The notes beneath the pieces are model-generated. The model worked only from the letters and a program-made list of their open reading frames with translations. It was not told the origin of the DNA and did not search any database. A stretch of DNA of 64,000 nucleotides, taken from an uncultured Erysipelotrichaceae bacterium. GTDB lineage: Bacteria; Bacillota_I; Bacilli_A; Erysipelotrichales; Erysipelotrichaceae. Below are positions 1 to 64,000 of the stretch, in pieces; the stretch's first letter is position 1; each line of letters begins with the position of its first letter. The position numbers and the translations under genes are program-made. Location of the stretch: NCBI GenBank assembly GCA_964418835.1, contig CAYQNJ010000001.1, positions 52,630-116,629 on the forward strand. The letters are read 5' to 3'.

Positions 1-1
1 T

Positions 2-130
2 ATGGAAACTGTTATTAAATCAATTATTGAAAATCAATCTACTGAAGTAGACACTGTATCTGGAGCTACAGTAAGTAGTGAAGCTTTAATTACAGCAGTA
101 AATGCTGCAATTGAAAAAGCATCTAAATAA
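2..130 (+). CDS. C-terminal end of an FMN-binding-domain protein (5' end lies outside the window)
   Basis: In-frame ORF from position 2 to TAA at 128-130; tail ...DTVSGATVSSEALITAVNAAIEKASK resembles the FMN_bind (SGAT) motif. Confidence 0.45.
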   Translation: METVIKSIIENQSTEVDTVSGATVSSEALITAVNAAIEKASK

Positions 131-242
131 CAAAGTAATTCGTTATTTTTTTATTAACATGTAAATATTTACATTTAATGTAAAATATTACAAAATATGT
201 TGACATTGTTTCAAATTTGCTTTATATTAGATATAAATTCTT

Positions 243-462
243 AGATCAAAAGAGTAGATTACTAAAACCATTAGCGAGTTTGGGTAGAGTGTAAGCCATT
301 CGGTACCTTAGTGATTGAAACGCATTTGTGAGAAGTTTAGCTGAAATAGAGTAGGTTAAATCGTATATCGGCGTTAACGTAATGAGTGGTTATATTTTTT
401 AATATAACAATTAGAGTGGTACCGCGCATAGTCGTCTCTTGTATATTCAGAGACGATTTTTA
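243..462 (+). promoter_or_regulatory. T-box leader riboswitch upstream of the amino-acid ABC transporter
   Basis: Stem I start GAUCAAAAGAGUAGAUU; conserved T-box sequence caattagagtggtaccgcg at ~407-426; terminator hairpin gtcgtctct/agagacgat + T-run at ~431-462. Confidence 0.75.
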
Positions 463-535
463 TGTTAAAGGGGGTATGACATGTTAAGTGATAGAGGTTT
501 TATAAAAATATAAATTTTAATTGGAGGGAAAGAAA

Positions 536-1432
536 ATGAAAAATTTAAATAACTTATTAAAAATTACAATCGTATTAATTCTAACTTTATCTATAGTTGG
601 TTGTTCTTCTAGTACTAAAACAGAAGAAACTAATGTAGAGGCTACTACTGAAACTTCTACTGCTGAAGGAAGTACAGTTCTAAATAAAATACTAGAGAGT
701 AAAACATTAATTGTTGGTACATCACCTGATTATCCACCAATGGAATTTCTTGATGCAAACCAACAACCAATAGGTTCTGATATTGAACTTGCAAAATATA
801 TAGCTCAACAACTTGGAGTTGAATTAAAAATTGAAACTATGGATTTTGCAGGAACACTAACTGCAGTTGATACAGGTAAAGTTGATTTAGCTATATCTGG
901 ATTTGGATGGAAAGAAGATCGTGCAGAAAGTTATGAATTATCATTAGGTTATAACAATACTGAAGATTCTGAATCTTCTTGTCATACAGTATTACTTAAA
1001 AAAGAAGATGTAGAAAAGTATCCTACAATAGAATCAATGGAAGGTACAACAATAGCTGCACAAGCTGCATCATTACAAGAAATGTATGTTGAAGATCAAA
1101 TACCTAATGCTACATTAGAAGTAGTACAGGCAATTGATCAAGGTGTATTAGCTCTTCAATCAGGTAAAGTACAAGGTTTGGCATTATCATGTGATATTGC
1201 AAAAGGTTATGCTAATACAATGTCAGATACAGCTATTGCAAAATTTGAATTTGATTTAACAATGTACAATGATTATGCAGGAAATGTAGTTGCTGCTAAA
1301 AAAGGTGAAACCGCATTAATAGAAAAAGTTAATGAAATTATTACAGAAGTAAATGAAACTGGTAAATTTGAAGAATGGCATGCAAATGCTAAAGTTCAAG
1401 CAAAAGAATTAGGAATTGATTTTGAAGAATAG
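536..1432 (+). CDS. Polar amino-acid ABC transporter substrate-binding lipoprotein (SBP family 3)
   Basis: RBS GGAGGG 524-529, ATG 536; signal peptide with lipobox LSIVGC; family-3 SBP-like sequence. Confidence 0.8.
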   Translation: MKNLNNLLKITIVLILTLSIVGCSSSTKTEETNVEATTETSTAEGSTVLNKILESKTLIVGTSPDYPPMEFLDANQQPIGSDIELAKYIAQQLGVELKIETMDFAGTLTAVDTGKVDLAISGFGWKEDRAESYELSLGYNNTEDSESSCHTVLLKKEDVEKYPTIESMEGTTIAAQAASLQEMYVEDQIPNATLEVVQAIDQGVLALQSGKVQGLALSCDIAKGYANTMSDTAIAKFEFDLTMYNDYAGNVVAAKKGETALIEKVNEIITEVNETGKFEEWHANAKVQAKELGIDFEE

Positions 1433-1445
1433 AAGGAGTTTATAA

Positions 1446-2114
1446 ATGGGTGGACCTGGAATATTAGAAGTACTATTTGAATATTATCCCTTGTTTCTTA
1501 GTGGTTTATGGACAACACTAAAACTTGCGTTTGTAGCGGTATTATTTGGTAGTATATTAGGGGCATTTATTACAATGATGACCTTATCAAAAAATAAAAT
1601 CATCAATGCCTTTGGGATTACTTATGTAACAGCATTCAGAGGTACACCAATATTAGTTCAACTATATATATTCTATTATTTTCTACCTATGGCTTTTCCA
1701 TTATTAAATAACTTATCTAAAACTACATTTGTATTGATGGCATTAATTGTAAATAGTAGTGCATATGTAAGTGAAATAATAAGAGGTGGTATTTTATCAG
1801 TAGATAAAGGACAAACTGAAGCTGCAAGATCTTTAGGTATGAGTAGTAAGAATTGTATGATTAAAATAGTACTTCCTCAAGCAATTAAATCAATTATTCC
1901 TTCATTAGGTAATGAATATATTATGATGGTTAAAGAAACATCTTTAGCATCTACTTTAGCTTTACATGAATTAATGTTTGTTAAAACAACTTTAGGAAAT
2001 AAGTTTCTTATATGGCAACCATTATTTATAATTGCTGGAATATATTTGTTAGTAACATTAATATTATCTTATGGGGTTAGTTTATTAGAAAAGAGGTTGA
2101 GTGTAAGTGACTAA
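1446..2114 (+). CDS. Polar amino-acid ABC transporter permease (HisM/ArtQ type)
   Basis: Multi-TM protein with an EAA-like loop; located between the SBP and ATPase genes. Confidence 0.85.
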
Positions 2115-2847
2115 TGATGTGCTAATAAAAGTAGAAAACTTGAATAAAAGTTTTGGTGACTTACATGTATTGAAAAATGTAAGTGAAGTAATACATAAAG
2201 GAGAAGTTGTAAGTATTGTTGGACCTTCAGGTTCTGGTAAATCTACTTTTCTAAGATGTTTGAATTTATTAGAAAAACCTGAGTCAGGAAAAGTTATATT
2301 TGAAGGTGTTGATATAACTGATTCAAAGGTAAATATTGATCTTCATAGAAGAAAAATAGGAATGGTATTTCAGCATTTTAATGTATTTCCACATCTTACA
2401 GTATTAGAAAATATTACAATAACTCCAACATTAGAATTAAAAGTTCCTAAAGAACAAGCTAATGAAGAAGCTATGAAATTACTTAAAACTGTAGGGCTTG
2501 AAGATAAAGCAAATGAGTATCCTAGAAAACTATCTGGTGGACAAAAACAAAGACTTGCTATAGTTAGAGCACTAGCTATGCATCCTGATGTTATGTTGTT
2601 TGATGAACCAACAAGTGCATTAGATCCAGAAATGGTTAAAGATGTATTGGATGTAATAAAAAGTCTAGTTGATGCCGGGATGACTTGTGTGATAGTAACT
2701 CATGAAATGGGCTTTGCTAAACAGGTATCTGATAGGGTGTTATTTATGGATGAAGGAATTATAGCTGAACAAGGTACTCCTAAACAAATATTTGATAATC
2801 CTCAAAATCCAAGGACAATAGAATTTTTAAGTAAAGTTTTATATTAA
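2107..2847 (+). CDS. Polar amino-acid ABC transporter ATP-binding protein
   Basis: Walker [13 protein letters not shown] signature LSGGQKQR, Walker [11 protein letters not shown]; 8-nt overlap with the permease gene. Confidence 0.9.
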
Positions 2848-2854
2848 TATAAAA

Positions 2855-2890
2855 AACAGGAATCTAATACTTCCTGTTTTTTGCTTTTTT
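2855..2890 (+). terminator. Rho-independent terminator after the ABC transporter operon
   Basis: Hairpin aacaggaa...ttcctgtt followed by a T-run. Confidence 0.7.
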
Positions 2891-2950
2891 AATGTTATAA
2901 TGATTCATAGTATTATATACCTTTTTGGGTTTTTAAAAATGGAGATAAAT

Positions 2951-5900
2951 ATGAATATATTAGAAATAATGGGAGATATTCCTTTAAATACGAGCGATAA
3001 GATAACATTTGGTCAAATTGATATAATAAATATCACATTTTTTAAAAATAGAAACTTATTAAATTTAGATTTAAATAGTAATTTACCTTTAACATTTGAG
3101 AATTATTCAAAGATTAAAAAAATGTTGGAGAAGAAATTAGAAGTAAATGTAGAAATTAAAATTGATACACAATCTTCTAGATATGATTTAAATACTATAA
3201 GTAAATATATTGACTATATTACAAAATCAAATAAAGAATTATTCTTGTTTAAAAACATTCTTTTTAAGTATGATGATGATAAAAAAAGTGTTGAATTTTT
3301 ACTAGATAATAATATTAATATAAATAAATTAAAATCAAAAGTAGATTTTTATATTAATAAACTAAATGATTTTGGATTCAAGAATATTTTGATTGATATA
3401 ATTGAAAGTAACATTATAGATATACCTGAAGAAAAGGTTGTTATTATAAAGGAAAATCAAAAGAATAATTTTTCTAATTTTAAAAAGAATAACAGAATTA
3501 AACTTGAAGATTATTCTTTAGTTAATTTAGCAAATTTAGAAAATAATGAAGAATTTCATGTAAAGTTTACAGGCAAAATATTATCTATAAATTTAACAAC
3601 TTCAAAAGCATCTAATAATAGAATTGCTACATTACTTGTTACAGATGGTAATGGTGGAATAAATGCGAAGATATTTGAAAGAAAAGATGATAAACCTGAA
3701 AAATTTGATAGTTTAAAGAAAGGGAAGTCATTTATATTTTATGGAGATATAGTATTTGATTCCTTTAGTAAGGAATATATTTTTAAAATAGGTAAAATGG
3801 TTCCTTATGTTGAAAATAAAATTGTTGATGATGCTATAGATAAAAGAATTGAACTTCACCTACATACAACTATGTCAGAAATGGATGGAGTATGTGATGT
3901 AGATGAAGTTATTGAACATGCTTTTAATTTAGGTCATGAAGGAGTTACTATTTGTGATCATGGTTCTGTTCAAGCTTTTGCAAAAGCACATAATAAAGCA
4001 AAATCTTTACTTTCTAAACACAAAGATAGAAGTTTCAAAGTTTTATATGGTTGTGAGATGTATATGACTGATAAGAATCTATCAATAGTTCAAAATGCAA
4101 ATGACTCTTTATTAAGAGATCAAACTTATGTAATCTTTGACTTAGAAACAACTGGTTTATCAAATCATTTTGATAGGATTATTGAATTTGGGGCGATTAA
4201 AATAAAAAACCATGAAGAAATAGGTAAACTACAAATGTTTATAAACCCTAATATGGATATACCTGAGTTTATTTCGTTTAAAACAAATATTACAAATAGC
4301 ATGGTTGATAATGAACCTGAATTTAAAGATGTTATTGATAAAATTCTAAGCTTTATTGGTGATAGTGTTTTAGTTGCACATAATGCTGATTTTGACTTTG
4401 GATTTCTTAATGAATCTCTAAAAAGAATAGGAAAAGAAGAATTAAAGAATCCTGTTATTGATACTCTAGACTTAGCAAGGGCTCTTCATAGTGATAGAAG
4501 GGCATACAGGCTTGGTAATATAGCTAGACTATATGGTGTAACCTATGATGAAGATGTGGCTCATAGAGCAGATTATGATGCTAAAGTGCTTGGTGATACT
4601 TTTTTAAGAATGTTAAATGAAGTCGATAAGAAGGGTGCATACACTTTAAATGAACTACAAAAACTACAAGATGAAAATGCTTTTTCTAAAAATAGGGCAA
4701 GTCATGTTGTTGTATTAGCTAAGAATCAAAAAGGAATTAAAGATTTATATGAACTTGTAACTACTTCTAATACAAAATCTCTTGCAGTTTTTGGAAAAGG
4801 TGGAGAGGAATTCTTATCTGAACCTCGTATATTTAAAGAAGGATTAAATGATAATCGTGAAAACCTATTACTTGGTTCTGCTTGTTTAAATGGTGATGTT
4901 TTTGAGTGTGCTGCTAATAAGGATCAATCATCATTAGAAAAAGCTATTTCATTTTATGATTATATAGAAATTCAACCTTTAGATAACTATAGTAATCTAT
5001 TAGTTATGAATTCTATAAAAGATATGGAAAGATTAAAAGAAATAATTAGAAGAATAATAGATACATCAGTTAAGCTTAATAAAACTATAGTTGCTACTGG
5101 TGATGTTCACTATTTAATACCTGAACAAAAGAAGTTTAGAGATGTATATATTAATTCACAAGGGGTAGGTGGAGTTAGACATCCTTTATATATTAGAAAT
5201 AAAAATTTAAGAAAATCAAATATAAATCCTAATCAACATTTTAGAACGACTAATGAAATGTTAGATTGTTTTAGTTGGTTAAATGATCCAGATTTATCTA
5301 AAATGTTGGTTATTGATAATACAAAATTAATTTTTGATAGTATAGAGTATGTATTACCTGTACCTGAAGGTACATATCCACCAATAGTAGAAGGATCTGC
5401 TGAAAAACTGAGAAATGTTTGTTATGTTAATGCGCATAAAATTTATGGTAAAAAACTACCTGATATTGTTAGTAAAAGATTAGAAAGAGAGCTTGATAGT
5501 ATCATAAGCAATGGATATTCTGTTGTTTATTATATTTCACATTTACTTGTTAAAAAGAGTAATGAAGATGGATATTTAGTTGGTTCAAGAGGTTCTGTTG
5601 GCTCATCTTTTGTTGCTACCATGTCAAATATTACTGAAGTAAATCCACTAAGCCCTCATTATATTTGTAAAAACTGTGGTCATAATGAGTTTGTTTTAGA
5701 TGGCAGTGTTGCTTCTGGTTATGATTTAGAAGATAAACCATGTCCTAAGTGCAATGAAATAATGAAGGGTGATGGACATAATATACCATTTGAAACTTTC
5801 TTAGGGTTTAAAGGTGATAAAGTTCCAGATATTGATCTTAACTTTTCAAATGAGTATCAAGCTAAGGCACATAATTTTACTAAGGAAGTCTTTGGAGAAG

Positions 5901-7273
5901 ATCATGTATTTAGAGCTGGTACAATAGGTACTGTTGCTGATAAGACTGCTTTTGGTTATGTTAGTGGATATTTAGAGGAAATGGGACTAGAACATGTTAG
6001 TAAAGCCACAAAAGAATATCTAGCTAGTGGATGTGTAGGTATAAAAAGAACAACTGGTCAACATCCTGGTGGTATTATTGTTATTCCGCAGGATAAAGAT
6101 CCATCTGATTTTACTCCAATTCAATTTCCTGCAAATGATAAGAATTCTGAATGGAAAACTACTCATTTTGACTTCCATGATATTCATGATAATGTACTTA
6201 AATTTGATATTTTGGGCCATATTGATCCTACTGCAATGAGACTTTTATATAATATTTCTAATATTGATCCAACTACAATTCCAATGAATGATAAAAGAGT
6301 ATTATCTTTATTTTCTTCTTCAGAAGAATTAAATGCCGATACTAGAAATTATGAGGAGAAAACTGGTGCAATGGGACTACCAGAATTTGGTACTAGAATT
6401 ACAAGAAGAGTTTTAGAAGAGTGTAAACCTACTAAATTTAGTGAATTAGTTATTATTTCAGGATTGACACATGGTACTGATGTATGGGCAAACAATGCTC
6501 AGACACTAATACAAAGTGGTGTACCACTCGAAGAAGTAATAGGGTGTAGAGATGATATTATGACTTATTTAATTGAAAAAGGTTTAGAACCTATTACTGC
6601 ATTCAATATTATGGAATCAGTAAGAAAGGGTAAAGGTTTAAAAGCTGATTGGGAAGATATTATGAAGAGTCATAATGTTCCTGATTGGTATATTGATAGT
6701 TGTAAAAAAATTAAGTATATGTTTCCTAAAGCTCATGCTTGTGCTTATGTTATTATGGCTTTAAGAATTGCTTGGTTTAAAGTATATTATCCACATTATT
6801 TCTATGTACAATATTTTACTTTAAGATGTGATGCATATGAAATTGAAACAATGTCCAAAGGTAGTCTTGCTGTTAAGTTAAGAATGAATGATATAGAATC
6901 TAGATTACGTGTTTTTGGAGAACAAAGAGCTACGAATAAAGAAAGAGCTTTGTATGATACTTTAGAGATAACTAAAGAATTATATGCAAGAGGCTATTCT
7001 ATTAGTAATATTGACTTATATAAATCTAAGGCAACAGAATTTAGCGTAGATAAGGATGATCCTAAAGTAATAATTCCTTCATTTATAACTGTAGATGGTT
7101 TAGGAGTTGGTGTTGCTAAGTCGATAGAAGATGCTAGGAAAAATGGAGAATTTATATCAAAAGAAGACTTAATAAATAGAACTCAATTGTCTTCTAAGTT
7201 AGTAGAAAAACTAGATAATTTAGGCTGTTTAAAGGGTTTATCTGAAACAAATCAAATGTCATTGTTTGGTTGA
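2951..7273 (+). CDS. polC: DNA polymerase III alpha subunit PolC (Gram-positive type with 3'-5' exonuclease)
   Basis: 1440 aa; PHP domain HLHTTMSEMDG, exonuclease motif FDLETTGL, zinc-finger cysteines, PolC C-terminal domain; RBS GGAGA before ATG 2951 (the ORF track start at 2900 is an upstream extension). Confidence 0.95.
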   Translation: MNILEIMGDIPLNTSDKITFGQIDIINITFFKNRNLLNLDLNSNLPLTFENYSKIKKMLEKKLEVNVEIKIDTQSSRYDLNTISKYIDYITKSNKELFLFKNILFKYDDDKKSVEFLLDNNININKLKSKVDFYINKLNDFGFKNILIDIIESNIIDIPEEKVVIIKENQKNNFSNFKKNNRIKLEDYSLVNLANLENNEEFHVKFTGKILSINLTTSKASNNRIATLLVTDGNGGINAKIFERKDDKPEKFDSLKKGKSFIFYGDIVFDSFSKEYIFKIGKMVPYVENKIVDDAIDKRIELHLHTTMSEMDGVCDVDEVIEHAFNLGHEGVTICDHGSVQAFAKAHNKAKSLLSKHKDRSFKVLYGCEMYMTDKNLSIVQNANDSLLRDQTYVIFDLETTGLSNHFDRIIEFGAIKIKNHEEIGKLQMFINPNMDIPEFISFKTNITNSMVDNEPEFKDVIDKILSFIGDSVLVAHNADFDFGFLNESLKRIGKEELKNPVIDTLDLARALHSDRRAYRLGNIARLYGVTYDEDVAHRADYDAKVLGDTFLRMLNEVDKKGAYTLNELQKLQDENAFSKNRASHVVVLAKNQKGIKDLYELVTTSNTKSLAVFGKGGEEFLSEPRIFKEGLNDNRENLLLGSACLNGDVFECAANKDQSSLEKAISFYDYIEIQPLDNYSNLLVMNSIKDMERLKEIIRRIIDTSVKLNKTIVATGDVHYLIPEQKKFRDVYINSQGVGGVRHPLYIRNKNLRKSNINPNQHFRTTNEMLDCFSWLNDPDLSKMLVIDNTKLIFDSIEYVLPVPEGTYPPIVEGSAEKLRNVCYVNAHKIYGKKLPDIVSKRLERELDSIISNGYSVVYYISHLLVKKSNEDGYLVGSRGSVGSSFVATMSNITEVNPLSPHYICKNCGHNEFVLDGSVASGYDLEDKPCPKCNEIMKGDGHNIPFETFLGFKGDKVPDIDLNFSNEYQAKAHNFTKEVFGEDHVFRAGTIGTVADKTAFGYVSGYLEEMGLEHVSKATKEYLASGCVGIKRTTGQHPGGIIVIPQDKDPSDFTPIQFPANDKNSEWKTTHFDFHDIHDNVLKFDILGHIDPTAMRLLYNISNIDPTTIPMNDKRVLSLFSSSEELNADTRNYEEKTGAMGLPEFGTRITRRVLEECKPTKFSELVIISGLTHGTDVWANNAQTLIQSGVPLEEVIGCRDDIMTYLIEKGLEPITAFNIMESVRKGKGLKADWEDIMKSHNVPDWYIDSCKKIKYMFPKAHACAYVIMALRIAWFKVYYPHYFYVQYFTLRCDAYEIETMSKGSLAVKLRMNDIESRLRVFGEQRATNKERALYDTLEITKELYARGYSISNIDLYKSKATEFSVDKDDPKVIIPSFITVDGLGVGVAKSIEDARKNGEFISKEDLINRTQLSSKLVEKLDNLGCLKGLSETNQMSLFG

Positions 7274-7395
7274 CTTATATAGTTATTTATGGTATTATCG
7301 CTATGTTATAGGCCTCTATAGGCAATAACCGCTCAATCATTGGGATAATAAGTGTCATTAGACCCCCAAGTTGGCGCGTCTTAAGCAAAAAAGAA
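7270..7395 (+). promoter_or_regulatory. Sigma-A promoter plus L21 (rplU) ribosomal-protein leader
   Basis: TTGACT 7270-7275, 17-nt spacer, TATTAT 7293-7298; ~100-nt structured GC-richer leader before rplU, as in the Bacillus rplU-ysxB-rpmA operon. Confidence 0.55.
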
Positions 7396-7410
7396 TTGGA
7401 GGTGCAAGTT

Positions 7411-7722
7411 ATGTACGCAGTAGTTGAAACTGGTGGAAAGCAATTAATAGTAAAAGAAGGACAAGAAATCTATGTTGAAAAACTAGAAGCTGAAGTAGGA
7501 GATAAAATTACTTTAGATAAAGTTGTATTACTTTCTGATGCTAGTACTAAAATCGGAACTCCTTATGTTGAAGGAGCAAAGGTAGAATGTACAGTTGCTA
7601 AACAAGGAAAAGACAAGAAAATTACGATTTTCAAATACAAAGCTAAAAAAGGCTCAACTAGAAAAAAACAAGGTCATAGACAACCTTATACAAAATTAAC
7701 TGTAGACACAATAGTTGGTTAA
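7411..7722 (+). CDS. rplU: 50S ribosomal protein L21
   Basis: [11 protein letters not shown]... typical L21; RBS GGAGG upstream. Confidence 0.95.
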
Positions 7723-7724
7723 TT

Positions 7725-8036
7725 ATGATTTATGTTAGTGTTCAAAAGCATAATGATAGAATAGTTGGTATGAATAGTCATGGACATTCAGATTATGCTA
7801 ATCATGGTGAAGATTTAGTTTGTGCAGGTGTTAGTAGTATAGTAATTGGTTTATGTAATGCATTAGATATATTATATCCAAGTGCAAAATGTACAGTAGC
7901 TAATAATATTATTACTATAAAAATACCTGAGCCTAATGATGTATCAGATACAATAATGAATACTGGTATTATTCAATTAGAAACAATATTAGAAGTTTAT
8001 TCAAAAAATATAAAAATTATTAAACAGGAGGTGTAA
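7725..8036 (+). CDS. prp: Ribosomal-processing cysteine protease Prp (YsxB family)
   Basis: Conserved position between rplU and rpmA; GH...DLVCAGVS catalytic His/Cys motifs. Confidence 0.85.
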   Translation: MIYVSVQKHNDRIVGMNSHGHSDYANHGEDLVCAGVSSIVIGLCNALDILYPSAKCTVANNIITIKIPEPNDVSDTIMNTGIIQLETILEVYSKNIKIIKQEV

Positions 8037-8039
8037 CCC

Positions 8040-8324
8040 ATGAAGTTTATGTTAGATATTCAGTTCTTTGCAAGTAAAAAAGGTGTTAGTTCTACAAAGA
8101 ACGGTCGTGACTCTCATTCAAAACGTTTAGGTTCTAAGAAATCTGACGGTGAATTTGCGAGTGCTGGATCAATTTTATATCGTCAACGTGGAACAAAAAT
8201 CCATCCAGGAACAAATGTTGGTCGTGGTGGAGATGACACATTGTTTGCTTTAGTTGATGGTGTGGTTAAATTTGAACGCTTTGGAAAAGCAAAGAAAAAA
8301 GTTTCAGTATATCCACAAGCATAA
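8040..8324 (+). CDS. rpmA: 50S ribosomal protein L27 with cleavable N-terminal propeptide
   Basis: [10 protein letters not shown]|[15 protein letters not shown] matches the Firmicute L27 pro-sequence and Prp cleavage site. Confidence 0.95.
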
Positions 8325-8326
8325 TT

Positions 8327-8356
8327 AAATCCCCATTATTGGGGATTTTATTTTAG
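8327..8356 (+). terminator. Hairpin/attenuator between rpmA and obg
   Basis: aaatccccattattggggattt followed by a T-run, immediately before the obg RBS. Confidence 0.5.
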
Positions 8357-8365
8357 GAGAAATGT

Positions 8366-9646
8366 ATGTTTATAGATAGTGTAAAAATAAAAGTAAAAGC
8401 TGGAGATGGTGGTAATGGTCTTGTGGCTTTTAGACGTGAAAAATATGTTCCTTTTGGTGGACCTTCAGGTGGAGATGGAGGAAAAGGTGGTAGTATAATT
8501 TTTGAAGTTGATACTAATAAATCAACTCTTTTAGATTTAAGATATAGTAAGTCAATTACCGCAAAAAATGGTGAACCAGGTAAAAATAAAAAAATGTTCG
8601 GAGCTAGTGGAGAAGATGTAATTATAAAAGTACCGCAAGGAACTATTGTAAAAGATTTAAAAACTGGAAGAGTTATTGCTGATTTATTAGAAGTTAATCA
8701 AAGAGAAGTAATCGCAAAAGGTGGCAAAGGTGGTAAGGGAAATAGACACTTTGCAACAAGTCGTGATAGTGCTCCTGAATTTGCTCAACCAGGAGAAAGT
8801 GGAGAATCATTTGAAATACAATTAGATTTAAAACTTTTAGCAGACGTTGGTTTAATTGGATTTCCTTCTGTAGGGAAATCAACTTTATTATCTGTAGTTT
8901 CAGCAGCTAAACCAGAAATAGCTGATTATCATTTTACTACTATCATCCCAAACTTAGGTGTAGTTAAAGTAAAAGATGGTAGAAGTTTTGTAATGGCTGA
9001 TTTACCTGGTTTAATTAAAGGTGCATCTCAAGGAAAAGGACTTGGTCATGAATTTTTAAAACATATAGAAAGATGTAGAGTTTTGATACATGTTATTGAT
9101 ATGGGTGGAGTTGATGGTAGAGATCCACTTGAAGATTATAAAATTATAAATGAAGAGTTAAAGGAATATGAATATAGACTAAGTGAAAGACCTCAAATAG
9201 TTTTTGCAAATAAAATTGATGTTGATGGAGCTTTAGATAACCTAGCTAGATTTAAAGAAACTTATCCAGAAGTAAAAGTTTATAAGGGAAGTGCAATTAT
9301 TCATGAAGGTATTGATGAATTACTATATGCTATTATGGATTTATTAAGTGTAACTCCTCAATTTCCATTGTTTGAATCTAAAGATGAAGAAGGTCATATT
9401 ACTTATACTTTTGAACCAGAAGAAAAAGATATAGAAGTATTAAATTTAGGTAATGGTCAATGGAGAATTATTAGTGATAAAGCTAGTAGAATATTTAAAA
9501 CTATTAATTTTGATACTGAAGAAGGAATTTATAGGTTTGGTATGTCAATGAAAAAACTTGGTGTTGATACTGCTTTAAGAGAAGCTGGAGCAAAACAAGG
9601 AGATTTAGTAGTTTTAGATGATTTTAGATTTGAATTTGTTGAATAA
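8366..9646 (+). CDS. obg: GTPase Obg
   Basis: N-terminal Obg fold with glycine-rich GDGGNG/GGDGGKGG; G domain GFPSVGKST; C-terminal OCT domain. Confidence 0.95.
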   Translation: MFIDSVKIKVKAGDGGNGLVAFRREKYVPFGGPSGGDGGKGGSIIFEVDTNKSTLLDLRYSKSITAKNGEPGKNKKMFGASGEDVIIKVPQGTIVKDLKTGRVIADLLEVNQREVIAKGGKGGKGNRHFATSRDSAPEFAQPGESGESFEIQLDLKLLADVGLIGFPSVGKSTLLSVVSAAKPEIADYHFTTIIPNLGVVKVKDGRSFVMADLPGLIKGASQGKGLGHEFLKHIERCRVLIHVIDMGGVDGRDPLEDYKIINEELKEYEYRLSERPQIVFANKIDVDGALDNLARFKETYPEVKVYKGSAIIHEGIDELLYAIMDLLSVTPQFPLFESKDEEGHITYTFEPEEKDIEVLNLGNGQWRIISDKASRIFKTINFDTEEGIYRFGMSMKKLGVDTALREAGAKQGDLVVLDDFRFEFVE

Positions 9647-9679
9647 TGATATAATCAATTTATTGAAAGGTGATATTTA

Positions 9680-10255
9680 ATGATTGCATTTGTTAAAGGT
9701 ATAGTATTTGCTTATGGAATTGATTGGGTGATATTAGATAATAATGGTATAGGATATAAAATTAACTTTTCTCATCCAAATGAATTAACATTGAACAAAG
9801 AAAAATTAATATATACTTACCAACATGTTAGGGAAGATGATATTAGTCTTTTTGGGTTTTTAAGCTTGGAAGAACATGATTTTTTCTTGAAACTAATAAA
9901 TGTTAAGGGAGTGGGTCCTAAGTCAGCAATGAATATATTATCTAAAGCTGATTATAAAAAGATTATAAGTTCCATTGAAAGTAAAGATATTAACTTTTTA
10001 AAGACAATGCCTGGTGTTGGTGCAAAAACTGCAAGTCAAATTATTTTAGACTTAAAAGGAAAATTGATAAGTGAATCAAATGAAAAATCACTAAACAATG
10101 AACTAAATGATGCTATAGAAGCATTAAAGAATTTAGGATATAAACAAGGAGAAATAAACTCCATTACTAATACTTTATTAGAAGATCCTAATTTAAATAG
10201 TGATGAATATTTAAAATTAGGATTAAAATTACTTATGAAGAAGAAAATGGGGTGA
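9680..10255 (+). CDS. ruvA: Holliday junction DNA helicase RuvA
   Basis: 191 aa; HhH motifs LINVKGVGPKSA and MPGVGAKTA. Confidence 0.9.
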   Translation: MIAFVKGIVFAYGIDWVILDNNGIGYKINFSHPNELTLNKEKLIYTYQHVREDDISLFGFLSLEEHDFFLKLINVKGVGPKSAMNILSKADYKKIISSIESKDINFLKTMPGVGAKTASQIILDLKGKLISESNEKSLNNELNDAIEALKNLGYKQGEINSITNTLLEDPNLNSDEYLKLGLKLLMKKKMG

Positions 10256-10259
10256 ATGA

Positions 10260-11264
10260 ATGGTTGAAGATAGACTGTTATCATCTTTACCTGAAAGTGG
10301 AGATGATGAAGAAAATATAAGACCACAAAGTCTTAGTGAATATGTAGGACAAGATACATTAAAGTCTAATTTAAATGTATTTATTCAAGCTGCATTACAA
10401 AGAAATGAATCACTTGATCATGTATTATTGTATGGTCCTCCAGGGTTGGGTAAAACCACATTATCATTTATACTTGCTAATGAAATGGGTAGTCATGTAA
10501 GGGTTACTAGTGGCCCTAGTATTGAAAAAAGTGGTGATTTAGCTGCAATACTTTCTACTTTAGAAGCTGGGGATATCTTATTTATTGATGAAATTCATAG
10601 ACTACCTAAAGTTGTAGAAGAGGTATTATATCCAGCAATGGAAGATTTTTGTATAGATGTAGTTATTGGGAAAGATACAGGTGTAAGAAGCATAAGATTA
10701 GATTTACCTCCTTTTACACTAGTTGGTGCAACTACAAGAGCTGGTGATTTAAGTGCTCCATTAAGAGATAGATTTGGGATTGTGTCAAAACTTGATTACT
10801 ATACTATTGATCAATTAAAAGCAATTGTAAAAAGAACAGCACGTGTATTAAATGTAGAAATAAAAGAAAATGCACTTGATCAAATAGCTACACGATCAAG
10901 AGGGACTCCTAGAATAGCAAATAGACTACTTAGGAGAGTTAGAGACTTTGCTCAAGTATATAATGATGGTGTGATAACTAAGGAAGTAGCGAAGGATGCA
11001 CTTGATAGACTTCAAGTTGATTCTTTAGGTTTAGATGAAGTAGACATTAGATATTTAAGAGGTATTATTGAAAGATTTAAAGGTGGTCCTGTTGGTTTAG
11101 AAACATTAGCAAGTTCTATAAGTGAAGAAACAATGACATTAGAGGATGTATATGAACCTTACTTATTACAAATAGGTTTTATTAATAGAACTCCAAGAGG
11201 TAGAATAGCAACAGTAAAAGCTTACCAACATTTAGGTATTAATCATAATGATTCATTATTTTAG
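10260..11264 (+). CDS. ruvB: Holliday junction DNA helicase RuvB
   Basis: Walker [13 protein letters not shown]+ domain, winged-helix C-terminus. Confidence 0.95.
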
Positions 11265-11290
11265 CCGCAATTGCGGTTTTTTTTATTTTT
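11264..11290 (+). terminator. Rho-independent terminator after ruvB
   Basis: ccgcaattgcgg palindrome plus T9. Confidence 0.8.
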
Positions 11291-11321
11291 AATGATATTA
11301 TATTTATAAGTAGAGGATTTT

Positions 11322-13010
11322 ATGATTAAAACCAGAAGAAATAATATAATATCTTATATTTTCTTTATACTTATGATATTATTACAAATTATATTTTTGT
11401 TTAAACAAAATATATTTGTAAATTTTCCTTTTGTAATTAATAATTTACATTTATATCTTACTATTCCTATTACACTTTGGGGTTATTCTTTATTTTATAG
11501 AATTACAGATAAAAAAATAAAGTATCTTTCTTTAATTTACACAATACTAATAATTATTTGGTTATTTATAAAGTTTGGAAGAGATAGAAGAGTTGATGAT
11601 AGTATTTCTTTATTTTTATGGTACTTATATTATATCCCATTATTAATAAACATTTATTTTTTATATGAAATACTTAGATATTCAAATAATTCAAGATTAA
11701 AAACTTCTTTTAATTATTATGTATTAGCATTAACTATTATTCTAATTATGATTGTAATTACGAATAGTCATCATTTTTTAGTATTTAAATTTAAAGATAT
11801 AAATATTCAAAATGATTATACATATGGTTTTATGTATAAAGTAATTGTCATATGGATAATTTTTGTAGGAAGCTTAATACTTTATCACGCTTTTAGAATA
11901 TATAAAAACAGAAATAAAATACCATTGTTATTTATATTTTTAATATTTTTATTATATTTTGTATATAATCGAGGTTATGTTTACAGACTACCATTTTTAT
12001 TTACTGGTGATTTTCCAATCACAACAATAATTTTTATGGTTTATTTGTTGGAGATATGTATAAGGATTAATTTAATACCAGGTAAATATTATTATACTGG
12101 TGTATTTAAAATGGGTAATTTAGATTTATCTATTATTGATGATAAAAATAATATTATTTTTAATACTCCAAATTCTACTGTTTTAAATGATGAGTTTTTT
12201 AATAGTTTAAATAAAAACGTAAAAACCCAAGAATTTTCATTAAGTAATAAAAGTATTATATTTAAGGTAAATAAAATTGATGGTGGATATTCTGTATATA
12301 CAAAAAATGTTCAGACAATAAATGAATTGATGTCTCAAATTAATGATAAATCACTTATTATTAATAGACAAAATAACATTCTTTCTATTGAAGAGGAACT
12401 TTCAAAAAAATACTTGGGTGAAAAAGTAAGTGATAAACTAAAAAATATAGTTGATCAAGTTATTTTTAAAAAATTAGATAACATCAATTATTTTACTGAA
12501 ATGATAACTGGTTCATTAAATAGTAAATATCAAGACTATAGACTTTTATCATATATAAAAATATATGTTGGATATTGTAAGAATAAATCTACATTACTAC
12601 TCAAAGAAGTTAATAAGGAATACATTGCGAGTGATGATTTTAGTATTATTTTACATAATACTATTCAAGATTCTTTTTCTGCAGGGATTCAAGGTCAAAT
12701 ATTTGTGAATATTGAAGAAGAAATAAACATGAAACATGTACAATTATTTTTTGATATTACACAGTTTATATTAGAAAAGTGTATTAGATTTAGTGAAACT
12801 AATGTGTTTATTAGAATTGATAAAGAGAATAATAATTATACTTATTATTCTATAATTGATACTTATGACAAAAAAGGGAATTTTATATTTAAGTTTGATA
12901 ATAGTATAGTAAATTCTATTAATAATTTAGATGGAAATTATAATTTTTTATTAGAAGATAATAATGTTTTAATGAGTGTAAAAGTAAAGGTAAGTAATAA
13001 TCATGAATGA
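11322..13010 (+). CDS. Polytopic membrane protein with a C-terminal degenerate histidine-kinase-like (GHKL) ATPase domain and no H-box
   Basis: ~8 predicted TM helices in the first 250 aa. C-terminal region ...LFFDITQFILEKCIRFSETNVFIRIDKENNNYTYYSIIDTYDKKGN resembles N-box/G1 of HATPase_c, but no HDxxGQ His-box is seen. 8-nt overlap with the downstream kinase gene. Confidence 0.55.
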   Translation: MIKTRRNNIISYIFFILMILLQIIFLFKQNIFVNFPFVINNLHLYLTIPITLWGYSLFYRITDKKIKYLSLIYTILIIIWLFIKFGRDRRVDDSISLFLWYLYYIPLLINIYFLYEILRYSNNSRLKTSFNYYVLALTIILIMIVITNSHHFLVFKFKDINIQNDYTYGFMYKVIVIWIIFVGSLILYHAFRIYKNRNKIPLLFIFLIFLLYFVYNRGYVYRLPFLFTGDFPITTIIFMVYLLEICIRINLIPGKYYYTGVFKMGNLDLSIIDDKNNIIFNTPNSTVLNDEFFNSLNKNVKTQEFSLSNKSIIFKVNKIDGGYSVYTKNVQTINELMSQINDKSLIINRQNNILSIEEELSKKYLGEKVSDKLKNIVDQVIFKKLDNINYFTEMITGSLNSKYQDYRLLSYIKIYVGYCKNKSTLLLKEVNKEYIASDDFSIILHNTIQDSFSAGIQGQIFVNIEEEINMKHVQLFFDITQFILEKCIRFSETNVFIRIDKENNNYTYYSIIDTYDKKGNFIFKFDNSIVNSINNLDGNYNFLLEDNNVLMSVKVKVSNNHE

Positions 13011-14334
13011 TATATATTTATTACATATGGTTATTTCTATGCTTGGAATAAATTTAATTTTGATATTAATACTTATTAATATTCCTTTAATGACTAAAAT
13101 TGATTTTATATTTTTAACTTTAAGAAGTATTGCATTGATAAGTTTTCATATGCTTGTGCTTATGCTCTTTTATGATTTATTTTATCATAATCCATTAACA
13201 TATATACTTTATATATTTGTAGTTCTTATTTTATTTATTTTAATAAATCTAATATATGGTTCTAAAATAATTAAGTTTTATTTAATACTATTTATTATTA
13301 TTTCCTATACAATTAACACCAATTTAATAGATAAATTAATGTTCATAAATATAATAATATTATTATATGAGATTTATGAAATATATGAAATGATTAAAAA
13401 GAGAAATACTTTTATTTCAAGAAACACTATTAAACAAGCTTTTGATACTATGGATGATGGATTATTATTTGTTAATGAGGAATGTATGCCATTACTAATG
13501 AATAATAAAATGATAAATATATTAAATGAGTTTGAATCATTTTATAAATTAGGTAATTCTAGATTAATACATAAAATTATAGAAAATATATCTAATTCTT
13601 TAATAAAGGTTAATGATAAAACATATTCAGTTTTTGTTAGTGAAAGCACTGATAAACATAAAGGCTTTTACTATCAATTTGTTGATGTAAGTGATAGTTA
13701 TAAATTTATTGAACAATTAGAAAATCAAAATCAATTTTTATTGTTAAAACAAAGTGATTTAAAAAACAGTTTAAAGAATATAGAAAAATCAGTAACTGAT
13801 AATGAAGTTTTAAAATTAAGATTATGGATACATGATATTATTGGGCAACGACTATCTATTGTACATACATATATAGAAAACAATTTTTTAAATACTGACA
13901 ATATTAATGAATTAAAAGAAATTTTAAAAAAAATTAAAGGGGATTTAAATTTTGATAGTTACAATATTGATGAAAGATTTAATAGAATAAAAATTACTTA
14001 TGAAGTTGTAAACACAATATTACATCTAAATGGTAGTTTTCCTAATGATAATAAGGTTTCTACAATATTTTTAAATATAATTCGAGAAGCAAGTACAAAT
14101 GCAATAAGACATTCTAGTGCTAAAAATGTATATATTGATATCAAGGAAGACAAAGAAAATTTATATTTAAACATTAAAAATGATGGAAAAGTTAATACAA
14201 AGAATATAGTTGAAGGTGATGGAATTCTAGGAATGAGAAGAGCAATTAAACCTTATGAAGGTGTATTGAACATTACTACTGATCCACTTTTTCAAATTGA
14301 TATTAAATTAAAAAGATCTAATTTAGATCTTTGA
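13003..14334 (+). CDS. Polytopic sensor histidine kinase, HisKA_3 family (DesK/LiaS-like)
   Basis: 4-5 N-terminal TM helices; H-box RLWIHDIIGQRLS; HATPase N-box REASTNAIRHS, G-boxes NDGKV and GDGILGMRRA. Confidence 0.8.
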   Translation: MNDIYLLHMVISMLGINLILILILINIPLMTKIDFIFLTLRSIALISFHMLVLMLFYDLFYHNPLTYILYIFVVLILFILINLIYGSKIIKFYLILFIIISYTINTNLIDKLMFINIIILLYEIYEIYEMIKKRNTFISRNTIKQAFDTMDDGLLFVNEECMPLLMNNKMINILNEFESFYKLGNSRLIHKIIENISNSLIKVNDKTYSVFVSESTDKHKGFYYQFVDVSDSYKFIEQLENQNQFLLLKQSDLKNSLKNIEKSVTDNEVLKLRLWIHDIIGQRLSIVHTYIENNFLNTDNINELKEILKKIKGDLNFDSYNIDERFNRIKITYEVVNTILHLNGSFPNDNKVSTIFLNIIREASTNAIRHSSAKNVYIDIKEDKENLYLNIKNDGKVNTKNIVEGDGILGMRRAIKPYEGVLNITTDPLFQIDIKLKRSNLDL

Positions 14335-14937
14335 GTTTATATATCCATTTGCTAGTGCAAATATTGCAAGTTTTGATATTGAATCATAACCAGTTTTTTG
14401 AAGAATTGTACTTATATAAGCTTTTATTGTTCCTTCACTTAAATATAATTCTTTAGCTATTTCTTTTCGAGATTTTGCTTCACAAATAAGTCTTAGAATA
14501 TCTAGTTCTTTTTGTGTTAGTTGGGCATCATTTGGTAGTTTGGGGATAGTATTGGTTGGATAAATAGAATAACCAGCCATAGTGTTTCTAATACAATTTA
14601 CAAGGCTTGAGAGATCTATATTCTTATATATAAAACTATCTGCTTTTGCAAGTCTTGCTCTTTCAACAAACGTTATTTCCGGCATAGCTGTCATAATTAT
14701 TATTTTAATATGAGGTAGTGCTTCTTTTATTTCTTTTGTTGCATCTAATCCACTAGAATTATTTTCTGTACATATATCCATAAGTACTAAATCTGGTTTT
14801 AGTTTTTGACATGTATGAAGTGCAATATCTGAGTTGCTTATGCCCCCAATTACTTCAAAATCTTCAAAAGTATTAAGATTCATACATAAAGCATCTCTCA
14901 ATATTGTTTGATCTTCTACTATTAATAGTTTAATCAT
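14323..14937 (-). CDS. Response regulator, NarL/LuxR family (REC + HTH_LuxR)
   Basis: REC domain with DLVLMDI phospho-acceptor Asp; C-terminal LuxR HTH LTQKELDILRLICEAKSRKEIAKELYLSEGTIKAY; RBS GGAG on the minus strand. Confidence 0.85.
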   Translation of the reverse strand: MIKLLIVEDQTILRDALCMNLNTFEDFEVIGGISNSDIALHTCQKLKPDLVLMDICTENNSSGLDATKEIKEALPHIKIIIMTAMPEITFVERARLAKADSFIYKNIDLSSLVNCIRNTMAGYSIYPTNTIPKLPNDAQLTQKELDILRLICEAKSRKEIAKELYLSEGTIKAYISTILQKTGYDSISKLAIFALANGYINSKI

Positions 14938-14965
14938 GAATACTCCTTTCGGTTATATATTATGT

Positions 14966-14996
14966 TTGAATATTAGACTTGTGGTAATTGTATAAT
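14966..14996 (+). promoter_or_regulatory. Sigma-A-type promoter of the SPFH/zinc-ribbon operon, in the divergent region shared with the response-regulator gene
   Basis: TTGAAT 14966-14971, 17-nt spacer, TGTATAAT (extended -10) 14989-14996. Confidence 0.5.
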
Positions 14997-15072
14997 TCTA
15001 GTTTTTTATTAATAATTTAATTAGATATTAACATTATCACATATAATCTAATAAAATTCTAGGAGGTATATT

Positions 15073-16278
15073 ATGGGATTAATTAAAGCAGCTTTAGGAG
15101 CATTATCAGGAACAATGGCAGACTCATGGAAAGAGTACTTCTATTGTGATTCTATCGACAGTGATACACTAATTGTAAAAGGTATGAAAAGAGTTAATGG
15201 TAAAAGATCATCTAACATGCATGGTACAGAGAATGTTATAACAAATGGGTCTAAAATTACAGTAAATGAAGGTCAATGTCTACTAATAGTTGATAATGGA
15301 AAAATTGTAGATATTGCGGCTGAATCAGGTGATTATGTTTATGATGCAGCAATGGAACCTAGTATTTTTGATGGTGGACTAGGTGATGCTATTAAAAACA
15401 CTTTTAATCAAGCTTGGAATAGATTTGAGTTTGGTGGAGATGTTTCGAAAGATAATCGAATTTATTATGTTAATACAAAAGAAATAGTTGGTAACAAATA
15501 TGGTACACCAAATGCAGTTCCTTTTAGAGTTATTGATGCTAATATTGGACTTGATGTAGATATATCTATTAGATGTTTTGGTGAGTATTCATATAAAATT
15601 ACTAACCCGATATTATTCTATAAAAACGTGAGTGGTAATGTTACTCAAGACTATAAAAGAGATGAAATTGATAGTCAATTAAAGACTGAGTTAATGACTG
15701 CACTTCAACCAACTTTCGCAAAAATTTCTGCGATGGGAATTAGATATAGTCAACTACCAGGTCACACTAAAGAAATTTCTAAAGCTTTAAATGAAGAGTT
15801 ATCTAGCCAGTGGGCAGAAACTAGGGGAATAGAAATAGCATCATTTGGTATCTCTAGTGTATCAGCTTCTGAAGAAGATGAAAAAATGATTAAACAACTT
15901 CAAAGTTCTGCAGTTAATAGAGATCCACGAATGGCAGCAGCAAATTTAGTTGGTGCTCAAGCACAAGCAATGAGAGATGCTGCAAATAATCCTTCAGGTG
16001 CATTTACTGGTTTTATGGGAATGAATATGGCTAATATGAGTGGCGGTTTTGATGCACAATCACTTTATAATCAACCAACCAATCAACAACAAGTACAACA
16101 AACAGTACAACAAACACAACAATCTAGTGACACTTGGAAGTGTGAATGTGGTCATGATAACACTGGAAAGTTTTGTGGTGAATGTGGTAAACCTAAACCA
16201 TCTCTAAATTGGTCATGTGAATGTGGTCATGAAAATACAGGAAAGTTCTGTAGTAATTGCGGTAAACCAAAAGTATAG
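15073..16278 (+). CDS. SPFH/Band-7 domain protein (Band_7_1, YdjI-like) with Q-rich linker and duplicated C-terminal zinc ribbon
   Basis: N-terminus MGLIKAALGALSGTMADSWKEYF...DSDTLIVKG typical of the Band_7_1 SPFH family; QPTNQQQVQQTVQQTQQ linker; two CxCG...CxxCG ribbons. Confidence 0.75.
   Translation: MGLIKAALGALSGTMADSWKEYFYCDSIDSDTLIVKGMKRVNGKRSSNMHGTENVITNGSKITVNEGQCLLIVDNGKIVDIAAESGDYVYDAAMEPSIFDGGLGDAIKNTFNQAWNRFEFGGDVSKDNRIYYVNTKEIVGNKYGTPNAVPFRVIDANIGLDVDISIRCFGEYSYKITNPILFYKNVSGNVTQDYKRDEIDSQLKTELMTALQPTFAKISAMGIRYSQLPGHTKEISKALNEELSSQWAETRGIEIASFGISSVSASEEDEKMIKQLQSSAVNRDPRMAAANLVGAQAQAMRDAANNPSGAFTGFMGMNMANMSGGFDAQSLYNQPTNQQQVQQTVQQTQQSSDTWKCECGHDNTGKFCGECGKPKPSLNWSCECGHENTGKFCSNCGKPKV
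16135..16275 (+). repeat. Tandem ~66-nt direct repeat encoding two zinc-ribbon modules
   Basis: WKCECGHDNTGKFCGECGKPKP and WSCECGHENTGKFCSNCGKPKV encoded by two adjacent ~75% identical DNA units. Confidence 0.8.
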
Positions 16279-16292
16279 ATTGGAGAACAATT

Positions 16293-17381
16293 ATGAGTGA
16301 ATTTGAAGAAGTAATTAGCACTACTAGAAATGAAACAGACAAAAGATGTACACAATGTGGAGGTGTGATGAATTTTGATCCTTCAAATGGTAATCTAACT
16401 TGTCCATATTGTGGTCATACTCAAATTGTAGAAAACTTGGAGTCTAGTGCTGTAGAAATTGATTTAAAAGAAGCTGAAGATTTAGGGAATCATGATTGGG
16501 GTCTTGAAACAAAAACAGTAATATGTAAAAACTGTAGTGCACAAAGTATTTATGATGCTTTAGAAATAGCTAATGTTTGTCCATATTGTGGAAGTAATCA
16601 TGTTATGGAAGAAAAGGGAGTAAAAACTTTGGCTCCTGGTGGTGTAGTTATATTTGAGGTTACTGCAAAAGAGGCTGGGGATAAGTTTAGTAAATGGCTA
16701 AGTAAGAAATGGTTTTGTCCAACTCCTGCAAAACAATCAGCAAAACCTGAAAAATTTAAAGGTGTTTATTTGCCTAATTGGACATTTGATACAAATACTA
16801 ACAGTTTTTATATAGGTGAAGCTGGGGTTGTTAAAACTAGAAAGAAAGCCGATGGTAAAACAGAAAGCTATACTCAATATCATCATGTCAATGGTAGATA
16901 CAATTATGTATTCGATGACTTTATTGAAAGTGGTTCTAATAGAATTAATAAAGATACTTTAAAACAAATTGAACCTTTTGATACAGAGAATAATAAAAGT
17001 TATAAACCAGAGTATATAGCAGGTTTTTCAGCTGAAAGGTATTCTATTGGATTAGAAGATGCTTGGGAGTCTGCTGGCAAAAGAATGAAAGATAAGTTAA
17101 AAACAGATATTGAATTAAAGATTAAATCTAATGAAAGAGCTTCTTATGTTAGAGGTTTAACAGTAGAGACTAAATTCAATGATGTAAAATTTAAATATCT
17201 GTTATTACCAATTTGGATTTCATCATTTGTATTTAATGGTAAAACATATGAGTTTATGGTAAATGGACAAACTGGAAAGGTAAGTGGTACATCTCCAATA
17301 GATAAAGTTAAAGTAGCAATTGTTGTAATAATTGTAATTGCTGTAATTGTTGGAATTATCTACTTTGTAAATTATCGATGA
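16293..17381 (+). CDS. Zinc-ribbon membrane protein (two CxxC...CxxC ribbons, central domain, C-terminal TM anchor); YdjG-like
   Basis: CTQCG...CPYCG and CKNCS...CPYCG pairs; C-terminal TM VKVAIVVIIVIAVIVGIIYF; stop overlaps the next start (ATGA). Confidence 0.65.
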   Translation: MSEFEEVISTTRNETDKRCTQCGGVMNFDPSNGNLTCPYCGHTQIVENLESSAVEIDLKEAEDLGNHDWGLETKTVICKNCSAQSIYDALEIANVCPYCGSNHVMEEKGVKTLAPGGVVIFEVTAKEAGDKFSKWLSKKWFCPTPAKQSAKPEKFKGVYLPNWTFDTNTNSFYIGEAGVVKTRKKADGKTESYTQYHHVNGRYNYVFDDFIESGSNRINKDTLKQIEPFDTENNKSYKPEYIAGFSAERYSIGLEDAWESAGKRMKDKLKTDIELKIKSNERASYVRGLTVETKFNDVKFKYLLLPIWISSFVFNGKTYEFMVNGQTGKVSGTSPIDKVKVAIVVIIVIAVIVGIIYFVNYR

Positions 17382-18358
17382 TTAAATTATTACTAATATT
17401 AATATTGATTATATCTGGATGTGGTAATAAAAAAGATCCACCAATTGACATAGAAGAGACTCCTACACCAATTATTGAAAATATAGAAACTGAAGAGATA
17501 GATGAAACTATTATTATTGATTTTTTAGGATATTCTTCTAATTATCAAAATAAATTAGATCAATATTTATTTAAGATGAATTATACAGCTATTGATGAGT
17601 TAGATATGGGTGGTGATGAGGTTTATTTAATAGACCCAGTTAAAAATATTGATATGGAAATTAATTGGATTAATTATGATGAAAATAACGAAGAATCATA
17701 TGCATTTTTTGCACTAATTCAACAAGATGAACCATTTATACTAATATGTAATGAAAGTGATATAAGACCAAATAATAAAATAATAGTTAATAATACTCAA
17801 GAATTTTCTCTACAAATTAGTTTAGAAAATGGAGAGTTAATTCAACCAGATAAAACTGAAACAGTTGACTGGGGATTTAAAGAACGTGAATTAAAAGATT
17901 CATTAGTGATATTTGATGAAATTATTTCTGCTACATTTGATATATTATTTCATAAATATTCTTTACAGATGCCTGAAGCTGTGGAGTTAATTACTCTAGT
18001 ATCTATGTATTTTGATCCAGCGTATGTAAATGGAGAAATAGAAATTGTAGATGGTGTGACATACAAGATACCAATTGATGTAATAGAAGGATGGACAATA
18101 GTTTTATTTGATGATTATACAGGGGAGTTACCAAATGAATTTGATTCAAATATATATGAGGTAAATTATAAAACTATTAATAGAATTAATGATTATGAAC
18201 TTTTAGAAATAAAAGAAATGGGGGAATTTATAGATTTACTCTATAAAAGAATAGATATTGAAACAGGTTATGAAGAGTTATTTGTAGTTAGTTTGATTAA
18301 AAGTAATACATCAAGTTTAAATTATAGAATATTTGATGTGATAATAAGCGTAGGATAA
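17378..18358 (+). CDS. Acidic lipoprotein of unknown function
   Basis: Signal peptide with lipobox LIISGC; Glu/Asp/Ile-rich 326-aa protein; translationally coupled to the upstream gene. Confidence 0.6.
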   Translation: MIKLLLILILIISGCGNKKDPPIDIEETPTPIIENIETEEIDETIIIDFLGYSSNYQNKLDQYLFKMNYTAIDELDMGGDEVYLIDPVKNIDMEINWINYDENNEESYAFFALIQQDEPFILICNESDIRPNNKIIVNNTQEFSLQISLENGELIQPDKTETVDWGFKERELKDSLVIFDEIISATFDILFHKYSLQMPEAVELITLVSMYFDPAYVNGEIEIVDGVTYKIPIDVIEGWTIVLFDDYTGELPNEFDSNIYEVNYKTINRINDYELLEIKEMGEFIDLLYKRIDIETGYEELFVVSLIKSNTSSLNYRIFDVIISVG

Positions 18359-18362
18359 AAAA

Positions 18363-18390
18363 AGGCTCACTATATAAGTGAGTCTTTCAT
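18363..18390. terminator. Bidirectional terminator between the lipoprotein gene and rpsD
   Basis: aggctcact-tatataa-gtgagtct hairpin flanked by A/T runs on both strands. Confidence 0.7.
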
Positions 18391-18393
18391 TTA

Positions 18394-18996
18394 TTATCTT
18401 GAATAATATTCTACAACTAGTGGTTCGTTGATTTCTTGGTTTAATTCGCTTCTTTCAGGTAAACGTACATAAGAACCTTTTTTATTTTCTTTGTCTACAC
18501 TAACAAATGCTACTGTATTTAAAGTTGCTTCTAAAGCATCAACGATGCTAGCCATATTTCTACTTCTTTCTCTAACTTCAATAGTAGATCCAGGTTTAAC
18601 GATAACACTAGGGATATCTACTTTTTTACCGTTTAATAAGATATGACCATGGTTAACTAATTGACGCGCTCCTCTTCTTGTTCTAGCAAATCCTAAACGA
18701 TAAACTAAGTTATCTAATCTAGATTCTAGTAATGTAAGGAAGTCAGTACCTACAACTCCACCCATCTTTTCAGCTTTTTTATAAGTGTTGTAGAATTGTC
18801 TTTCATTTAAACCATACATATTTCTAATTCTTTGTTTTTCTCTTAATTGAGTACCGTATCCACTTAATTTGATACGTTTTGTTGGCCCGTGTTGTCCAGG
18901 GGCGTATTGTCTTTTCTTTAATTCTTCACCAGTTTCTAAGATTGAGAAACTAAGACGTCTTGAAAGTTTCCAAACTGGTCCAGTATATCTTGCCAT
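18394..18996 (-). CDS. rpsD: 30S ribosomal protein S4
   Basis: [15 protein letters not shown]... canonical S4 sequence, 200 aa. Confidence 0.95.
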
Positions 18997-19160
18997 ATTT
19001 TCCTCCTATATTGTTTTAGCAAAAACAACAACAGGTACAAATCATCGATGTAGAGTGTTAGCTTTTAGATTATTTCGCTTTTTGCAGCAAGTTACTTTAA
19101 TCACAGCAGCCGCTGATGCTAACGCTTTATACATGAACTTTGTATGCTGCCATCATTTGA
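18997..19160 (-). promoter_or_regulatory. rpsD 5' leader (putative S4 autoregulatory structure) and promoter
   Basis: ~160-nt GC-richer structured untranslated region upstream of rpsD on the minus strand; Firmicute rpsD is known to be autoregulated through its leader. Confidence 0.4.
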
Positions 19161-19268
19161 CGCCCTAAAACTATATCAAAGTAAACAATAAAAGTCAATT
19201 ATCTAAAATATCATTCATTATTATTAAGTTATATGGTAAAATAACTTATAGATTTGGAGGCTTTTTAT

Positions 19269-20999
19269 ATGGAAAATTTCCTTAAATTTATCAGTAGACT
19301 AGAAGTTATTATAGCAATTGCTGTAATTTTAATATTATTAATTATATGGTTAGTACTAAGAAAGGTTCAATCGAATAAATATAAAAAAGAGTTAGCTGAA
19401 CTTGAAGTTAGATATAATCAAATTAGTAGTATTCCTTTAGCATTTAAACTTAATAAAGCTGTTGCTATTGCAAGAGTTGATCAAGTTTTGTTAAAAAATG
19501 TAGCATTATGCAAAGATGATTTTGATTTAGCAACATCTAATTTAAAACAAATTTCGCAGTCTCTTGCGGATATTGAAGATAATATTTTAATTGGTAAATT
19601 AAAGTCAGTTAAAGAGGGTATTTTAGATTTAGAAAGTAGTGTTAAATTAGGTGAAGAACAAGTAGGAAAACTCAATACTTTCTTAGATGGTATATTAGAA
19701 AAAGAAACTGAACAAAGAGCTGAGGTTACACAATTAAAAGATAAATTTAGAGAATTGAAAAATGAAGCTAATGAAAAAAATAATTCTTTATCATATTCAT
19801 GGTCAACAATTGAAAAAAATATTACAAATATAGAAAACATGTTTTCATCTTTTGAAGAATGGATGTATGCTTCTGATTTTGAAAAAGCTAGTGCTGAATT
19901 GGTTGATATAAAAAGTTCTATTTCTAGATTAGATGAAATTGTAAAAGAATTACCTGATTTACTACAAGAATCAAGAGGTGTTATCCCTCACATGATTGAT
20001 GAAGTTAACGTAACAGCAGCGTCTTTAAATGAAAAGAATGTTTATTTAAATCATTTAAATGTAGAAGAGAATTTAAGAGTAATTATGAATTCTTTACGTA
20101 CTGATTTGGATAACCTTAAAAAAGGTGATGCAACTAATGTTAAAGGACATGTAGAAGATTATAAAACTAGATTATCTCAAATGCTTGATGCATTACATAA
20201 AGAAGGTAAATCTTTTGATGAGTTAAATCTTCTTGCTAAAGATAGCGGTAAGTTAATTATAGAAGCATCAAATAATTATAAATATGTTAAAAGTCAATTT
20301 GAAAAATCTTCTGTAAGGTTTGGATTAGAAGGTTTAGATGAAGAAATAAAATTAAACGATACTAAATTAGAAGAATTAGATGTAAAGCAAAAACAAGTAT
20401 TTGAACAAATATCTAAGAATGAATTACCAGCAAGCTCAGTTATTACAGCTTTAAAGGAATTATATTTAGATATTGAAAATTGTAATAATACTTTTAACAC
20501 AATGAAAAATAAATTAGATAGTGCTAAGAGTGATGAAGAAAGAGCTAATAAACAACTTCTTAAACTTCAATTGATAATGAATGAAATGCAAGTTAAGTTA
20601 AGAAAACATAGATTACCATCTATTTCTTCTAGCTATGAAGCTGATTTAATTCATGGTTATGAATATATTGCAAATATTGACAAATTAATTGGAGAAACTC
20701 CATTAGCTGTAGAGCTTTTAAACGCTACTTTAAAGGATGCAATTGATTTTATATATAAACTATACAACAATGTCAATAACATCGTAGGAATGGCTATAAT
20801 GGTTGAAAATACGATAGTATTTGGTAATAAGTATAGATCAACCTATCCAGATATAGATTCTGAATTAACAAGAGCTGAATTATGCTTTAGAAATGGTGAG
20901 TATACTCAAGCACTAACTATAGCAATAGCAACAATAGACAAGATACATCCAGGAAGTTATGAGAAATTGGTGAAGAATAATGCCGCAAGTGCAAAATAA
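19269..20999 (+). CDS. ezrA: Septation ring formation regulator EzrA
   Basis: Single N-terminal TM LEVIIAIAVILILLIIWLVL followed by ~540 aa of coiled-coil repeats; size and synteny (rpsD-ezrA-nifZ-thiI as in Bacillus). Confidence 0.85.
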   Translation: MENFLKFISRLEVIIAIAVILILLIIWLVLRKVQSNKYKKELAELEVRYNQISSIPLAFKLNKAVAIARVDQVLLKNVALCKDDFDLATSNLKQISQSLADIEDNILIGKLKSVKEGILDLESSVKLGEEQVGKLNTFLDGILEKETEQRAEVTQLKDKFRELKNEANEKNNSLSYSWSTIEKNITNIENMFSSFEEWMYASDFEKASAELVDIKSSISRLDEIVKELPDLLQESRGVIPHMIDEVNVTAASLNEKNVYLNHLNVEENLRVIMNSLRTDLDNLKKGDATNVKGHVEDYKTRLSQMLDALHKEGKSFDELNLLAKDSGKLIIEASNNYKYVKSQFEKSSVRFGLEGLDEEIKLNDTKLEELDVKQKQVFEQISKNELPASSVITALKELYLDIENCNNTFNTMKNKLDSAKSDEERANKQLLKLQLIMNEMQVKLRKHRLPSISSSYEADLIHGYEYIANIDKLIGETPLAVELLNATLKDAIDFIYKLYNNVNNIVGMAIMVENTIVFGNKYRSTYPDIDSELTRAELCFRNGEYTQALTIAIATIDKIHPGSYEKLVKNNAASAK

Positions 21000-22119
21000 A
21001 ATATATTTAGATAATGCAAGTACTACAAAAGTAAATAAGGATGTTTTAAGTAGCTATCAGAAATTGATAGCTACTTATTTTGAAAATAGTGATGCTTTAT
21101 ATGATTCAAGCATTTATATAAAATCATTACAAGAAAAATGTAGAGAAGCTATTTCTAAGTACTTTAATGTACCACTAAAAAGTATTATCTTTACAAGTGG
21201 GGCTAGTGAGTCTAATAATATGGCAATTAAAGGTGTTGCACTTGCTAATAAAGAAAAAAAACATATTATAACTAGTAAAATAGAACATTCCAGTGTTATG
21301 AATGCTGTTCTTCAATTAAAAGAAGTATTTGGATATGAAGTTACTTTTTTGGATGTAAATGAAAATGGTGTTATTAATGTTGATGATCTTAGAAGTTCAT
21401 TAAGAGAAGATACTTGTTTGGTCTCTATTATGTATGTTAATAATGAAGTAGGTAGTATTAATCCTATAAATGAAATATCAAAACTTGTAAAAAAAGAATC
21501 TAGTGCTTATTTACATGTAGATATGGTTCAAGCGTTAGGGAAGATAGACATTGATTTAAAAGATATTGATCTTGCAAGTTTTTCAGCACACAAAATTGAA
21601 GGTTTAAAGGGTAGTGGGTTACTTATAAAAAAACCTCATGTTAAAATGATTCCTCTTATTAGTGGTGGCCAACAAGAGTTTGGATTAAGAGGAGGAACTA
21701 GTAATTCATTAGTAAATGCTTTGTTTTATAAAACCATAAGATTATTTATTGAAAATAATGATAAAAAATATATAAAAAAATTAAATAATTATTTAATAAA
21801 AGAATTAAAAAAAATAGAAGGAATATTGATTAATACTCCTACTAATTCAGTTGATAATATAATTAATATTTCTTGTGAAAATATTTATAGTGAAGTGATG
21901 ATGAATGCATTAAATTTAAAAGGAATATGTGTATCTGCACAAAGTACATGTTCTAGTAATTCTAATAATCCTAGCAGAGTTTTATTAGCTATGGGTTATA
22001 GTAATTTAAGAAGTAACACTTGTATTAGAATAAGTTTATCGAAAGATAATACGATTGAAGAATTGGATTATTTTATACAATCACTAAAGGAGATAATAAA
22101 CAAATATGGTAATTTATGA
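20980..22119 (+). CDS. Cysteine desulfurase (class V aminotransferase; NifZ/IscS-like partner of ThiI)
   Basis: KIYLDNASTT N-terminus; PLP-lysine region SFSAHKIEGLKG; immediately upstream of and overlapping thiI. Confidence 0.85.
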   Translation: MPQVQNKIYLDNASTTKVNKDVLSSYQKLIATYFENSDALYDSSIYIKSLQEKCREAISKYFNVPLKSIIFTSGASESNNMAIKGVALANKEKKHIITSKIEHSSVMNAVLQLKEVFGYEVTFLDVNENGVINVDDLRSSLREDTCLVSIMYVNNEVGSINPINEISKLVKKESSAYLHVDMVQALGKIDIDLKDIDLASFSAHKIEGLKGSGLLIKKPHVKMIPLISGGQQEFGLRGGTSNSLVNALFYKTIRLFIENNDKKYIKKLNNYLIKELKKIEGILINTPTNSVDNIINISCENIYSEVMMNALNLKGICVSAQSTCSSNSNNPSRVLLAMGYSNLRSNTCIRISLSKDNTIEELDYFIQSLKEIINKYGNL

Positions 22120-23293
22120 TACTGTCTTAGTAAGATATGGAGAACTAACAACGAAGGGTAAAAATAGAAATATTTTCATTAGAAAACTTTTAGATAATAT
22201 AAAAAACTCATTAAAAGATTTAAAAAAACTTGAATTTAGTAGCACAAGAGATAGAATATATATAAAAATAAATGGAGAAGATACTAATATAATTGAGGAT
22301 AGATTAAAAGATGTTTTTGGTATAAGTTCTTTTAGCTTTACTTGTAAAATTAATTCAAATATAGATACTATTAAAGAAACTACTTTTAATTTAATGAAAG
22401 ATTTAGGAGATTCTACTTTTAAGGTTATAACTAAAAGACAATATAAAGAATTTGATATGAGTAGTGATGCAGTTAATAGAGCAGTTGCATCAAATATATT
22501 GATAAATACTAACCATAAGGTTGATGTTCATAATCCAAATATTAAAGTAAATATTGAGATCCAAAAAGACCATACATATATAACTAGTAATAAAATAGAA
22601 GGCGCAAAAGGATATCCAACTGGTGTTAATGGAAAAGTGTTACTTTTATTATCAGGTGGAATCGATTCTCCTGTTGCTGCGTATTATATTATGAAAAGAG
22701 GTATAGAAGTGGAGGCTATTCACTATGCATCTCCTCCATACACATCAACACAAGCTCAAGATAAGGTTTTAGAACTTGCTAAAATTGTTAGTAGATATCA
22801 AGGTAAGATGAGAGTGCATATAGTTAACTTTACTGATTTACAGATGGAAATATATGCAAGATGTAATGAATCATATACTATAACAATTATGAGGAGAATG
22901 ATGTTTAGGATAGCTGAAAAAGTTGCAAACAAAAGAAATTGTTTAGCTATTGCAACTGGAGAAAATTTAGGACAGGTAGCTTCTCAAACCTTAGATAGTT
23001 TATCTGTAATAAATGAAGTTACAAAGATGCCTGTAATAAGACCACTTATAACTTTTGATAAAATTGATATAATTGATGTATCAAATAAAATAGGTACATA
23101 CAAAACATCAATACTACCTTATGAAGATTGTTGTACTATTTTTACTCCAAAAAACCCAGTTACTAAACCAAAATTAGAAAAATCTATTAAATATGAAAAC
23201 AATTTTGATTATGAATCATATATAAATGATTGTGTAGAAAATATGAATTCAATTTTAATTTTACCAAGTGTTACAGAAGATGAGTATCTATAG
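22106..23293 (+). CDS. thiI: tRNA 4-thiouridine synthase ThiI
   Basis: THUMP domain N-terminus (VLVRYGELTTKGKNR); PP-loop LLLLSGGIDSPVAA. Confidence 0.9.
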   Translation: MVIYDTVLVRYGELTTKGKNRNIFIRKLLDNIKNSLKDLKKLEFSSTRDRIYIKINGEDTNIIEDRLKDVFGISSFSFTCKINSNIDTIKETTFNLMKDLGDSTFKVITKRQYKEFDMSSDAVNRAVASNILINTNHKVDVHNPNIKVNIEIQKDHTYITSNKIEGAKGYPTGVNGKVLLLLSGGIDSPVAAYYIMKRGIEVEAIHYASPPYTSTQAQDKVLELAKIVSRYQGKMRVHIVNFTDLQMEIYARCNESYTITIMRRMMFRIAEKVANKRNCLAIATGENLGQVASQTLDSLSVINEVTKMPVIRPLITFDKIDIIDVSNKIGTYKTSILPYEDCCTIFTPKNPVTKPKLEKSIKYENNFDYESYINDCVENMNSILILPSVTEDEYL

Positions 23294-23304
23294 GAGATAA
23301 TATT

Positions 23305-23547
23305 ATGTTTTTTAAAAAGAATAAAAATGGATTAAAAATAATTGAAACTTATTCAAATGTATTTGATAGTAAATATGAAGGTTCTATTAGTAATGAATTA
23401 TTAGATATATCTAATTTAGTTCAAAATGATGAAGGATTTAATACTAATAAAAAACTTCAAATTTATGATGTGATTTCTAAATTAAAAAATTGCAAAAAGA
23501 ATGAAAGAAGTAAGTATGCAAAACAATTAGAAAAACTATTAAAATAA
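23305..23547 (+). CDS. Small hypothetical protein (80 aa, Lys-rich)
   Basis: ORF with upstream RBS GGAG; no recognisable domain. Confidence 0.4.
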   Translation: MFFKKNKNGLKIIETYSNVFDSKYEGSISNELLDISNLVQNDEGFNTNKKLQIYDVISKLKNCKKNERSKYAKQLEKLLK

Positions 23548-23550
23548 AAT

Positions 23551-23575
23551 ACAGCCTATTCAGGTAAGGCTGTAT
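23551..23575. terminator. Bidirectional terminator between convergent genes
   Basis: acagcct...aggctgt hairpin overlapping the convergent gene ends. Confidence 0.6.
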
Positions 23576-24431
23576 TATCTTGGAATTGTTTATGTTTTAA
23601 TGTGTAAATTACTATTTCTGCATTAGATAAGAATCTAACATCTTCTATCACTGTGCCAGTGCCACTTGAAATATCTACTTTAACCTTATCATCAATAGTA
23701 TGTTTGCCTCTGTAATAAAGTGATGTAAAATCTGGTTTATATAATGAATCAAATATAAAATAAGCTTGACCTCCTAGACTATGTCCAGAAAGATATAAAT
23801 CGGTTAAGTATTTTTCTATTTTAACAACAGTGTCTGGTGTATGACAAAGAGTAATAGTATATGATAATTTTGGTATATTATTATATGCTTGTTCAATATT
23901 AATATTTCCGTTATCTTCACTATCTATACCCACTATATTAATTGATTGTGATCCTTTGTTTCTTAATTTTATATTATCATTATTTATAATTTCAAAATTA
24001 CTATCATATAGTATTTGATTAACAATATCTAAATTATTATGGTCTTGATCTCCATACACAGCAAATTTACCTAATGGGGCATCAATACTTTTTAATAGTT
24101 CTTTTATTGAATCTAAGGTTTCATTATCAATAGAATTAACACTTTCAGAATGTAATAAATCTCCACCAAATAAAATAATATCAGCTCCAGAATTGTTTAT
24201 TAAATTAATTAGCTTTTTAAATCTATTAATATCCATAAATTTTCCGAAATGAACATCAGAAAAGTATAAAATATTTGTATTGTTCAGTTGTTCTGGTATT
24301 CTTGTGGATGAAAGAGTTTCAAATCTTGCGATAAATCTATTAGGTGCATTATTATATGCATCAAAAAAAAGTCCTCCAACAATTAAGACTAATATTATAA
24401 ATGCTGTAATAACCTTGTTAAGAATTTTCAT
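23556..24431 (-). CDS. Membrane-anchored metallophosphoesterase (calcineurin-like, YkuE-type)
   Basis: N-terminal TM; motifs DVHFG, GGDLLH, GHSLGGQ. Confidence 0.8.
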   Translation of the reverse strand: MKILNKVITAFIILVLIVGGLFFDAYNNAPNRFIARFETLSSTRIPEQLNNTNILYFSDVHFGKFMDINRFKKLINLINNSGADIILFGGDLLHSESVNSIDNETLDSIKELLKSIDAPLGKFAVYGDQDHNNLDIVNQILYDSNFEIINNDNIKLRNKGSQSINIVGIDSEDNGNINIEQAYNNIPKLSYTITLCHTPDTVVKIEKYLTDLYLSGHSLGGQAYFIFDSLYKPDFTSLYYRGKHTIDDKVKVDISSGTGTVIEDVRFLSNAEIVIYTLKHKQFQDNTALPE

Positions 24432-24540
24432 AATTCACCTTTTATTTCTTAATTATTATATAACAAAAATATTATTTATTCATTTTTATGCATTAATTAA
24501 TTTATTATAGATTATGATATAATCAACTAGGGGCTAGAAT

Positions 24541-25311
24541 ATGATAAATAATAAATTTTATATGATTGATTTAGATGGCACAATGTATCATGGTACAAAT
24601 ATTTTACCTGGTGCAAAGGAGTTTATTAACTATTTAATTAAAAATAAAGTACAATTTATTTTTTTAACTAATAACTCTTCAAGAACTCAAGAACAAGCCG
24701 CAAAACATATGTTGAATATGGGTTTTGAAAATATTGAGTCATCTATGTTTTATACAAGTGCTATGGCAGCTGCGGATACAATATCTAGGCTTTATCCTTC
24801 TAAGAAAAAAGCTGCATATATAGGTGAAAAGGGGATGAGACAAGCGTTAATTGATTATGACTTTGTGATCGAACCTGATTCACCTGATTTCTTGTTTGTT
24901 GGTTTGGATAGACAAGCAACATATAGGGACTATAGTTTTGCATTAAGAGCATTAAAAAAAGGTGCCATGTTAATTGGCACAAATAATGATAGAATTTTAT
25001 TATCTCAAGATGGAATTAATGTTGGTAATGGTTCAGTTGTTGCTATGTTTGAATATGCAGCAAATGTTGAAGCGTTTAAAATTGGAAAACCTCATCCTGC
25101 AATAATAGAAGGTGCTTTAAGATATTGTAATGTACTTAAAGAAGATGTAATTATTATTGGTGATAATTTAGAAACAGATATTAAACTTGGAGAAAATGCT
25201 GGTATAGAAACCATACTAGTTACAACTGGTGTTAATACTATGGAAGATTGTTATAGATTAAATATTAAACCTACATATATTATTGATAAATTATCTAACT
25301 TAATAAGATAA
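24541..25311 (+). CDS. HAD-IIA family hydrolase (NagD/YutF-like)
   Basis: MIDLDGTMYHG motif I, FLTNNSS motif II, IIGDNLETDI motif IV. Confidence 0.85.
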   Translation: MINNKFYMIDLDGTMYHGTNILPGAKEFINYLIKNKVQFIFLTNNSSRTQEQAAKHMLNMGFENIESSMFYTSAMAAADTISRLYPSKKKAAYIGEKGMRQALIDYDFVIEPDSPDFLFVGLDRQATYRDYSFALRALKKGAMLIGTNNDRILLSQDGINVGNGSVVAMFEYAANVEAFKIGKPHPAIIEGALRYCNVLKEDVIIIGDNLETDIKLGENAGIETILVTTGVNTMEDCYRLNIKPTYIIDKLSNLIR

Positions 25312-26016
25312 CTAGCACATTTCTACAAATCTTTTAAATATTTCAAAGTGTTTTAAATCATATATTAGTCGTTCTGGATGCCATTGAACGGCTATTATTT
25401 TTTTATCTAATATTTCTATGGCTTCTATTATTCCATCATCTGATTTAGAGGATATAGTAATTTGTGAAGGCACATCCTTTATTGATTGATGATGAAAACT
25501 ATTTATTGTGTATTCCTTATTAAAGATTTCATACATTAATGTTCCTTTTACAAAATTTGTTTTATAAATCATCGAATCATTATTTGGTTTTGGGTCTAAT
25601 AGGTTTTGTGAGTGTTGTATTGTTTCATCATATTGCATTGGTATATCTTGATATAAACTTCCCTTAAAGTATACGTTTAATATTTGTAGTCCTTTACAAA
25701 TTCCAAAAATAGGTATCTTTTTATTTATAGCGATATCTATTAGATTTAAATCATTAATGTCTTCTTTTAACTCAGTAGGCTTAGAATAAGTAACTTCTTC
25801 ATTATAAAGACTAGGATTAACATCGTTACCACCTGTAATAAGTAATCCATCTATATTTTTCATAACTACTTCTAAATCATCTTTACTTGTTATTGGTAGC
25901 ATAACTGGAATCCCACCAGCTTTAATTATTGCTTCAAAATAGTTTTGATAAACGTTAAATATATCAGTTTCATAAATATTATTAACTCTTGGAGTTACAC
26001 CTATTATTTTTTTCAT
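25312..26016 (-). CDS. Class I glutamine amidotransferase (peptidase C26, gamma-glutamyl-GABA hydrolase family)
   Basis: GICKGLQ catalytic Cys region, HH...QWHPE His/Glu. Confidence 0.8.
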   Translation of the reverse strand: MKKIIGVTPRVNNIYETDIFNVYQNYFEAIIKAGGIPVMLPITSKDDLEVVMKNIDGLLITGGNDVNPSLYNEEVTYSKPTELKEDINDLNLIDIAINKKIPIFGICKGLQILNVYFKGSLYQDIPMQYDETIQHSQNLLDPKPNNDSMIYKTNFVKGTLMYEIFNKEYTINSFHHQSIKDVPSQITISSKSDDGIIEAIEILDKKIIAVQWHPERLIYDLKHFEIFKRFVEMC

Positions 26017-26963
26017 GTTTTTACCTTTCTCTTTAACAAATCACCTTGATAATAATCATTCTTAGCCATAAGCTTATCTATTTCATTTAGTACTATAGTT
26101 TTTCTTGGTAACCATTTTGGTTGTATTAAGTCTTCTTCTAGAGGATCTCCTGTTACTCTTTGTATTACTATCTCTTCTTTTAATAATCTTAATTGATTAA
26201 CAACTATGTCTACATATTCTTCTAAAGTTAATAAATGAAAAGGTTCTTTTTCATATAATTTACTCAATATAGTGTTTTTTGTAATACTTAACATATGAAT
26301 TTTTAATGCATCAATTGGCAGTGAATTAATATCTTTTATAGTTTGAATCATATCTTCTTTAGTTTCATTGGGTAAACCGTTAATTATATGAACACATGTT
26401 TTAATATTTGTTTTACTTAGTTGTAATACAATTTCTTTGAAGGTATTAAAATTATGACATCTGTTTATATAATTTGCAGTATCATCATTAGAACTTTGTA
26501 AACCTAATTCTATCCATATTTCTTTTTTTGTAGTTAAAGTATTAATATAGTTAATTTTTTCTTCATCTAAACAATCAGCACGAGTTGCAATGGAAATAGC
26601 AACTACTTCATCATTTTCAATAAAAGGGGATAGCATATTCTTTATTTTTTCTAAAGAACCATATGTATTTGAATAAGATTGAAAATAGGCAATAAACTTG
26701 CTGTTTGGCCATTTATTTATTACTAAAGATTTAGCATCTTCAAATTGTAGTGATATATCTTTTATTAGACTTGTAAATTCACCACTGCCGCTTTCAGAAC
26801 AAAATATACAACCACCATATCCTTTAGTTCCATCTCTATTAGGACAAGTAAAACCGGCATCAAGTGGAATTTTTGCGACTTTAACTTTATATTTATTTTT
26901 TAAATAATAATTAAAAGTATGATATCTTTTATTATCATTGCTGTATTTAAATTTATTTAACAT
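26013..26963 (-). CDS. Radical SAM protein, TIGR01212 family (YtqA-like)
   Basis: CPNRDGTKGYGGCIFC cysteine motif and downstream GLQS/wing domain typical of TIGR01212. Confidence 0.75.
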   Translation of the reverse strand: MLNKFKYSNDNKRYHTFNYYLKNKYKVKVAKIPLDAGFTCPNRDGTKGYGGCIFCSESGSGEFTSLIKDISLQFEDAKSLVINKWPNSKFIAYFQSYSNTYGSLEKIKNMLSPFIENDEVVAISIATRADCLDEEKINYINTLTTKKEIWIELGLQSSNDDTANYINRCHNFNTFKEIVLQLSKTNIKTCVHIINGLPNETKEDMIQTIKDINSLPIDALKIHMLSITKNTILSKLYEKEPFHLLTLEEYVDIVVNQLRLLKEEIVIQRVTGDPLEEDLIQPKWLPRKTIVLNEIDKLMAKNDYYQGDLLKRKVKT

Positions 26964-26990
26964 GAAATAATTATATCAAAAAAAGCCTTG

Positions 26991-27824
26991 TTAGGCTTCT
27001 ATTGTTTGAATAGCTACACACTTTGGACCACCTTGAGTTATAAAAGCACAAGATAGTTCTAATATTTCTATTGGTGTATTTGGAAATACTTCTTTAAATT
27101 TTTCTTTTGCATATTCTGCATCAGATAAATTAAATCCATGTGATATATATAATCTATGTTTTTCATTTAGTTTATTTTTATAGAAATCTATTATCTTACT
27201 TACGGCAATTTTATAATTTCTACCAGTAACAAATTTATCTAAACGTTTCCCATCAGCTGTTTGAGTAACAACAGGTTGAAGTTTTAAAACACCAGCTAAT
27301 GTTGCAGCAATTGGCGTTAATCTTCCTCCACGTTTTAAATAACCAAAGTCTTGAGGTAATAAGAATGAAGTTGTTGTGTCTATTTTATGATTTATAAAAG
27401 TTATAACTTCTTCTAAACTTTTACCTTCATTAATTAATTTCATTGTTTCCTCAACTAAATATTTATGAGGTCCACATAATGTTTTAGTGTTTATTACATG
27501 AATATGATCGTTTTTTTCTATACTATTTTTTGCGAGTAATGCAGTTTGATAAGTACCACTTAAGCCATCGGCAATTGTAAGTACAATGATTTGATCGTTT
27601 GGATACAAATTAAAAGTATCTATTAATTGTCCCACAGAAGGTTGTGATGAAGTTGGTGTATATCCTTGATTGATAATCTTTACAAATTCATCTGCTTCAA
27701 TATCAACAAATTCTACATATTGTTTATCATTGATAGTTACTAAGAGTGGATTTACTACAAAACCCATTTCTTTAGCTTGTGCAGGTGTATAAAGACATGC
27801 TGAATCAGTTATTAGTTTAATCAT
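26991..27824 (-). CDS. DegV family fatty-acid-binding protein
   Basis: MIKLITDSAC... DegV N-terminus, 277 aa. Confidence 0.8.
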   Translation of the reverse strand: MIKLITDSACLYTPAQAKEMGFVVNPLLVTINDKQYVEFVDIEADEFVKIINQGYTPTSSQPSVGQLIDTFNLYPNDQIIVLTIADGLSGTYQTALLAKNSIEKNDHIHVINTKTLCGPHKYLVEETMKLINEGKSLEEVITFINHKIDTTTSFLLPQDFGYLKRGGRLTPIAATLAGVLKLQPVVTQTADGKRLDKFVTGRNYKIAVSKIIDFYKNKLNEKHRLYISHGFNLSDAEYAKEKFKEVFPNTPIEILELSCAFITQGGPKCVAIQTIEA

Positions 27825-27834
27825 AAGGGCTCCT

Positions 27835-28470
27835 TTATATAATGAATAATATTGTTGCGATTACATGAAGTCCAGTTCCTAGTAATATAAATAAATGAAA
27901 TAGTTCATGAAATCCCCAGTTTTTTGATATATTTGGTTTTTTAATAATATAAATCAATGCACCTATAGTATACGATATACCTCCAGCAACTATGAGTGAT
28001 ATGTATGCTTTTGGTACAGAAGGAAATTGAGGAAATTTTATTATAATTGCCCAACCCATAATTACATATAAAAGTGTATATAGAATTCTGGGAGCATTTA
28101 ACCAAAATATTTTTCCTAATATTCCTATTAAAGCTACTATCCACATTTGAGTTATAAATAATTTACCATCTTTTAAATAAGTTAAACAAAATGGAGTATA
28201 TGATCCAGCAATTAATACATATATCATTGCATGATCTAACTTATGAAAGAAAGTAATATATTTACTATTGGATTTAACATAGTGGTATATACTTGATGCA
28301 CTATATAGAAGTAGAATTGATATAGAAAATATCAACATGGATATTGAGGCAATTAAACTTCCTTTATTTATAAATATATAAATAGTGGAGAATATTACAA
28401 GTATTAAACCACCAATAGCGCCAAATAGATGTGTGATAAAGCTAATTGGATCTCTAGCATTATTGTACAT
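27835..28470 (-). CDS. Hemolysin III / PAQR family membrane protein
   Basis: 7-TM protein with conserved His motifs (HxxxH...HELFH). Confidence 0.75.
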   Translation of the reverse strand: MYNNARDPISFITHLFGAIGGLILVIFSTIYIFINKGSLIASISMLIFSISILLLYSASSIYHYVKSNSKYITFFHKLDHAMIYVLIAGSYTPFCLTYLKDGKLFITQMWIVALIGILGKIFWLNAPRILYTLLYVIMGWAIIIKFPQFPSVPKAYISLIVAGGISYTIGALIYIIKKPNISKNWGFHELFHLFILLGTGLHVIATILFII

Positions 28471-28547
28471 ATACTTCTCCTTTATCTAGTTTTAATAACT
28501 AGATAATATGATTATAACAATATAATGATAAATATGCTATTATTTTT

Positions 28548-28775
28548 TGACTTTAAAGATAAATTTTAATATTATATTAATGTACGTTGAAACAAAGTAG
28601 TAGGTAACTAAAGTTATATAGAGAGTCAAGGGTTGGTGAAACTTGATTAATTATGTTATTGAACTTGTTGTGGAGTAATGTAATTCCTGCTTTAAAGGAT
28701 TTTGAGTGCATGTTTAACATGAACTAAGGTGGTACCGCGTAATTATTACGTCCTTAGAATGGACGTTTTTTATTT
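28548..28775 (+). promoter_or_regulatory. Promoter plus T-box leader of leuS (candidate CUU Leu specifier)
   Basis: TTGACT-17-TATTAT promoter; Stem I start GUUGAAACAAAGUAGUAGG; T-box gaactaaggtggtaccgcg 28721-28739; terminator acgtcc...ggacgt + T-run 28749-28775. Confidence 0.8.
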
Positions 28776-28785
28776 TGGAGGAAAT

Positions 28786-31182
28786 ATGACATATAACCAT
28801 AAAGAAGTTGAAAAAAGATGGCAAAATTATTGGGAAGAGAATGAAACATTTAAAACTGATGTTTATGATGAGGTAAAACCTCCATATTATGTTTTAGATA
28901 TGTTTCCTTATCCAAGTGGACAAGGGCTACATGTAGGACATCCTGAAGGGTATACTGCAACTGATATCATTGCTAGATACAAAAGAATGAAGGGATTTAA
29001 TGTACTACATCCAATGGGATGGGATGCTTTTGGATTACCTGCAGAACAATATGCATTAAATACTGGTAATCATCCAGCGCAATTTACTAAGGATAATATT
29101 GATAATTTTAGAAGACAAATAAAACAAATTGGTCTTTCGTATGATTGGAGTAGAGAAATTAGTACTACAGATCCTGAATACTACAAATGGACGCAATGGA
29201 TATTTATCCAACTTTATAACAAAGGTTTAGCTTATGTAGATGAAATACCTGTTAACTGGTGTCCTGAATTAGGTACTGTTTTAGCAAATGAAGAAGTAAT
29301 TAATGGTAGAAGTGAAAGAGGTAATTTCCCTGTAATTAGAAAACCAATGAGACAATGGATATTAAAAATTACTGAATATGCTGAACAATTGTTAAATGAT
29401 TTAGATTTATGTGATTGGCCACAGTCTACTAAAGAGATGCAAATTAATTGGATTGGTAAGTCTGTTGGTTCTAATGTTGTATTTAAAATAGATGGATTTG
29501 ATAAAGAGTTTACAGTTTTTACTACAAGAGCTGATACTTTATTTGGTTGTACTTATTGTGTCTTAGCACCTGAACATCCTTTTGTGTTAGATATTACTAG
29601 TGAAGAACAATTACCAAAAGTAAGAGAATATATTGAACAAATTAAATCCAAATCAGATTTAGAAAGAACTGATTTGAATAAAGATAAGACAGGTATATTT
29701 ACTGGTGCTTATGCAATAAACCCAGTAAATAATAAAAAAGTTCCTATTTGGATTGCAGACTATGTATTATCTAGTTATGGTACTGGTGCTATAATGGCTG
29801 TTCCAGCACATGATAGTAGGGACTATGAATTTGCACGTAAATTTAATTTAGATATTATCGAAGTTTTAAAAGGTGGCGATATTACTAAAGAAGTATATGA
29901 AAAAGATGGAGAACATGTTAATAGTGATTTCTTAAATGGGTTAAATAAAGATGATGCTATTAAAGTGATGAATGAATGGTTAGTAGAAAATAATGTTGGT
30001 AATCCTAAGACTACTTATAAGTTAAGAGACTGGTTATTTTCTAGACAAAGATATTGGGGAGAACCGATTCCTATAATTATTATGGAAGATGGTACTTTAA
30101 GAACTGTAGATATTGAAGAGTTACCATTAGAACTACCAGATATCACAAATTATAAACCATCAAATGATGGTGAAAGTCCTCTAGCAAATGCTGGGGATTG
30201 GTTGGAAGTTGAAATTGATGGAGTAAAGGGTAGAAGAGAAACTAACACAATGCCACAATGGGCAGGAAGTTGTTGGTATTACATGCGTTTTATTGATCCA
30301 AAAAATACTGAAACATTCTGTGATAAAAAACTGTTAGAAAAATGGTTGCCTGTTGATTTGTATGTGGGTGGTGCTGAACATGCTGTATTACACTTGTTAT
30401 ATGCTAGATTCTGGCATAAGGTTTTATATGATTTAGGTCATGTTCCTACAAAAGAACCATTTAAGAAGTTATTTCATCAAGGAATGATACTAGGTTCTAA
30501 TGGTGAAAAGATGAGTAAGTCAAGAGGGAATGTTGTTAATCCTGATGAAATATTTGAATCTCATGGAGCTGATTCATTAAGAGTTTATGAAATGTTTATG
30601 GGTCCATTAGAAGCTTCTTTACCTTGGAATGATAGTGGGTTAGATGGTACTAAAAAATGGTTGGATAGAGTTTATAGATTATTTGTTGAACAAGACAAAT
30701 TAAGTGAGGTAAATGATCATAGCTTAGATTATGTATATAATGCAACTGTTAAGAAAGTAAGTACTGATATAGAATCACTAAATTTAAATACTGCTATTTC
30801 TCAAATGATGGTATTTATTAATGAATGTTATAAAGCTGAAACCATTTATAGGCCGTATGCTTTAGGTTTTATTCAAATGTTTGCATGTTTTGCTCCTCAT
30901 TTAGGCGAAGAACTATGGTATATACTTGGTAATGAAAACACACTAACATATGAACCATGGCCAGAGTATGATGAAAGTAAATTAGAATTAGATGAAGTTG
31001 AAATTGTTGTGCAAGTTAGTGGTAAAGTTAGAGGAAAGTTTGTAATAGCTAAAGGTAGTGATGTAGAAACAGTTAAATCAAAAGCTATGGAAATACCAAG
31101 TGTAATTGCAAATTTAGAAGGTAAAACTATTATTAAAACTATCTTTATAAAAGATAAAATTGTAAATATAGTTGCTAAATAG
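28786..31182 (+). CDS. leuS: Leucyl-tRNA synthetase
   Basis: HMGH motif ([12 protein letters not shown]), KMSKS; RBS GGAGGA before ATG 28786 (the ORF track start at 28729 lies inside the T-box terminator). Confidence 0.95.
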
Positions 31183-31185
31183 AAT

Positions 31186-31224
31186 TTAAAGATGATTTAA
31201 TAAACTATTAAATCATCTTTTTTG
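31186..31224 (+). terminator. Rho-independent terminator after leuS
   Basis: aaagatgatttaa...ttaaatcatcttt hairpin + TTTTT. Confidence 0.8.
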
Positions 31225-31449
31225 TATATTAATATATTGTTTACTACTTTTAGATGGTTAATATTATCAAAAGTAAGGTAATATGACTAAAGTTATCATA
31301 AGTTAATCAAGAGTTATATTTAATGAAAAACTTATATGATCTCAAAATGATTTTATTAGAAGTATGACTTTTGAAGTAACTCTGAACATGTATATGTTGC
31401 TATTTTATCTCCAGATATAATAGAACTTTTATAATAGTTGTAATTACTG

Positions 31450-31490
31450 TTGACATAAAATCAATATGATATTAAAATGATATCATAAAG
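31450..31490 (+). promoter_or_regulatory. Promoter with a 10-bp perfect palindrome (ATGATATCAT) over the -10/+1 region, upstream of the SPFH/Arc pair
   Basis: TTGACA, 17-nt spacer, TAAAAT; palindrome atgatatcat immediately downstream, preceded by a direct copy atgatat. Confidence 0.5.
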
Positions 31491-31501
31491 AGGTGATTAT
31501 A

Positions 31502-32500
31502 ATGGAAGAGAAAATTTTAAAAGCTCCCAATGGTTTACTAACATTATTTATTCTATTTGTTTTGCATGTTCTAAATTTACTTATGTTTATTTTTGCAGTA
31601 TCAAAAGAAAATGCAATATTAGTTTTTTTATCGATTATTATATTTATTGTTTTATTTATAATGTTATTTGGTATAAAAGTATTAGATCCTCAAGAAGCTT
31701 TAGTTTTGACTTTATTTGGAAAATATTATGGTACTCTAAAAAAAGAGGGTATATATTATGTTAATCCATTTAGTGCTGCTGTTAACCCAGCTGCAAATAC
31801 AAGCTTAAGACAAAGTGGTGATGTTGATTCAAAAGGACTTGAAATACCAGGTACAACAGGAACTTCATATTCAGCAAAATCCTTTAGTAAAAAGATATCT
31901 TTAAAAATAATGACTTTAAACAATAACAGACAAAAAGTTAATGATTGCTTAGGAAATCCAGTTGAGATAGGTATAGCTGTTATATGGAGTGTAAAGGATA
32001 CTGCCAAAGCTGTATTTGCTGTAGATAATTATAAGGAGTTTTTATCCTTACAATGTGATGCAGCATTAAGAAATATAGTTAGAATATATTCATATGATGT
32101 TGCACAAAATGTTGACACAACTGGTGATGGTGAACCAGATGAAGGATCATTAAGAGGCTCAAGTGAAGTAGTCGCTAAAAGAATTAAAGAAGAAATTCAA
32201 TCTAGAGTTTATGAAGCTGGAATTGAAATAATTGAAGCTAGAATTACATATTTAGCTTATGCTCCAGAAATAGCAGCAGCTATGTTACAACGCCAACAAG
32301 CTTCTGCAATAATAGATGCAAGAAAAATGATTGTAGATGGTGCTGTGGGTATGGTTGAAATGGCTTTAGTTAAAATGAATGAAGGTGGAATTGTAAATCT
32401 TGATGAAGAAAGAAAGGCTGCAATGGTTTCAAACTTGTTAGTAGTATTATGCGGTAATAAGGATGCTCAACCAATTGTAAATTCTGGTAGTCTATACTAG
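31502..32500 (+). CDS. SPFH/Band-7 (stomatin/prohibitin-like) membrane protein
   Basis: Two N-terminal TM helices then a PF01145-like SPFH core with AEIAAAMLQRQQASAII coiled-coil segment; RBS AGAGGTG. Confidence 0.75.
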   Translation: MEEKILKAPNGLLTLFILFVLHVLNLLMFIFAVSKENAILVFLSIIIFIVLFIMLFGIKVLDPQEALVLTLFGKYYGTLKKEGIYYVNPFSAAVNPAANTSLRQSGDVDSKGLEIPGTTGTSYSAKSFSKKISLKIMTLNNNRQKVNDCLGNPVEIGIAVIWSVKDTAKAVFAVDNYKEFLSLQCDAALRNIVRIYSYDVAQNVDTTGDGEPDEGSLRGSSEVVAKRIKEEIQSRVYEAGIEIIEARITYLAYAPEIAAAMLQRQQASAIIDARKMIVDGAVGMVEMALVKMNEGGIVNLDEERKAAMVSNLLVVLCGNKDAQPIVNSGSLY

Positions 32501-32706
32501 TGAGCAATCTTGATGAAAAAAAACAAGTTCCATTAAGAATTTCTTCTAGATTATATTCACAAATAGCTTCGTGGGCTGAAGATGATTTTCGCTCAATAAA
32601 TGGTCAAATCGAATATTTATTATCAATGTGTGTTAAACAAAGAATTAAAAATGGTCAATATATTTCAAATGAAATAGATAATGATTTAGAAATAGAATTA
32701 GAGTAA
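32500..32706 (+). CDS. Arc/Mnt-type ribbon-helix-helix DNA-binding protein
   Basis: PLRISSRLYSQIASWAEDDFRSINGQIEYLL aligns residue-by-residue with phage P22 Arc (NLRWPREVLDLVRKVAEENGRSVNSEIYQRV); GTG start overlaps the SPFH stop codon. Confidence 0.65.
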   Translation: MSNLDEKKQVPLRISSRLYSQIASWAEDDFRSINGQIEYLLSMCVKQRIKNGQYISNEIDNDLEIELE

Positions 32707-32778
32707 CTATAAAAATAGTTACTTTTTTCTTTTATCAATAGAAGTATAATAAAGTTTTTGTTATAATCATTTACGTAT

Positions 32779-33510
32779 ATGGAAAACTTTATTGTAGAAA
32801 TCGAACAATTTGATGGTCCATTAGATCTAATGCTACATCTTATTAAAGAAAATAAGTTAGATCTTTTTGATTTAGATATTAGTTTACTAACAGATCAATA
32901 CTTGTTATATTTAAAAAAATTTAAAGATTTACATTTAGAAGTTGCAAGTGAGTATTTAGTAGAATTAGCGACTTTAATTGAATATAAAAGTAAAAAGCTT
33001 TTTCCTAAAGAAGAATCTAGTTTAGATAGTGAATATGAAGAAGATCCTAAAGATAGATTAGTTAGAAGGTTATTAGAATACCAACAATATAAAGAGGTTT
33101 CTAATGTTTTGGAGGATTATTATAAATCTAGACAACTACAACTTAGTAAGCCAATAAGTATTGAAGTAGATGATTGGATAAAACAAGTTAATGATATACC
33201 AATAGAAGGTAACCCGTATGATTTAGTTAAAGCAATGCAAAAATGTATGAGAAGATTACAATTAAGCAAACCTTTAGAAACTAAAATTACTAAAAAAGAA
33301 ATATCAATGGAAGAAAGAAGACTTCAAATTGTTTCTAGACTTTCTACTTTACCTAATACATTTAGTTTTGAAAGATTGTTAGATGATGCTAGCGATACAG
33401 ATATGGTTATATCTACATTTTTAGCTGTACTAGATTTAGTTAGATTACATACACTTTATTTCACAATTGATAGTGAAGAAACAATTTGGTTTACAAGAGG
33501 GAATAGTTAA
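32779..33510 (+). CDS. scpA: Segregation and condensation protein A
   Basis: FDGPLDLMLHLIKENKLDLFDLDISLLTDQYL canonical ScpA N-terminus. Confidence 0.9.
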   Translation: MENFIVEIEQFDGPLDLMLHLIKENKLDLFDLDISLLTDQYLLYLKKFKDLHLEVASEYLVELATLIEYKSKKLFPKEESSLDSEYEEDPKDRLVRRLLEYQQYKEVSNVLEDYYKSRQLQLSKPISIEVDDWIKQVNDIPIEGNPYDLVKAMQKCMRRLQLSKPLETKITKKEISMEERRLQIVSRLSTLPNTFSFERLLDDASDTDMVISTFLAVLDLVRLHTLYFTIDSEETIWFTRGNS

Positions 33511-34061
33511 TGGAAAATAGATCGCATATAAAGGCAGTATTTGAAGGGTTACTTTTTATAGTTGGTGATGAAGGTATTTCTAAAGAACAATTAAAAGATG
33601 TTTTAGAAATAACTTTTGAAGATATTGATGATGTTTTTAATGAATTACAACAATATTATTCAAATGATGATAGAGGAATTGAACTAGTTAACTATGGTGA
33701 TAATTATAAATTTTTATCTAAAGCTTTAGTTCATCCTTATGCACAAAAAATGTTTCAAAATACAAAACAATCAGGTCTATCTCAAGCAGCATTAGAAACT
33801 TTAGCTATAATTGCTTATAAACAACCTATAACTAGAGTAGAAATAGAAGAGATTAGAGGTGTTGGAGCAGATATGATGTTACGAAAACTTCTTGCTAGAG
33901 ATTTAATTAAAGAATCAGGAAGAAGTGAAGCACCAGGAAGACCTATACTATATGAAGTAACTGAAGAATTTATGGATACATTTAAATTAATAAGTTTAGA
34001 AGAATTGCCAGAATTACCTAATTTTAATTTGGAAGATAGTAATGAAAACTTATTTGATTAA
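33510..34061 (+). CDS. scpB: Segregation and condensation protein B
   Basis: Winged-helix ScpB; stop/start overlap with scpA. Confidence 0.9.
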   Translation: MENRSHIKAVFEGLLFIVGDEGISKEQLKDVLEITFEDIDDVFNELQQYYSNDDRGIELVNYGDNYKFLSKALVHPYAQKMFQNTKQSGLSQAALETLAIIAYKQPITRVEIEEIRGVGADMMLRKLLARDLIKESGRSEAPGRPILYEVTEEFMDTFKLISLEELPELPNFNLEDSNENLFD

Positions 34062-34785
34062 ACTATGTATTGTTTTATTATGTGTTAGTGGATGTAATTT
34101 AAATAATGAAGAAAAAATATATAAACCACAATGTTTATATATTGATAATTTTGATTATAATAATCAAGTACCATTTAATAATGAAATAGATTTATCATAT
34201 TTTAATAATAGCTTTATTGGTGGAGATTCTAGAGTAGGTTCTTTGGTTTTGTATAACAAACTTACAAATGCGGATGTAAAATATATTGAGTCACTAAGTT
34301 TAAATATGCTAAATATCACTAAATTAAATAAAGATGATGAAAACTCACCAACAATGTATCAATTATTTATGAATACTGATAAAGAAAATATTTATGTTAT
34401 GTTGGGATTAAATGAAATTGGATGGTCTACATATGAAAAATGGGGAGTTTCTTATGAAAACTTTATTAAGGATCTAAAGAATAATCATCCTAACTCTAAT
34501 ATATATCTAATATTACTATACACACCTAGTAATGCTTACTTGGTAGATAAAGATACTTTAATAAATAGAGTTAATAAAATGAATGAAGTATTAATTGATA
34601 TTGCTAAAAGAAATTTTGTTTATTATTTAAATATAAATGAAAGTTTAGTTGGCGAAGATGGTTATATTAAAGAAGAATATACATTTGACGGTATTCACTT
34701 AACAAGTAGTGGAACTGATGTTTTTATTGAGTATTTAAGGACTCATGTAGGAGGTAGTAATTATGTTAAAGAAATTTGTGAGTAG
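34042..34785 (+). CDS. SGNH/GDSL-like hydrolase lipoprotein
   Basis: Lipobox LCVSGC; GGDSRVGS (GDS block) and DGIHLT (DxxH block). Confidence 0.65.
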   Translation: MKTYLIKLCIVLLCVSGCNLNNEEKIYKPQCLYIDNFDYNNQVPFNNEIDLSYFNNSFIGGDSRVGSLVLYNKLTNADVKYIESLSLNMLNITKLNKDDENSPTMYQLFMNTDKENIYVMLGLNEIGWSTYEKWGVSYENFIKDLKNNHPNSNIYLILLYTPSNAYLVDKDTLINRVNKMNEVLIDIAKRNFVYYLNINESLVGEDGYIKEEYTFDGIHLTSSGTDVFIEYLRTHVGGSNYVKEICE

Positions 34786-35191
34786 TTTATTAGTTATATT
34801 ACTTATTGGATGTACGAGTAGTGCTATTGATATAAACAATGTATCAACTGAATTAGTTAAAAATTTAAAACTAGAAGATACTGTTGTTAAATTAGATAAT
34901 AAAGAAATAGAGAACTTATTATATCTTGATGAAGGATCTATAAAAAAAGGTGTTTTTTACATATCTAATGAAAATACTTCTGATATGGTTGCAATATTAA
35001 AGGGGAATAATAACAAAGCATTATTAGAAGATGTAAATGAGTATATAGAAGTACTGAAAACTCAAAACACTAATTATTTTCCTGAAGAAGTAGATAAACT
35101 AAATAATGCAATAATAAAAGAAAAAGATGGTTACATATATTTGATTGTAAGCAATAATCAAGAGTTAGCTAATGATTTCATATCAAAGTAA
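34763..35191 (+). CDS. DUF4358-like small lipoprotein
   Basis: Lipobox LLIGCTSS; 142 aa; 23-nt overlap with the upstream SGNH gene. Confidence 0.55.
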   Translation: MLKKFVSSLLVILLIGCTSSAIDINNVSTELVKNLKLEDTVVKLDNKEIENLLYLDEGSIKKGVFYISNENTSDMVAILKGNNNKALLEDVNEYIEVLKTQNTNYFPEEVDKLNNAIIKEKDGYIYLIVSNNQELANDFISK

Positions 35192-35264
35192 TTTAGTAAA
35201 TTTATTAAAGTTTATATACAGTTTTTTAAATTTGAGGTAATATAGTAATGGATTAAGATAACCT

Positions 35265-35455
35265 TAACTTGTATAGGTGTCAATTTAATGGCTGACATGT
35301 TTCTACCCACTTGCCTAAAGTGGACTACAAGTAAACCTTTTATCGTGAAGGTTTATACCTTAAGTTAGAAGATGATAGTTAAATCATATCTATTTAAGTG
35401 TTCGTGTCTTTTATTAAATTTTGACATATCTTGGATATGGTTTTTTTATTTTAAT
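35265..35455 (+). promoter_or_regulatory. Purine (guanine-type) riboswitch with terminator expression platform
   Basis: P1 ACUUGUA/UACAAGU, conserved J2-3 GUUUCUACC, P3 CCACU...AGUGG, C at the discriminator position; terminator catatc-ttg-gatatg + T7 just before the purC RBS. Confidence 0.8.
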
Positions 35456-35467
35456 GGAGGAATAGAT

Positions 35468-36172
35468 ATGGAATTAATGTACGAAGGTAAAGCAAAACAA
35501 ATCTACAAGAGTGAAAATGATAATGAAGTAATTGTTCATTACAAAGATGATGCTACTGCATTTAATGGTCTAAAAAAAGATACTATAAGTAATAAAGGTA
35601 TTTTAAATAATCAAATAACTTCTTATTTATTTACAGAGTTAAATAGAAGAGGAATTTCTACACATTTTATAAAACAAATTGATGAAAGAAGTCAATTGTG
35701 TAGAAAAGTGAGTATAGTACCATTAGAAGTTATTGTTAGAAATATAATTGCTGGGTCTTTAGCAAAAAGATTTAATATTAAAGAGGGTACTTTACCTAAA
35801 AAAACAATTATGGAATTAAGTTATAAAGATGATGATTTAGGTGATCCATTAATTACTGATTCTCAATGTATTGGTTTAGGTTATGCAACACAAGAAGAAT
35901 TAGATACTATATATAGTTTAACTTCTTCAATTAATGAAATATTAAAAGAAATTTTCTTAGAAATAGGAATAAAGTTAGTGGATTTTAAATTAGAGTTTGG
36001 TAAAGATATGGATGGTAATATTATTCTAGCTGATGAAATATCTCCAGACACTTGTAGATTATGGGATAAAGATACAGATGAGAAATTAGATAAAGATCGT
36101 TTTAGAAGAGATATGGGAGATGTAATAAATGCCTATGAAGAAATCGCAAATAGACTTAAATCTAGAGGATAA
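35468..36172 (+). CDS. purC: Phosphoribosylaminoimidazole-succinocarboxamide synthase
   Basis: [13 protein letters not shown]... canonical PurC; RBS GGAGG (the ORF track start 35372 runs back into the riboswitch). Confidence 0.9.
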
Positions 36173-37592
36173 TTATCTTGATGAATTTGAATATCTTCAA
36201 AGAAGTAAATTAAATGAGGAATGCGGTTGCTTTGGTATATTTCAAGTACCTGAGGCAGCTAGTTTAACTTACTTTGGATTACATGCATTACAACATAGAG
36301 GTCAAGAAGCTTGTGGTATTGCGACTAGTAATGGAAAGACCGTGACATGTTATAAAGGGAAAGGCTTAATAAGTGATGTTTTTAATAACCAAATAATTAA
36401 AGATCTTGGTGGAAAGTATTCCTTGGGTCATGTTAGATATTCTACTGCAGGAGCTAATGAAATTGAAAATGTACAACCATTGATGGTTAGAGCTCATACT
36501 GGTCATTTTGCGGTAGCACATAATGGTCAAATAGTTAATGCTCATGAACTCAAAATTGAATTGGAAAATGAAGGCAGTATTTTTCAAGGAACTAGCGACA
36601 GCGAAATACTTGTTCATTTAATACAAAAAGAAACAGGAACGATGGTTTATAAAATAATGAAAGCATGTGCTAAGTTAGAAGGTGCATTTGCATTTATTAT
36701 AATGACTAAAGATTGTATGTATGCTATTAGAGATAAAAATGGATTAAGACCTTTATCTATTGCTCAACTAGGTACAGGTTATTGTGTTTCAAGTGAAACA
36801 TGTGCTTATGATATCGTTAATGCAAAAATGATAAGAGATATAGAACCAGGAGAAGTTCTTAGAATCGCAAATGATGGACTTCAATCTTTTAAATATGTTG
36901 AAGAAACACAAAAGAAAATGTGTTCAATGGAATATATATATTTTGCAAGACCTGATAGTGTTATTGACAACTTAAATGTACATAACTTTAGAAAAGAATG
37001 TGGAAAAATTATAGCAAGAAAAGATAAAGTAGAAGCTGATATGGTTATTGGTGTTCCAGATTCTTCAATTAGCGCTGCAATTGGGTATGCTGAAGAAAGT
37101 AAAATACCATATGAAATTGGTTTGATTAAAAATAAATATGTAGGTAGAACATTTATTCAGCCAACACAAAAACAAAGAGAACGTGGTGTTAGAATGAAGT
37201 TAAGTGCTATATCTGCAATTGTTAAAGGTAAAAGAATTATTATGGTTGATGATTCAATTGTAAGAGGAACAACATCTAAAAGAATTGTTCAATTGCTATT
37301 TGATGCAGGAGCTATTGAAGTTCATGTAAGAATTGCTTCACCAGAAATCATAAGTCCTTGCTTTTATGGAGTAGATACTTCTACTTATGAAGAATTAATT
37401 AGTGCTAGACTTAACATTGATGAATTAAAGGATTATATCCAAGCAACTACAATTTCATTTATGAGTATGGATGAAGTTATACAAGCTACAGGTCATAATA
37501 ACTTATGTTTATCATGTTTTAGTGGTAGTTATCCAACACCTTTATATCAACATGGTGAAATATTAAAGTCAAAGGAGAAAAAGAATGATTGA
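36129..37592 (+). CDS. purF: Amidophosphoribosyltransferase with N-terminal propeptide
   Basis: [10 protein letters not shown] matches the B. subtilis PurF propeptide/Cys1 junction; PRTase motif; overlaps the purC 3' end by 44 nt. Confidence 0.85.
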
Positions 37593-38877
37593 AAGATACT
37601 CTAGAGATGAGATGAGAGAAATTTGGAGTGAAGAAAGCAAGTTTGATGCTTATTTAAAAGTAGAAATACTAGCTTGTGAAGCATGGAGTAAACTTGGTGA
37701 AATTCCAAAAGAAGATGTAAAGAAACTATGGGAAAATGCAAGCTTTAATATTGATAGAATCTATGAGATAGAAAAAGAAACTAGACATGATATAGTAGCT
37801 TTTACTAGGGCTGTTTCCGAAACTCTTGGTGAAGAAAAAAAATGGATTCATTATGGTTTAACTAGTACTGATGTTGTTGATACTGCTTATGGTTACTTAT
37901 ATAAAAAAGCAAACTCAATTTTATTAGAAGATATTGAAAACCTAATGAATGTACTAGCTAAAAAAGCTATAAAATATAAAGATACAATTATGATGGGAAG
38001 AACACATGGTGTACACGCAGAAATTACTACTTTTGGATTAGTTTTTGCATTATGGTATGAAGAGTTTAATAGAAACTTAAAAAGATTCCAAGAAGCTTGT
38101 AGTGATGTAGAAACAGGTAAAATATCAGGTGCTGTAGGTACATTTGCTAATACACCACCTTATGTACAAGATTATGTGTGTGATAAATTAGAAATTAATT
38201 CTGCTAAAATATCTACTCAAATATTACAAAGAGATAGACATGCAAATTATTTTTCCACTATAGCATTAATAGGAAGTTCATTAGAAAAAATTGCTACAGA
38301 AATTAGGCACTTACAAAGAACTGAAGTAAGAGAAGCTGAAGAATACTTTAGTAAAGGACAAAAGGGTTCTAGTGCAATGCCTCACAAACGTAATCCAATT
38401 GGATCTGAAAACATTTCTGGATGTTCTAGAGTTTTAAGAGGTTATATGCTTACAGCATTTGAAAACATTAATTTATGGCATGAAAGAGATATATCACATT
38501 CAAGCGCTGAAAGAATTATTGCACCTGATGCTACTATGTTATTAGATTATATGTTAGTAAGGATGACAAATATATTAGATAATTTAACTGTTTTTGAAAA
38601 AAATATGAAGAATAATATTTATTTAACTTATGGTGTAATATTTTCTCAAAGATTTATGCTAAAGTTAGTAGAAAAAGGATATTCAAGAGAAAAAGCTTAC
38701 GATATAGTACAACCAAATGCAATTAAGTCATGGGAAGAAAAAATCGATTTTAAATCATTAATGGAAAATGAATCACAAGTTACTAGCATAATGTCTCAAG
38801 AAGAAATTGATGATTGTTTTGATCCTAAGTACCAATTAAAAAATGTTGATGAGATATATAAAAGAATCGGATTATAA
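37585..38877 (+). CDS. purB: Adenylosuccinate lyase
   Basis: [27 protein letters not shown] canonical PurB; fumarate-lyase signature [11 protein letters not shown]. Confidence 0.95.
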
Positions 38878-38892
38878 TAATTCGATTTTTTA
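38861..38892 (+). terminator. Possible terminator at the purB 3' end
   Basis: aatcggatt...aattcgatt hairpin + TTTTT. Confidence 0.45.
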
Positions 38893-38945
38893 AACCATGT
38901 ATATATATAAAATATGGTATGATTATAAATGAAGAAGGTGACAAC

Positions 38946-39977
38946 ATGCTTGAAACCAAGAAACTTATAATACTCGATAAATATATTCAAAAAGTTACAG
39001 AAGAAGAAGTTATTCCAGCAATAAATCTGTCTATTTTAACCAAGAGAGGTAATTGGATGTGTAGCCATGGTAAAAAACAAATTTTACCAATGAGTTCGCC
39101 AAATTCTTTGGATACATTATTTGATATATCTACTCTTACTATGCCTTATATAAGCGCTACATTAATTTTAAAACTTGTAGAAAACAAAGAATTAGGACTA
39201 GATGATTTAGTGAGTAAATATTTAAAGAACTTTAAGGAAAAAACCACAATTATTGAGTGCTTAACACATACTTCTGGAATAGAAGATTTTAAAAATTCTA
39301 TTGAGATGAGTAAAGAAAATGTTTTAAAAAATATAATGAATATAAAAATAGATAAAAAGTTAATTGGAAAATATAATGAGTGTTGGATTAACTATTTCAT
39401 CCTTGGTCTAATTATTGAATCTTTAAAGGGTGGTATTGATACTTATGCTTCAGAAGTAATGTATGAACCTTTAAATATGAAAAGAACATTCTATGATCCA
39501 GAACTAATGCTTAAATCAAACTGTGCTTGTTCTAATATAGTTGATGGAAAAGCAGTTTGTGGTGATTGTATTGATAAGTATGCATTATTATTTAATGGAA
39601 AAGCTGGACATGCTGGATGTTTTATTACATTACAAGATTTAAGTCATTATGTTACTACTATAATAAATAAAGGTGTTTTTAGAAAATATACATTTTTAAA
39701 GAAAGAAGAATTAGATTTAATTATCAATGAATACAAAGATACAAAACATACTCTTTCATGGATTAAAGGTAAAAATAGCCAATTTGAAGATTTATTTACT
39801 AATGATGCTTTATTTTATTTAGGTAATACTGGTTGTGCAGTTTTGATAGAACCTAAAAAGGGATATGGCATAGTATTCTTGTCAAACCCATATCATTTAA
39901 ATAAAGATATTGATAATTTTAATACTGTATTAAGAGAAACTTTAGAACTTGCGATAAATTCAATAAACATTAAATAA
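38946..39977 (+). CDS. Beta-lactamase/transpeptidase-fold serine hydrolase family protein (possibly non-catalytic)
   Basis: PF00144-like fold, but the expected F-x-x-x-S-x-x-K motif reads FDISTLTM (Met in place of Lys); RBS GAAGGTG. Confidence 0.55.
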   Translation: MLETKKLIILDKYIQKVTEEEVIPAINLSILTKRGNWMCSHGKKQILPMSSPNSLDTLFDISTLTMPYISATLILKLVENKELGLDDLVSKYLKNFKEKTTIIECLTHTSGIEDFKNSIEMSKENVLKNIMNIKIDKKLIGKYNECWINYFILGLIIESLKGGIDTYASEVMYEPLNMKRTFYDPELMLKSNCACSNIVDGKAVCGDCIDKYALLFNGKAGHAGCFITLQDLSHYVTTIINKGVFRKYTFLKKEELDLIINEYKDTKHTLSWIKGKNSQFEDLFTNDALFYLGNTGCAVLIEPKKGYGIVFLSNPYHLNKDIDNFNTVLRETLELAINSINIK

Positions 39978-40035
39978 TTAACGTTTTTTTCTATTTGTTA
40001 AAAATAAAGGTATAATAGTCAAATAGAGGTAAAGT

Positions 40036-40734
40036 ATGGGAACTATTATTAACTGTATTGCGATTATTATTGGGAGTATTGTAGGTTCATTCTTAAAAAA
40101 AGGCATTTCTGATAATTTACAAAATGCTATTTTTTCTATATTAGGTATAGCAATAATAATTGTTGGATTAAATGGTGTTTTATCAAATATGGCTACAATA
40201 GTAGATGGCACAATCGTAACTAGTGGAGAGATATTATTGATTATTAGTTTATCTATTGGAGTTTTAATAGGTGAGGTTATAAAGATAGATGATAAATTAA
40301 ATGAATTAGGAAAGAAATTAGAAAATAAATATAAAATAAGTGGTTTTGCGAAAAGTTTTGTTACAGGAACATTGATATTTTGTGTTGGTGCTATGGCAAT
40401 AGTTGGTTCCTTAAATGATGGCTTACTAAATGATTATAGTTTATTACTTATAAAATCTTTATTAGATGGTATTGTTAGTGTCATCTTAAGTGCAACTATG
40501 GGTATAGGTGTTTTATTTTCTTTTATACCTGTTGGTTTATATCAAGGATCTATTACTTTGCTATCTTCATTCTTAAATCCATTCTTAAGTAATGAATTGA
40601 TTAGGTTAATATGTATGGTAGGTTATACTCTTGTTATCACAATAGGTACTAATTTTACATTTAAAACCAATATAAAAACAGCTAATTTATTGCCATCTTT
40701 AATTATTCCTATAATATATTATTTTATTTTTTGA
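40036..40734 (+). CDS. DUF554 family membrane protein (YqgC-like)
   Basis: MGTIINCIAIIIGSIVGSFL... typical DUF554 6-TM protein. Confidence 0.7.
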   Translation: MGTIINCIAIIIGSIVGSFLKKGISDNLQNAIFSILGIAIIIVGLNGVLSNMATIVDGTIVTSGEILLIISLSIGVLIGEVIKIDDKLNELGKKLENKYKISGFAKSFVTGTLIFCVGAMAIVGSLNDGLLNDYSLLLIKSLLDGIVSVILSATMGIGVLFSFIPVGLYQGSITLLSSFLNPFLSNELIRLICMVGYTLVITIGTNFTFKTNIKTANLLPSLIIPIIYYFIF

Positions 40735-41894
40735 TTGTTATTCCTATATTGAATAGGTGTTAAACTATATTTCTTTTTAAAAGAATTTTGAAAATGACTT
40801 TGACTTGAGAAATGTAGTTTTTTACTTATTTCAACCACACTAATATTTGTTGATTCTAATAACTTTTTAGAATGTTCTAGCTTTGAATTAATTATATATT
40901 GTTGAATTGTTGTTCCTGTGTCTTTAGTAAAACACTTTGATAAGTGATTTCTAGTAACATTTAATTTTAAAGCTATATTATTTACAGTTAATGGTGATTC
41001 TAAACTTTCATTAATATAAGTTATTGCCATTTTAACAAGGTTTGAATAATTTTTTGTATTTTTTAAAGTACTTACTCTATCGAAATATATTTTTAATGTT
41101 TCGTTAAATATACTTTCTGCATTTTTAAATGTTTTTGTTTTATTTAGTTTATTAATCATTAATTTAGTTATTTTACTAGTAGTTTTACTGTCAACACCTG
41201 CTTTAATAGCATATGTTGATATTATGGATAGATAATAAATTATATAGTTTTTAAAACTTTGAATATCTTCATTAATATCATCAAATATTAAATCTTTATT
41301 AGGGTAAAAGTTTGAGAATGTAATAAAACCTAATTGATTACCTTCAACAATGAAGTTTTCAAGTTTTTCCATAAAAACATCATTGTTTGATTTATTAATA
41401 TTCACAGATTTCATTTTTTCTAAATCATATATATCATATTGACTTATTAGGTTATATTCATTAATTGATGAATTATTTATTGTAAAATCTAATAACATCA
41501 TAAGATTTACAAACTGTTCATAATCTACAGGGTTTGCTACTAACAATTCATCAGTTATTAAAGATTGTTCCTTAATATCTAATTTAAGTTTTTTTAGTAT
41601 TAAATCTATTTCTTTTAAATTTAAATACTTTTTAATTACTGGACCAATAATTAAATCAAAACTAGAGTTTTTAGATTTAACTTTAATCTTTCCTAAAAAC
41701 ATTGAATCAAAGTGATAAGTAATATTAGCAGTTTTATTAGTAGTATTAGAATAGTATAAATTATTAATTAAGGATAGAAGTTTATTCTTTTTAGGTATAG
41801 AAAAAAGAAGCTTATCATTTTTAACACATGTTATTGGTATTTTATTATAAGCATAAAAATATTCTAAATATGACATAAATTTACTGTTGGACAT
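40719..41894 (-). CDS. AraC-family transcriptional regulator with an uncharacterised N-terminal domain
   Basis: C-terminal double HTH (VNNIALKLNVTRNHLSKCF... and EISKKLHFSSQSHFQNSFKKKYSLTP). Confidence 0.75.
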   Translation of the reverse strand: MSNSKFMSYLEYFYAYNKIPITCVKNDKLLFSIPKKNKLLSLINNLYYSNTTNKTANITYHFDSMFLGKIKVKSKNSSFDLIIGPVIKKYLNLKEIDLILKKLKLDIKEQSLITDELLVANPVDYEQFVNLMMLLDFTINNSSINEYNLISQYDIYDLEKMKSVNINKSNNDVFMEKLENFIVEGNQLGFITFSNFYPNKDLIFDDINEDIQSFKNYIIYYLSIISTYAIKAGVDSKTTSKITKLMINKLNKTKTFKNAESIFNETLKIYFDRVSTLKNTKNYSNLVKMAITYINESLESPLTVNNIALKLNVTRNHLSKCFTKDTGTTIQQYIINSKLEHSKKLLESTNISVVEISKKLHFSSQSHFQNSFKKKYSLTPIQYRNNNQKIK

Positions 41895-42016
41895 TTAATA
41901 CCTCAAATAATTAATATAATTTTATCATATTATGTATGCAATAATTATATATTTTTTTCTTTCGTTATTCGCAAACAATATGTTGTTATGATAAAATATT
42001 AAGAATAGGAGGGATT

Positions 42017-42754
42017 ATGAAGAAAATAATTTTATTAATATTATTAATATGTTTAAGTGCATGTTCAAATAATATAAATTTTGAAACTGAATTAAAAAAA
42101 GCAGTTGAAGAAGAAGTTGCATTAAAAGCATTTTCTCCTGATAATTCCAAAATCTATTTTAGATATTATACTGAACCAGATGTTGGTAATGTTTATTCAG
42201 ATCAAACAAGTAATGTATTCTTATATAATGATACTAAGTTTATTATGAATTTAAATGTTTCTAGTATAATTAATAATAAGTATTACAATAATGAAATTGT
42301 AAAAGATATACAATTGAATGATGAGTTTAAGTTATTTGATTTTAATGGTGAATATGTCGATTATAAAAATAATACTTACCCTTATAAAGTGGATGTTTAT
42401 AAAGTAAATGATACATATTATATTAAACTAAATAGCCAATATGTTTCATTCTATGCTAATGGTAATGAGATAAATATTATAAATGTTTCCAGAAAAATGA
42501 TTAGAATAGCTAAATCTATTAATATTTATGAAGATGAGGTTCTAGCAAATTTTTCTTCAAAAGAAACTATTGAATATACAAAAGAAACTATACAATTGTT
42601 TGATGTAATTGTTCCTGTAAATGGAAAGATTCAAGATATTATTGAAAATAATGATATTAATAACGGTTCTTTTGGAGATGATTATGAAGAGGGAACTGAT
42701 GATAATGTTGATACAATTGATGATTATCAAACAGATGATTATGAAACTAATTAG
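42017..42754 (+). CDS. Lipoprotein with acidic C-terminal tail
   Basis: Lipobox LSACSNN; tail GDDYEEGTDDNVDTIDDYQTDDYETN. Confidence 0.55.
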   Translation: MKKIILLILLICLSACSNNINFETELKKAVEEEVALKAFSPDNSKIYFRYYTEPDVGNVYSDQTSNVFLYNDTKFIMNLNVSSIINNKYYNNEIVKDIQLNDEFKLFDFNGEYVDYKNNTYPYKVDVYKVNDTYYIKLNSQYVSFYANGNEINIINVSRKMIRIAKSINIYEDEVLANFSSKETIEYTKETIQLFDVIVPVNGKIQDIIENNDINNGSFGDDYEEGTDDNVDTIDDYQTDDYETN

Positions 42755-42816
42755 GTAAAATGATATAATTATGTTATTCTAATTTGTGATATTAAACAAA
42801 GTAAAGGAGATTATTT

Positions 42817-43521
42817 ATGTGGAAGAAATTTACTGATTTATTATTTGAAGATGACGATACTATTGAAGAAGATGTAGAACAAGAAATAGTCGTAGAAAAA
42901 CCGAAAAAGGTTGTAAAACCAATTACAATTGAAGAACCAAAACCTACTCCAGTGTTTGTAGAACCTGCAAAGATTGAAGAACCTGTAGTAGTTGAGGAAA
43001 AAACAAAAACACCAATTAGTATGGTTGTTGATGATTTACAAGAAGTTAAACCACAACAAAAACCTGTTGAACAAACACAACAAAATAGATTAAGACCTAG
43101 AATTGTGCCTGTTTCTAAAACTGAACCAAAAAACACTTATGAATTTACTCCTGTAATTTCTCCTATTTTTGGTATAAGTGAAAAAGATGTTGATGCTGTT
43201 ATACCTACAAATCCAAACAAGAAAAAAGCAGTACCTGATAGTAAAATTGGAACTGTTATATCTCCAATGTATGGTATTGATAGAGATAATGAACCAGATA
43301 CAATAGTTGGTAAGGTTAGTCCTAAACAAAATAGTGTTGAAGAAGTTGAAGCTGAAGAAGAAGTTCCAAATTTCTCATTAGATGATATCTTAGCAAGAAG
43401 AAATTTAGATAATAATGATGAAAAAACAAAATTCTTTAAAACTTCTGATTTAGAAAATGATGTTGATAGAACTGTTGTTTTAAGTAGCCATAATATGAGT
43501 TTGTTTGATGATGAAGAATAA
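42817..43521 (+). CDS. Acidic, likely disordered protein with N-terminal amphipathic segment and duplicated VISP(I/M)(F/Y)GI motif
   Basis: MWKKFTDLLFEDDD... then Pro/Glu/Lys/Val-rich region; motifs TPVISPIFGISEKD and GTVISPMYGIDRD; overlaps murC by 17 nt. Confidence 0.55.
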   Translation: MWKKFTDLLFEDDDTIEEDVEQEIVVEKPKKVVKPITIEEPKPTPVFVEPAKIEEPVVVEEKTKTPISMVVDDLQEVKPQQKPVEQTQQNRLRPRIVPVSKTEPKNTYEFTPVISPIFGISEKDVDAVIPTNPNKKKAVPDSKIGTVISPMYGIDRDNEPDTIVGKVSPKQNSVEEVEAEEEVPNFSLDDILARRNLDNNDEKTKFFKTSDLENDVDRTVVLSSHNMSLFDDEE

Positions 43522-44821
43522 TTTTTACTTCATTGGGATAAAAGGTACAGGGATGGCTGCGCTTGCTCTAATTTTACATAAATTAGGCAATAGTGTTACC
43601 GGATGTGATTTGTCTAAACATTTCTTTACTGAAGAACCATTAATTGAAAATAATATAAAAATAGAATCTTTTGAAGATGCTAGTATTCCAAGTAATTCTA
43701 TAATTATAATTGGAAACGCATTTTTAGAAGATTTTCCACTTGTTGTAAAAGCAAGAAGTAATAAAACAAATACATGTTATAGATATCATGAGTATTTAGG
43801 TGTGTTCATGAATGATTATCATTCGATATGTGTTGCAGGTAGTCATGGTAAAACAACTACAACAGGCATGCTATCTTCAATGATGTCTGCTTATGATACA
43901 ACAGGTTATCTTATAGGAGATGGTAGTGGGAAAATAGAATCGGATACTAAATATTTTTGTGTTGAAGCAGATGAATATAGAAGACATTTTTTAGAATACC
44001 ATCCCAAATATGCCATAATAACAAACATAGAAATTGATCACGTTGATTATTTTAAAAGTGAAGAAGATTATCAACTATCATATGAACAATTTATTAAACA
44101 AGTTAAAGAAAAAGTTTTAATATTTGGTGATGATGAAAAGACAAGAAATGTAAAAGACAATGATAAGTTAATTTGGTATGGAATTAATAATAACAATGAT
44201 TTACAAGCAAGAAATATAGTTGAATCTACTAAGGATATTAAATTTGATCTATATTATTTAAATGAATTTAAACATAGTTTTCATTTAAACTTGGTTGGAA
44301 GGCATTTATTATGGAATGCGCTTGGAGTAATTGGTATAGGAATGTTAGAAAATATACCTTTTGAAACTATTGAAATTGGATTAAATTCTTTTAAAGGTGT
44401 TAAAAGAAGATTTGTAATTGAAGAACATAACGAAAATATTTATGTTGATGATTATGCACACCATCCTACAGAAGTTTCAATTACAATAGATGCTGCTAGG
44501 ACAAGATTTCCAGATAAAAAGATTATTGCTATATTTAAACCTCATAGAGTATCTAGAGTGTTTAAATTTGCTAATGAGTTTGCAAAAGCGTTAAAGAAAG
44601 CTGATGAGGTTTATTTGTGTGATTTTACAAGCATTGATGATAAAGAAGAGGGTATTGATATAGACATTTCATATTTAAAAAATATGATTGATAATTCTAT
44701 TGTTGTTGAAGAAAATGAAGAAGGAGCAAAAATTTTGGCTTCAAGAAGTCCTGCAGTTTTCTTGTTTATGTCTAGTAAAGATATATATCCTTTAGCTCAA
44801 ATGGTTAAGCGCTATCAATAA
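43505..44821 (+). CDS. murC: UDP-N-acetylmuramate--L-alanine ligase
   Basis: FIGIKGTGMAALALILHKLGNSVTGCD N-terminus, GSHGKTTTT P-loop. Confidence 0.9.
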   Translation: MMMKNNFYFIGIKGTGMAALALILHKLGNSVTGCDLSKHFFTEEPLIENNIKIESFEDASIPSNSIIIIGNAFLEDFPLVVKARSNKTNTCYRYHEYLGVFMNDYHSICVAGSHGKTTTTGMLSSMMSAYDTTGYLIGDGSGKIESDTKYFCVEADEYRRHFLEYHPKYAIITNIEIDHVDYFKSEEDYQLSYEQFIKQVKEKVLIFGDDEKTRNVKDNDKLIWYGINNNNDLQARNIVESTKDIKFDLYYLNEFKHSFHLNLVGRHLLWNALGVIGIGMLENIPFETIEIGLNSFKGVKRRFVIEEHNENIYVDDYAHHPTEVSITIDAARTRFPDKKIIAIFKPHRVSRVFKFANEFAKALKKADEVYLCDFTSIDDKEEGIDIDISYLKNMIDNSIVVEENEEGAKILASRSPAVFLFMSSKDIYPLAQMVKRYQ

Positions 44822-44874
44822 TATTGAAAATATTTTCATTATAATTTATAATTGTTTTAAAGAGGTGGTAAATT

Positions 44875-45270
44875 GTGGATGCGTTATTACTTGCTTTAAA
44901 AAATGTTTCTGAACAACTTCTTCCAATATTGGGTGCAGTTGTTTTGTTTTATTTATGTATTGTATTCAAGAAGTTAAGTGTTTTATTAGATTCATTATCT
45001 AAAACAGTTGATAACTTAAGTCCTACTATAAAATTAGTAGATCAAAGCATTGAGAAAGTTCAAGCTCCTTTAAATACAGCTGTTAAACTTAGCCATACTA
45101 TTGATGATGTTCATGATAAGACAATTGATTCAGTTGCTAAAGCAACTACTTATATAAATGAAAACATGGATGATATTAAAACCTATGTAAATGATAAAGT
45201 AGTTAAAGTAAAAGATCATTTTGAAAAAGATAAAGATGAGGAGGACATAAACTATGACTTACGACAATAA
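44875..45270 (+). CDS. DUF948 (YtxG-like) membrane-anchored general-stress protein
   Basis: GTG start after RBS AGAGGTGG; single TM LPILGAVVLFYLCIVF then a helical region; position downstream of murC as ytxG in B. subtilis. Confidence 0.6.
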   Translation: MDALLLALKNVSEQLLPILGAVVLFYLCIVFKKLSVLLDSLSKTVDNLSPTIKLVDQSIEKVQAPLNTAVKLSHTIDDVHDKTIDSVAKATTYINENMDDIKTYVNDKVVKVKDHFEKDKDEEDINYDLRQ

Positions 45271-46060
45271 TGAACCTATTGCTTCTATTGAAAAAACAGT
45301 AGAAGAACTAAAAAAGAAAATTGAAGAAATTAAAGATGAACCTGTTGTAAAAGATGAAGAAGAAAAAATTGATGATGCAAGTGATGTGGTTGAAGATGTA
45401 GTTAATGAAGTTAAAGATACTACAGAAGATGTGGTTGATGATGCTAAGGATGTTGTTGATGATATTAAGGATGATGTAGAAGACTTAGTTGATGAAGGAA
45501 AAGAAGTTGTAGAAGATTTAGTAGATAAAGTTGAAGATAAAAAATTTGAAATTCCAAAATTTAAACTAAATAATGAATCAAATGAAAAGTTTAATGAATT
45601 TAAAGAAAAATCTTCTGAAGTTATTAATGATGCAGTTAACCAAATTAAAAGAACTGCTGATGAAGTAGCTTCTAATGAAAAAGTAAGTAATGCATTAGAA
45701 TATATAAAGACAAATGCTGTTAAAGCTGTAGATTTAGTTAAAGATCAACTTGATAATATAGCAGATGATCCAAATGTTCAAAAAGCTTATGTAAATATAA
45801 GAAATAGTTCTAAGGATATGTTAGATAAAGCTTCTAAAGCTATTGATGAAGTAAAAGAAGAGGATGAAATAAAAAAAGTAATTGATAATATTTCTAAACA
45901 AGTTGAAAAAGGAACTTCAACTATTACACAAGGAATTAATGATATTGTAAATAAACCAGAAGTAAAAGAACAGTTAGATAAAGTAAAAGATGTTGCTGAC
46001 GATGCAATGAAGAAAGTAAATGAGACAATAAAAAATATTACTAAACCTAAAGGCGAGTAA
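45254..46060 (+). CDS. YtxH-like acidic coiled-coil/repeat protein
   Basis: Repeated DVVEDVVNEVKD/DVVDDAKDVVDDIKDDVEDLVDEGKEVVEDLVDK units; 17-nt overlap with the upstream gene. Confidence 0.55.
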   Translation: MTYDNNEPIASIEKTVEELKKKIEEIKDEPVVKDEEEKIDDASDVVEDVVNEVKDTTEDVVDDAKDVVDDIKDDVEDLVDEGKEVVEDLVDKVEDKKFEIPKFKLNNESNEKFNEFKEKSSEVINDAVNQIKRTADEVASNEKVSNALEYIKTNAVKAVDLVKDQLDNIADDPNVQKAYVNIRNSSKDMLDKASKAIDEVKEEDEIKKVIDNISKQVEKGTSTITQGINDIVNKPEVKEQLDKVKDVADDAMKKVNETIKNITKPKGE

Positions 46061-46077
46061 TGTTGCAGGAGGAATTG

Positions 46078-47064
46078 ATGAAGAGGGTAACAATATATGA
46101 TGTAGCTAAAGAAGCAAAGGTATCATTAGCTACTGTATCAAGGGTTGTAAATGGATCTGATGTTGTAAAGCAACCTACAAGAGAAAAAGTTGAAGCAGCT
46201 ATAAATAAACTTGGTTATAAACCTAATGCTGTTGCTCAAGGTTTGGCATTACAAAAAACCACAACAATTGGTATGATAATAACTGATGCTAGTGCAACTT
46301 ATACTGGCCAAATCATCAATGGTGTTCTTGATGCTGCTAAAATTAAAAACTACAACATTATAATGCATGCATTATCTGCAGGAATTACTGATATTAATGA
46401 TGTTATAGAAACAATAATTAAATCTAGAGTTGATGGAGTTATTATCTATAATGAAAAAATTGATGTTACTGAATTAGAAGAGCTTTCTAAATATAATATT
46501 CCAATTGTATTTATTGGAAGTAAATCTATAAGTAGAAATGTCGGTTCAGTTTATGTGGATATTAAAAAAGTATGTAGTGAAGCAGTTGATATGTTTTTAG
46601 AAAAAGGATATAAAGACATTGTTTTATTACAAGAAAGACATAATACAAATGTTAATGATGAAATGATAAGTGGAGTTAAATCTGCATATAAAAAACAAGG
46701 TATGAAGTTTAATGGATATATAGAAATTCCAAGTAACATTAAAACATCTTACGATTGTATGAAAGAATATTTAAAAAATAATAAACCAGAAGTGGTTATA
46801 GTACATAGAGATTCTCAAGCTATAGCAACTATAAATGCTGCTAATGAAAATAACTTAAAAGTACCTGAAGATATACAAGTTTTATGTTTATTAGATACTA
46901 AGTATAACTTAATGACAAGACCACAAGTTTCAAGTTATTCATTACCATCATATGATTTAGGTTCAATTGCAATGGCATCTATTGAAAAGATGCTTAATGA
47001 AAATGAAGAAGGAAAATCATACGAATTAAGTTATTTCTACATTCCAAGGGAATCAACTAAATAA
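46078..47064 (+). CDS. ccpA: LacI-family regulator, catabolite control protein A-like
   Basis: VTIYDVAKEAKVSLATVSRVVNG...KPNAVAQGLA and C-terminal MTRPQVSSYSLPSYDLGSIAM closely parallel B. subtilis CcpA; synteny with tyrS. Confidence 0.75.
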   Translation: MKRVTIYDVAKEAKVSLATVSRVVNGSDVVKQPTREKVEAAINKLGYKPNAVAQGLALQKTTTIGMIITDASATYTGQIINGVLDAAKIKNYNIIMHALSAGITDINDVIETIIKSRVDGVIIYNEKIDVTELEELSKYNIPIVFIGSKSISRNVGSVYVDIKKVCSEAVDMFLEKGYKDIVLLQERHNTNVNDEMISGVKSAYKKQGMKFNGYIEIPSNIKTSYDCMKEYLKNNKPEVVIVHRDSQAIATINAANENNLKVPEDIQVLCLLDTKYNLMTRPQVSSYSLPSYDLGSIAMASIEKMLNENEEGKSYELSYFYIPRESTK

Positions 47065-47065
47065 T

Positions 47066-47310
47066 TGACTTTATTTACTTGGTTATTTATAATTTAAAGG
47101 CGTTGATTAGAAATAGTACCATTAAAAGATATATAGAAAGACTTTGGCTGATGTAAAAAGTTTATCAATTATTGGGAATACACCTATGAGCATTTTATTG
47201 AAAAGATAAAACGTATACCCACGTTATAGGGATTTAAGTGCATTATTTTGATGAACTAAGGTGGTACCACGTTAAGCGTCCTTAGAATAAGGATGCTTTT
47301 TTATTAGAAA
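47066..47310 (+). promoter_or_regulatory. Promoter plus T-box leader of tyrS (specifier UAC)
   Basis: TTGACT-17-TATAAT; Stem I GUUGAUUAGAAAUAGUACC; specifier loop GGGAA-UAC-A at 47176-47182; T-box gaactaaggtggtaccacg 47253-47271; terminator gcgtcctta...taaggatgc + T6. Confidence 0.85.
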
Positions 47311-47320
47311 AGAGGAATTT

Positions 47321-48568
47321 ATGAATTTTTTTGAAGAATTGAGTTGGAGAGGTTTAATTAAAGATTGTACAGATATAGACGGTTTAAAGGAAAGACTTCA
47401 AAGTCAAGTAACATGTTACTGTGGTATAGATCCTACTGCGGATTCATTGCATATAGGCCACTTACAGCAAGTTTTATTATTAAGAAGATATCAATTAGCA
47501 GGTCATAAAGTTATAGCTTTATGTGGTGGAGCTACTGGTATGATTGGTGATCCTAGACCTACTACAGAAAGAAAATTAATAACACTTGATGAGGTTGCAT
47601 ATAATGTTGAAAGTATTAAAAAACAACTAACTAACTTCTTAGATTTTAGTAATGGGAATGCTTTACTGTTAAATAACCATGATTGGTTAGGTAATATTAC
47701 TATGCTTCATTTTTTAAGAGATTATGGTAAGTATTTTAATGTAAGTTATATGATTGCAAAAGATACAATATCTTCTAGATTAAATTCAGGAATATCTTTT
47801 ACTGAGTTTACTTATACTATTTTACAAGCTGCAGACTGGTTACATTTATATCAAAACTATAATTGTGAATTACAAATAGGTGGTTCTGATCAATGGGGTA
47901 ATTTAGTGTCAGGTAGTGATTTGATAAGAAAAGTATGTGGTGATAAAGCAAAGGTTTTTGGAATAACTTCTCCTTTAATTACTAAAAGTGATGGAAGTAA
48001 ATTTGGAAAATCTGAAGGAGGAAATGTTTGGTTAGACCCAGAAAAAACATCTCCATATGAGTTCTATCAATTTTTAATAAATATCGGTGATGAAGATATA
48101 ATAACTATGTTAAAGAAATTATCATTTCAAACAAGAGAAGAAATTGAAAGATTAGAAATTGAAGTTAAAGAAAGAGGTCATTTAAGAGAGGCTCAAAAAG
48201 TTCTTGCTAAGGAATTAACATTATTAGTGCATGGTGAAGAGGGCTTAGATTCAGCACTAAGAATAACTGAAACCCTATTTAGTGGTAATATAAAAAACTT
48301 AAGTGCTAAAGAAATTAAACAAGGTCTTAAGGATTCTAAAAACTTTGAAGTAAGTTTAGGAAGTCCTTTAATTGATGAAATGGTTAATACTAAAATAGTA
48401 TCCAGTAAAAGAGAAGCAAGAGAATTAATAAATGCGGGCTCTATTAGTATAAATGGAGATAAAATGACTGATTTAGATAAGATAATATCTAAAGAAGATT
48501 CTATTGATAATGAATTTATAATTTTAAGAAAAGGTAAGAAAAACTATTTTATATTAAACTTAAAATAA
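47321..48568 (+). CDS. tyrS: Tyrosyl-tRNA synthetase
   Basis: HIGH motif (LHIGHL), KFGKS motif, C-terminal S4 domain. Confidence 0.95.
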   Translation: MNFFEELSWRGLIKDCTDIDGLKERLQSQVTCYCGIDPTADSLHIGHLQQVLLLRRYQLAGHKVIALCGGATGMIGDPRPTTERKLITLDEVAYNVESIKKQLTNFLDFSNGNALLLNNHDWLGNITMLHFLRDYGKYFNVSYMIAKDTISSRLNSGISFTEFTYTILQAADWLHLYQNYNCELQIGGSDQWGNLVSGSDLIRKVCGDKAKVFGITSPLITKSDGSKFGKSEGGNVWLDPEKTSPYEFYQFLINIGDEDIITMLKKLSFQTREEIERLEIEVKERGHLREAQKVLAKELTLLVHGEEGLDSALRITETLFSGNIKNLSAKEIKQGLKDSKNFEVSLGSPLIDEMVNTKIVSSKREARELINAGSISINGDKMTDLDKIISKEDSIDNEFIILRKGKKNYFILNLK

Positions 48569-48611
48569 TAGGTTAAATATAATATGTTATAATTTTAAGG
48601 AGGTAAAATAT

Positions 48612-49151
48612 ATGATTAAAAAAATCTCACTTATCTTTATAATTTTAATTAGTTTATTTGGTTGTAATATTATAAATGAAAAACCAGAAAATAAAAGTAC
48701 AACGGATTATCAATCGTATTATAAAGCGTTAGAAGATAATGATGCTTTTATTTCTAATTCCAATAACTATACTATTAATGCAGAAATGGTAAAACTTCCA
48801 AGTGGGAAGAATATTTTTTATATTTTTTTAGATAACCCTCAAATAGCTATGTATGATATAAAAATACTTGCAATAGATTTAGATACAACTTATGAAACCT
48901 CAATTACTATGGCTGCATCATTAGGTATATTTGAACCAGATAAATACTCATTAGTACCATATCAAGTAAATACAAATGCAGGATACTATAAAGGTTTAAT
49001 GATATCTGGTGAAACTGTTAAAGATGAATTAGATATTGGTATGATTGTAAATTGGTACAATAGTGATAGAAAAGGCAGCAATAGAGAGTTTATTAGTTTT
49101 AAATTAAATTTAGAAGGAATAGTAGTACCTCATGATGATATTAGTGAGTAA
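48612..49151 (+). CDS. Lipoprotein of unknown function
   Basis: Lipobox LISLFGC; 179 aa. Confidence 0.5.
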   Translation: MIKKISLIFIILISLFGCNIINEKPENKSTTDYQSYYKALEDNDAFISNSNNYTINAEMVKLPSGKNIFYIFLDNPQIAMYDIKILAIDLDTTYETSITMAASLGIFEPDKYSLVPYQVNTNAGYYKGLMISGETVKDELDIGMIVNWYNSDRKGSNREFISFKLNLEGIVVPHDDISE

Positions 49152-49160
49152 AAGAAAAGT

Positions 49161-50798
49161 ATGACAAGTAAACAAAAACAATCTTTAATTGCAGGATCTT
49201 TAACTAGTTCTGCAGGTATATTTCTATCAAAGGCACTTGGGTTATTATATGTAGTGCCTTTTAATGCATTAGCAGGTGGAGAAAGTAATATGTTCTTCTA
49301 TAGTACTGCTTACACATATTATGACTTGTTACTACAAATATGTACTGCTGGACTACCTTTTGCAATTGCTGCAATGGTAGCAAAATATGCTAGTCACAAT
49401 GATTTTAAATCTGTAATGCTTGTAAAGAAGTTATCAATTAGTATATTACTTTTAACTGGATTTGTTGCAGCAGTATTATTTGTTTTAGTTGCATCACCAT
49501 TATCAAAATATATTTTAAGTGTAGATGCAACTTCTAAAGACATACAAACGCTTGTAAATGTATTTAGAATACTTGCTGTCGCAATTATATTTGTACCTTT
49601 TTTAAGTGCATATAGAGGCTTTTATCAAGGTTTAAGAGAGTTTAAAGCTTATGCATTTTCTCAAGTTTTAGAACAATTAACTAGAGTTATTTCATTATTG
49701 GCTCTTGGATACTTTTCAGTAAAAATATTAAATATGGATAATATTTATGCTATATATATGGCTGTTGCATCAACTTCATTAGCTGCTATAGCTGCAATTA
49801 TTTATTATATAAATTTTGATAAACATAATTATGGTGTTATATCTAGAGCAGCTAGAAGACAAGAAACTAGTTCTAAATCACAAAAGGAAATAATCTCTGA
49901 ATTATTAGCGTATGGTTTACCTTATGTTGTTGTTGCTATATTAGGTAATAGTATGAATATTGTTAACAATAATTTCTTTATGGGAGCTATGGCTTCAATT
50001 AATCAAGATTATGAAACAGCAAAAACTTTACTGGGTATTATTCAAGTTAATGCAAATAAATTAACTTCAATTCCTCAAGTATTAGCATTAGGCTTTTCTG
50101 CAGGAATAGTTCCTCACCTAACCGTTGCTTTAGAACAAAAAGATTTTGTAACACTAAGATCTAATGTGTTATCTAGTTTAGATACAGTATTATATATTAG
50201 TTTACCTTTATGTTTTTGTTTGTTGGCTCTAGCTGAACCAATTTATTTTGTAATGTATGGTAAGGGTAATTTAGTACTTGGACAAGATGTTTTAAAGTAT
50301 AGTAGCTTATTAGCACTTACAGGCACTATTTCTCCTATTTGTAGTTCAATGATGATGACTTTAAAATTTAGAAGAAAAAGTATTTTATATTTACTTATTG
50401 GATTTATTGTAAAGATCACTAGTTTCTATCCAATGATTAAAGCATTTGGATATAGTGGTGCTATATTTTCAAGTGTATTAACATCTATAGTAGTAATCTA
50501 TTTAAACTTACAACACATTAGTAATAGATATAAAGTTGAATATGGTAGAACTATAATGAGATTTTTAAAGATGTGTGTAGCATTGATTGCAATGAATGGT
50601 TCATTTGTAATATTAAAGATGATTGGTTTAAATGCAGTAGGTGATAGTAGGGTTGTTGGATTATTAGTTTTAGGAATTTATGGTGTGGTAGGAGCTTTGG
50701 TTTATTACTATGCAACTTCAATGATGAAATTACCACAAAATATTTTAGGTGTTACATTAAGTGATATTATTAAAAAGTTTTTAAAGGTTAAAAAATAA
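49161..50798 (+). CDS. MOP-superfamily polysaccharide/lipid-II flippase (MurJ/SpoVB/YtgP-like)
   Basis: 14-TM protein with MATE/MOP-like topology; in Bacillus ytgP lies next to ytzG (rsuA-like), as here. Confidence 0.7.
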   Translation: MTSKQKQSLIAGSLTSSAGIFLSKALGLLYVVPFNALAGGESNMFFYSTAYTYYDLLLQICTAGLPFAIAAMVAKYASHNDFKSVMLVKKLSISILLLTGFVAAVLFVLVASPLSKYILSVDATSKDIQTLVNVFRILAVAIIFVPFLSAYRGFYQGLREFKAYAFSQVLEQLTRVISLLALGYFSVKILNMDNIYAIYMAVASTSLAAIAAIIYYINFDKHNYGVISRAARRQETSSKSQKEIISELLAYGLPYVVVAILGNSMNIVNNNFFMGAMASINQDYETAKTLLGIIQVNANKLTSIPQVLALGFSAGIVPHLTVALEQKDFVTLRSNVLSSLDTVLYISLPLCFCLLALAEPIYFVMYGKGNLVLGQDVLKYSSLLALTGTISPICSSMMMTLKFRRKSILYLLIGFIVKITSFYPMIKAFGYSGAIFSSVLTSIVVIYLNLQHISNRYKVEYGRTIMRFLKMCVALIAMNGSFVILKMIGLNAVGDSRVVGLLVLGIYGVVGALVYYYATSMMKLPQNILGVTLSDIIKKFLKVKK

Positions 50799-51487
50799 TG
50801 GATAGATTAGATAAAGTTATTTCAAACAAAGGTTTTGGAAGTAGAAAAGAAATAAAAAAAATAATAAAAAAAGGTAATGTAAAGGTTAATGGAGAAACTA
50901 TACAGGAAGATAGTTTTAAAGTTAATTTTGATGATGTTGTTGAAGTGAATGGTAGTGAATTTATTTATAAGGAGTTTGTTTATATAATGTTAAATAAACC
51001 TAATGGAGTTATAAGTGCTACTACAGATTTAAATCATGAAACTGTAATTGATATAATAGATGATAAAACCAAAGGATTATTTCCAGTTGGTAGACTTGAT
51101 ATTGATACGGAGGGGTTTTGTTTAATTAGTAATGATGGAGTAATGGCTCACAAAATTCTTTCTCCTAGAAATCATGTTTCAAAAACTTATCAGGTTTATA
51201 GTGAAAGTAAATTAAGCAATGAAGATATCAAAATAATTAAAGAGGGTATAGTAATAGATAATAATGAAAAGTGCTTACCAGCATTAATTGAAACTTATGA
51301 AGATTATTATGAATTAACAATATTTGAAGGGAAATATCATCAAATTAAAAGGATGTTTGAAACACTAAATAATAAGGTTTTGTATTTAAAAAGAATCAAG
51401 ATTGGTGAATTGAAACTTGATCCTAATTTAGATATTGGTGATTATAGATATCTTAGTGATAAAGAAGTAGAGATGTTATCTAAATAA
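50798..51487 (+). CDS. rRNA pseudouridine synthase, RsuA/RluB family (S4 domain + catalytic domain)
   Basis: N-terminal S4 RNA-binding domain (RLDKVISNKGFGSRKEIKKIIKKGNVKVNG); catalytic Asp in GRLDIDTEG. Confidence 0.85.
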   Translation: MDRLDKVISNKGFGSRKEIKKIIKKGNVKVNGETIQEDSFKVNFDDVVEVNGSEFIYKEFVYIMLNKPNGVISATTDLNHETVIDIIDDKTKGLFPVGRLDIDTEGFCLISNDGVMAHKILSPRNHVSKTYQVYSESKLSNEDIKIIKEGIVIDNNEKCLPALIETYEDYYELTIFEGKYHQIKRMFETLNNKVLYLKRIKIGELKLDPNLDIGDYRYLSDKEVEMLSK

Positions 51488-52385
51488 TTTTAGATATATC
51501 GATTATTTCTTTTTTTAATACTTTTGTGTCTATATATACTTTAAGAATATTTATTACTTGTGTTGTTAAATAAGTTGGAGTTGAAGCACCGCTTGTTACT
51601 GCAATATTATTACAATCATTTAACATTTCCTCATTTAAATCATTTACTGTTTCAATTAAATAAGCTTTTTTAATTCCTGAGTTTAAAGCAATATTTTTTA
51701 ACTGATATGAATTATTAGAATGTTTATCTCCTACAACAATTAAACAATCAACATCTTTTAATGATCTAACAGCTTCTTGTCTAATTCTAGTAGCATTGCA
51801 TATTTCTTCATAAACTTTTGCATCTTTATACTTAATTAAACAGGCTTTTATTAATAGTTCAATATCAAATAAACTCATTGTTGTTTGATTAGTTATCAAT
51901 ACATTTGTTAATTCTGGAAGTTTTTCAATATCATCTATATTAGAAACTAAATGTACTTTATTACTTAAAGAAACTACTCCTTCAGCTTCCGGGTGAGTTT
52001 TTTTACCAATATAAATAACATCACCTGTTTTTACATGTTCTTTTACAATTTTATGTGTTTTTATTACATCTACACAAGTTGCATCAACTACATTTAAACC
52101 TTTTGATTTAGCTTTTTTAATTACATCGTCTCCGACACCATGGGCAGTTATGATAACAATACCATCATTTATTTCATCTAATAGTTCTAATCTAGTTTTA
52201 TTATTGGCATCTAAACATTTAATACCCATATCTTCACAAGCATTTACTACATATTTATTATGAACAATCATACCAAGCATTGTTATATTAGTATTTGGAT
52301 TTTCTTCTTTAGTTTTTTTAGCAATATTAATTGCATTAATAACTCCTTTACAATATCCTCTGGGTGTTACAGCCTTTATATTCAT
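51480..52385 (-). CDS. ispH: 4-hydroxy-3-methylbut-2-enyl diphosphate reductase
   Basis: MNIKAVTPRGYCKGVINAI... LytB/IspH with conserved Cys residues. Confidence 0.9.
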   Translation of the reverse strand: MNIKAVTPRGYCKGVINAINIAKKTKEENPNTNITMLGMIVHNKYVVNACEDMGIKCLDANNKTRLELLDEINDGIVIITAHGVGDDVIKKAKSKGLNVVDATCVDVIKTHKIVKEHVKTGDVIYIGKKTHPEAEGVVSLSNKVHLVSNIDDIEKLPELTNVLITNQTTMSLFDIELLIKACLIKYKDAKVYEEICNATRIRQEAVRSLKDVDCLIVVGDKHSNNSYQLKNIALNSGIKKAYLIETVNDLNEEMLNDCNNIAVTSGASTPTYLTTQVINILKVYIDTKVLKKEIIDISKII

Positions 52386-52445
52386 TTGTAATTTCCTTTC
52401 TTAAACTTTATAAAACTAGTATAATGCAAATGGAAGGATGATTCT

Positions 52446-53810
52446 ATGAAAACGTTTAATGATTACAATTTTAATAAGTATACTAAAGAATTTATTGATA
52501 TAAATAAGTTTAAAACTCCAACACCTATTCAAGAAGCTGTTATTCCTTATGCAATTAAAGGAAGAGATATTATTGCAATATCAGCAACTGGTACAGGTAA
52601 AACACATACTTTTTTAATTCCAATAATGGAAAGAATTAACACAGAAATACAAAATGTCCAAGCTGTAATTACTGCACCAACAAGAGAGCTTGCAATACAA
52701 ATATTTGAATTTGCAAAAGCTATGTCTCAAGCTAATCCTGATATTAATATAAAACTTGTTACAGGTGGAATTAGTAAAGAAAGAATGATAGAGTCTTTAA
52801 AAATACAACCTCATATAGTCATTGGTACTCCTGGACGAATCAAAGATATGTTTTTAAACGAAGCTGTATTAAGAGTTGATACTTGTAAGTATTTTGTACT
52901 TGATGAAGCTGATATGACATTAGAATATGGTTTTTTAGATGATGTAGATGCAATATGTGGAAGAATGTCTGATAGATTACAAATGCTTGCTTTTAGTGCA
53001 ACTATGCCTTTAGCATTAAAGCAATTTTTAAAGAAGTATATGCATAATAGTATGACAATTGATATGCAAGAAGAAAGTAAGTTTAATCCTAAGATTAATC
53101 ATGTTTTAATTGCGTGTAAACATAAATCATATAGTGAAACTATTTTAGATATTATGGATGGGTTTATGCCTTATGTATGTTTAATTATCGCTAATACTAG
53201 GGATGATGCAGGTAAAATAGCTTCAGATTTACGAAGTCATGGTGTTGCTTTATTAGAAATTCATGGTGGATTATCTAGTAGAGAAAGAAAACAAGCAATG
53301 AAAGAGTTAACAAATCTAACTCAAACATATGTAGTAGCAACTGATATTGCTTCAAGAGGATTAGATATTGAAGGAATAACTCATGTAATATCTTGTGGTT
53401 TTCCAAACGATTTAGATTTCTATGTTCATAGAGCTGGTAGAACGGGAAGAAGTGGTAAAGAGGGTACTTGTTTTGCTTTATATCATGAAGATGATGCTAG
53501 ATCAATAAAAGCTTTACAAACAAAGGGTATATCTTTCTCTCATAAATCATATAAAGATGGAAAATGGAAAGAACTTAAACCATTTGGATATAAAAGAAAA
53601 CCTAGAAATGATTTAACAGAAAAAGAAATTGCAAAAACATTAACTAGAAAAAGCGCAAAAGTAAAACCAGGATATAAGAAAAAAAGAAAAAATGAAATTG
53701 AAAAAATAAAAAGAAAAGAAAGAAGAAATTTTATTCAAGCTCAAATAAAGGAACAACAAAAAGAAAAAAACAAACAAAAACAAATATTAAAAAATAGAGG
53801 TGAAATATGA
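52446..53810 (+). CDS. DEAD-box ATP-dependent RNA helicase (CshB-like) with basic C-terminal tail
   Basis: Q-motif, ATGTGKT, DEAD, SAT, HRAGRTGR motifs; Lys/Arg-rich tail; synteny with nfo/ispG as in the B. subtilis yqf region. Confidence 0.85.
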   Translation: MKTFNDYNFNKYTKEFIDINKFKTPTPIQEAVIPYAIKGRDIIAISATGTGKTHTFLIPIMERINTEIQNVQAVITAPTRELAIQIFEFAKAMSQANPDINIKLVTGGISKERMIESLKIQPHIVIGTPGRIKDMFLNEAVLRVDTCKYFVLDEADMTLEYGFLDDVDAICGRMSDRLQMLAFSATMPLALKQFLKKYMHNSMTIDMQEESKFNPKINHVLIACKHKSYSETILDIMDGFMPYVCLIIANTRDDAGKIASDLRSHGVALLEIHGGLSSRERKQAMKELTNLTQTYVVATDIASRGLDIEGITHVISCGFPNDLDFYVHRAGRTGRSGKEGTCFALYHEDDARSIKALQTKGISFSHKSYKDGKWKELKPFGYKRKPRNDLTEKEIAKTLTRKSAKVKPGYKKKRKNEIEKIKRKERRNFIQAQIKEQQKEKNKQKQILKNRGEI

Positions 53811-54652
53811 TTATAGGATCTCATGTAAGTTTAAGTGCACCTGATTACTTATTAGGTGCAGTTAAAGATGCTATTTCTTATGATGCTAATGCATTAATGA
53901 TATATACAGGTGCACCACAAAATACAATAAGAAAGCCTACAAAAGATTTTAAAATAGAAGAAGCTAAAGAATTAATGGATAAATATGGAATTGATATTAA
54001 AAACTTAATTGTTCATGCTCCATACATTATTAATTTAGGTAATAAAGTAAAACCTGAAACTAGAGAAATAGCTTTGATTTTCTTAGAAAAAGAAATTAGA
54101 AGGGTACAAGAAATTGGAGCATATTATTTAGTGTTACATCCAGGATCACATGTTTCTCAAACAGTAGAAGAAGGGATTGAGGCAATAATTGAAGCATTAA
54201 ACCTTATAATAAAAGAAAATGATAATATAATGATTTTACTAGAAACTATGGCAGGAAAAGGTACAGAGATTGGAAGATCTTTTGAAGAAATTAAATATAT
54301 TTTAGATAGAGTTAAATATCCTGAGAAGTTCGGTGTTTGCTTAGATACTTGTCATATTAATGACGCTGGATATGATATTACTAATTTTGAAGGTGTTCTA
54401 GATGAATTTGATAATATTATTGGTTTAGAAAGAATTAAAGTTGTGCATGTAAATGATTCTAAGAATATTAGAGGTGCAAAAAAAGATAGACATGAAAATA
54501 TCGGAAAGGGAACAATAGGCTTTGATATTTTATATAATGTGGTTCATAATCCTAGATTAAAGGATGCTGTAAAAATACTAGAAACTCCTTGGATTGATAA
54601 CAAACCTCCATATAAGGAAGAAATTAAACTATTAAAAAATAAAACTGTGTAA
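53807..54652 (+). CDS. nfo: Endonuclease IV
   Basis: MIIGSHVSLSAP... TIM-barrel AP endonuclease 2 family; conserved His/Asp/Glu metal ligands. Confidence 0.9.
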   Translation: MIIGSHVSLSAPDYLLGAVKDAISYDANALMIYTGAPQNTIRKPTKDFKIEEAKELMDKYGIDIKNLIVHAPYIINLGNKVKPETREIALIFLEKEIRRVQEIGAYYLVLHPGSHVSQTVEEGIEAIIEALNLIIKENDNIMILLETMAGKGTEIGRSFEEIKYILDRVKYPEKFGVCLDTCHINDAGYDITNFEGVLDEFDNIIGLERIKVVHVNDSKNIRGAKKDRHENIGKGTIGFDILYNVVHNPRLKDAVKILETPWIDNKPPYKEEIKLLKNKTV

Positions 54653-54682
54653 CAGGTAATACCTGATTTACACAGTTTTTTC
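54643..54682. terminator. Bidirectional terminator between convergent nfo and ispG
   Basis: ctgtgtaa-caggtaatacctg-ttacacag nested hairpins with T-runs on both sides. Confidence 0.6.
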
Positions 54683-55735
54683 TTCTACTAATTTTAATAT
54701 TTCTTCTTTTAAAGTTACTACTAAGTCCTCCTGTTTAACTGTTTTAACAAGCTGTCCTTTCTTAAATAGTATTGCGGTATCTTTACCTCCAGCTATACCA
54801 ATATCAGCTCTAGAGGCTTCTTGAGGCCCATTTACAGGACATCCCATAATAGCGACTTCAATATCAGAATTTATTTCGTTTAAGAAACTTTCTATTTCTT
54901 TAACTATAGGGATCATATCGTATTGAATTCTTCCACAAGTTGGACATGATATAAGGTTTGGGACATTATCAATCAAATCAAAACAATTCAATAATTGTTT
55001 ACCTATAATCATTTCATCTTCAGGTGGTCCACTTACAGATATTCTGATTGTATCTCCAATTCCTTGATATAACAGTGTACCTAGTGCAGCACTTGATTTA
55101 ATAGCACTAGTATTAAATGTACCTGCTTCAGTAACACCTAAATGTAATGGATAATCAAAGGTTTTACTTGCTAGTTCATAAGCTTGTATTGTCAAGATTA
55201 CACTACTTGATTTAAAAGATAGACATATGTCATAAAACCCAAGATCTTCAAGTATTTTCACATGATTTTTTGCACTTTCTATCATTGCTTCTGCACAAGG
55301 TTCTCCATACTTTACTAATAAATCTTTTTCTAAAGATCCAGAGTTAATACCAATTCTTATTGGTACATTTCTTTCTTTACATTTATTAACTATTGCTTCT
55401 ACATTTTCTTTTTTTCCAATATTACCTGGATTAATTCTAATTTTATCGATTCCATTTTCTAAGCATATTAACGCAAATTTATAGTTGAAATGAATATCAG
55501 CCACAAGTGGAATATTTACTCTTTCTTTAATTTTTGATATTGCTCTAGCATCTTCTTCATCAAGTATTGCAAGTCTAACTAACTGACAACCATTTTTTTC
55601 TAATCGTTTTATTTGTTTTACAGTTTCATCAACATTTTTTGTTTTAGTGTTTGTCATTGATTGTAGTATTACTTTATTTTGATTTCCTATTTGTAAGTTA
55701 CCAACTTGTATTGATTTAGTATTTATTCTTTTCAT
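54668..55735 (-). CDS. ispG: 4-hydroxy-3-methylbut-2-enyl-diphosphate synthase (flavodoxin)
   Basis: GcpE family; [4Fe-4S] cysteines CPTCGR...GCPVNG. Confidence 0.9.
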   Translation of the reverse strand: MKRINTKSIQVGNLQIGNQNKVILQSMTNTKTKNVDETVKQIKRLEKNGCQLVRLAILDEEDARAISKIKERVNIPLVADIHFNYKFALICLENGIDKIRINPGNIGKKENVEAIVNKCKERNVPIRIGINSGSLEKDLLVKYGEPCAEAMIESAKNHVKILEDLGFYDICLSFKSSSVILTIQAYELASKTFDYPLHLGVTEAGTFNTSAIKSSAALGTLLYQGIGDTIRISVSGPPEDEMIIGKQLLNCFDLIDNVPNLISCPTCGRIQYDMIPIVKEIESFLNEINSDIEVAIMGCPVNGPQEASRADIGIAGGKDTAILFKKGQLVKTVKQEDLVVTLKEEILKLVEEKTV

Positions 55736-55866
55736 ATTATCTTCCTCATATATTTATTATATCAATATTTTATTTTTAGTTAATAAATTTACCTTAAAGA
55801 TTAATTAAAGTTGATATTTATACTTAATTTATGCTATACTTCAAATGCATTATTTAGGAGGTTAGT

Positions 55867-56019
55867 ATGGCTAGAGAAAATATCACTTTCAAGTGCGCAG
55901 ACTGTGGTGAAGAAAACTACATTGGTACAAGAAATAAAAAATTACATCCAGAACGTATGGAAATAGTAAAATATTGCCGTGTTTGTAAGAAGAAAACTAC
56001 TCATAAGGAGAAAAAATAA
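55867..56019 (+). CDS. rpmG: 50S ribosomal protein L33
   Basis: 50-aa ORF missing from the ORF track: MARENITFKCADCGEENYIGTRNKKLHPERMEIVKYCRVCKKKTTHKEKK (CxxC...CxxC zinc ribbon); RBS AGGAGG; promoter TTGATA-18-TATACT upstream. Confidence 0.9.
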   Translation: MARENITFKCADCGEENYIGTRNKKLHPERMEIVKYCRVCKKKTTHKEKK

Positions 56020-56045
56020 GCCAAATAAGGCTTTTTTAAATTTAT

Positions 56046-56645
56046 ATGGAAGAAATTATTAAAGTAGTAGTGGGTTTATATGGTACAAATTGTTATATAG
56101 TTAAAGAAAATAATGAAGTTTTAATTATAGATCCAGGAAAGAAAGCAGATAGAATTATTTCTAATATTAATGTAACTGAAAAAGTAGTAGGTATAATTTT
56201 AACTCATGGCCATTTTGATCATATAGGTGCTGTAGATAATTTAGTTGAATATTATAATTGTGATGTGTTTATTAACTTAAAAGATAAAGAACTTCTAAAT
56301 CACAAGATGAATTCTATGGCTGGATATATTGGAAAGGTTAAAAGTGAAGTTAAATCATTACCAGAAGGTAAATTTAATATAGGAACCTTTAATTTAAATA
56401 TTATATATACACCAGGACATACAGAAGGTAGTATTTTAATTGAATATAAAAACCATTTATTTACTGGTGATACTTTATTTAAGAATAGTATAGGTAGAAC
56501 AGACTTATATTCAGGTAATAATTCTAAAATGTTTCAATCAATTAAACTAATAAAACAATTAAATCCAGAATTAATTGTCTATCCAGGTCATGGTGATTCA
56601 TCCATTTTAAAAGATGAATTAATTAATAATCCCTTTTATCTATAA
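56046..56645 (+). CDS. MBL-fold metallo-hydrolase (YqgX-like)
   Basis: THGHFDH motif, GHT, HGD. Confidence 0.8.
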   Translation: MEEIIKVVVGLYGTNCYIVKENNEVLIIDPGKKADRIISNINVTEKVVGIILTHGHFDHIGAVDNLVEYYNCDVFINLKDKELLNHKMNSMAGYIGKVKSEVKSLPEGKFNIGTFNLNIIYTPGHTEGSILIEYKNHLFTGDTLFKNSIGRTDLYSGNNSKMFQSIKLIKQLNPELIVYPGHGDSSILKDELINNPFYL

Positions 56646-56710
56646 ACTGCATATATTGCAGTTTTTTTATTAGGATTTTTAATTTATTAATAAATATATT
56701 AATGAGGTGA

Positions 56711-57688
56711 ATGATGGAAGATAGATTAAGTGAATGTTTAAGATTGGCATTGCATAATAATGTAAGTGATATTCATTTTAGTGTTATAGATAATAATATA
56801 ACTATAGAAATGAGATTGCCAGATAGAATCAGAAAACTAAAACCTCATAAGAATGATTTAAAGTTATTTAGGTATTTACAATATAAATCAAATATAGATA
56901 TAGGCAATAAATTATTACCTCAAACTGGAAGATGTGAAACTGTTGTTGATTCTAAATTAATATCATTAAGGTTTTCTATAATAAATAGTTATAAGATAAC
57001 TAATGGAGTTTTAAGGATATTAAATGCACATAATAAGTTAAATATCGAAGATTTAACTTATGATTTTGAAATTATTAATTATTTAAAAGATATTGGATTA
57101 GGTAGAAGCGGTTTATATATATTTTCTGGTCCTACTGGAAGTGGTAAAACAACAACTCTTTATACAATATTAAATTCTATAGAAAATAAAAAGATATTTA
57201 CTTTGGAAGACCCTATTGAAATATATAGTAATAAATATGTTCAACTACAAATAAATGAACAACAGAATTTAGGTTATTCTCAAGGTATTAAACAGCTTAT
57301 GAGGCATGATCCAGACATTATTATGATAGGTGAAATAAGAGATGAAATTGCGGCTAATATGGCTATTAGAAGCGCTTTAACGGGTCATTTAGTATTAACT
57401 AGTATTCACTCTGGAAATTGTGTTATGGCTATTAATAGATTATTAGAATTAGGAGTAAATAAATTACAGTTATTTGATGTTTTAAAAGGCATAAGTAATC
57501 AAAGACTTTATTCTACTATATCTAATTCTAAAACTGGAGTTTATGAAGTGATGGATAGAAAGGAAGTGATTTATTATCTTCAAAATGAAACTACATCAAA
57601 ATCTTTCAAGTCCCTTGAAGAAAGAATCAGAGAAGCAATCAAAAATAGAATTATTAAAGAAGAAACTGCCAAACAAGATTTATATTAA
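56711..57688 (+). CDS. comGA: Competence pilus assembly ATPase ComGA
   Basis: GspE/PilB-type ATPase, Walker A GPTGSGKTTT, Walker B IIMIGEIRD. Confidence 0.85.
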   Translation: MMEDRLSECLRLALHNNVSDIHFSVIDNNITIEMRLPDRIRKLKPHKNDLKLFRYLQYKSNIDIGNKLLPQTGRCETVVDSKLISLRFSIINSYKITNGVLRILNAHNKLNIEDLTYDFEIINYLKDIGLGRSGLYIFSGPTGSGKTTTLYTILNSIENKKIFTLEDPIEIYSNKYVQLQINEQQNLGYSQGIKQLMRHDPDIIMIGEIRDEIAANMAIRSALTGHLVLTSIHSGNCVMAINRLLELGVNKLQLFDVLKGISNQRLYSTISNSKTGVYEVMDRKEVIYYLQNETTSKSFKSLEERIREAIKNRIIKEETAKQDLY

Positions 57689-57689
57689 T

Positions 57690-58655
57690 ATGCTAGATTG
57701 TGAAGCTATTGTTCAATTAATGAATAATGGTTTTACTTTTATAGATTCATGTAATTTAATTGAAAATAAACAAAATAATAAAGTATTTAATTTTATTAAG
57801 ACTAGATTAAATAAAGGTGAAGATATTACAGACTTATTTATAGAATACTGTCCTAATGAAATTAGAACATATTTTACTAGTTTTATAAAATTTCTACCAT
57901 TTAAAAATTCATTAATGTTATCGATATCTATTTATGAGGAATCTAAAAATCAAAGAAATGTATATTTAAAAAAATTACTTTATCCTATATTAACATTAAT
58001 TACTACAATAATTGGGATATATATTTTTATATTAGTTTGTTTTCCAGTATTAATATCATTGATGAAAGAATTTGATAATAATCTAGATTTCATGTTGAAA
58101 CTACAAAATATTAGCTATTTGTTTATTAATGTATTATTTATTACTATTTTAGTTTTACTATTAATAGTTTTATATTTTATAAAAAAAGATAATCAAATAA
58201 AAGGTTTTAAATTAATTTCCAATTTAAAATTATCAAGGTTTATTAAGGTAATGATAAGTAATGATTTTGCAAGATTTTATCAACAATGTATTTTAATCGG
58301 ATGTTCTACTAAAGAAAGTATAAATATACTAAAAAGTATTAATGAAAAACCCATAATAGTATTTTTATCAAATGAAATAGATAAATCACTTTCTAATGGA
58401 GAAACAATGGAGAAAGCTTTTAAAAATAAATATTTTGAAAAAGGATTATTTAGATTTTTAAACATAGCAATGCATGCGTCTAATATGAATGAAATGTTAA
58501 AGGGTTATATTAAATTAAATGAATTAAAAGTAAATAAATTTTTTAATGTATTTTCATATTCAATTCAATTGTTTACTTATTCATCAATAGCATTAGTTTT
58601 AATATTTGTATATCAAATATTAATGATGCCCTTAACAATAATTTCTAATTTATAG
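57690..58655 (+). CDS. comGB: Competence pilus platform protein ComGB (GspF family)
   Basis: ATG directly after the comGA stop (TAATATG); three-TM GspF-like protein. Confidence 0.8.
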   Translation: MLDCEAIVQLMNNGFTFIDSCNLIENKQNNKVFNFIKTRLNKGEDITDLFIEYCPNEIRTYFTSFIKFLPFKNSLMLSISIYEESKNQRNVYLKKLLYPILTLITTIIGIYIFILVCFPVLISLMKEFDNNLDFMLKLQNISYLFINVLFITILVLLLIVLYFIKKDNQIKGFKLISNLKLSRFIKVMISNDFARFYQQCILIGCSTKESINILKSINEKPIIVFLSNEIDKSLSNGETMEKAFKNKYFEKGLFRFLNIAMHASNMNEMLKGYIKLNELKVNKFFNVFSYSIQLFTYSSIALVLIFVYQILMMPLTIISNL

Positions 58656-58664
58656 GAGGTTAAT

Positions 58665-58958
58665 ATGAAAAAAGGTTTTACATTATTAGAAATGATTATT
58701 GTAGTAAGTGTATTATCAATTCTGTTTCTACTAGCAGTACCAAATATACAAAAAGTTATAAAAATAGTTGATAACAAAGGTTGTGATGCTTTAGTTAAAG
58801 TTGTAGATTCAGCTATACTTCAATACAAATTAGATTATGATGATTACCCAGGTAGTGTATTTGATTTAGTCAATGCAGGTTTGTTAAGTGAAAATCAAAC
58901 ACATTGTTCAAACGGTAAAACTATTGGTATATATGATGGACAAGCACAATCTCAATAA
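58665..58958 (+). CDS. comGC: Major competence pseudopilin ComGC
   Basis: Prepilin signal MKKG|FTLLEMIIVVSVLSIL (class III signal peptide with Glu at +5). Confidence 0.85.
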   Translation: MKKGFTLLEMIIVVSVLSILFLLAVPNIQKVIKIVDNKGCDALVKVVDSAILQYKLDYDDYPGSVFDLVNAGLLSENQTHCSNGKTIGIYDGQAQSQ

Positions 58959-59265
58959 AGGTTTTGTTTTAATTGAATTTATATTTGTTTTAATAATACT
59001 TTCTATATTATTTTATTTTATAAATCCTTTTTTTAAAGAGAAAAACTACGATCATTTTATATTTAATGATTCTTATATTTACATGCAAAGTCTAAGCTTA
59101 GCAAATAAAGAAGATAATATGTTAGATATGAATTTTAATGATATAGATTACTATACAAATATAATATTTAATGAGAAGGGTAATGTTAATCAAGCACAGA
59201 CAATAATAGTTAATAATAAAAAATATACAATAGGATTAGGAGTTGGAAAATTAATTGAAAAGTAA
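58933..59265 (+). CDS. comGD: Minor pseudopilin ComGD
   Basis: NKG|FVLIEFIFVLIILSIL prepilin motif; position. Confidence 0.65.
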   Translation: MMDKHNLNKGFVLIEFIFVLIILSILFYFINPFFKEKNYDHFIFNDSYIYMQSLSLANKEDNMLDMNFNDIDYYTNIIFNEKGNVNQAQTIIVNNKKYTIGLGVGKLIEK

Positions 59266-59476
59266 AGATGGTTTTATTTTAATTGATGCATTATTTTCTA
59301 TATTTATTACATCTATTACTGTTTTAATTATTTTTAATGCATATACTATTTTTATTAATTATAAAAATATAGAAGATAAAAAATTAGAGGAGTATGAATG
59401 GAAAAGAATAATGGTTCTTTCAAAAATAAATACATGTGTAATAGAAAAAGAGGATTTATATTACTTAGAACATTAA
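59255..59476 (+). CDS. comGE: Minor pseudopilin ComGE
   Basis: KDG|FILIDALFSIFITSI prepilin-like N-terminus; position. Confidence 0.6.
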   Translation: MKSKDGFILIDALFSIFITSITVLIIFNAYTIFINYKNIEDKKLEEYEWKRIMVLSKINTCVIEKEDLYYLEH

Positions 59477-59829
59477 TATCACTTGTTATTACATTTACTA
59501 TGATAATTATCTTATTAAATTCATTAAAAGTTTTAAGTAACTATGATAATGAATCCATAAACTTGCAAGAAGAGATTTCTTCAATTCAACTAATTAGACT
59601 TTTATCAATGTCTTATGATCTTAAAGTATCTCATAATGAAATATATTTTAACTTAGAAGAAAATAATTGGAATATTAAATATTTAAATAATAATGTAATA
59701 CTACAACCAGGAACACAGACATATTTCTTTAATGTTGATGATGTTTATTTTAATATAGAATCTAATTTAGTTTATATTAATTATTCAAGAAATGATAAGC
59801 AGTATAAAAGGGTGATAGGATATGTGTAA
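59434..59829 (+). CDS. comGF: Minor pseudopilin ComGF
   Basis: KRG|FILLRTLISLVITFTMIII prepilin-like N-terminus; position. Confidence 0.6.
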   Translation: MCNRKRGFILLRTLISLVITFTMIIILLNSLKVLSNYDNESINLQEEISSIQLIRLLSMSYDLKVSHNEIYFNLEENNWNIKYLNNNVILQPGTQTYFFNVDDVYFNIESNLVYINYSRNDKQYKRVIGYV

Positions 59830-60196
59830 AAAAGGTTTTATATCTTCATATTTTTTATATAATCTTATTGTTATATCCATATTTATTGCCACTTTATTAC
59901 TTTCAATACAATTAAAAACTAAAAGCTTATATAATTTAAATATTTCAAATGATTATTTATTACAAGAAATAATTGTAATAAATGATATTAAATGTAAATT
60001 ATTAAATAATGAAATTTTAGAAGGTGTATACAGTATAGAAGATTTATCATATGAAATAACGCAACATGAAGAAACTCTATATGTTAATATAAATAGTAAT
60101 CTAAATGAAAGTTTAATTATTTATTTAATGAAAAAAGAAGATAATTATGAAATAAAGGATTATTACTCAAGTGCATACAATAGTCTAGGTCTATAA
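59822..60196 (+). CDS. comGG: Minor pseudopilin ComGG
   Basis: KKG|FISSYFLYNLIVISIFIATLL; last gene of the operon. Confidence 0.55.
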   Translation: MCKKGFISSYFLYNLIVISIFIATLLLSIQLKTKSLYNLNISNDYLLQEIIVINDIKCKLLNNEILEGVYSIEDLSYEITQHEETLYVNINSNLNESLIIYLMKKEDNYEIKDYYSSAYNSLGL

Positions 60197-60250
60197 GCGT
60201 TGACAAATCTATCTATTTCTTTAAAATAATATAGGTAGAGGAGTGATTTT

Positions 60251-60811
60251 ATGATAATAGTAAATGATTTAAAACCAGGCGTAACATTTGAAAATGATGG
60301 TAATATATTTCAAGTCTTAGATGTATCTCATAATAAAACAGCTATGAGACAAATGATAGTAAAAGTAAAAGTAAAAAATCTTCGTTCAGGAGTCATTAAT
60401 GAACTATCATTTACAGGTGGAGATAAGGTAGAACCAGCACATATCGATAAAAGAGAAATGCAATATTTATATGATGATGGTGAATCTTTAGTATTTATGG
60501 ATAATACAACATTTGATCAAATTGAAATTTCAAAAGCAAATTTACAGTGGGAATTACAATTTCTTAAACCAAATGATAACGTTATTATTACAATGTATGA
60601 TGGAAATGAAATTTTAGGCTTAATTTTACCTGATAAAGTAACACTTCAAGTTGTTGAATGCGAAGTGGCTGTAAAAGGAGATACAGCAACATCTGCAATG
60701 AAAAATGCTAAGTTAGAAACAGGATTAGAAATTAAAGTTCCATTATTTATAGATAATGATGAAATGATAATAGTTTCAACTTCAGATGGTAAATACTCAA
60801 GTAGAGCATAA
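60251..60811 (+). CDS. efp: Elongation factor P
   Basis: MIIVNDLKPGVTFENDGNIFQVLDVSH... canonical EF-P; promoter TTGACA-17-AAAATA upstream. Confidence 0.95.
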   Translation: MIIVNDLKPGVTFENDGNIFQVLDVSHNKTAMRQMIVKVKVKNLRSGVINELSFTGGDKVEPAHIDKREMQYLYDDGESLVFMDNTTFDQIEISKANLQWELQFLKPNDNVIITMYDGNEILGLILPDKVTLQVVECEVAVKGDTATSAMKNAKLETGLEIKVPLFIDNDEMIIVSTSDGKYSSRA

Positions 60812-60840
60812 TTAGGATGTGATTACACATCCTTTATTAG
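60812..60840 (+). terminator. Possible terminator after efp
   Basis: aggatgtg-atta-cacatcct hairpin followed by a T-rich stretch. Confidence 0.4.
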
Positions 60841-60864
60841 ATATAAGAATGGGAGGTTATCGTA

Positions 60865-61782
60865 ATGGCTGAAAATGATATAAAAGACACTACAAAAACA
60901 AAAGCAATAAGAAAACCAAGAACAAAAAAGACAAGTATAGCTAACGATAATTCTACTAAAACAAAAACTACAAAACCAAAGGTTGCTACAAAATCTAAAA
61001 GTACTGTAGAAAAGAAACCAACAAAACCAAAAGTTGTAAAAAAAGAATTAAAAGTTGAAGATAAGGTATTTAAATTTGAAACTTATTCAAAGCAAAATAT
61101 AAATTCAACAGAAACAAAAAAAGAAGAAGTTATAAAAGATCCAAACATTAACAAATCATTAAATATTGTAAAAAGTGAAAAAGTAATAATAAAAGATAAA
61201 AAAACAGTTAAACTTTCATCTATCTATGAACAAATGTATAATGCATTTATTAATAAAAGTTATAATAAGGGATTGTTTTTTATAATTTTAAAAAACATTT
61301 TGTTATCAATATTAATTTCTAATTTCTTTTATACTAAATTAAATATTAATTCTTTTAGTTTTTATAGAATGACTTTTACTGATGCTTCAATATTTTCTTT
61401 AAAATTATTTATTACTTTAATTAGTACAGAAATTATCTATCTTTTAATTGTATATTTATTAAATAAACACTATGGTAGTAATTTAAACTATAAAAGAATA
61501 GTATCAACATTTGGAAGTGGTTTAATGTATGTTAGTCTGTTTGTATTATTAAGTATTATATTTATAAATGAAGTAAGCTTATTAGGTTTATTTTTATTAC
61601 TTGTTTCACTTTGTTTATATTTAATTGTTTTAATTACAACAGTTAATATTGTAAGTATAGATAATAATCATAACAAATTAAATATTACACTTATTTCATT
61701 AATAGGGATGGTATTAGTTTTAATGATATTTTTTCCTTTAGTAAGTTCACAGTTTTCAAGAATTATAGAAGTTATGATATAA
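60865..61782 (+). CDS. Membrane protein with Lys/Thr/Pro-rich (histone-H1-like) cytoplasmic N-terminus and ~5 C-terminal TM helices
   Basis: KTKAIRKPRTKKTS...TKPKVATKSKSTVEKKPTKPKVVKK repeats; hydrophobic C-terminal half. Confidence 0.55.
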   Translation: MAENDIKDTTKTKAIRKPRTKKTSIANDNSTKTKTTKPKVATKSKSTVEKKPTKPKVVKKELKVEDKVFKFETYSKQNINSTETKKEEVIKDPNINKSLNIVKSEKVIIKDKKTVKLSSIYEQMYNAFINKSYNKGLFFIILKNILLSILISNFFYTKLNINSFSFYRMTFTDASIFSLKLFITLISTEIIYLLIVYLLNKHYGSNLNYKRIVSTFGSGLMYVSLFVLLSIIFINEVSLLGLFLLLVSLCLYLIVLITTVNIVSIDNNHNKLNITLISLIGMVLVLMIFFPLVSSQFSRIIEVMI

Positions 61783-61814
61783 GTTATTTTCAATAAAGAA
61801 AATTAGTGATATAC

Positions 61815-61985
61815 TATTTTAGAACACTTCAGGACAGGGTGAAATTCCCTACCGGCGGTATACCCCGCGAACCTATTTTGGTTGAACTGGTTAGATTCCA
61901 GTGGCGACAGTAAAGTCTGGATGAAAGAAGAGATTCTTTTTTGTATATGTTCTGGAAGGTTTGTTTATAAACCTTTTTTAATTGA
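61815..61985 (+). promoter_or_regulatory. FMN riboswitch (RFN element) with terminator
   Basis: AGGACAGGGUGAAAUUCCCUACCGGCGGUA...CCCGCGA...GGUUAGAUUCCAGUGGCGACAGUAAAGUCUGGAUGAAAGAAG matches RFN conserved blocks; terminator aaggtttg...taaacctt + T6 at ~61957-61985. Confidence 0.85.
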
Positions 61986-62011
61986 AAAGGTTATTCATAA
62001 GGAGGATATAT

Positions 62012-62611
62012 ATGAATACAAACAGATTCTTCACTACAAAAAATATTGCTAAAATTGCAATATTGTCAACAATTGCATTTGTTCTAATGATTTTTGCATT
62101 TCCATTACCATTTATTCCAAAATTTTATAGTTTAGATTTTAGTGAAGTTGCGGTATTGGTTGGTGGTTTTTCTTTAGGACCATTAGCTGCAGTTACTATT
62201 GAAGGAGTAAAAATTATATTAAAAACTCTAACAGAAGGATCATCAACAGCTTATGTTGGAGAGGTTGCTAATTTTATTATTGGTTGTGCATTTTGTGTGC
62301 CTGCTAGTTTTATTTATCAAAAGAATAAAACAAAAACTGCTGCAATAAAAGCATTAACAATAGGTGGCATTACTATGGTTTTTGTTGGTCTTTTAATGAA
62401 TTATTTTATACTTTTACCAGCATATTCTTTTTTCTATAAAATGGATATGTCTGTATTAATAGGTATGGGATCAGTTATATTCCCATTTATACAAGATAAA
62501 TTAACATTTGTTTTATTTGCGACAACACCATTTAATATTATAAAAGCAATATTAGTAGGCATATTAACATTTGCTATATATAAACATATATCTCCATTAC
62601 TAAAAAAATAA
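62012..62611 (+). CDS. ribU: Riboflavin ECF-transporter S component RibU
   Basis: RBS AAGGAGG; 6-TM protein starting MNTNRFFTTKNIAKIAILSTIAF...; directly downstream of the FMN riboswitch. Confidence 0.85.
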   Translation: MNTNRFFTTKNIAKIAILSTIAFVLMIFAFPLPFIPKFYSLDFSEVAVLVGGFSLGPLAAVTIEGVKIILKTLTEGSSTAYVGEVANFIIGCAFCVPASFIYQKNKTKTAAIKALTIGGITMVFVGLLMNYFILLPAYSFFYKMDMSVLIGMGSVIFPFIQDKLTFVLFATTPFNIIKAILVGILTFAIYKHISPLLKK

Positions 62612-62679
62612 CTATTTGACTAAATAGATATTTTTCATATTATTGAATATGATATAATTACTTAAATGGAGGCTTTAAT

Positions 62680-63489
62680 ATGAGTAAATTTTCTAGAGTC
62701 GCAAGGTATGAAGACTTGCGAAATAGACTTCATAACGATGTCGATAATGAAATAAAAAGCAATGATCTTTCTGATTTTGCTAATAAACTAAATAAAATAG
62801 ATTCTAATTCTTTTAAACCAATGGAATCTAATGTACAGATGGATCATGACCCAATTCATGAAAAAAGAAAGGAATATTTAAATAATACTACTAGTATTCA
62901 AAAACCAAAGATTCCTACATCTGCACAAACTAATGCTTTTGATAATGAATATTTAGATGAATATATTTCAGAAGTAAAACAGTATAATAGAGACCAAGGG
63001 TTATTAGTTTCTGATGATACTGGAAAAAATATACTAAATGAAATATATGGTGATAAAGTACCGGTAATAAATAAACCATATCAAAATAAAATGGAAAATA
63101 CTGTTCCAGATATTCCTTTTCAAACTCCATATGTAAATCCTTATAGTGATTTTTCTGATGAAGACTTAGAGAAAACTAGAAGTGATATCGCTTTAGAAGT
63201 TCAAAATTTAATTAATAGTAATACATTATATGATCCAGTACAAGAAACAAGTACTCCAGTTCAAAATGATAATGATTTTGATAAATCTCAAAGAGATAAA
63301 TTAATTGAAGAAACAGACAAAATGAGACTTCAATTAGATGAATATGAAGATAATCTAGATGATGTAGAAGATAAAATTCAAAGTACAAATAGAATATTGA
63401 ATTTTATTCTTGTTTTACTAATATTTGCATTGATAGTTGTATTAGGATTTGTAGTTTATTGGATATTATTAAATAAAGGTATTATTTAA
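62680..63489 (+). CDS. Bitopic membrane protein: ~240-aa cytoplasmic domain, single C-terminal TM, 5-residue external tail
   Basis: MSKFSRVARYEDLRNRL...; acidic coiled-coil segment DKLIEETDKMRLQLDEYEDNLDDVEDKI; TM ILNFILVLLIFALIVVLGFVVYWILL; stop overlaps the cmk start (TAATG). Confidence 0.55.
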   Translation: MSKFSRVARYEDLRNRLHNDVDNEIKSNDLSDFANKLNKIDSNSFKPMESNVQMDHDPIHEKRKEYLNNTTSIQKPKIPTSAQTNAFDNEYLDEYISEVKQYNRDQGLLVSDDTGKNILNEIYGDKVPVINKPYQNKMENTVPDIPFQTPYVNPYSDFSDEDLEKTRSDIALEVQNLINSNTLYDPVQETSTPVQNDNDFDKSQRDKLIEETDKMRLQLDEYEDNLDDVEDKIQSTNRILNFILVLLIFALIVVLGFVVYWILLNKGII

Positions 63490-64000
63490 TGAAAATTAAT
63501 ATTGCAATAGATGGACCTAGTGGTGCAGGCAAAAGTAGTGTAGCAGATATTCTTGCAAAAAAACTTAACTATATTCATTTAGATACTGGTGCCATGTATA
63601 GAGGTGTTGCTTATAAAGCAATGAATAATAATATTGCTTTAGATGATGAAAAAAGATTAATTGATATGTTAGAGAAAACATCAATTGTTTTAAATAGTGA
63701 CAATGATGTTTTTATTGATGATTTAAAAGTAACAGAGTTTATTAGAACAAATGAAATGTCTATGGCAGCAAGTAATGTATCAAAATTACCTAAAATAAGA
63801 GAAAAACTTGTTGAAATGCAGCAAAACATTGCTAAATCAAAAGGATATATTCTAGATGGTAGAGACATTGGTACAGTAGTATTAAAAGATGCTGAAGTTA
63901 AAATTTATTTAAATGCTAGTCCCTTAATAAGAGCTCAAAGAAGACAAAAACAAAATAAAGAAAAAGGTATTTATAATGATTTAGATACACTAGTAAAAGA
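63489..64000 (+). CDS. cmk: Cytidylate kinase (3' end outside the window)
   Basis: MKINIAIDGPSGAGKSSVADILAKKLNYIHLDTGAMYR canonical Cmk P-loop. Confidence 0.9.
   Translation, partial: MKINIAIDGPSGAGKSSVADILAKKLNYIHLDTGAMYRGVAYKAMNNNIALDDEKRLIDMLEKTSIVLNSDNDVFIDDLKVTEFIRTNEMSMAASNVSKLPKIREKLVEMQQNIAKSKGYILDGRDIGTVVLKDAEVKIYLNASPLIRAQRRQKQNKEKGIYNDLDTLVK

Follow-up and report, generated by a model that had tools for sequence, protein, structure and literature searches.

What is the role of a multi-spanning membrane protein that resembles a sensor kinase and is encoded directly ahead of a second, seemingly complete kinase? The question is raised by two consecutive genes, here called P1 and P2, in a 64,000-nucleotide stretch of DNA from an uncultured Erysipelotrichaceae bacterium (contig CAYQNJ010000001.1; hereafter the window). 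By analogy with known pseudo-kinase systems, P1 is most likely a membrane sensor, or regulatory partner, of P2.

Gene layout and base composition

Both genes lie on the forward strand, P1 at 11322..13010 (562 aa; characterized through its open reading frame, homologues, AlphaFold models and fold searches) and P2, a DesK/HisKA_3-type sensor histidine kinase of 443 aa, at 13003..14334. An earlier note, made from the sequence alone, had given two open reading frames with an 8-nt overlap, and this is how they stand: the overlap ATGAATGA (13003..13010) places the P2 start inside the P1 stop region, the letters being read as ...AAT CAT GAA TGA in the P1 frame and as ATG AAT GAT in the P2 frame. Such an overlap of start and stop suggests translational coupling. 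Homologues with 44-99% identity share the gene order ruvB-P1-P2 in further assemblies, so that both can be regarded as real genes. Directly 3' of the ruvB stop lies a terminator-like hairpin with a T run (11263..11288, forward strand); the hairpin itself, with a 6-bp stem that has 4 GC pairs, occupies 11263..11278, between ruvB and P1, and the T run follows. Judged from the sequence, P1-P2 is a transcription unit of its own, set apart from ruvB by this hairpin. On the other side, the cognate NarL/LuxR-type response regulator of 204 aa is encoded on the reverse strand (14323..14937); Asp54 is present, and the domains matched are Response_reg (E 9e-18) and GerE (E 5e-13). This gene is convergent with P2 and overlaps its 3' end by 12 nt; because it is inverted, P1, P2 and the regulator do not form one operon in the window. 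The regulator gene and the hairpin had both been missed at first reading.

The two genes are AT-richer than their flanks, as had been observed before, with a GC content of 0.194 (P1) and 0.198 (P2) against 0.26-0.34 in the neighbours. GC3 amounts to 0.114 and 0.110, respectively, versus 0.07-0.18 in the neighbours, and the GC deficit sits at codon positions 1 and 2. Since GC3 is in line with that of the surrounding genes, the AT-richness is attributed to amino acid composition. Horizontal transfer was considered as the source of the low GC content and rejected, given this GC3 and the ruvB synteny kept in relatives at 46-60% identity.

Predicted fold and catalytic residues of P1 and P2

According to its sequence motifs, P2 is an intact DesK/HisKA_3-type sensor histidine kinase, as had been proposed. 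His277 (nt 13831-13833) is located in WIHDIIGQRLS, within EVLKLRLWIHDIIGQRLS, and is invariant in the family alignment; it is followed by the N box REASTNAIRH (residues 361-370, nt 14083-14112), the G1 box NDG (residues 393-395; nt 14179-14193) and the G2 box GDGILGM (residues 405-411; nt 14215-14235). A profile of the P2 family, run against the PDB, covers the entire DHp and CA region of DesK at E 3.8e-17, and the His residues of the two align. The Pfam HATPase_c model reaches E 1.3e-4 on P2 (22.8 bits, under the gathering cut-off of 26.4) and matches all five P2-family members scanned, and the Pfam HisKA_3 model gave no match on P2. A pattern search of 78 partner kinases recovered the N box in 68 and G1 in 67. 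As stated earlier for both proteins, the N-terminus of P2 is hydrophobic, with 4-5 transmembrane segments at residues 9-124 (approximate limits), ahead of a PAS-like region at about 140-235. With its own membrane segments, the window P2 could detect signals alone.

P1 is, by its predicted structure, a polytopic pseudo-histidine kinase composed of a HisKA_7TM-type membrane domain and PAS-like, DHp-like and CA-like domains. The membrane domain (residues 8-248; 11343..12065, forward strand, as are all P1 domains) was delimited by hydropathy, AF2 secondary structure and conservation, and comprises about eight helices, in the model a 7TM core preceded by one N-terminal helix. It holds the nearly invariant polar residues of the P1 family (Asn148, His151, and Asp230) as well as the invariant Glu244. 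A PAS-like beta-sheet domain with invariant Ile319 and Gly322 (residues 268-329; 12123..12308) leads into a DHp-like helical hairpin (residues 331-431; 12312..12614) with helices at 331-397 and 402-431, in which Tyr418 and Lys420 are retained from the family motif GAYIKRRGNL. The C-terminal CA-like alpha/beta domain (residues 437-556; 12630..12989) has, in the predicted structure, the helix and strand order of the P2 ATP-binding domain, and both predicted structure and fold searches point to a DHp hairpin and a Bergerat-type CA fold in P1.

Sequence profiles place P1 less directly. The window protein has no Pfam or NCBIfam match, and PF16927 (HisKA_7TM) gave none on it at E <= 1. With this model the homologue P0002 (60% identity) reaches 25.3 bits, the cut-off being 28.6, and 25 of 30 P1-family members match (best E 2.9e-14), with 80.6 bits for the representative P0154. 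Given these matches in family members and not in the window protein, P1 would belong to HisKA_7TM by transitivity, as a divergent branch. Searches of PDB sequences with phmmer and with the P1-family profile returned coiled-coil noise only, and hhalign of the P1 against the P2 family gave a probability of 9.5%, or 0.7% with larger alignments (74 and 75 sequences). The latter comparison still put the secondary-structure elements of P1 and P2 in consistent order. Of the GHKL-like C-terminus claimed in the earlier note, the kinase-like fold stands in the predicted structure, but HMM and profile searches yielded no match to kinases.

The residues on which kinase activity depends could not be recovered in this fold. 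No His was found within residues 331-431, the histidines of P1 being residues 43, 150, 151, 189, 445, 472, and 561, and an alignment check gave no His box, in agreement with the earlier statement that P1 lacks a phospho-acceptor His. By motif comparison, the column matching the HisKA_3 phospho-His is occupied by Asp378 in the window P1, and 72 of the 74 species representatives have Gln there. Neither the N-box Asn nor G1 (DxGxG) or G2 is conserved in the P1 family alignment (columns 476-539), the TNxxRH stretch is absent from the P1 family in the hhalign register against the P2 family, and Pfam found the 7TM domain only, with no HATPase_c or HisKA match, on 30 P1-family members. The strings EKCIRFSE and IDTYDKKGN, formerly read as N-box- and G1-like, turned out to be lineage-specific and not conserved remnants. 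On this comparative and structural evidence, P1 is a kinase-like fold with neither phospho-acceptor His nor ATP-binding residues, and is predicted to be catalytically dead. The window protein has in addition lost several near-invariant family residues (E369V, N371D, R372K, Y374K, R421N, N424T, and E481Q), whose role may therefore differ or be absent in this lineage.

A subclade of the P1 family does carry a His at the HisKA_3-His column; alignment A7 has it in 24 of its 45 sequences, with the motif NRVNDLLHRETAGQ. This subclade, together with the precedent of the FasBC model (PMC12675982), would fit a true heterodimeric kinase, in which the CA domain of P2 phosphorylates a residue of P1 and the phosphoryl group then passes to the response regulator, as proposed for FasB/FasC. 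However, Asp378 and a hairpin devoid of His exclude a His relay for the window protein, Gln prevails at that column among the species representatives, and P2 retains its own His277, so that an external acceptor is not needed. We consider a heterodimeric kinase very improbable here.

Conserved gene order in the P1 family

By sequence comparison, the window P1 is not a one-off: it belongs, as a diverged sequence, to a very large unnamed family. Word-index searches with the low-complexity, AT-rich P1 as query were initially swamped (5 and 4 matches), and a query built from higher-GC family members only gave 81 matches. In all, 1,981 cluster representatives were found at E <= 1e-3, the roughly 2,000 clusters being defined at 50% identity. 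The P1-P2 pairing was found again in hundreds of gut Clostridia; carriers include the cultured gut species Eisenbergiella porci, Clostridium porci, and Faecalicatena contorta, and metagenome-assembled genomes assigned to Clostridium symbiosum and Anaerostipes hadrus. The literature searched on HisKA_7TM or 7TM pseudokinases in Clostridia does not describe the family or the pairing.

A P2-type kinase directly follows P1 in all 72 loci with enough sequence, mostly with a 4-nt overlap, versus 8 nt in the window, and this order spans several Clostridia families and the Erysipelotrichaceae. In 65 of 65 Clostridia loci a NarL-type regulator gene comes next in the same direction; in the window and in one other locus (L001) it is inverted. 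No conserved regulon was found in the flanks: a solute-binding protein gene is next in 13 loci only, other flanks are variable, and the genes flanking the window pair differ from those of the Clostridia loci. Of the 78 partner kinases, 13 have no transmembrane segment, which leaves P1 as the sole membrane component at those loci, and one 1,050-aa fusion protein joins a P1-like to a P2-like part.

These regularities bear on the view that P1 works in the membrane independently of P2, as transporter, enzyme or sensor of another pathway, and that its position next to P2 is meaningless, or that it is a decaying duplicate. The very AT-rich composition of P1 and the lack of Pfam and NCBIfam matches for the window protein would suit such a view. 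The invariant gene order speaks against it, as do the overlapping start and stop codons, the invariant and near-invariant residues that persist over the whole family, and an intact P1 reading frame with a confidently predicted fold. It is judged very unlikely.

In most Clostridia the system is accompanied by a stand-alone pseudo-receiver gene. A possible tracking of this gene by the conserved hairpin motifs of P1 was looked at and dismissed, the motifs being kept in nearly all Clostridia loci with or without a pseudo-receiver. Another idea is that P1 acts on the response regulator and not on the kinase, its His-less hairpin docking the receiver as a signal-controlled scaffold, sequestering site or dedicated phosphatase. 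In ChpT and Spo0B a DHp-like hairpin does dock the receiver domain. However, no pseudo-receiver gene was found in the window and most hairpin motifs are gone from the window P1; read by column, the Gln/Thr pattern after the His-equivalent position is one residue off the HisKA_3 DxxxQ register. The tight P1-P2 overlap suggests co-production, which fits a P1-P2 complex instead. Action on the regulator is therefore judged unlikely.

Proposed role of P1 and comparison with known systems

[quoted passage not shown] P1 would be made together with P2, probably by translational coupling, would contact it physically, and would thereby shift the activity of P2 on the regulator; P1 would also be the source of most, if not all, membrane-embedded signal input. 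The sign of this regulation could be activating, as for RocA, or inhibiting, as for LiaF. The proposed accessory role draws on genomic evidence, namely the constant adjacency, the gene overlap, the partner kinases lacking membrane segments and the single fusion protein; prediction or comparison supplies the fold of P1, its lack of catalytic residues, an intact partner kinase and the invariant P1-P2-regulator order in Clostridia. A broader proposal, to be taken as tentative and rather doubtful, is that of a widespread "shadow" signaling layer in Firmicutes, in which the genes for a NarL regulator and its DesK-type kinase are always accompanied by one for a 7TM pseudo-kinase and, in most Clostridia, by another for a stand-alone pseudo-receiver. 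The dead pair would work without phosphorylation, the pseudo-kinase being the real membrane receptor, which docks the live kinase, the pseudo-receiver or both, and gates phosphotransfer. If true, this would be a split-sensor design with detection and catalysis on separate, co-evolving paralogues.

Few pseudo-histidine kinases have been studied so far, DivL, RocA and FasC among them, and the P1 family adds about 2,000 clusters of one fixed design, a dead polytopic kinase just before a live kinase and a regulator. Its presence in cultured gut species makes it a tractable question how a working kinase may receive a membrane signal through a dead paralogue. Annotation is affected as well: with "hypothetical" or "histidine kinase N-terminal 7TM domain-containing protein" as their only current names, P1-family proteins might be wrongly counted as kinases.

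The pseudo-histidine kinase DivL, with Tyr in place of His, senses a phosphorylated regulator (PMC4211667, PMC9430884). P1 differs from it in being polytopic, in having Asp or Gln at the His position and in its tie to a simple kinase-regulator pair. ChpT and Spo0B, phosphotransferases with DHp and degenerate CA domains, are soluble and carry the phospho-relay His, whereas P1 is polytopic and has none.

LiaF and VraT are accessory membrane proteins that form the three-component systems LiaFSR and VraTSR together with a HisKA_3-type kinase and a NarL-type regulator (PMC3543457; bioRxiv 10.1101/2025.01.23.634444). P1 shares this setting of membrane protein, kinase class and regulator class. Like P1, the LiaF or VraT gene immediately precedes that of the kinase. 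LiaF and VraT are not known to have DHp or CA-like domains; in contrast, the cytoplasmic part of P1 has a full kinase-like fold in the predicted structure. Neither P1 nor 30 family members gave a DUF2154-type Pfam match, and with its kinase-like cytoplasmic part P1 was rejected as a LiaF/VraT-type protein by domain. The positional analogy drawn in the earlier note was right, but pseudo-kinase partners with kinase-like DHp and CA-like domains were already known (RocA, PMC7028121; FasB/FasC, PMC12675982).

In Streptococcus pyogenes, FasB and FasC are encoded by two consecutive membrane sensor-kinase-like genes, followed by one for the response regulator FasA, and heterodimerize; in the proposed model the pseudokinase FasC gives the phospho-His and FasB the kinase domain (PMC12675982). 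Tandem sensor-kinase-like genes with one regulator, one member being a predicted pseudokinase, are also what P1-P2 presents. The division of labor differs, as P2 holds both the phospho-His and the kinase domain and P1 neither. The Fas proteins are presumably of the AgrC/ComD type with a LytTR-type regulator, not HisKA_3/NarL.

RocA of the same species is a polytopic pseudokinase with six predicted transmembrane segments that binds and modulates CovS in the membrane; it has DHp and degenerate CA domains and does not itself function as a kinase, and the His at the canonical site is present but dispensable (PMC7028121). P1 is likewise predicted to be a polytopic pseudokinase with DHp-like and CA-like domains, but is set apart from RocA by description, having HisKA_7TM-type and PAS-like domains and no His. 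The rocA gene is separate and not described within the covRS locus, whereas P1 is always directly upstream of a HisKA_3-type kinase, a class in which, together with NarL, CovRS is not placed by that paper (PMC7028121). Since some partner kinases have no membrane segment, contact between P1 and its kinase would not always run via the membrane, unlike that of RocA and CovS. For a predicted dead polytopic kinase fixed upstream of a live DesK-type kinase, the closest known counterparts are RocA/CovS and FasB/FasC.

Locus architecture and base composition

In this very AT-rich genome (26.8% GC), a terminator-like hairpin with a T run (11263..11278) lies between the genes rpmA-obg-ruvA-ruvB and two consecutive plus-strand genes, encoding the kinase-like membrane protein P1 (11322..13010, 562 aa) and the putative kinase P2 (13003..14334, 443 aa). 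The two reading frames overlap by ATGAATGA, and their description in the earlier note was correct. That note did not mention the NarL/LuxR-type response regulator (14323..14937, minus strand, 204 aa), which is convergent with P2 over a 12-nt overlap and contains Response_reg and GerE domains, an acidic pair, and Asp54. Divergent from the regulator gene are three plus-strand genes (15073-18358). They encode an SPFH/Band_7_1 protein whose C terminus bears zinc ribbons, a 362-aa protein that combines several zinc ribbons with a C-terminal TM helix, and a putative lipoprotein. This trio resembles the ydjGHI envelope-stress genes of Bacillus subtilis and is a candidate for the local regulon.

As had been noticed before, P1 and P2 are more AT-rich than their neighbors (19-20% vs 26-34% GC). 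Codon positions 1 and 2 account for the deficit, while GC3 (0.11) is like that of the neighbors (0.07-0.18). Equal GC3 together with conserved synteny points to proteins rich in Ile, Asn, Lys, Phe, and Tyr under strong AT mutation pressure, and for the same two reasons recent transfer was rejected as the cause. Three other ORFs in the window, at 40719-41894 (-), 57585-58655 (+), and 60865-61782 (+), are equally AT-rich (GC 0.19-0.20) with ordinary GC3, so P1 and P2 are not unique compositional outliers.

An intact kinase preceded by a kinase-like protein

Judged by its sequence, P2 is a genuine kinase, of the HisKA_3 type that the earlier note had assigned to it. In Pfam, the HATPase_c match stayed below threshold (E 1.3e-4) and the HisKA_3 model gave no match on P2. 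The single sequence matched DesK in the PDB (E 1e-7), and a five-member family profile covers the entire DesK hairpin (DHp) and ATP-binding (CA) region (E 3.8e-17) and keeps the phospho-His in register. His277, Glu362, Thr365-Asn366, Asn393-Gly395, and Gly407 are invariant across the five-member alignment, and PAS_8 was matched in 3/5 members in the segment C-terminal to the membrane region. Together, these matches and residues indicate that in P2 the TM segments are followed by a PAS-like domain, a DHp of the HisKA_3 type, and a CA domain.

The P1 window protein has no match in Pfam, NCBIfam, or the PDB sequences. Its homologues contain an N-terminal HisKA_7TM domain and are named at NCBI only as 'histidine kinase N-terminal 7TM domain-containing protein' or 'hypothetical'. 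When the cytoplasmic half was used as query in an exhaustive HMM search, 1,981 cluster representatives scored E <= 1e-3 and 1,558 scored E <= 1e-10, and this half thus represents a large family that lacks a matching Pfam or NCBIfam model. Most representatives are about 550 aa long, with the cytoplasmic domain at roughly residues 265-550. Some members (P0154 and P0172, about 770 aa) have two tandem 7TM modules, and in two loci (L006 and L007, 3922-6239) a 360-aa 7TM ORF runs into the 5' end of a P1-like ORF of 412 aa.

AlphaFold models of full-length P1 (pLDDT 80.6) and of residues 255-562 (pLDDT 84.8) predict eight membrane helices (residues 8-248), a small PAS-like sheet (268-329), a hairpin of a 67-residue helix and a 30-residue return helix (331-431), and an alpha/beta domain (437-556). 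In this last domain, whose kinase-like nature the earlier note had proposed to check by structure prediction, the order of helices and strands matches one-to-one the order read from the P2 sequence, and the hhalign register of the two families supports this correspondence.

The HisKA_3 pattern of DesK, NarX, and LiaS is ERxRIARELHDxxxQ. The first hairpin helix of the P1 family has the motif EKNRLYDxLQxQTAxQI, which aligns with this pattern and with EVLKLRLWIHDIIGQ of P2. The phospho-His-equivalent column is occupied by Gln in 72 of the 74 species representatives, by His in a metagenomic subclade (24/45 sequences of one family alignment, A7), and by Asp378 in the window protein, which has no histidine within residues 331-431, as the earlier note had stated for the phospho-acceptor. 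Across the family, the alignment and the hhalign comparison show no N-box Asn, G1, or G2; the strings EKCIRFSE and IDTYDKKGN, formerly read as N-box-like and G1-like, are confined to this lineage and do not characterise the family. In the window protein, a divergent member, several near-invariant residues are replaced (E369V, N371D, R372K, Y374K, R421N, N424T, and E481Q), while Leu373, Tyr418, Lys420, Asp478, and Glu485 are kept, as are Glu244, Asn148, His151, and Asp230 in the membrane and linker regions. From the predicted fold and the aligned loss of catalytic residues, we conclude that P1 is probably a pseudo-histidine kinase. The earlier observation is therefore confirmed, and its interpretation is supported with these corrections.

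Genomic linkage and the proposed partnership

The order ruvB-P1-P2 is conserved in an Erysipelotrichaceae MAG (L001, 46% P1 identity) and a metagenome contig (L002, 60%). Only L001 extends beyond P2, and there the regulator gene (9001-9326, minus strand) is also inverted. A scan of species-representative genomes yielded 80 P1-family loci in Oscillospiraceae, Ruminococcaceae, Lachnospiraceae, and others, including cultured strains. Where 1 kb or more of downstream sequence was available, a P2-type kinase directly follows P1 in 72/72 loci, the two genes usually overlapping by 4 nt. Where 2.1 kb or more was available, the next gene is a NarL-type regulator on the same strand in 65/65 loci, in contrast to the inverted gene of the window and L001; these 65 are Clostridia loci. 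The partner kinases keep the motifs LHDxxG, ExxTNxxRH, and N(D/N)G, and 13/78 (320-350 aa) have no membrane segment, which makes the P1-type protein the only membrane component in such systems. In a single 1,050-aa database protein (P0141), a P1-like part (7TM and cytoplasmic domain, residues 264-516) is joined by a long Gly/Ser/Ala-rich linker to a soluble P2-like kinase; this could be a genuine fusion or an artefact of assembly or read-through. A complete locus in a MAG labelled Treponema sp., outside the Firmicutes (L018, JAZQQW010000084.1), could reflect transfer or a binning error.

Sequence comparison indicates an intact partner kinase and an obligate linkage. P1 may serve P2 as its membrane sensor or as a regulatory partner, and would in this way control whether the NarL-type regulator encoded next to them is phosphorylated; the contact itself, its activating or inhibiting effect, the input signal, and the regulon are inferred. 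Since some partner kinases are soluble, contact would not in general be purely via the membrane, and the PAS-like or hairpin regions are likelier interfaces, with additional membrane contacts possible in the window, where both proteins are polytopic. In the leading alternative, the hairpin without His would dock the receiver domain, by analogy with ChpT. Its docking partner in most Clostridia might otherwise be a stand-alone 127-138-aa protein encoded after the regulator in 44/57 loci with room (e.g., L037:7036-7419, L017:6588-7004, L028:6941-7342, and L042:6978-7361). This protein, a pseudo-receiver, resembles the cognate receiver domain (BLASTP E 4e-4), has Glu in place of the phospho-Asp (LIMEV vs LMDV) and Gly in place of the conserved Lys, and is not recognized by Pfam. 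Either form of docking is weakened in the window, where the pseudo-receiver gene is absent and most hairpin motifs are lost. For the window protein, a FasBC-like relay through P1 is excluded by the missing His. An SBP_bac_8 extracellular solute-binding protein (about 450 aa) is encoded in 13 loci (L017, L025, L026, L028, L030, L031, L033, L034, L037, L045, L059, L071, and L076), downstream of regulator and pseudo-receiver in 3/3 inspected (L017, L028, and L037), a position that may reflect a link between this regulation and an ABC uptake system in the species concerned.

Relation to known systems

No published description of the P1 family was found in the open-access literature, which is not proof of absence. 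The family would represent widespread, uncharacterised pseudo-kinase partners, of which the window protein is a divergent example. The genes of LiaF and VraT occupy a P1-like position in HisKA_3/NarL systems; these proteins are not known to have kinase-like domains. Pseudo-histidine kinases are an established concept (PMC12632262), with DivL as an example (PMC4211667). The polytopic pseudokinase RocA binds CovS (PMC7028121), and the tandem sensor-kinase-like proteins FasB and FasC heterodimerise, one being a proposed pseudokinase (PMC12675982). Unlike these systems, the P1 family combines a 7TM and PAS-like input with a cytoplasmic part that has lost the His as well as the ATP site, is strictly coupled to a DesK-type kinase that in some loci lacks TM segments, and is often accompanied by a pseudo-receiver gene after the regulator.

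Follow-up and report, generated by a model that had tools for sequence, protein, structure and literature searches.

A lineage-specific SamI/SamG-type SPFH operon with an adjoining two-component sensor in an uncultured Erysipelotrichaceae bacterium

Our analysis identifies a locus in an uncultured gut Erysipelotrichaceae bacterium as a form of the SamI/SamG (YdjI/YdjG) envelope-stress module of Bacillus that is particular to this lineage and comes with its own two-component sensor. Its SPFH operon occupies positions 15073-18358 of the 64-kb window, i.e. the whole stretch of 64,000 nucleotides that was analysed. The core of the operon, an SPFH gene followed by an anchor gene, is a widespread module that is mostly PspA-independent within its own locus; what sets this lineage apart is its lipoprotein and the sensor link. 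As a whole, the locus is best explained as a sensor-controlled, PspA-independent membrane-stress module built on an SPFH scaffold and its anchor, a reading to which we assign a probability of about 0.6. A function in membrane stress or membrane fluidity is suggested by analogy.

The operon consists of three co-directional, close-packed plus-strand genes (Table 1), in the range given by the original prediction. The SPFH and anchor genes are separated by 14 bp; the lipoprotein gene starts within the last 4 bp of the anchor gene (ATGA), an overlap kept in three species (this one and two relatives). An AGGAGG ribosome-binding site precedes the ATG of the SPFH gene. Together with the upstream genes for a 7TM protein, a DesK-like kinase and a NarL-type regulator, the operon forms a 7.1-kb six-gene block (11322-18358). 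Its right edge is marked by a terminator-like hairpin, which separates the lipoprotein gene from the convergent rpsD.

Table 1. Features of the six-gene block and its surroundings, with positions in the 64-kb window.
Feature	Position	Strand	Description
7TM protein gene	11322-13010	+	ORF, 562 aa; opens the six-gene block
Sensor histidine kinase gene	13003-14334	+	ORF, 443 aa; N-terminal TM segments
NarL/LuxR-type response regulator gene	14323-14937	-	ORF, 204 aa; convergent with the kinase gene, divergent from the SPFH operon
Divergent intergenic region between regulator and SPFH genes	14938-15072	none	135 bp
SPFH gene (gene 1)	15073-16278	+	ORF, 401 aa
Anchor gene (gene 2, SamG/YdjG family)	16293-17381	+	ORF, 362 aa
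Lipoprotein gene (gene 3)	17378-18358	+	ORF, 326 aa
Terminator-like hairpin, bidirectional	18361-18387	none	11-bp stem with a trailing T-run on both strands

The pairing of the first two genes is common. In 31 of 55 related metagenome loci an SPFH gene immediately precedes the YdjG-like gene, at a distance of -4 to 226 bp, and in 39 it lies within 6 kb of the anchor gene. PspA is encoded nearby in four of these loci and lacking in the other 51. Annotated genomes add four more examples of the SPFH-first pair, from three phyla (Enterococcus, Vibrio, Paracoccus and Tsukamurella), and across Bacillota the pair is about 50% identical and sits in ordinary chromosomal contexts. The third gene varies, encoding a TPM-domain protein in Bacillus and Enterococcus, a TM plus zinc-ribbon protein in Lachnospiraceae and an acidic lipoprotein here. 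Since about 30% of the anchor genes have no SPFH gene within 6 kb, the pair is not obligatorily linked in cis; such anchor genes are surrounded by unrelated housekeeping genes, and no alternative scaffold partner was found beside those without an upstream SPFH gene. In the 64-kb window, tblastn searches with Bacillus PspA among the queries (E<=10) returned neither a PspA nor a TPM homolog, and the original prediction was right in noting that PspA is lacking nearby. It had also taken the SPFH-first order and the missing PspA for an unusual inversion and loss. Both are the rule for the family, and the case for unusualness therefore fails. In the literature on Band_7_1 (PF13421, COG4260) we found no published study of a PspA-free SPFH/anchor pair.

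The SPFH protein matches Pfam Band_7_1 (PF13421) with an E-value of 7.9e-23 (81.6 bits at a cut-off of 24); its match to Pfam Band_7 reaches only E 0.004, under the cut-off. It contains no hydrophobic or TM segment and is predicted to be soluble and cytoplasmic. As anticipated, a Q-rich linker and two C-terminal zinc ribbons (CxC...CxxC) are present; the ribbons align with that of Bacillus YdjI and are encoded by a 64-nt tandem duplication at 16134-16272. The protein shows 23-24% identity to Bacillus YdjI (BLASTP; 23% over 350 aa, E 7e-18), with the same architecture, and 41% identity to the E. gallinarum SPFH protein over its full length (E 1.6e-82). In a subfamily alignment it clusters with proteins from Enterococcus and Lachnospiraceae, which are set apart by an N-terminal extension and an insertion absent from YdjI. 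On these sequence comparisons we assign it to the SamI/YdjI family, but to a subfamily other than YdjI's. An N-terminus like that of B. subtilis YdjI, which had been claimed, is not found: YdjI begins with MSFFRNQL, and the protein here begins with MGLIKA..., as is typical of the Enterococcus/Lachnospiraceae subfamily. A sequence search of the protein against solved structures found nothing.

Homology of the anchor protein to YdjG/SamG of Bacillus is full-length (E 7e-44; 29% identity over 331 aa, covering residues 18-342), and the YdjG-like character, the four CxxC pairs and the C-terminal TM segment originally described for gene 2 were all recovered. The four CxxC pairs are invariant in a 13-sequence family alignment covering three bacterial phyla, and C19/C22/C37/C40 and C78/C81/C96/C99, which form the two N-terminal ribbons, are invariant or nearly so in both the 13- and a 48-sequence alignment. 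A single TM segment is located at residues 341-359 (hydropathy 3.45), where the structure model places a helix at 338-361. The anchor is a tail-anchored protein in which the two N-terminal zinc ribbons are followed by an elongated alpha/beta domain and, at the C-terminus, the TM helix. The central domain of SamG/YdjG has been described as YpeB-related (PepSY/NTF2-like) by Ravi et al. 2024. A sequence search of the family against solved structures yielded generic zinc ribbons only. With its bulk in the cytoplasm, the anchor would most likely dock the SPFH protein on the inner membrane face, as YdjG does with YdjH in B. subtilis, where YdjI reaches the membrane only with YdjG and YdjH (PMC8581546). 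SamI has been found to restrain SamGH signalling in Bacillus (bioRxiv 10.64898/2026.02.06.704340).

The B. subtilis pspA-ydjGHI (pspA-samGHI) operon shares with this locus a Band_7_1 SPFH protein with a low-complexity linker, a C-terminal zinc ribbon and no TM segment, a YdjG-type anchor with two ribbons, an alpha/beta domain and a C-terminal TM segment, and the adjacent, co-directional arrangement of the two genes. The locus described here differs in that neither pspA nor a TPM-domain ydjH is present in it or in the 64-kb window, that the SPFH gene comes first and a lipoprotein gene third, and that the SPFH protein carries the MGLIKA... N-terminus, a basic insertion and two zinc ribbons. A two-component system adjoins the operon here, whereas the Bacillus operon has a sigma-W promoter. 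The E. gallinarum operon (NZ_CP116511.1, PML87_RS12925-12935) resembles the present one in its SPFH-first order, in the subfamily and N-terminus of its SPFH protein, in lacking pspA and in the overlap of its YdjG-like second gene with the third; that third gene, however, encodes a YdjH-like TPM-domain protein, and no two-component system adjoins it.

The third protein is, as expected from the original prediction, a very acidic lipoprotein (pI 4.05; D+E 65 versus K+R 21) with an IISGC lipobox at Cys15. It also stands, as stated there, in the place of YdjH without being related to it: BLASTP finds zero similarity between the two, Pfam searches give no match even at E 10 and hence no TPM domain, and neither YdjH nor the Enterococcus TPM protein retrieves anything in the 64-kb window when used as a phmmer query. 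Full-length relatives are confined to close species, and identity between these falls to 36-55% while the gene overlap stays. The N-domain (about residues 45-160) is shared with small uncharacterised lipoproteins and matches some 100 cluster representatives without a Pfam family; an HMM of this domain found no copies beyond close relatives across 80 surveyed loci, and the one genomic context inspected for a standalone relative is unrelated to SPFH. A structure model built from a two-sequence alignment reached a pLDDT of 32 and is unusable for fold comparison. We regard the protein as a predicted surface-located lipoprotein that is lineage-specific and fast-evolving. Except via the single TM helix of the anchor, the protein has no obvious contact with the cytoplasmic partners; its gene may be a passenger.

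Upstream of the operon, the NarL-type regulator shows clear Pfam matches to Response_reg (E 9e-18) and GerE (E 5e-13), and its position and orientation are unchanged in three related species. The kinase has only a weak HATPase_c match (E 1.3e-4, under the Pfam cut-off), and Pfam HisKA_3 was not detected in it. Its H-box (WIHDIIGQRLS) fits HDxxGQxLS, NCBIfam gives partial matches to UhpB/NarQ/NarX/MctS, and among solved structures B. subtilis DesK comes closest (E 1e-7), ahead of VraS and DevS. It lacks a large extracellular domain. We class it as a putative DesK/LiaS-like kinase, the HisKA_3-type assignment being drawn from the H-box, the DesK match and the partial NCBIfam matches. The HisKA_3/NarL unit proposed next to the operon is therefore borne out for the receiver-plus-GerE regulator and for a DesK-like kinase, but not for a HisKA_3 domain recognised by Pfam. 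The 7TM protein combines about seven N-terminal TM segments with a C-terminal domain of about 300 aa of no recognised type, and its gene overlaps the kinase gene by 8 bp. The protein from the 64-kb window has no Pfam match; HisKA_7TM is found weakly in the sister-species ortholog (E 4e-5) and above the Pfam cut-off in a homolog from an unrelated lineage (E 3e-9; locus L028, see below). The idea that the 562-aa protein is a degenerate copy of the kinase was rejected, as the two show no mutual similarity.

In presence and absence, the six genes behave as one unit. In a related Erysipelotrichaceae genome ruvB abuts rpsD, all six genes are missing and synteny is intact on both sides. Another relative (L009) retains kinase, regulator, SPFH, anchor and lipoprotein genes next to a different downstream flank. 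In L028 an anchor/SPFH pair adjoins homologs of all three sensor components (7TM protein, E 1e-16; kinase, E 2e-25; regulator, E 1e-48), in a gene order different from that of the block. These three comparisons support the earlier proposal that 11.3-18.4 kb is a single unit. No terminal or flanking repeats and no mobility genes were found at the block edges. A sensor link of this kind is rare, occurring in just a few loci out of the 80 surveyed, and a two-component system is lacking near most SPFH/anchor pairs. The anchor genes of L020 and L052 directly adjoin a Bce-like module that combines ABC/FtsX with a two-component system.

The divergent spacer between the regulator and SPFH genes contains blocks conserved in three species (mean column identity 85%) and a TATAAT at 15042-15047, and probably holds the promoters of both the regulator gene and the SPFH operon. 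A regulator-binding motif was not established in the spacer. The conserved block TAGACTTNNGGTWAT is not enriched across the 64-kb window (6 matches versus 6.5 expected), no evident motif is common to the spacer and the upstream region of L028, and short inverted repeats in this AT-rich sequence are not distinguishable from chance.

Under the preferred reading of a sensor-controlled, PspA-independent module, the locus would follow a Lia-like logic. The DesK-like kinase would sense a membrane perturbation, the NarL-type regulator would activate the operon through the 135-bp spacer between them, and the SPFH assembly on its anchor would stabilise or organise the stressed membrane. The likeness to LiaFSR-LiaIH is one of layout only: a putative HisKA_3-type intramembrane-sensing kinase and a NarL-type regulator lie beside genes for a small membrane anchor and a soluble scaffold that associates with the membrane. 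In contrast to that system, the scaffold here is an SPFH protein and not LiaH (a PspA homolog), the anchor is unrelated to LiaI, no LiaF gene is seen, an extra 7TM protein precedes the kinase, and control by the regulator is only proposed. A broader scenario is possible but tentative. In it, Band_7_1 SPFH proteins and SamG-like anchors would form an autonomous, PspA-independent stress effector across phyla, which in this lineage would have become the dedicated output of a 7TM/DesK-like/NarL-type sensor, with SPFH replacing the ESCRT-III protein of a Lia-like system and an exchangeable third gene, here possibly the lipoprotein, tuning sensing on the outside.

The locus could also still belong to a Psp system, in which a PspA/LiaH-type ESCRT-III protein, encoded outside this locus, is recruited by the SPFH protein and the anchor and acts as the effector. 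This we consider somewhat unlikely. Such cooperation has been suggested by Ravi et al. for abbreviated band-7 operons (PMC11237479), it would agree with the dependence of PspA membrane foci on YdjI in B. subtilis (PMC8581546), and pspA does lie beside the pair in four of the surveyed loci (L075, L078, L085 and L093). The many loci without PspA, this window included, point the other way, as does the placement of the SPFH protein outside YdjI's subfamily. Moreover, the Bacillus SamI phenotype is independent of PspA (bioRxiv 10.64898/2026.02.06.704340). An alternative of a different kind, that the pair is a constitutive housekeeping scaffold and that a single insertion event brought in the two-component neighbour and the lipoprotein gene by chance, without functional coupling, appears to us improbable. 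The joint presence or absence of the six genes, their coherence despite a changed flank and the recurrence of the same sensor trio in L028 in another order all speak for coupling, and so does the anchor/lipoprotein overlap that persists in three species despite the drift of the lipoprotein. What the housekeeping explanation accounts for well is the rarity of two-component systems near other pairs, the variable third genes, the lack of a regulatory motif in the spacer and the lipoprotein N-domain relative unlinked to SPFH.

That the block serves defence or conflict, say as an abortive-infection island built on an SPFH membrane protein, is very improbable. PADLOC gave no match for any of the three operon proteins; in PHROGs the anchor matched zinc ribbons only, and the other two proteins had no match. 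The variable presence of the block between related genomes would suit such an island, and a pair on a Vibrio plasmid lies about 3 kb from a TIR-domain gene; yet the block has neither flanking repeats nor mobility genes, the pair is well conserved in ordinary chromosomal settings across Bacillota, and the phenotypes of the Bacillus homologs concern envelope stress (PMC8581546; bioRxiv 10.64898/2026.02.06.704340).

The frequent occurrence of the pair without PspA, usually SPFH-first and with a variable third gene, raises the question of its stand-alone role, and the PspA-independence of the Bacillus SamI phenotype raises the same question. If the regulator does control the operon, the signal of the kinase would hint at which stress SPFH/SamG modules respond to. 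In practical terms the locus offers a hypothesis that can be tested in common gut Bacillota; it does not amount to a new class of system. In placing an SPFH scaffold gene beside a dedicated membrane partner, the module also resembles SPFH-NfeD operons (e.g. QmcA-YbbJ) and HflK/C, from which it differs by its Band_7_1 subfamily, its soluble SPFH protein and a zinc-ribbon, tail-anchored partner in place of NfeD or FtsH.

We found that the three-gene operon represents a known module in a lineage-specific form: its third gene is new and it has a dedicated sensor. The original prediction had described its products as a Band_7_1-type SPFH protein (protein 1), a YdjG-like protein (protein 2) and a lipoprotein unrelated to YdjH (protein 3), and these identifications were correct; its placing of the three open reading frames at 15073-18358 also agrees exactly with ours, and all three are on the plus strand. 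An AGGAGG site lies 5' of gene 1, genes 1 and 2 are separated by 14 bp, and genes 2 and 3 overlap in the sequence ATGA.

Features of the SPFH locus and of the surrounding window
Feature	Position	Strand	Description
7TM protein	11322-13010		562 aa, about seven TM segments; orthologs match HisKA_7TM
Kinase		+	443 aa, upstream of the SPFH operon; best solved relative DesK
REC+GerE regulator		-	opposite strand, divergent from the SPFH gene
Gene 1 (SPFH)	15073-16278	+	401 aa
Gene 2 (YdjG-like anchor)	16293-17381	+	362 aa
Gene 3 (lipoprotein)	17378-18358	+	326 aa
Hairpin and T-run	18361-18387		3' of gene 3; common to convergent rpsD
T-boxes and riboswitches	233-442, 28578-28758, 47094-47286, 35249-35347, 61821-61936		Rfam; none in or near the SPFH locus

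Protein 1 matches the Pfam family Band_7_1 (E 7.9e-23), its score against the classical Band_7 model falls below that model's cut-off, and no hydrophobic segment was found in it. At its C-terminal end a Q-rich linker is followed by two CxC...CxxC zinc ribbons, both encoded by a 64-nt tandem duplication (window 16134-16272) whose copies are 81% identical and 75 nt apart. Since relatives carry one to three ribbons each, ribbon number evidently changes by local duplication. The Bacillus pspA-ydjGHI operon was retrieved from genome contigs with a ydjG primer taken from the literature as query. BLASTP aligned its YdjI (SamI) to protein 1 with 23% identity over 350 aa (E 7e-18) and an identical domain order; the predicted YdjI-like N-terminus was not borne out, as YdjI begins MSFFRNQL. 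An alignment of ten SPFH partners resolved two subfamilies. Protein 1 groups with an Enterococcus gallinarum protein (41% identity, full length) and with Lachnospiraceae-type proteins. The marks of this subfamily are MGLIKA..ADxWxEYFYCD, two or three zinc ribbons and a basic insertion some 13 residues long. The other subfamily, to which Bacillus YdjI belongs with the Vibrio, Paracoccus and Tsukamurella proteins, lacks these marks. The SPFH proteins that partner YdjG-like proteins in proteobacteria and actinobacteria (L011 4909-6000, L012 4851-5999, L013 4697-5845) have no zinc ribbon, and their C-terminus is instead a conserved segment, some 50 residues long, that shows the pattern VW..G...W; because this segment takes the place of the ribbon, the C-terminal module of YdjG-partnered SPFH proteins appears to be interchangeable.

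Protein 2 is a full-length homolog of Bacillus YdjG (SamG; 29% identity over 331 aa, E 7e-44). Its family is large (2226 matches at E<=0.001, many Lachnospiraceae members being about 50% identical), and alignments including Bacillota, Pseudomonadota and Actinomycetota show that the eight cysteines of the zinc ribbons, and an NGQTGKV motif near the C-terminus, are invariant. A single TM segment (residues 341-359) leaves about three residues beyond the membrane, so the protein is tail-anchored and essentially cytoplasmic. An AlphaFold2 model from 48 sequences was confident (pLDDT 86, pTM 0.80); it predicts the two ribbons, an elongated alpha/beta domain whose strands are very long, and a helix at the end.

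Protein 3 has the lipobox IISGC (Cys15) and is highly acidic (pI 4.05; 65 acidic vs 21 basic residues). Searches of Pfam, NCBIfam, PADLOC and PHROGs gave no match, and the protein is not similar to YdjH (SamH). Full-length relatives occur in the two nearest species only, at 55% and 36% identity, whereas the anchor proteins of these species are 73% and 66% and their SPFH proteins 89% and 74% identical to those of the window; the lipoprotein thus diverges far more rapidly than the proteins encoded beside it. About 100 cluster representatives were recovered in an exhaustive profile search, matching residues ~45-160 only (window 17510-17860), with the motifs FLGY, GDExYLIxP, PFxLxCNxSDIxPN and FSPxxSLxDG. 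The carriers are mostly lipoproteins of 160-200 aa, and none of these representatives has a Pfam family. By these sequence matches, the N-terminal half of protein 3 defines a putative, uncurated domain. In the single context examined for a standalone N-domain lipoprotein (L098), no SPFH gene was nearby. The predicted structure of protein 3 is unreliable (pLDDT 32).

An SPFH-first gene order and the lack of PspA had been put forward as departures from the Bacillus paradigm; both turned out to be the family norm. A tblastn search of plasmid and chromid records revealed an SPFH gene followed by a YdjG-like gene in four genomes (Enterococcus gallinarum, Vibrio coralliilyticus, Paracoccus ferrooxidans and Tsukamurella tyrosinosolvens), in none of which pspA is near the pair; the third gene in E. 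gallinarum encodes a TPM-domain protein. Metagenome contigs were also scanned with the protein 2 family alignment, and the best 80 loci, a sample biased toward close relatives of the query, were annotated by phmmer with reference proteins. Upstream sequence longer than 1.3 kb is available for 55 of these loci; among them, an SPFH gene lies directly upstream on the same strand in 31 (gaps -4 to 226 bp) and within 6 kb in 39. PspA is present at four, whose similarity to the window protein is among the lowest (33-39% identity), and a TPM protein at none. The four genomes and these counts together show that SPFH commonly comes first and that pspA is commonly missing; it is the Bacillus operon that is less typical. 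A PspA, LiaH or TPM protein may be encoded elsewhere in the genome. Anchor genes without a nearby SPFH gene are surrounded by unrelated housekeeping genes. The third gene is variable; what recurs at many loci of the Lachnospiraceae type (L027 7168-7932; L005 9182-9943) is a protein of about 254 aa that starts with a TM segment and ends in a zinc ribbon. Its gene is followed by one for a 745-aa protein, whose N-terminal sequence looks like that of a UvrD/PcrA-type helicase.

The proposed unit at 11.3-18.4 kb, joining the sensor genes to the operon, holds. In a related Erysipelotrichaceae genome (S4 82% identical) gene order is conserved on either flank (PolC-L21-Prp-L27-Obg-RuvA-RuvB and rpsD-EzrA-IscS-ThiI), yet ruvB and rpsD are 161 bp apart and none of the six genes is present, which argues that the 7.1-kb block 11322-18358 was acquired or deleted as a single unit. 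Neither terminal repeats nor mobility genes were found in it. The sister species is fully syntenic, and in a more distant relative (anchor 67% identical) the genes for kinase, regulator, SPFH, anchor and lipoprotein have stayed together, in front of a different downstream flank. In L028, a locus of clearly different DNA composition (anchor 51% identical), homologs of the 7TM protein (E 1e-16), kinase (E 2e-25) and regulator (E 1e-48) precede anchor, SPFH and small DUF1307 lipoprotein genes on one strand, an order differing from that of the window. Absence of the block, its retention and the recurrence in L028 tie the sensor genes to the operon. The 7TM protein, encoded ahead of the kinase, has the look of an accessory sensor subunit of no familiar type: its C-terminal domain of about 300 aa has neither a database match nor similarity to the kinase, and its L028 homolog (175-2622, 815 aa) is extended at the N-terminus by a further domain of about 300 aa, which a signal-like sequence precedes. 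At two further loci (L020 509-7095, L052 3-7107) the anchor gene directly follows Bce-like genes (ABC ATPase, 795-aa FtsX-type permease, OmpR-type regulator, HisKA kinase), with a Band_7_1 gene 3 kb downstream and then a DUF5684 gene; here an envelope-stress sensor of a second type adjoins the YdjG family. Sensor-linked cases are few, and the majority of SPFH/anchor pairs have no sensor nearby. The 135-bp regulator-SPFH spacer contains blocks conserved in three species, the clearest of which is not enriched in the window and has no evident counterpart upstream of the L028 genes; these comparisons define no regulator binding site.

In B. subtilis, YdjG and YdjH are both needed to bring soluble YdjI, and via YdjI PspA, to the membrane (PMC8581546), and cells that have lost SamI enter a chronic stress state that is independent of PspA and is suppressed by removal of SamH (bioRxiv 10.64898/2026.02.06.704340). 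Beyond the homologies, architecture and genomic linkage observed here, we infer by analogy that the tail-anchored protein 2 most likely docks the SPFH protein at the cytoplasmic membrane face, where it would assemble. Operon control would most likely rest with the divergent regulator, which would receive its input from the DesK-like kinase and the 7TM protein. The lipoprotein, probably co-translated with the anchor, may add an extracytoplasmic function or be a passenger. The locus is mainly a lead to the role of SPFH/SamG pairs without PspA.

The kinase and regulator genes are convergent and their 3' ends overlap by 12 nt (window 14323-14334), an unusual layout for the two genes of a two-component system; the sister species (L099) has a 3-nt gap between them. 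G+C is about 27% in the window as a whole and 19.4% over the 7TM-protein and kinase genes (window 12001-14000), vs 26-30% on either side. The ribosomal protein S4 encoded here shares 93% identity with proteins of metagenome-assembled Erysipelotrichaceae, Solobacterium, Anaerorhabdus and Bulleidia being the closest named genera after these, which places the host among uncultured Erysipelotrichaceae. No tRNA genes occur in the 64-kb window, and the Rfam matches comprise three T-box leaders, one purine riboswitch and one FMN riboswitch, all above gathering scores.

Follow-up and report, generated by a model that had tools for sequence, protein, structure and literature searches.

Two genes lie end to end on the forward strand, between leuS and scpAB, in a window of 64,000 nucleotides (the whole stretch of DNA that was analysed; 26.8% GC). 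Their coordinates are collected in Table 1, together with those of the associated regulatory features. The first gene occupies an ORF that can be read from 31493 or 31502 to 32500, with the ATG at 31502 as its real start; homologous proteins begin with MEEK, MQEK or MKEK at the equivalent ATG. As had been proposed in a sequence-only reading of this DNA, its product is a member of the SPFH/Band 7 superfamily. The protein matches the Pfam Band_7 model (PF01145) with an E-value of 9e-23 and a score of 81.6 bits (cut-off 23.6), and it combines this domain with N-terminal anchor segments, which are evident from hydropathy and alignment as two hydrophobic stretches at approximately residues 10-33 and 38-60. 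The C-terminal half is helical and conserved, and its last residues read ...QPIVNSGSLY. The clade to which the protein belongs resembles SPFH proteins of solved structure weakly (PH1511, E 5e-4; HflK, E 9e-3), and the NCBIfam matches are confined to weak ones with HflK/C.

The second gene begins with a GTG codon that shares a single nucleotide with the TAG stop codon of the SPFH gene (TAGTG), an overlap that the earlier reading had described correctly. Its 68-aa product consists of a predicted ribbon-helix-helix (RHH) core at approximately residues 7-50 and, C-terminal to it, an acidic tail found only in its clade. All 34 close homologues match Pfam models of the RHH clan, most commonly ParD_like (34 of 34) and RHH_5 (33 of 34; best E 8e-6), with HicB and Arc matched by some and the Arc model itself by three. 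Certain database members of the family carry a precomputed match to PF07878 or PF03869. The 68-aa protein on its own scores 21.6 bits against ParD_like, which is just under the gathering threshold of 23.

A comparison of the small protein with Arc by profile, as the sequence-only reading had suggested, proved informative. When a profile was built from 60 sequences representing two branches of the family, entries for the P22 Arc repressor were the eight best matches in the PDB, with Arc residues 5-51 aligned and E-values of 0.003 for 1arq, 8e-4 for 9pio_G and 3e-7 for the single-chain Arc 1u9p. A direct hhalign comparison of the family with Arc gave an E-value of 5e-4. PDB searches with the 68-aa sequence alone or with a narrower profile returned nothing relevant, and hhalign gave no significant match to Mnt. 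Nine residues (Q9, L12, R13, A26, E27, R31, S32, N34 and I37) are identical in Arc at the same residue number, and K7, P11, L12, R13, R31, S32 and N34 are invariant among the 60 family sequences. The L-R and RS.N signatures are also kept in the RHH partners found in Deinococcus, Bacteroidota, Alphaproteobacteria and Actinomycetota. The small protein thus displays a domain match, an N-terminal basic residue and an R-S-x-N turn, as expected of the RHH superfamily, and the sequence comparisons support its assignment as an Arc-type RHH protein. NCBI names for its relatives include 'Arc family DNA-binding protein' (Bacillaceae and Bacteroidota) and 'HicB family antitoxin', and many members of the family are misnamed 'PTS ascorbate transporter subunit IIC' in annotation.

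Upstream of the SPFH gene, a promoter scan placed its best site of the region at the sequence TTGACA-17-TAAAAT, where 11 of 12 positions fit the consensus. The sequence-only reading had drawn attention to a 10-bp perfect palindrome with an adjacent half-site repeat over this promoter, and both are present. The palindrome, ATGATATCAT, occupies positions 31477-31486 and is better described as part of a double box, TGATATTA-aaa-TGATATCA, in which two 8-bp boxes have centres 11 bp apart and lie over the -10 element and the expected start site. The T at position 7 of box 1, where this box departs from the consensus, is found in 15 of 78 related sites as well. Within the window alone the palindrome is no better than chance, given that 153 perfect 10-bp palindromes occur in these 64 kb and that 14 one-mismatch matches to it were observed against 9.2 expected. 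Its significance derives only from the comparative evidence described below.

A degenerate copy of the double box resides 130 bp upstream, where 30 nt of the promoter/operator region are directly repeated (31327-31356 versus 31457-31486, 77% identical). At the opposite end of the cassette, the stem-loop of a probable intrinsic terminator overlaps the TAA stop codon of the small gene. The corresponding RNA has a predicted folding free energy of -11.5 kcal/mol (z -3.06), and none of 200 shuffled sequences folds as well. This terminator was missed by a consensus scan because its stem has too few G-C pairs.

Table 1. Genes and predicted regulatory features of the SPFH-RHH locus, in window coordinates.
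Feature	Position	Strand	Description or basis
-35 hexamer TTGACA	31450..31455	+	promoter scan
-10 hexamer TAAAAT	31473..31478	+	runs from the end of box 1 across the AAA spacer to the first base of box 2
Putative operator box 1, TGATATTA	31467..31474	.	differs at one base from the palindromic consensus TGATATCA
Putative operator box 2, TGATATCA	31478..31485	.	perfect palindrome, over the expected transcription start
Degenerate second double box, TGATCTCA-aaa-TGATTTTA	31337..31355	.	3 mismatches
Shine-Dalgarno sequence GAGGTG of the SPFH gene	31490..31495	+	6 nt 5' of the ATG; read from the sequence
SPFH/Band-7 gene	31502..32500	+	332 aa; Pfam Band_7, hydropathy, alignment, orthologues
Arc-type ribbon-helix-helix gene	32500..32706	+	68 aa, GTG start; Pfam, profile, alignment
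Probable intrinsic terminator	32700..32733	+	11-bp AT-rich stem-loop (32700-32725), then a U-rich run

A search for homologous pairs in other genomes, which had also been put forward in the earlier reading, revealed that the linkage of the two genes is not peculiar to this bacterium. Homologues of the small gene were drawn from at least 597 GTDB species and from metagenomes, and in every one of the 89 loci that were fetched, the small gene lies directly 3' of an SPFH orthologue. The sequence-only reading had regarded this arrangement as unusual, but it is the rule within a widespread SPFH subfamily. Across the 89 loci the SPFH orthologues are 63-77% identical, falling to 37-48% in other phyla, and the small proteins are 62-81% identical across Clostridia, Erysipelotrichia and some Bacilli. 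The RHH gene directly follows the SPFH gene in all five Bacillaceae/Carboxydothermus loci, and the same pair is found in Deinococcus, Qipengyuania, Bosea, Rhizobium, Parabacteroides, Prevotella and Nonomuraea. The tight joining of the genes is likewise general, in that 57 of 83 related loci have a spacing of -1 to +3 nt from the SPFH stop codon to the RHH start codon (-1 nt in 20, +1 in 23, +2 in 7 and +3 in 7), and the 1-nt overlap recurs in Nonomuraea and Rhizobium. The identities of both genes and their linkage are established in silico.

The cassette appears to comprise no more than these two genes, since clustering of the flanking ORFs from approximately 80 loci gave no recurrent partner family, and a conserved third gene was ruled out on this basis. 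NfeD is absent from the Pfam lists of the neighbouring genes, and the locus is not an SPFH-NfeD operon. A 410-aa protein (P0276) that had been considered as a natural SPFH-RHH fusion proved to be an internal duplication. A match on the P. aeruginosa plasmid pHN232-2 is a frameshifted copy with a GC content of 40%.

The double box is conserved together with the gene pair. Of 86 loci, 85 carry it 5' of the SPFH gene; the best match there to TGATATCAnnnTGATATCA has no mismatch in 43 loci, one in 36, two in five and three in one, and no other copy with two or fewer mismatches was found elsewhere in 572 kb of sequence that included the whole window. Two to three of the 8-bp palindromic boxes accompany the RHH gene with an 11-bp period, and the complete trio of SPFH gene, RHH gene and double box occurs in Bacillaceae, Deinococcus, Bacteroidota, Alphaproteobacteria and Actinomycetota at GC contents of 27-73%. 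The sequence and position of the candidate operator, and its joint conservation with the two genes, are likewise established in silico. The palindrome had been proposed as a plausible RHH operator, and the comparative evidence supports this proposal with the refinement that the palindrome is one half of a double GATATC box, conserved across at least five phyla, which is probably the real operator.

Conserved sequences at such a location might instead be promoter elements, or the site of some other global regulator, in which case the small protein would have a role unrelated to DNA. In most loci, box 1 can also be read as an extended -10 element (TGnTATCAT), and part of its conservation could therefore be due to promoter function. 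Most related loci have a TTGAC(A) or TTTACA element 5' of the boxes, and the TGAT...ATCA arms of the boxes are like the outer arms of Fur-type boxes. Moreover, AlphaFold2 monomer models made from shallow alignments of 34 or 60 sequences yielded a single helix (residues 16-46 or 16-48, pLDDT ~70, pTM 0.40) rather than an RHH fold. However, the RHH fold arises only in intertwined dimers, and for this reason, together with the shallowness of the alignments, we consider the monomer models neither decisive nor supportive.

Several characteristics of the boxes argue against a simple promoter function. The boxes retain the non-consensus C of TATCAT, they are arranged in tandem with an 11-bp period, and their register shifts relative to the -35 element (3, 11 or 14 nt away) while always overlapping the -10 element or the start site. 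They are also kept at GC contents of 61-73% and behind the promoters of Bacteroidota, which are of a different type. Furthermore, the boxes track the RHH gene, as none is found upstream of the RHH-less SPFH genes of P. amygdali and Vibrio, and a blind search recovers them beside other RHH genes. Given these observations, we judge it highly improbable that the boxes are unconnected with the small protein.

The blind search just mentioned began from the operator rather than from the genes, with exact copies of the double box sought in metagenomes, and it returned 80 loci. In 38 of these the box is directly upstream of an SPFH gene, with a downstream RHH gene detected in 32 and no detectable RHH match in the other six. 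At least five further sites are located at the start of genes for FitA-like or Arc-like RHH proteins, four further sites are near PIN genes, and one more is an array of boxes preceding parA. The occurrence of the box beside other RHH genes marks it as a recurrent candidate target of RHH proteins.

This association with FitA-like RHH/PIN modules, which carry the same double box, raises the question of whether the cassette might be a toxin-antitoxin or abortive infection system of reversed gene order, comparable to HigBA and HicAB, with the SPFH protein as a toxin that acts on the membrane and the RHH protein as both its antitoxin and the repressor of the operon. A flavour of addiction or defence modules had also been perceived in the sequence-only reading. 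The ParD_like and HicB matches and the 'HicB family antitoxin' name are consistent with this possibility, as are the variable flanking genes and patchy phyletic spread, which suggest horizontal transfer. On the Deinococcus plasmid pDrdIV the neighbours of the pair include AbiE and Fic/AbrB modules as well as an IS element.

Regardless, we regard a toxin-antitoxin function as quite improbable, and the defence-like flavour finds little support. Neither protein matches a defence family in PADLOC-DB 2.0 (E <=0.01), and Band_7 is the sole Pfam match of the SPFH protein, with no known toxin domain present. The RHH partners of Bacillaceae, at 54-58 aa, are approximately bare Arc domains with a short basic tail that leaves little room for a toxin-neutralising extension; the clade of the window has its conserved acidic tail, and the tails in other phyla differ again. 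The unusually high identity among orthologues of both proteins is unlike that of fast-evolving toxin-antitoxin pairs. Only four cassette loci were found among 2.9 million viral contigs, and the cassette is often located among housekeeping genes, as it is in the window. The sole match in a phage collection, MT836356.1, is an unverified contig without annotation whose end truncates the cassette, and we set it aside as a case of phage carriage.

With these alternatives in mind, we consider it very probable that the locus is a self-contained, negatively autoregulated two-gene SPFH-RHH cassette. According to this model, a sigma-70-type promoter would drive a bicistronic mRNA with a short leader, from which the first gene would yield a membrane-anchored SPFH/Band-7 scaffold and the second the Arc-like RHH protein. 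The small gene has a weak GTG start that shares a base with the preceding stop codon, and it lacks a good Shine-Dalgarno sequence of its own, and thus it is probably translated mainly by ribosomes that finish the SPFH gene. If translation is coupled in this manner, then the output of repressor would track that of the SPFH protein. Dimers of the RHH protein would bind both palindromic boxes, whose centres are one helical turn apart, a spacing that suits a cooperative dimer of dimers as in Arc. Because the boxes cover the -10 element and the transcription start, binding would exclude RNA polymerase, and the resulting feedback loop might hold the dosage of SPFH protein within a set range. We infer that the small protein binds DNA and acts there as a repressor, not as an activator, that translation of the two genes is coupled, and that the loop serves dosage homeostasis.

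A feedback loop without an input signal is nevertheless a thin account of why a dedicated repressor should be found in one SPFH subfamily only. It is conceivable, by analogy with PspA-PspF, that the SPFH protein controls the activity of the RHH protein such that the state of the membrane sets transcription. This could be achieved if a cytoplasm-facing SPFH assembly were to capture and release the RHH protein via its conserved ...QPVVN.G.LY C-terminus, or if the SPFH protein were to modulate a protease that degrades the RHH protein. Promoter occupancy would then respond when the scaffold is disturbed or saturated. Such a signal-responsive circuit would extend the autoregulation model rather than replace it.

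Some observations make this extension attractive. The pairing of SPFH and RHH genes is obligate across five phyla, and the range over which the ...QPVVN.G.LY terminus is conserved coincides exactly with that of the RHH partner; more distant SPFH proteins that have no such partner have lost it. In the Clostridia/Erysipelotrichia clade, the RHH protein carries a conserved acidic tail of 18 residues (KNGKYVSDEIDxPLEIDI), and the SPFH protein of the same clade has a 42-aa insertion. A hairpin formed by the two hydrophobic segments would leave the SPFH domain and the N-terminus on a common side of the membrane. In addition, a bare Arc domain offers no pocket for a ligand, and we would therefore expect any input to reach it via a protein partner. 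However, the RHH tail is not conserved beyond the one clade and is different again in other phyla, and simple autoregulation explains every observation. We therefore view signal responsiveness as a rather unlikely, though not negligible, addition to the model. If it were true, the SPFH protein would have a direct signalling role within a portable two-gene unit that is distributed over five phyla.

The functions of bacterial SPFH and flotillin-like proteins are still poorly understood, and to our knowledge NfeD is the only widely recognised operon partner of these proteins. No description of an SPFH-RHH cassette was found in the literature that could be searched, where the box sequence was encountered only in primers with EcoRV sites. 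The downstream Arc-like gene, the near-invariant GATATC operator and the C-terminal motif together appear to define a distinct, uncharacterised SPFH subfamily, with the trio of genes and boxes extending over Bacillota, Deinococcota, Bacteroidota, Alphaproteobacteria and Actinomycetota. Carriers that are tractable in the laboratory, including the B. cereus group, Priestia, Geobacillus and Parabacteroides, could offer an experimental handle on the induction of SPFH proteins. The analysis also corrects the propagated misannotation of the small protein as a transporter subunit, and it suggests that one type of double-box operator is common to the SPFH cassette and to FitA-like antitoxins.

Among known systems, PspA-PspF offers a functional analogy only, in that a membrane-associated oligomeric scaffold has its expression set by a dedicated transcription factor; there is no homology, and the regulator belongs to another class. 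A parallel in gene arrangement is provided by the SPFH-NfeD operons (PH1511/PH1510, QmcA-YbbJ and FloT-NfeD2), which also combine an SPFH gene with one small partner in a compact operon that is found across phyla. In the cassette, however, the partner is predicted to be a cytoplasmic RHH DNA-binding protein rather than an NfeD membrane protein of the protease or OB-fold kind. The SPFH-NfeD operon type corresponds to subfamilies SPFH1, 2 and 5 of a published classification, the main text of which lists no NfeD partner in subfamilies 3, 4 and 6-12, does not describe subfamilies 6-12, and contains no mention of an RHH partner that we could find (Hinderhofer et al. 2009, PMC2636767).

The FitA-like/VapB antitoxins of FitAB and VapBC modules (PF22513) are RHH autorepressors, and the identical TGATATCA-N3-TGATATCA arrangement is found on metagenome contigs at the start of FitA-like RHH genes and near PIN genes. 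In FitAB and VapBC, however, the RHH gene comes first and its partner is a PIN RNase toxin, whereas the window protein does not match the FitA-like model and its own partner has no toxin domain.

The last comparison is with P22 Arc (Arc/Mnt, immI; Pfam PF03869), a repressor of its own transcription unit that binds DNA as a dimer of dimers. The cassette differs from this system in its operator sequence, which consists of GATATC boxes, in its location on bacterial chromosomes or plasmids rather than in a phage immunity region, in having a membrane SPFH protein as the regulated partner, and, in the clade represented by the window, in the extra acidic C-terminal tail. Arc is nonetheless the best-matching solved protein and of the same size class, and in both systems two operator subsites are placed one helical turn apart and overlap the promoter.

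The SPFH/Band-7 gene of the window and the 68-aa ORF that follows it most likely constitute a negative-feedback unit acting on SPFH dosage. Together with a promoter, a GATATC-type double box and a terminal hairpin, the two genes form a discrete promoter-operator-gene-gene-terminator unit (hereafter the cassette), which lies in a part of the genome with 26.8% GC. The centres of the two boxes are 11 bp apart, and the palindrome ATGATATCAT singled out in a sequence-only reading of this DNA is box 2 extended by one base on either side. Given the positions of the Shine-Dalgarno sequence and the ATG, the mRNA leader would be only ~16 nt long. The overlap of the small gene's GTG start with the SPFH stop, as that reading described, consists of one shared base at position 32500, the last of TAG and the first of GTG.

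Features of the cassette and its surroundings (window positions)
Feature	Position	Remarks
leuS	28729-31182	upstream neighbour
15-nt inverted repeat	31188-31220	perfect; followed by a T-run
30-nt direct repeat of promoter/operator	31327-31356	77% identity; degenerate boxes at 31337-31355
-35 TTGACA	31450-31455	best sigma-70-like site of the region
Box 1, TGATATTA	31467-31474	over the -10
-10 TAAAAT	31473-31478	17-nt spacer after TTGACA
Box 2, TGATATCA	31478-31485	over/just past the -10
Shine-Dalgarno GAGGTG	31490-31495	upstream of ATG 31502
SPFH gene	31502-32500	332 aa; Pfam Band_7, E 9e-23; two N-terminal hydrophobic segments
Small RHH gene	32500-32706	68 aa; GTG start
AT-rich hairpin and U-run	32700-32733	dG -11.5 kcal/mol, z -3.1; ends the cassette
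scpA/scpB	32779-34061	downstream neighbour

Several features upstream of the cassette deserve mention. The inverted repeat (AAAGATGATTTAATA / TATTAAATCATCTTT) directly after leuS is probably the terminator of that gene, and was missed by a consensus terminator scan because it has few G-C pairs. The mechanically called leuS ORF, which starts from GTG 28729, carries an unusual extension of 19 residues (28729-28790 region), giving 817 aa versus 798 aa for the genes called in sister contigs; the conserved protein begins past this extension, and thus the true start is probably a downstream ATG. The direct repeat located 130 bp upstream of the promoter carries a degenerate double box (TGATCTCAaaaTGATTTTA) without a good -35; it may be a duplicate that has decayed, or it may serve as an auxiliary operator.

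The small ORF is real and strongly constrained. Its family counts 6245 database clusters (E ≤ 0.01), is represented in at least 597 GTDB species, and is nearly invariant at residues 7-50. By itself, the window protein yields sub-threshold ribbon-helix-helix (RHH) matches (ParD_like, 21.6 vs 23 bits), and a PDB search with this single sequence returned no match. Among 34 homologues, Pfam assigns ParD_like to all 34, RHH_5 to 33 (best E 8e-6), HicB to five and Arc to three. A second, shorter branch (54-63 aa) is present in Bacillaceae, where NCBI names its members ‘Arc family DNA-binding protein’ or ‘HicB family antitoxin’. When a profile of both branches was compared with the PDB, the eight best matches were all Arc entries, covering Arc residues 5-51 (E 0.003 for 1arq, 8e-4 for 9pio_G and 3e-7 for the single-chain Arc 1u9p). 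The position-by-position correspondence with Arc noticed earlier holds, in that the alignment is ungapped, the residue numbering is the same, and Arc and the window protein share Q9, L12, R13, A26, E27, R31, S32, N34 and I37. Of the tests made, only AlphaFold2 monomer modelling failed to support an RHH fold: two runs each produced one long helix with pLDDT ~70. The alignments used were shallow, and an RHH domain adopts its fold only within an intertwined dimer. Weak Pfam DnaB_2 (‘replication initiation and membrane attachment’) matches in 30 of the 34 homologues (best E 4e-4) are probably helix-level noise, and the NCBI name ‘PTS ascorbate transporter subunit IIC’ carried by many members (P0003, P0006, P0029 and L091 2995-3192 among them) is clearly a propagated misannotation on an Arc-like protein of 65-70 aa.

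Using the small protein, we fetched 89 loci from Clostridia families, Erysipelotrichales, Peptostreptococcus and some Bacilli, and in every one an SPFH orthologue (63-77% identity) is located directly upstream of the small gene. The remaining flanking genes vary, and clustering of flanking ORFs from ~80 loci revealed no third conserved gene. The distance from SPFH stop to RHH start among 83 non-redundant loci is -1 nt in 20, +1 in 23, +2 in 7 and +3 in 7. In the Bacillaceae/Carboxydothermus branch, a 280-298-aa Band_7 gene precedes the small gene in 5/5 loci, with a gap of 6-16 nt. A search from the SPFH side, through annotated plasmid and replicon records, extended the subfamily, whose hallmark is the C-terminus ...QPVVN.G.L(Y/H), to Deinococcus, Alphaproteobacteria (Qipengyuania, Bosea, Rhizobium), Bacteroidota (Parabacteroides, Prevotella) and Actinomycetota (Nonomuraea), and an Arc-like gene directly follows SPFH in every member examined. 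The distant SPFH proteins of P. amygdali (37% identity) and Vibrio campbellii (34%) lack the C-terminal motif, the small gene and the boxes. With homologous pairs at all these loci, an arrangement initially regarded as unusual is the rule for this SPFH subfamily.

A few loci depart from the common arrangement. In a few species the two genes are separated by 330-560 nt of inserted sequence (L016 2431-2995, L031 2566-3010); the L016 insert holds one ORF resembling YbjQ/UPF0145 and another that is small and hydrophobic. Plasmid pHN232-2 of P. aeruginosa (L229; NZ_CP151545.1 10941-13979) carries a frameshifted, 40%-GC Bacillaceae-type SPFH copy that looks like foreign, decaying DNA. On Deinococcus wulumuqiensis plasmid pDrdIV (L090), the cassette lies among AbiEi/AbiEii, AbrB/Fic, an IS5 element and an ImmA/IrrE-HTH pair, the sole clearly mobile or defence-type context among those seen.

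Within the window alone, the proposed operator palindrome is not significant, given that the 64 kb contain 153 perfect 10-bp palindromes and 14 one-mismatch matches versus 9.2 expected. What supports an operator is that the double box is kept upstream of SPFH across phyla. Within the 300 nt preceding the SPFH start, the site closest to TGATATCAnnnTGATATCA has no mismatch in 43 of 86 loci, one in 36, two in five and three in one, and only L082 has no match in this interval. Outside these upstream regions, no match with two or fewer mismatches occurs in 572 kb, whole window included. The consensus of 78 sites is (A/G)TGATAT(C/t)A-T(t/a)(t/a)-TGATATCA-aA. Box 1 usually lies 14 nt from the -35, a spacing at which TGA-TATCAT reads as an extended -10. 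Two alternatives are that the boxes are promoter elements only, or the site of another regulator. However, box 1 is just 3 nt from the -35 in some loci and 11 nt from it in the window, and the boxes lie over the -10 or start site in all loci regardless. They persist in Deinococcus (CAAAGTGATATCACTTTG in L090, TGATATCAattTGATACA in L091), in Qipengyuania at 66% GC (TGATATAAataTGATATCAtaaTTATATCG, L222), in Nonomuraea at 71% GC (AAAGTGATATCACTTT, L228) and with a different promoter type in Parabacteroides (TAATATCAaatTAATATCA, L223), and Bacillaceae loci (L092-L096) have three boxes with an 11-bp period. This retention despite changed phylum, base composition and promoter type makes both alternatives very unlikely.

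When metagenome contigs were scanned blind for the exact double box, 80 loci emerged. The box is directly upstream of an SPFH gene in 38 of them (GC 27-73%), with an RHH gene detected downstream in 32 and no detectable RHH match in six. At least five of the other 42 loci (L100, L102, L110, L151 and L176) carry TGATATCA-N3-TGATATCA where a FitA-like or Arc-like RHH gene begins (Pfam E 1e-11 to 3e-6); in four more (L112, L152, L158 and L160) it lies near PIN genes, and SPFH is absent from all of these. Thus, unrelated RHH modules share this operator type, and the double box is a recurrent RHH target, independently tied to the class of the small protein. Four metagenome loci (L135, L144, L148 and L150) contain arrays of at least four GATATC-type boxes with an 11-bp period, which resemble partition centromeres or iterons bound by RHH proteins. 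The array of L144 immediately precedes the gene for a ParA-type ATPase.

An operator in common with FitA/PIN modules, antitoxin-like names and Pfam matches, varying neighbour genes, and the Deinococcus plasmid island are circumstantial points in favour of a toxin-antitoxin or defence module, which the cassette had been said to resemble. We nevertheless judge this highly improbable, as PADLOC gave no match for either protein, a toxin domain was not found, the Bacillaceae RHH partners are minimal, conservation is unusually high, only 4 loci were found in IMG/VR, and the cassette often has housekeeping genes as neighbours.

Under the favoured negative-feedback model, the promoter would produce a short-leader bicistronic mRNA that is then translated. 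The small gene begins with GTG, is preceded by no more than a weak GGTAG, and has its start joined to the SPFH stop; the RHH protein is therefore probably translated mainly by ribosomes terminating on SPFH. RHH dimers would occupy both boxes on one helix face, as Arc occupies two operator subsites, and block RNA polymerase. In each palindromic box, the invariant β-strand R13, one per monomer, would be well positioned to recognise the G/C pairs at positions 2 and 7. The outcome would be negative feedback on SPFH dosage, which is plausible because bacterial flotillin over-production disturbs division and shape in B. subtilis. The analysis shows what the genes are, that they are linked, the sequence and placement of the operator, and that all of these are conserved together; DNA binding, the sign of regulation, translational coupling and the purpose are inferred.

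The SPFH protein might act as a sensor that controls the RHH protein, an attractive idea. The pairing is obligate, and the SPFH C-terminal motif reaches exactly as far as the RHH partner does. Moreover, a clade-specific RHH tail co-occurs with clade-specific SPFH insertions: in Clostridia/Erysipelotrichia, SPFH has a 42-aa insertion (window residues ~93-135) and a 9-aa insertion (NVDTTGDGEPDEG, 203-211), and the small protein has a conserved acidic tail (residues 51-68). All three elements are absent from Bacillaceae and Deinococcus, and they may form a clade-specific contact. The RHH tail is not universal, and we consider a sensor unlikely.

Among known systems, the small protein belongs to the RHH superfamily, with Arc as its closest solved relative, and the window SPFH protein is weakly similar to solved members of its own superfamily (PH1511, E 5e-4; HflK, E 9e-3). 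The window SPFH gene has no NfeD partner, the hallmark of SPFH1/2/5 operons. The main text of the 2009 classification of prokaryotic SPFH proteins (PMC2636767) does not describe subfamilies 6-12, assigns them no NfeD partner and is silent on any RHH partner. Full-text literature searching found no description of the SPFH-RHH pair or its operator. RHH autoregulation as such is well known, and the novelty lies in the pairing of SPFH with an RHH protein and in how widely this pairing occurs.
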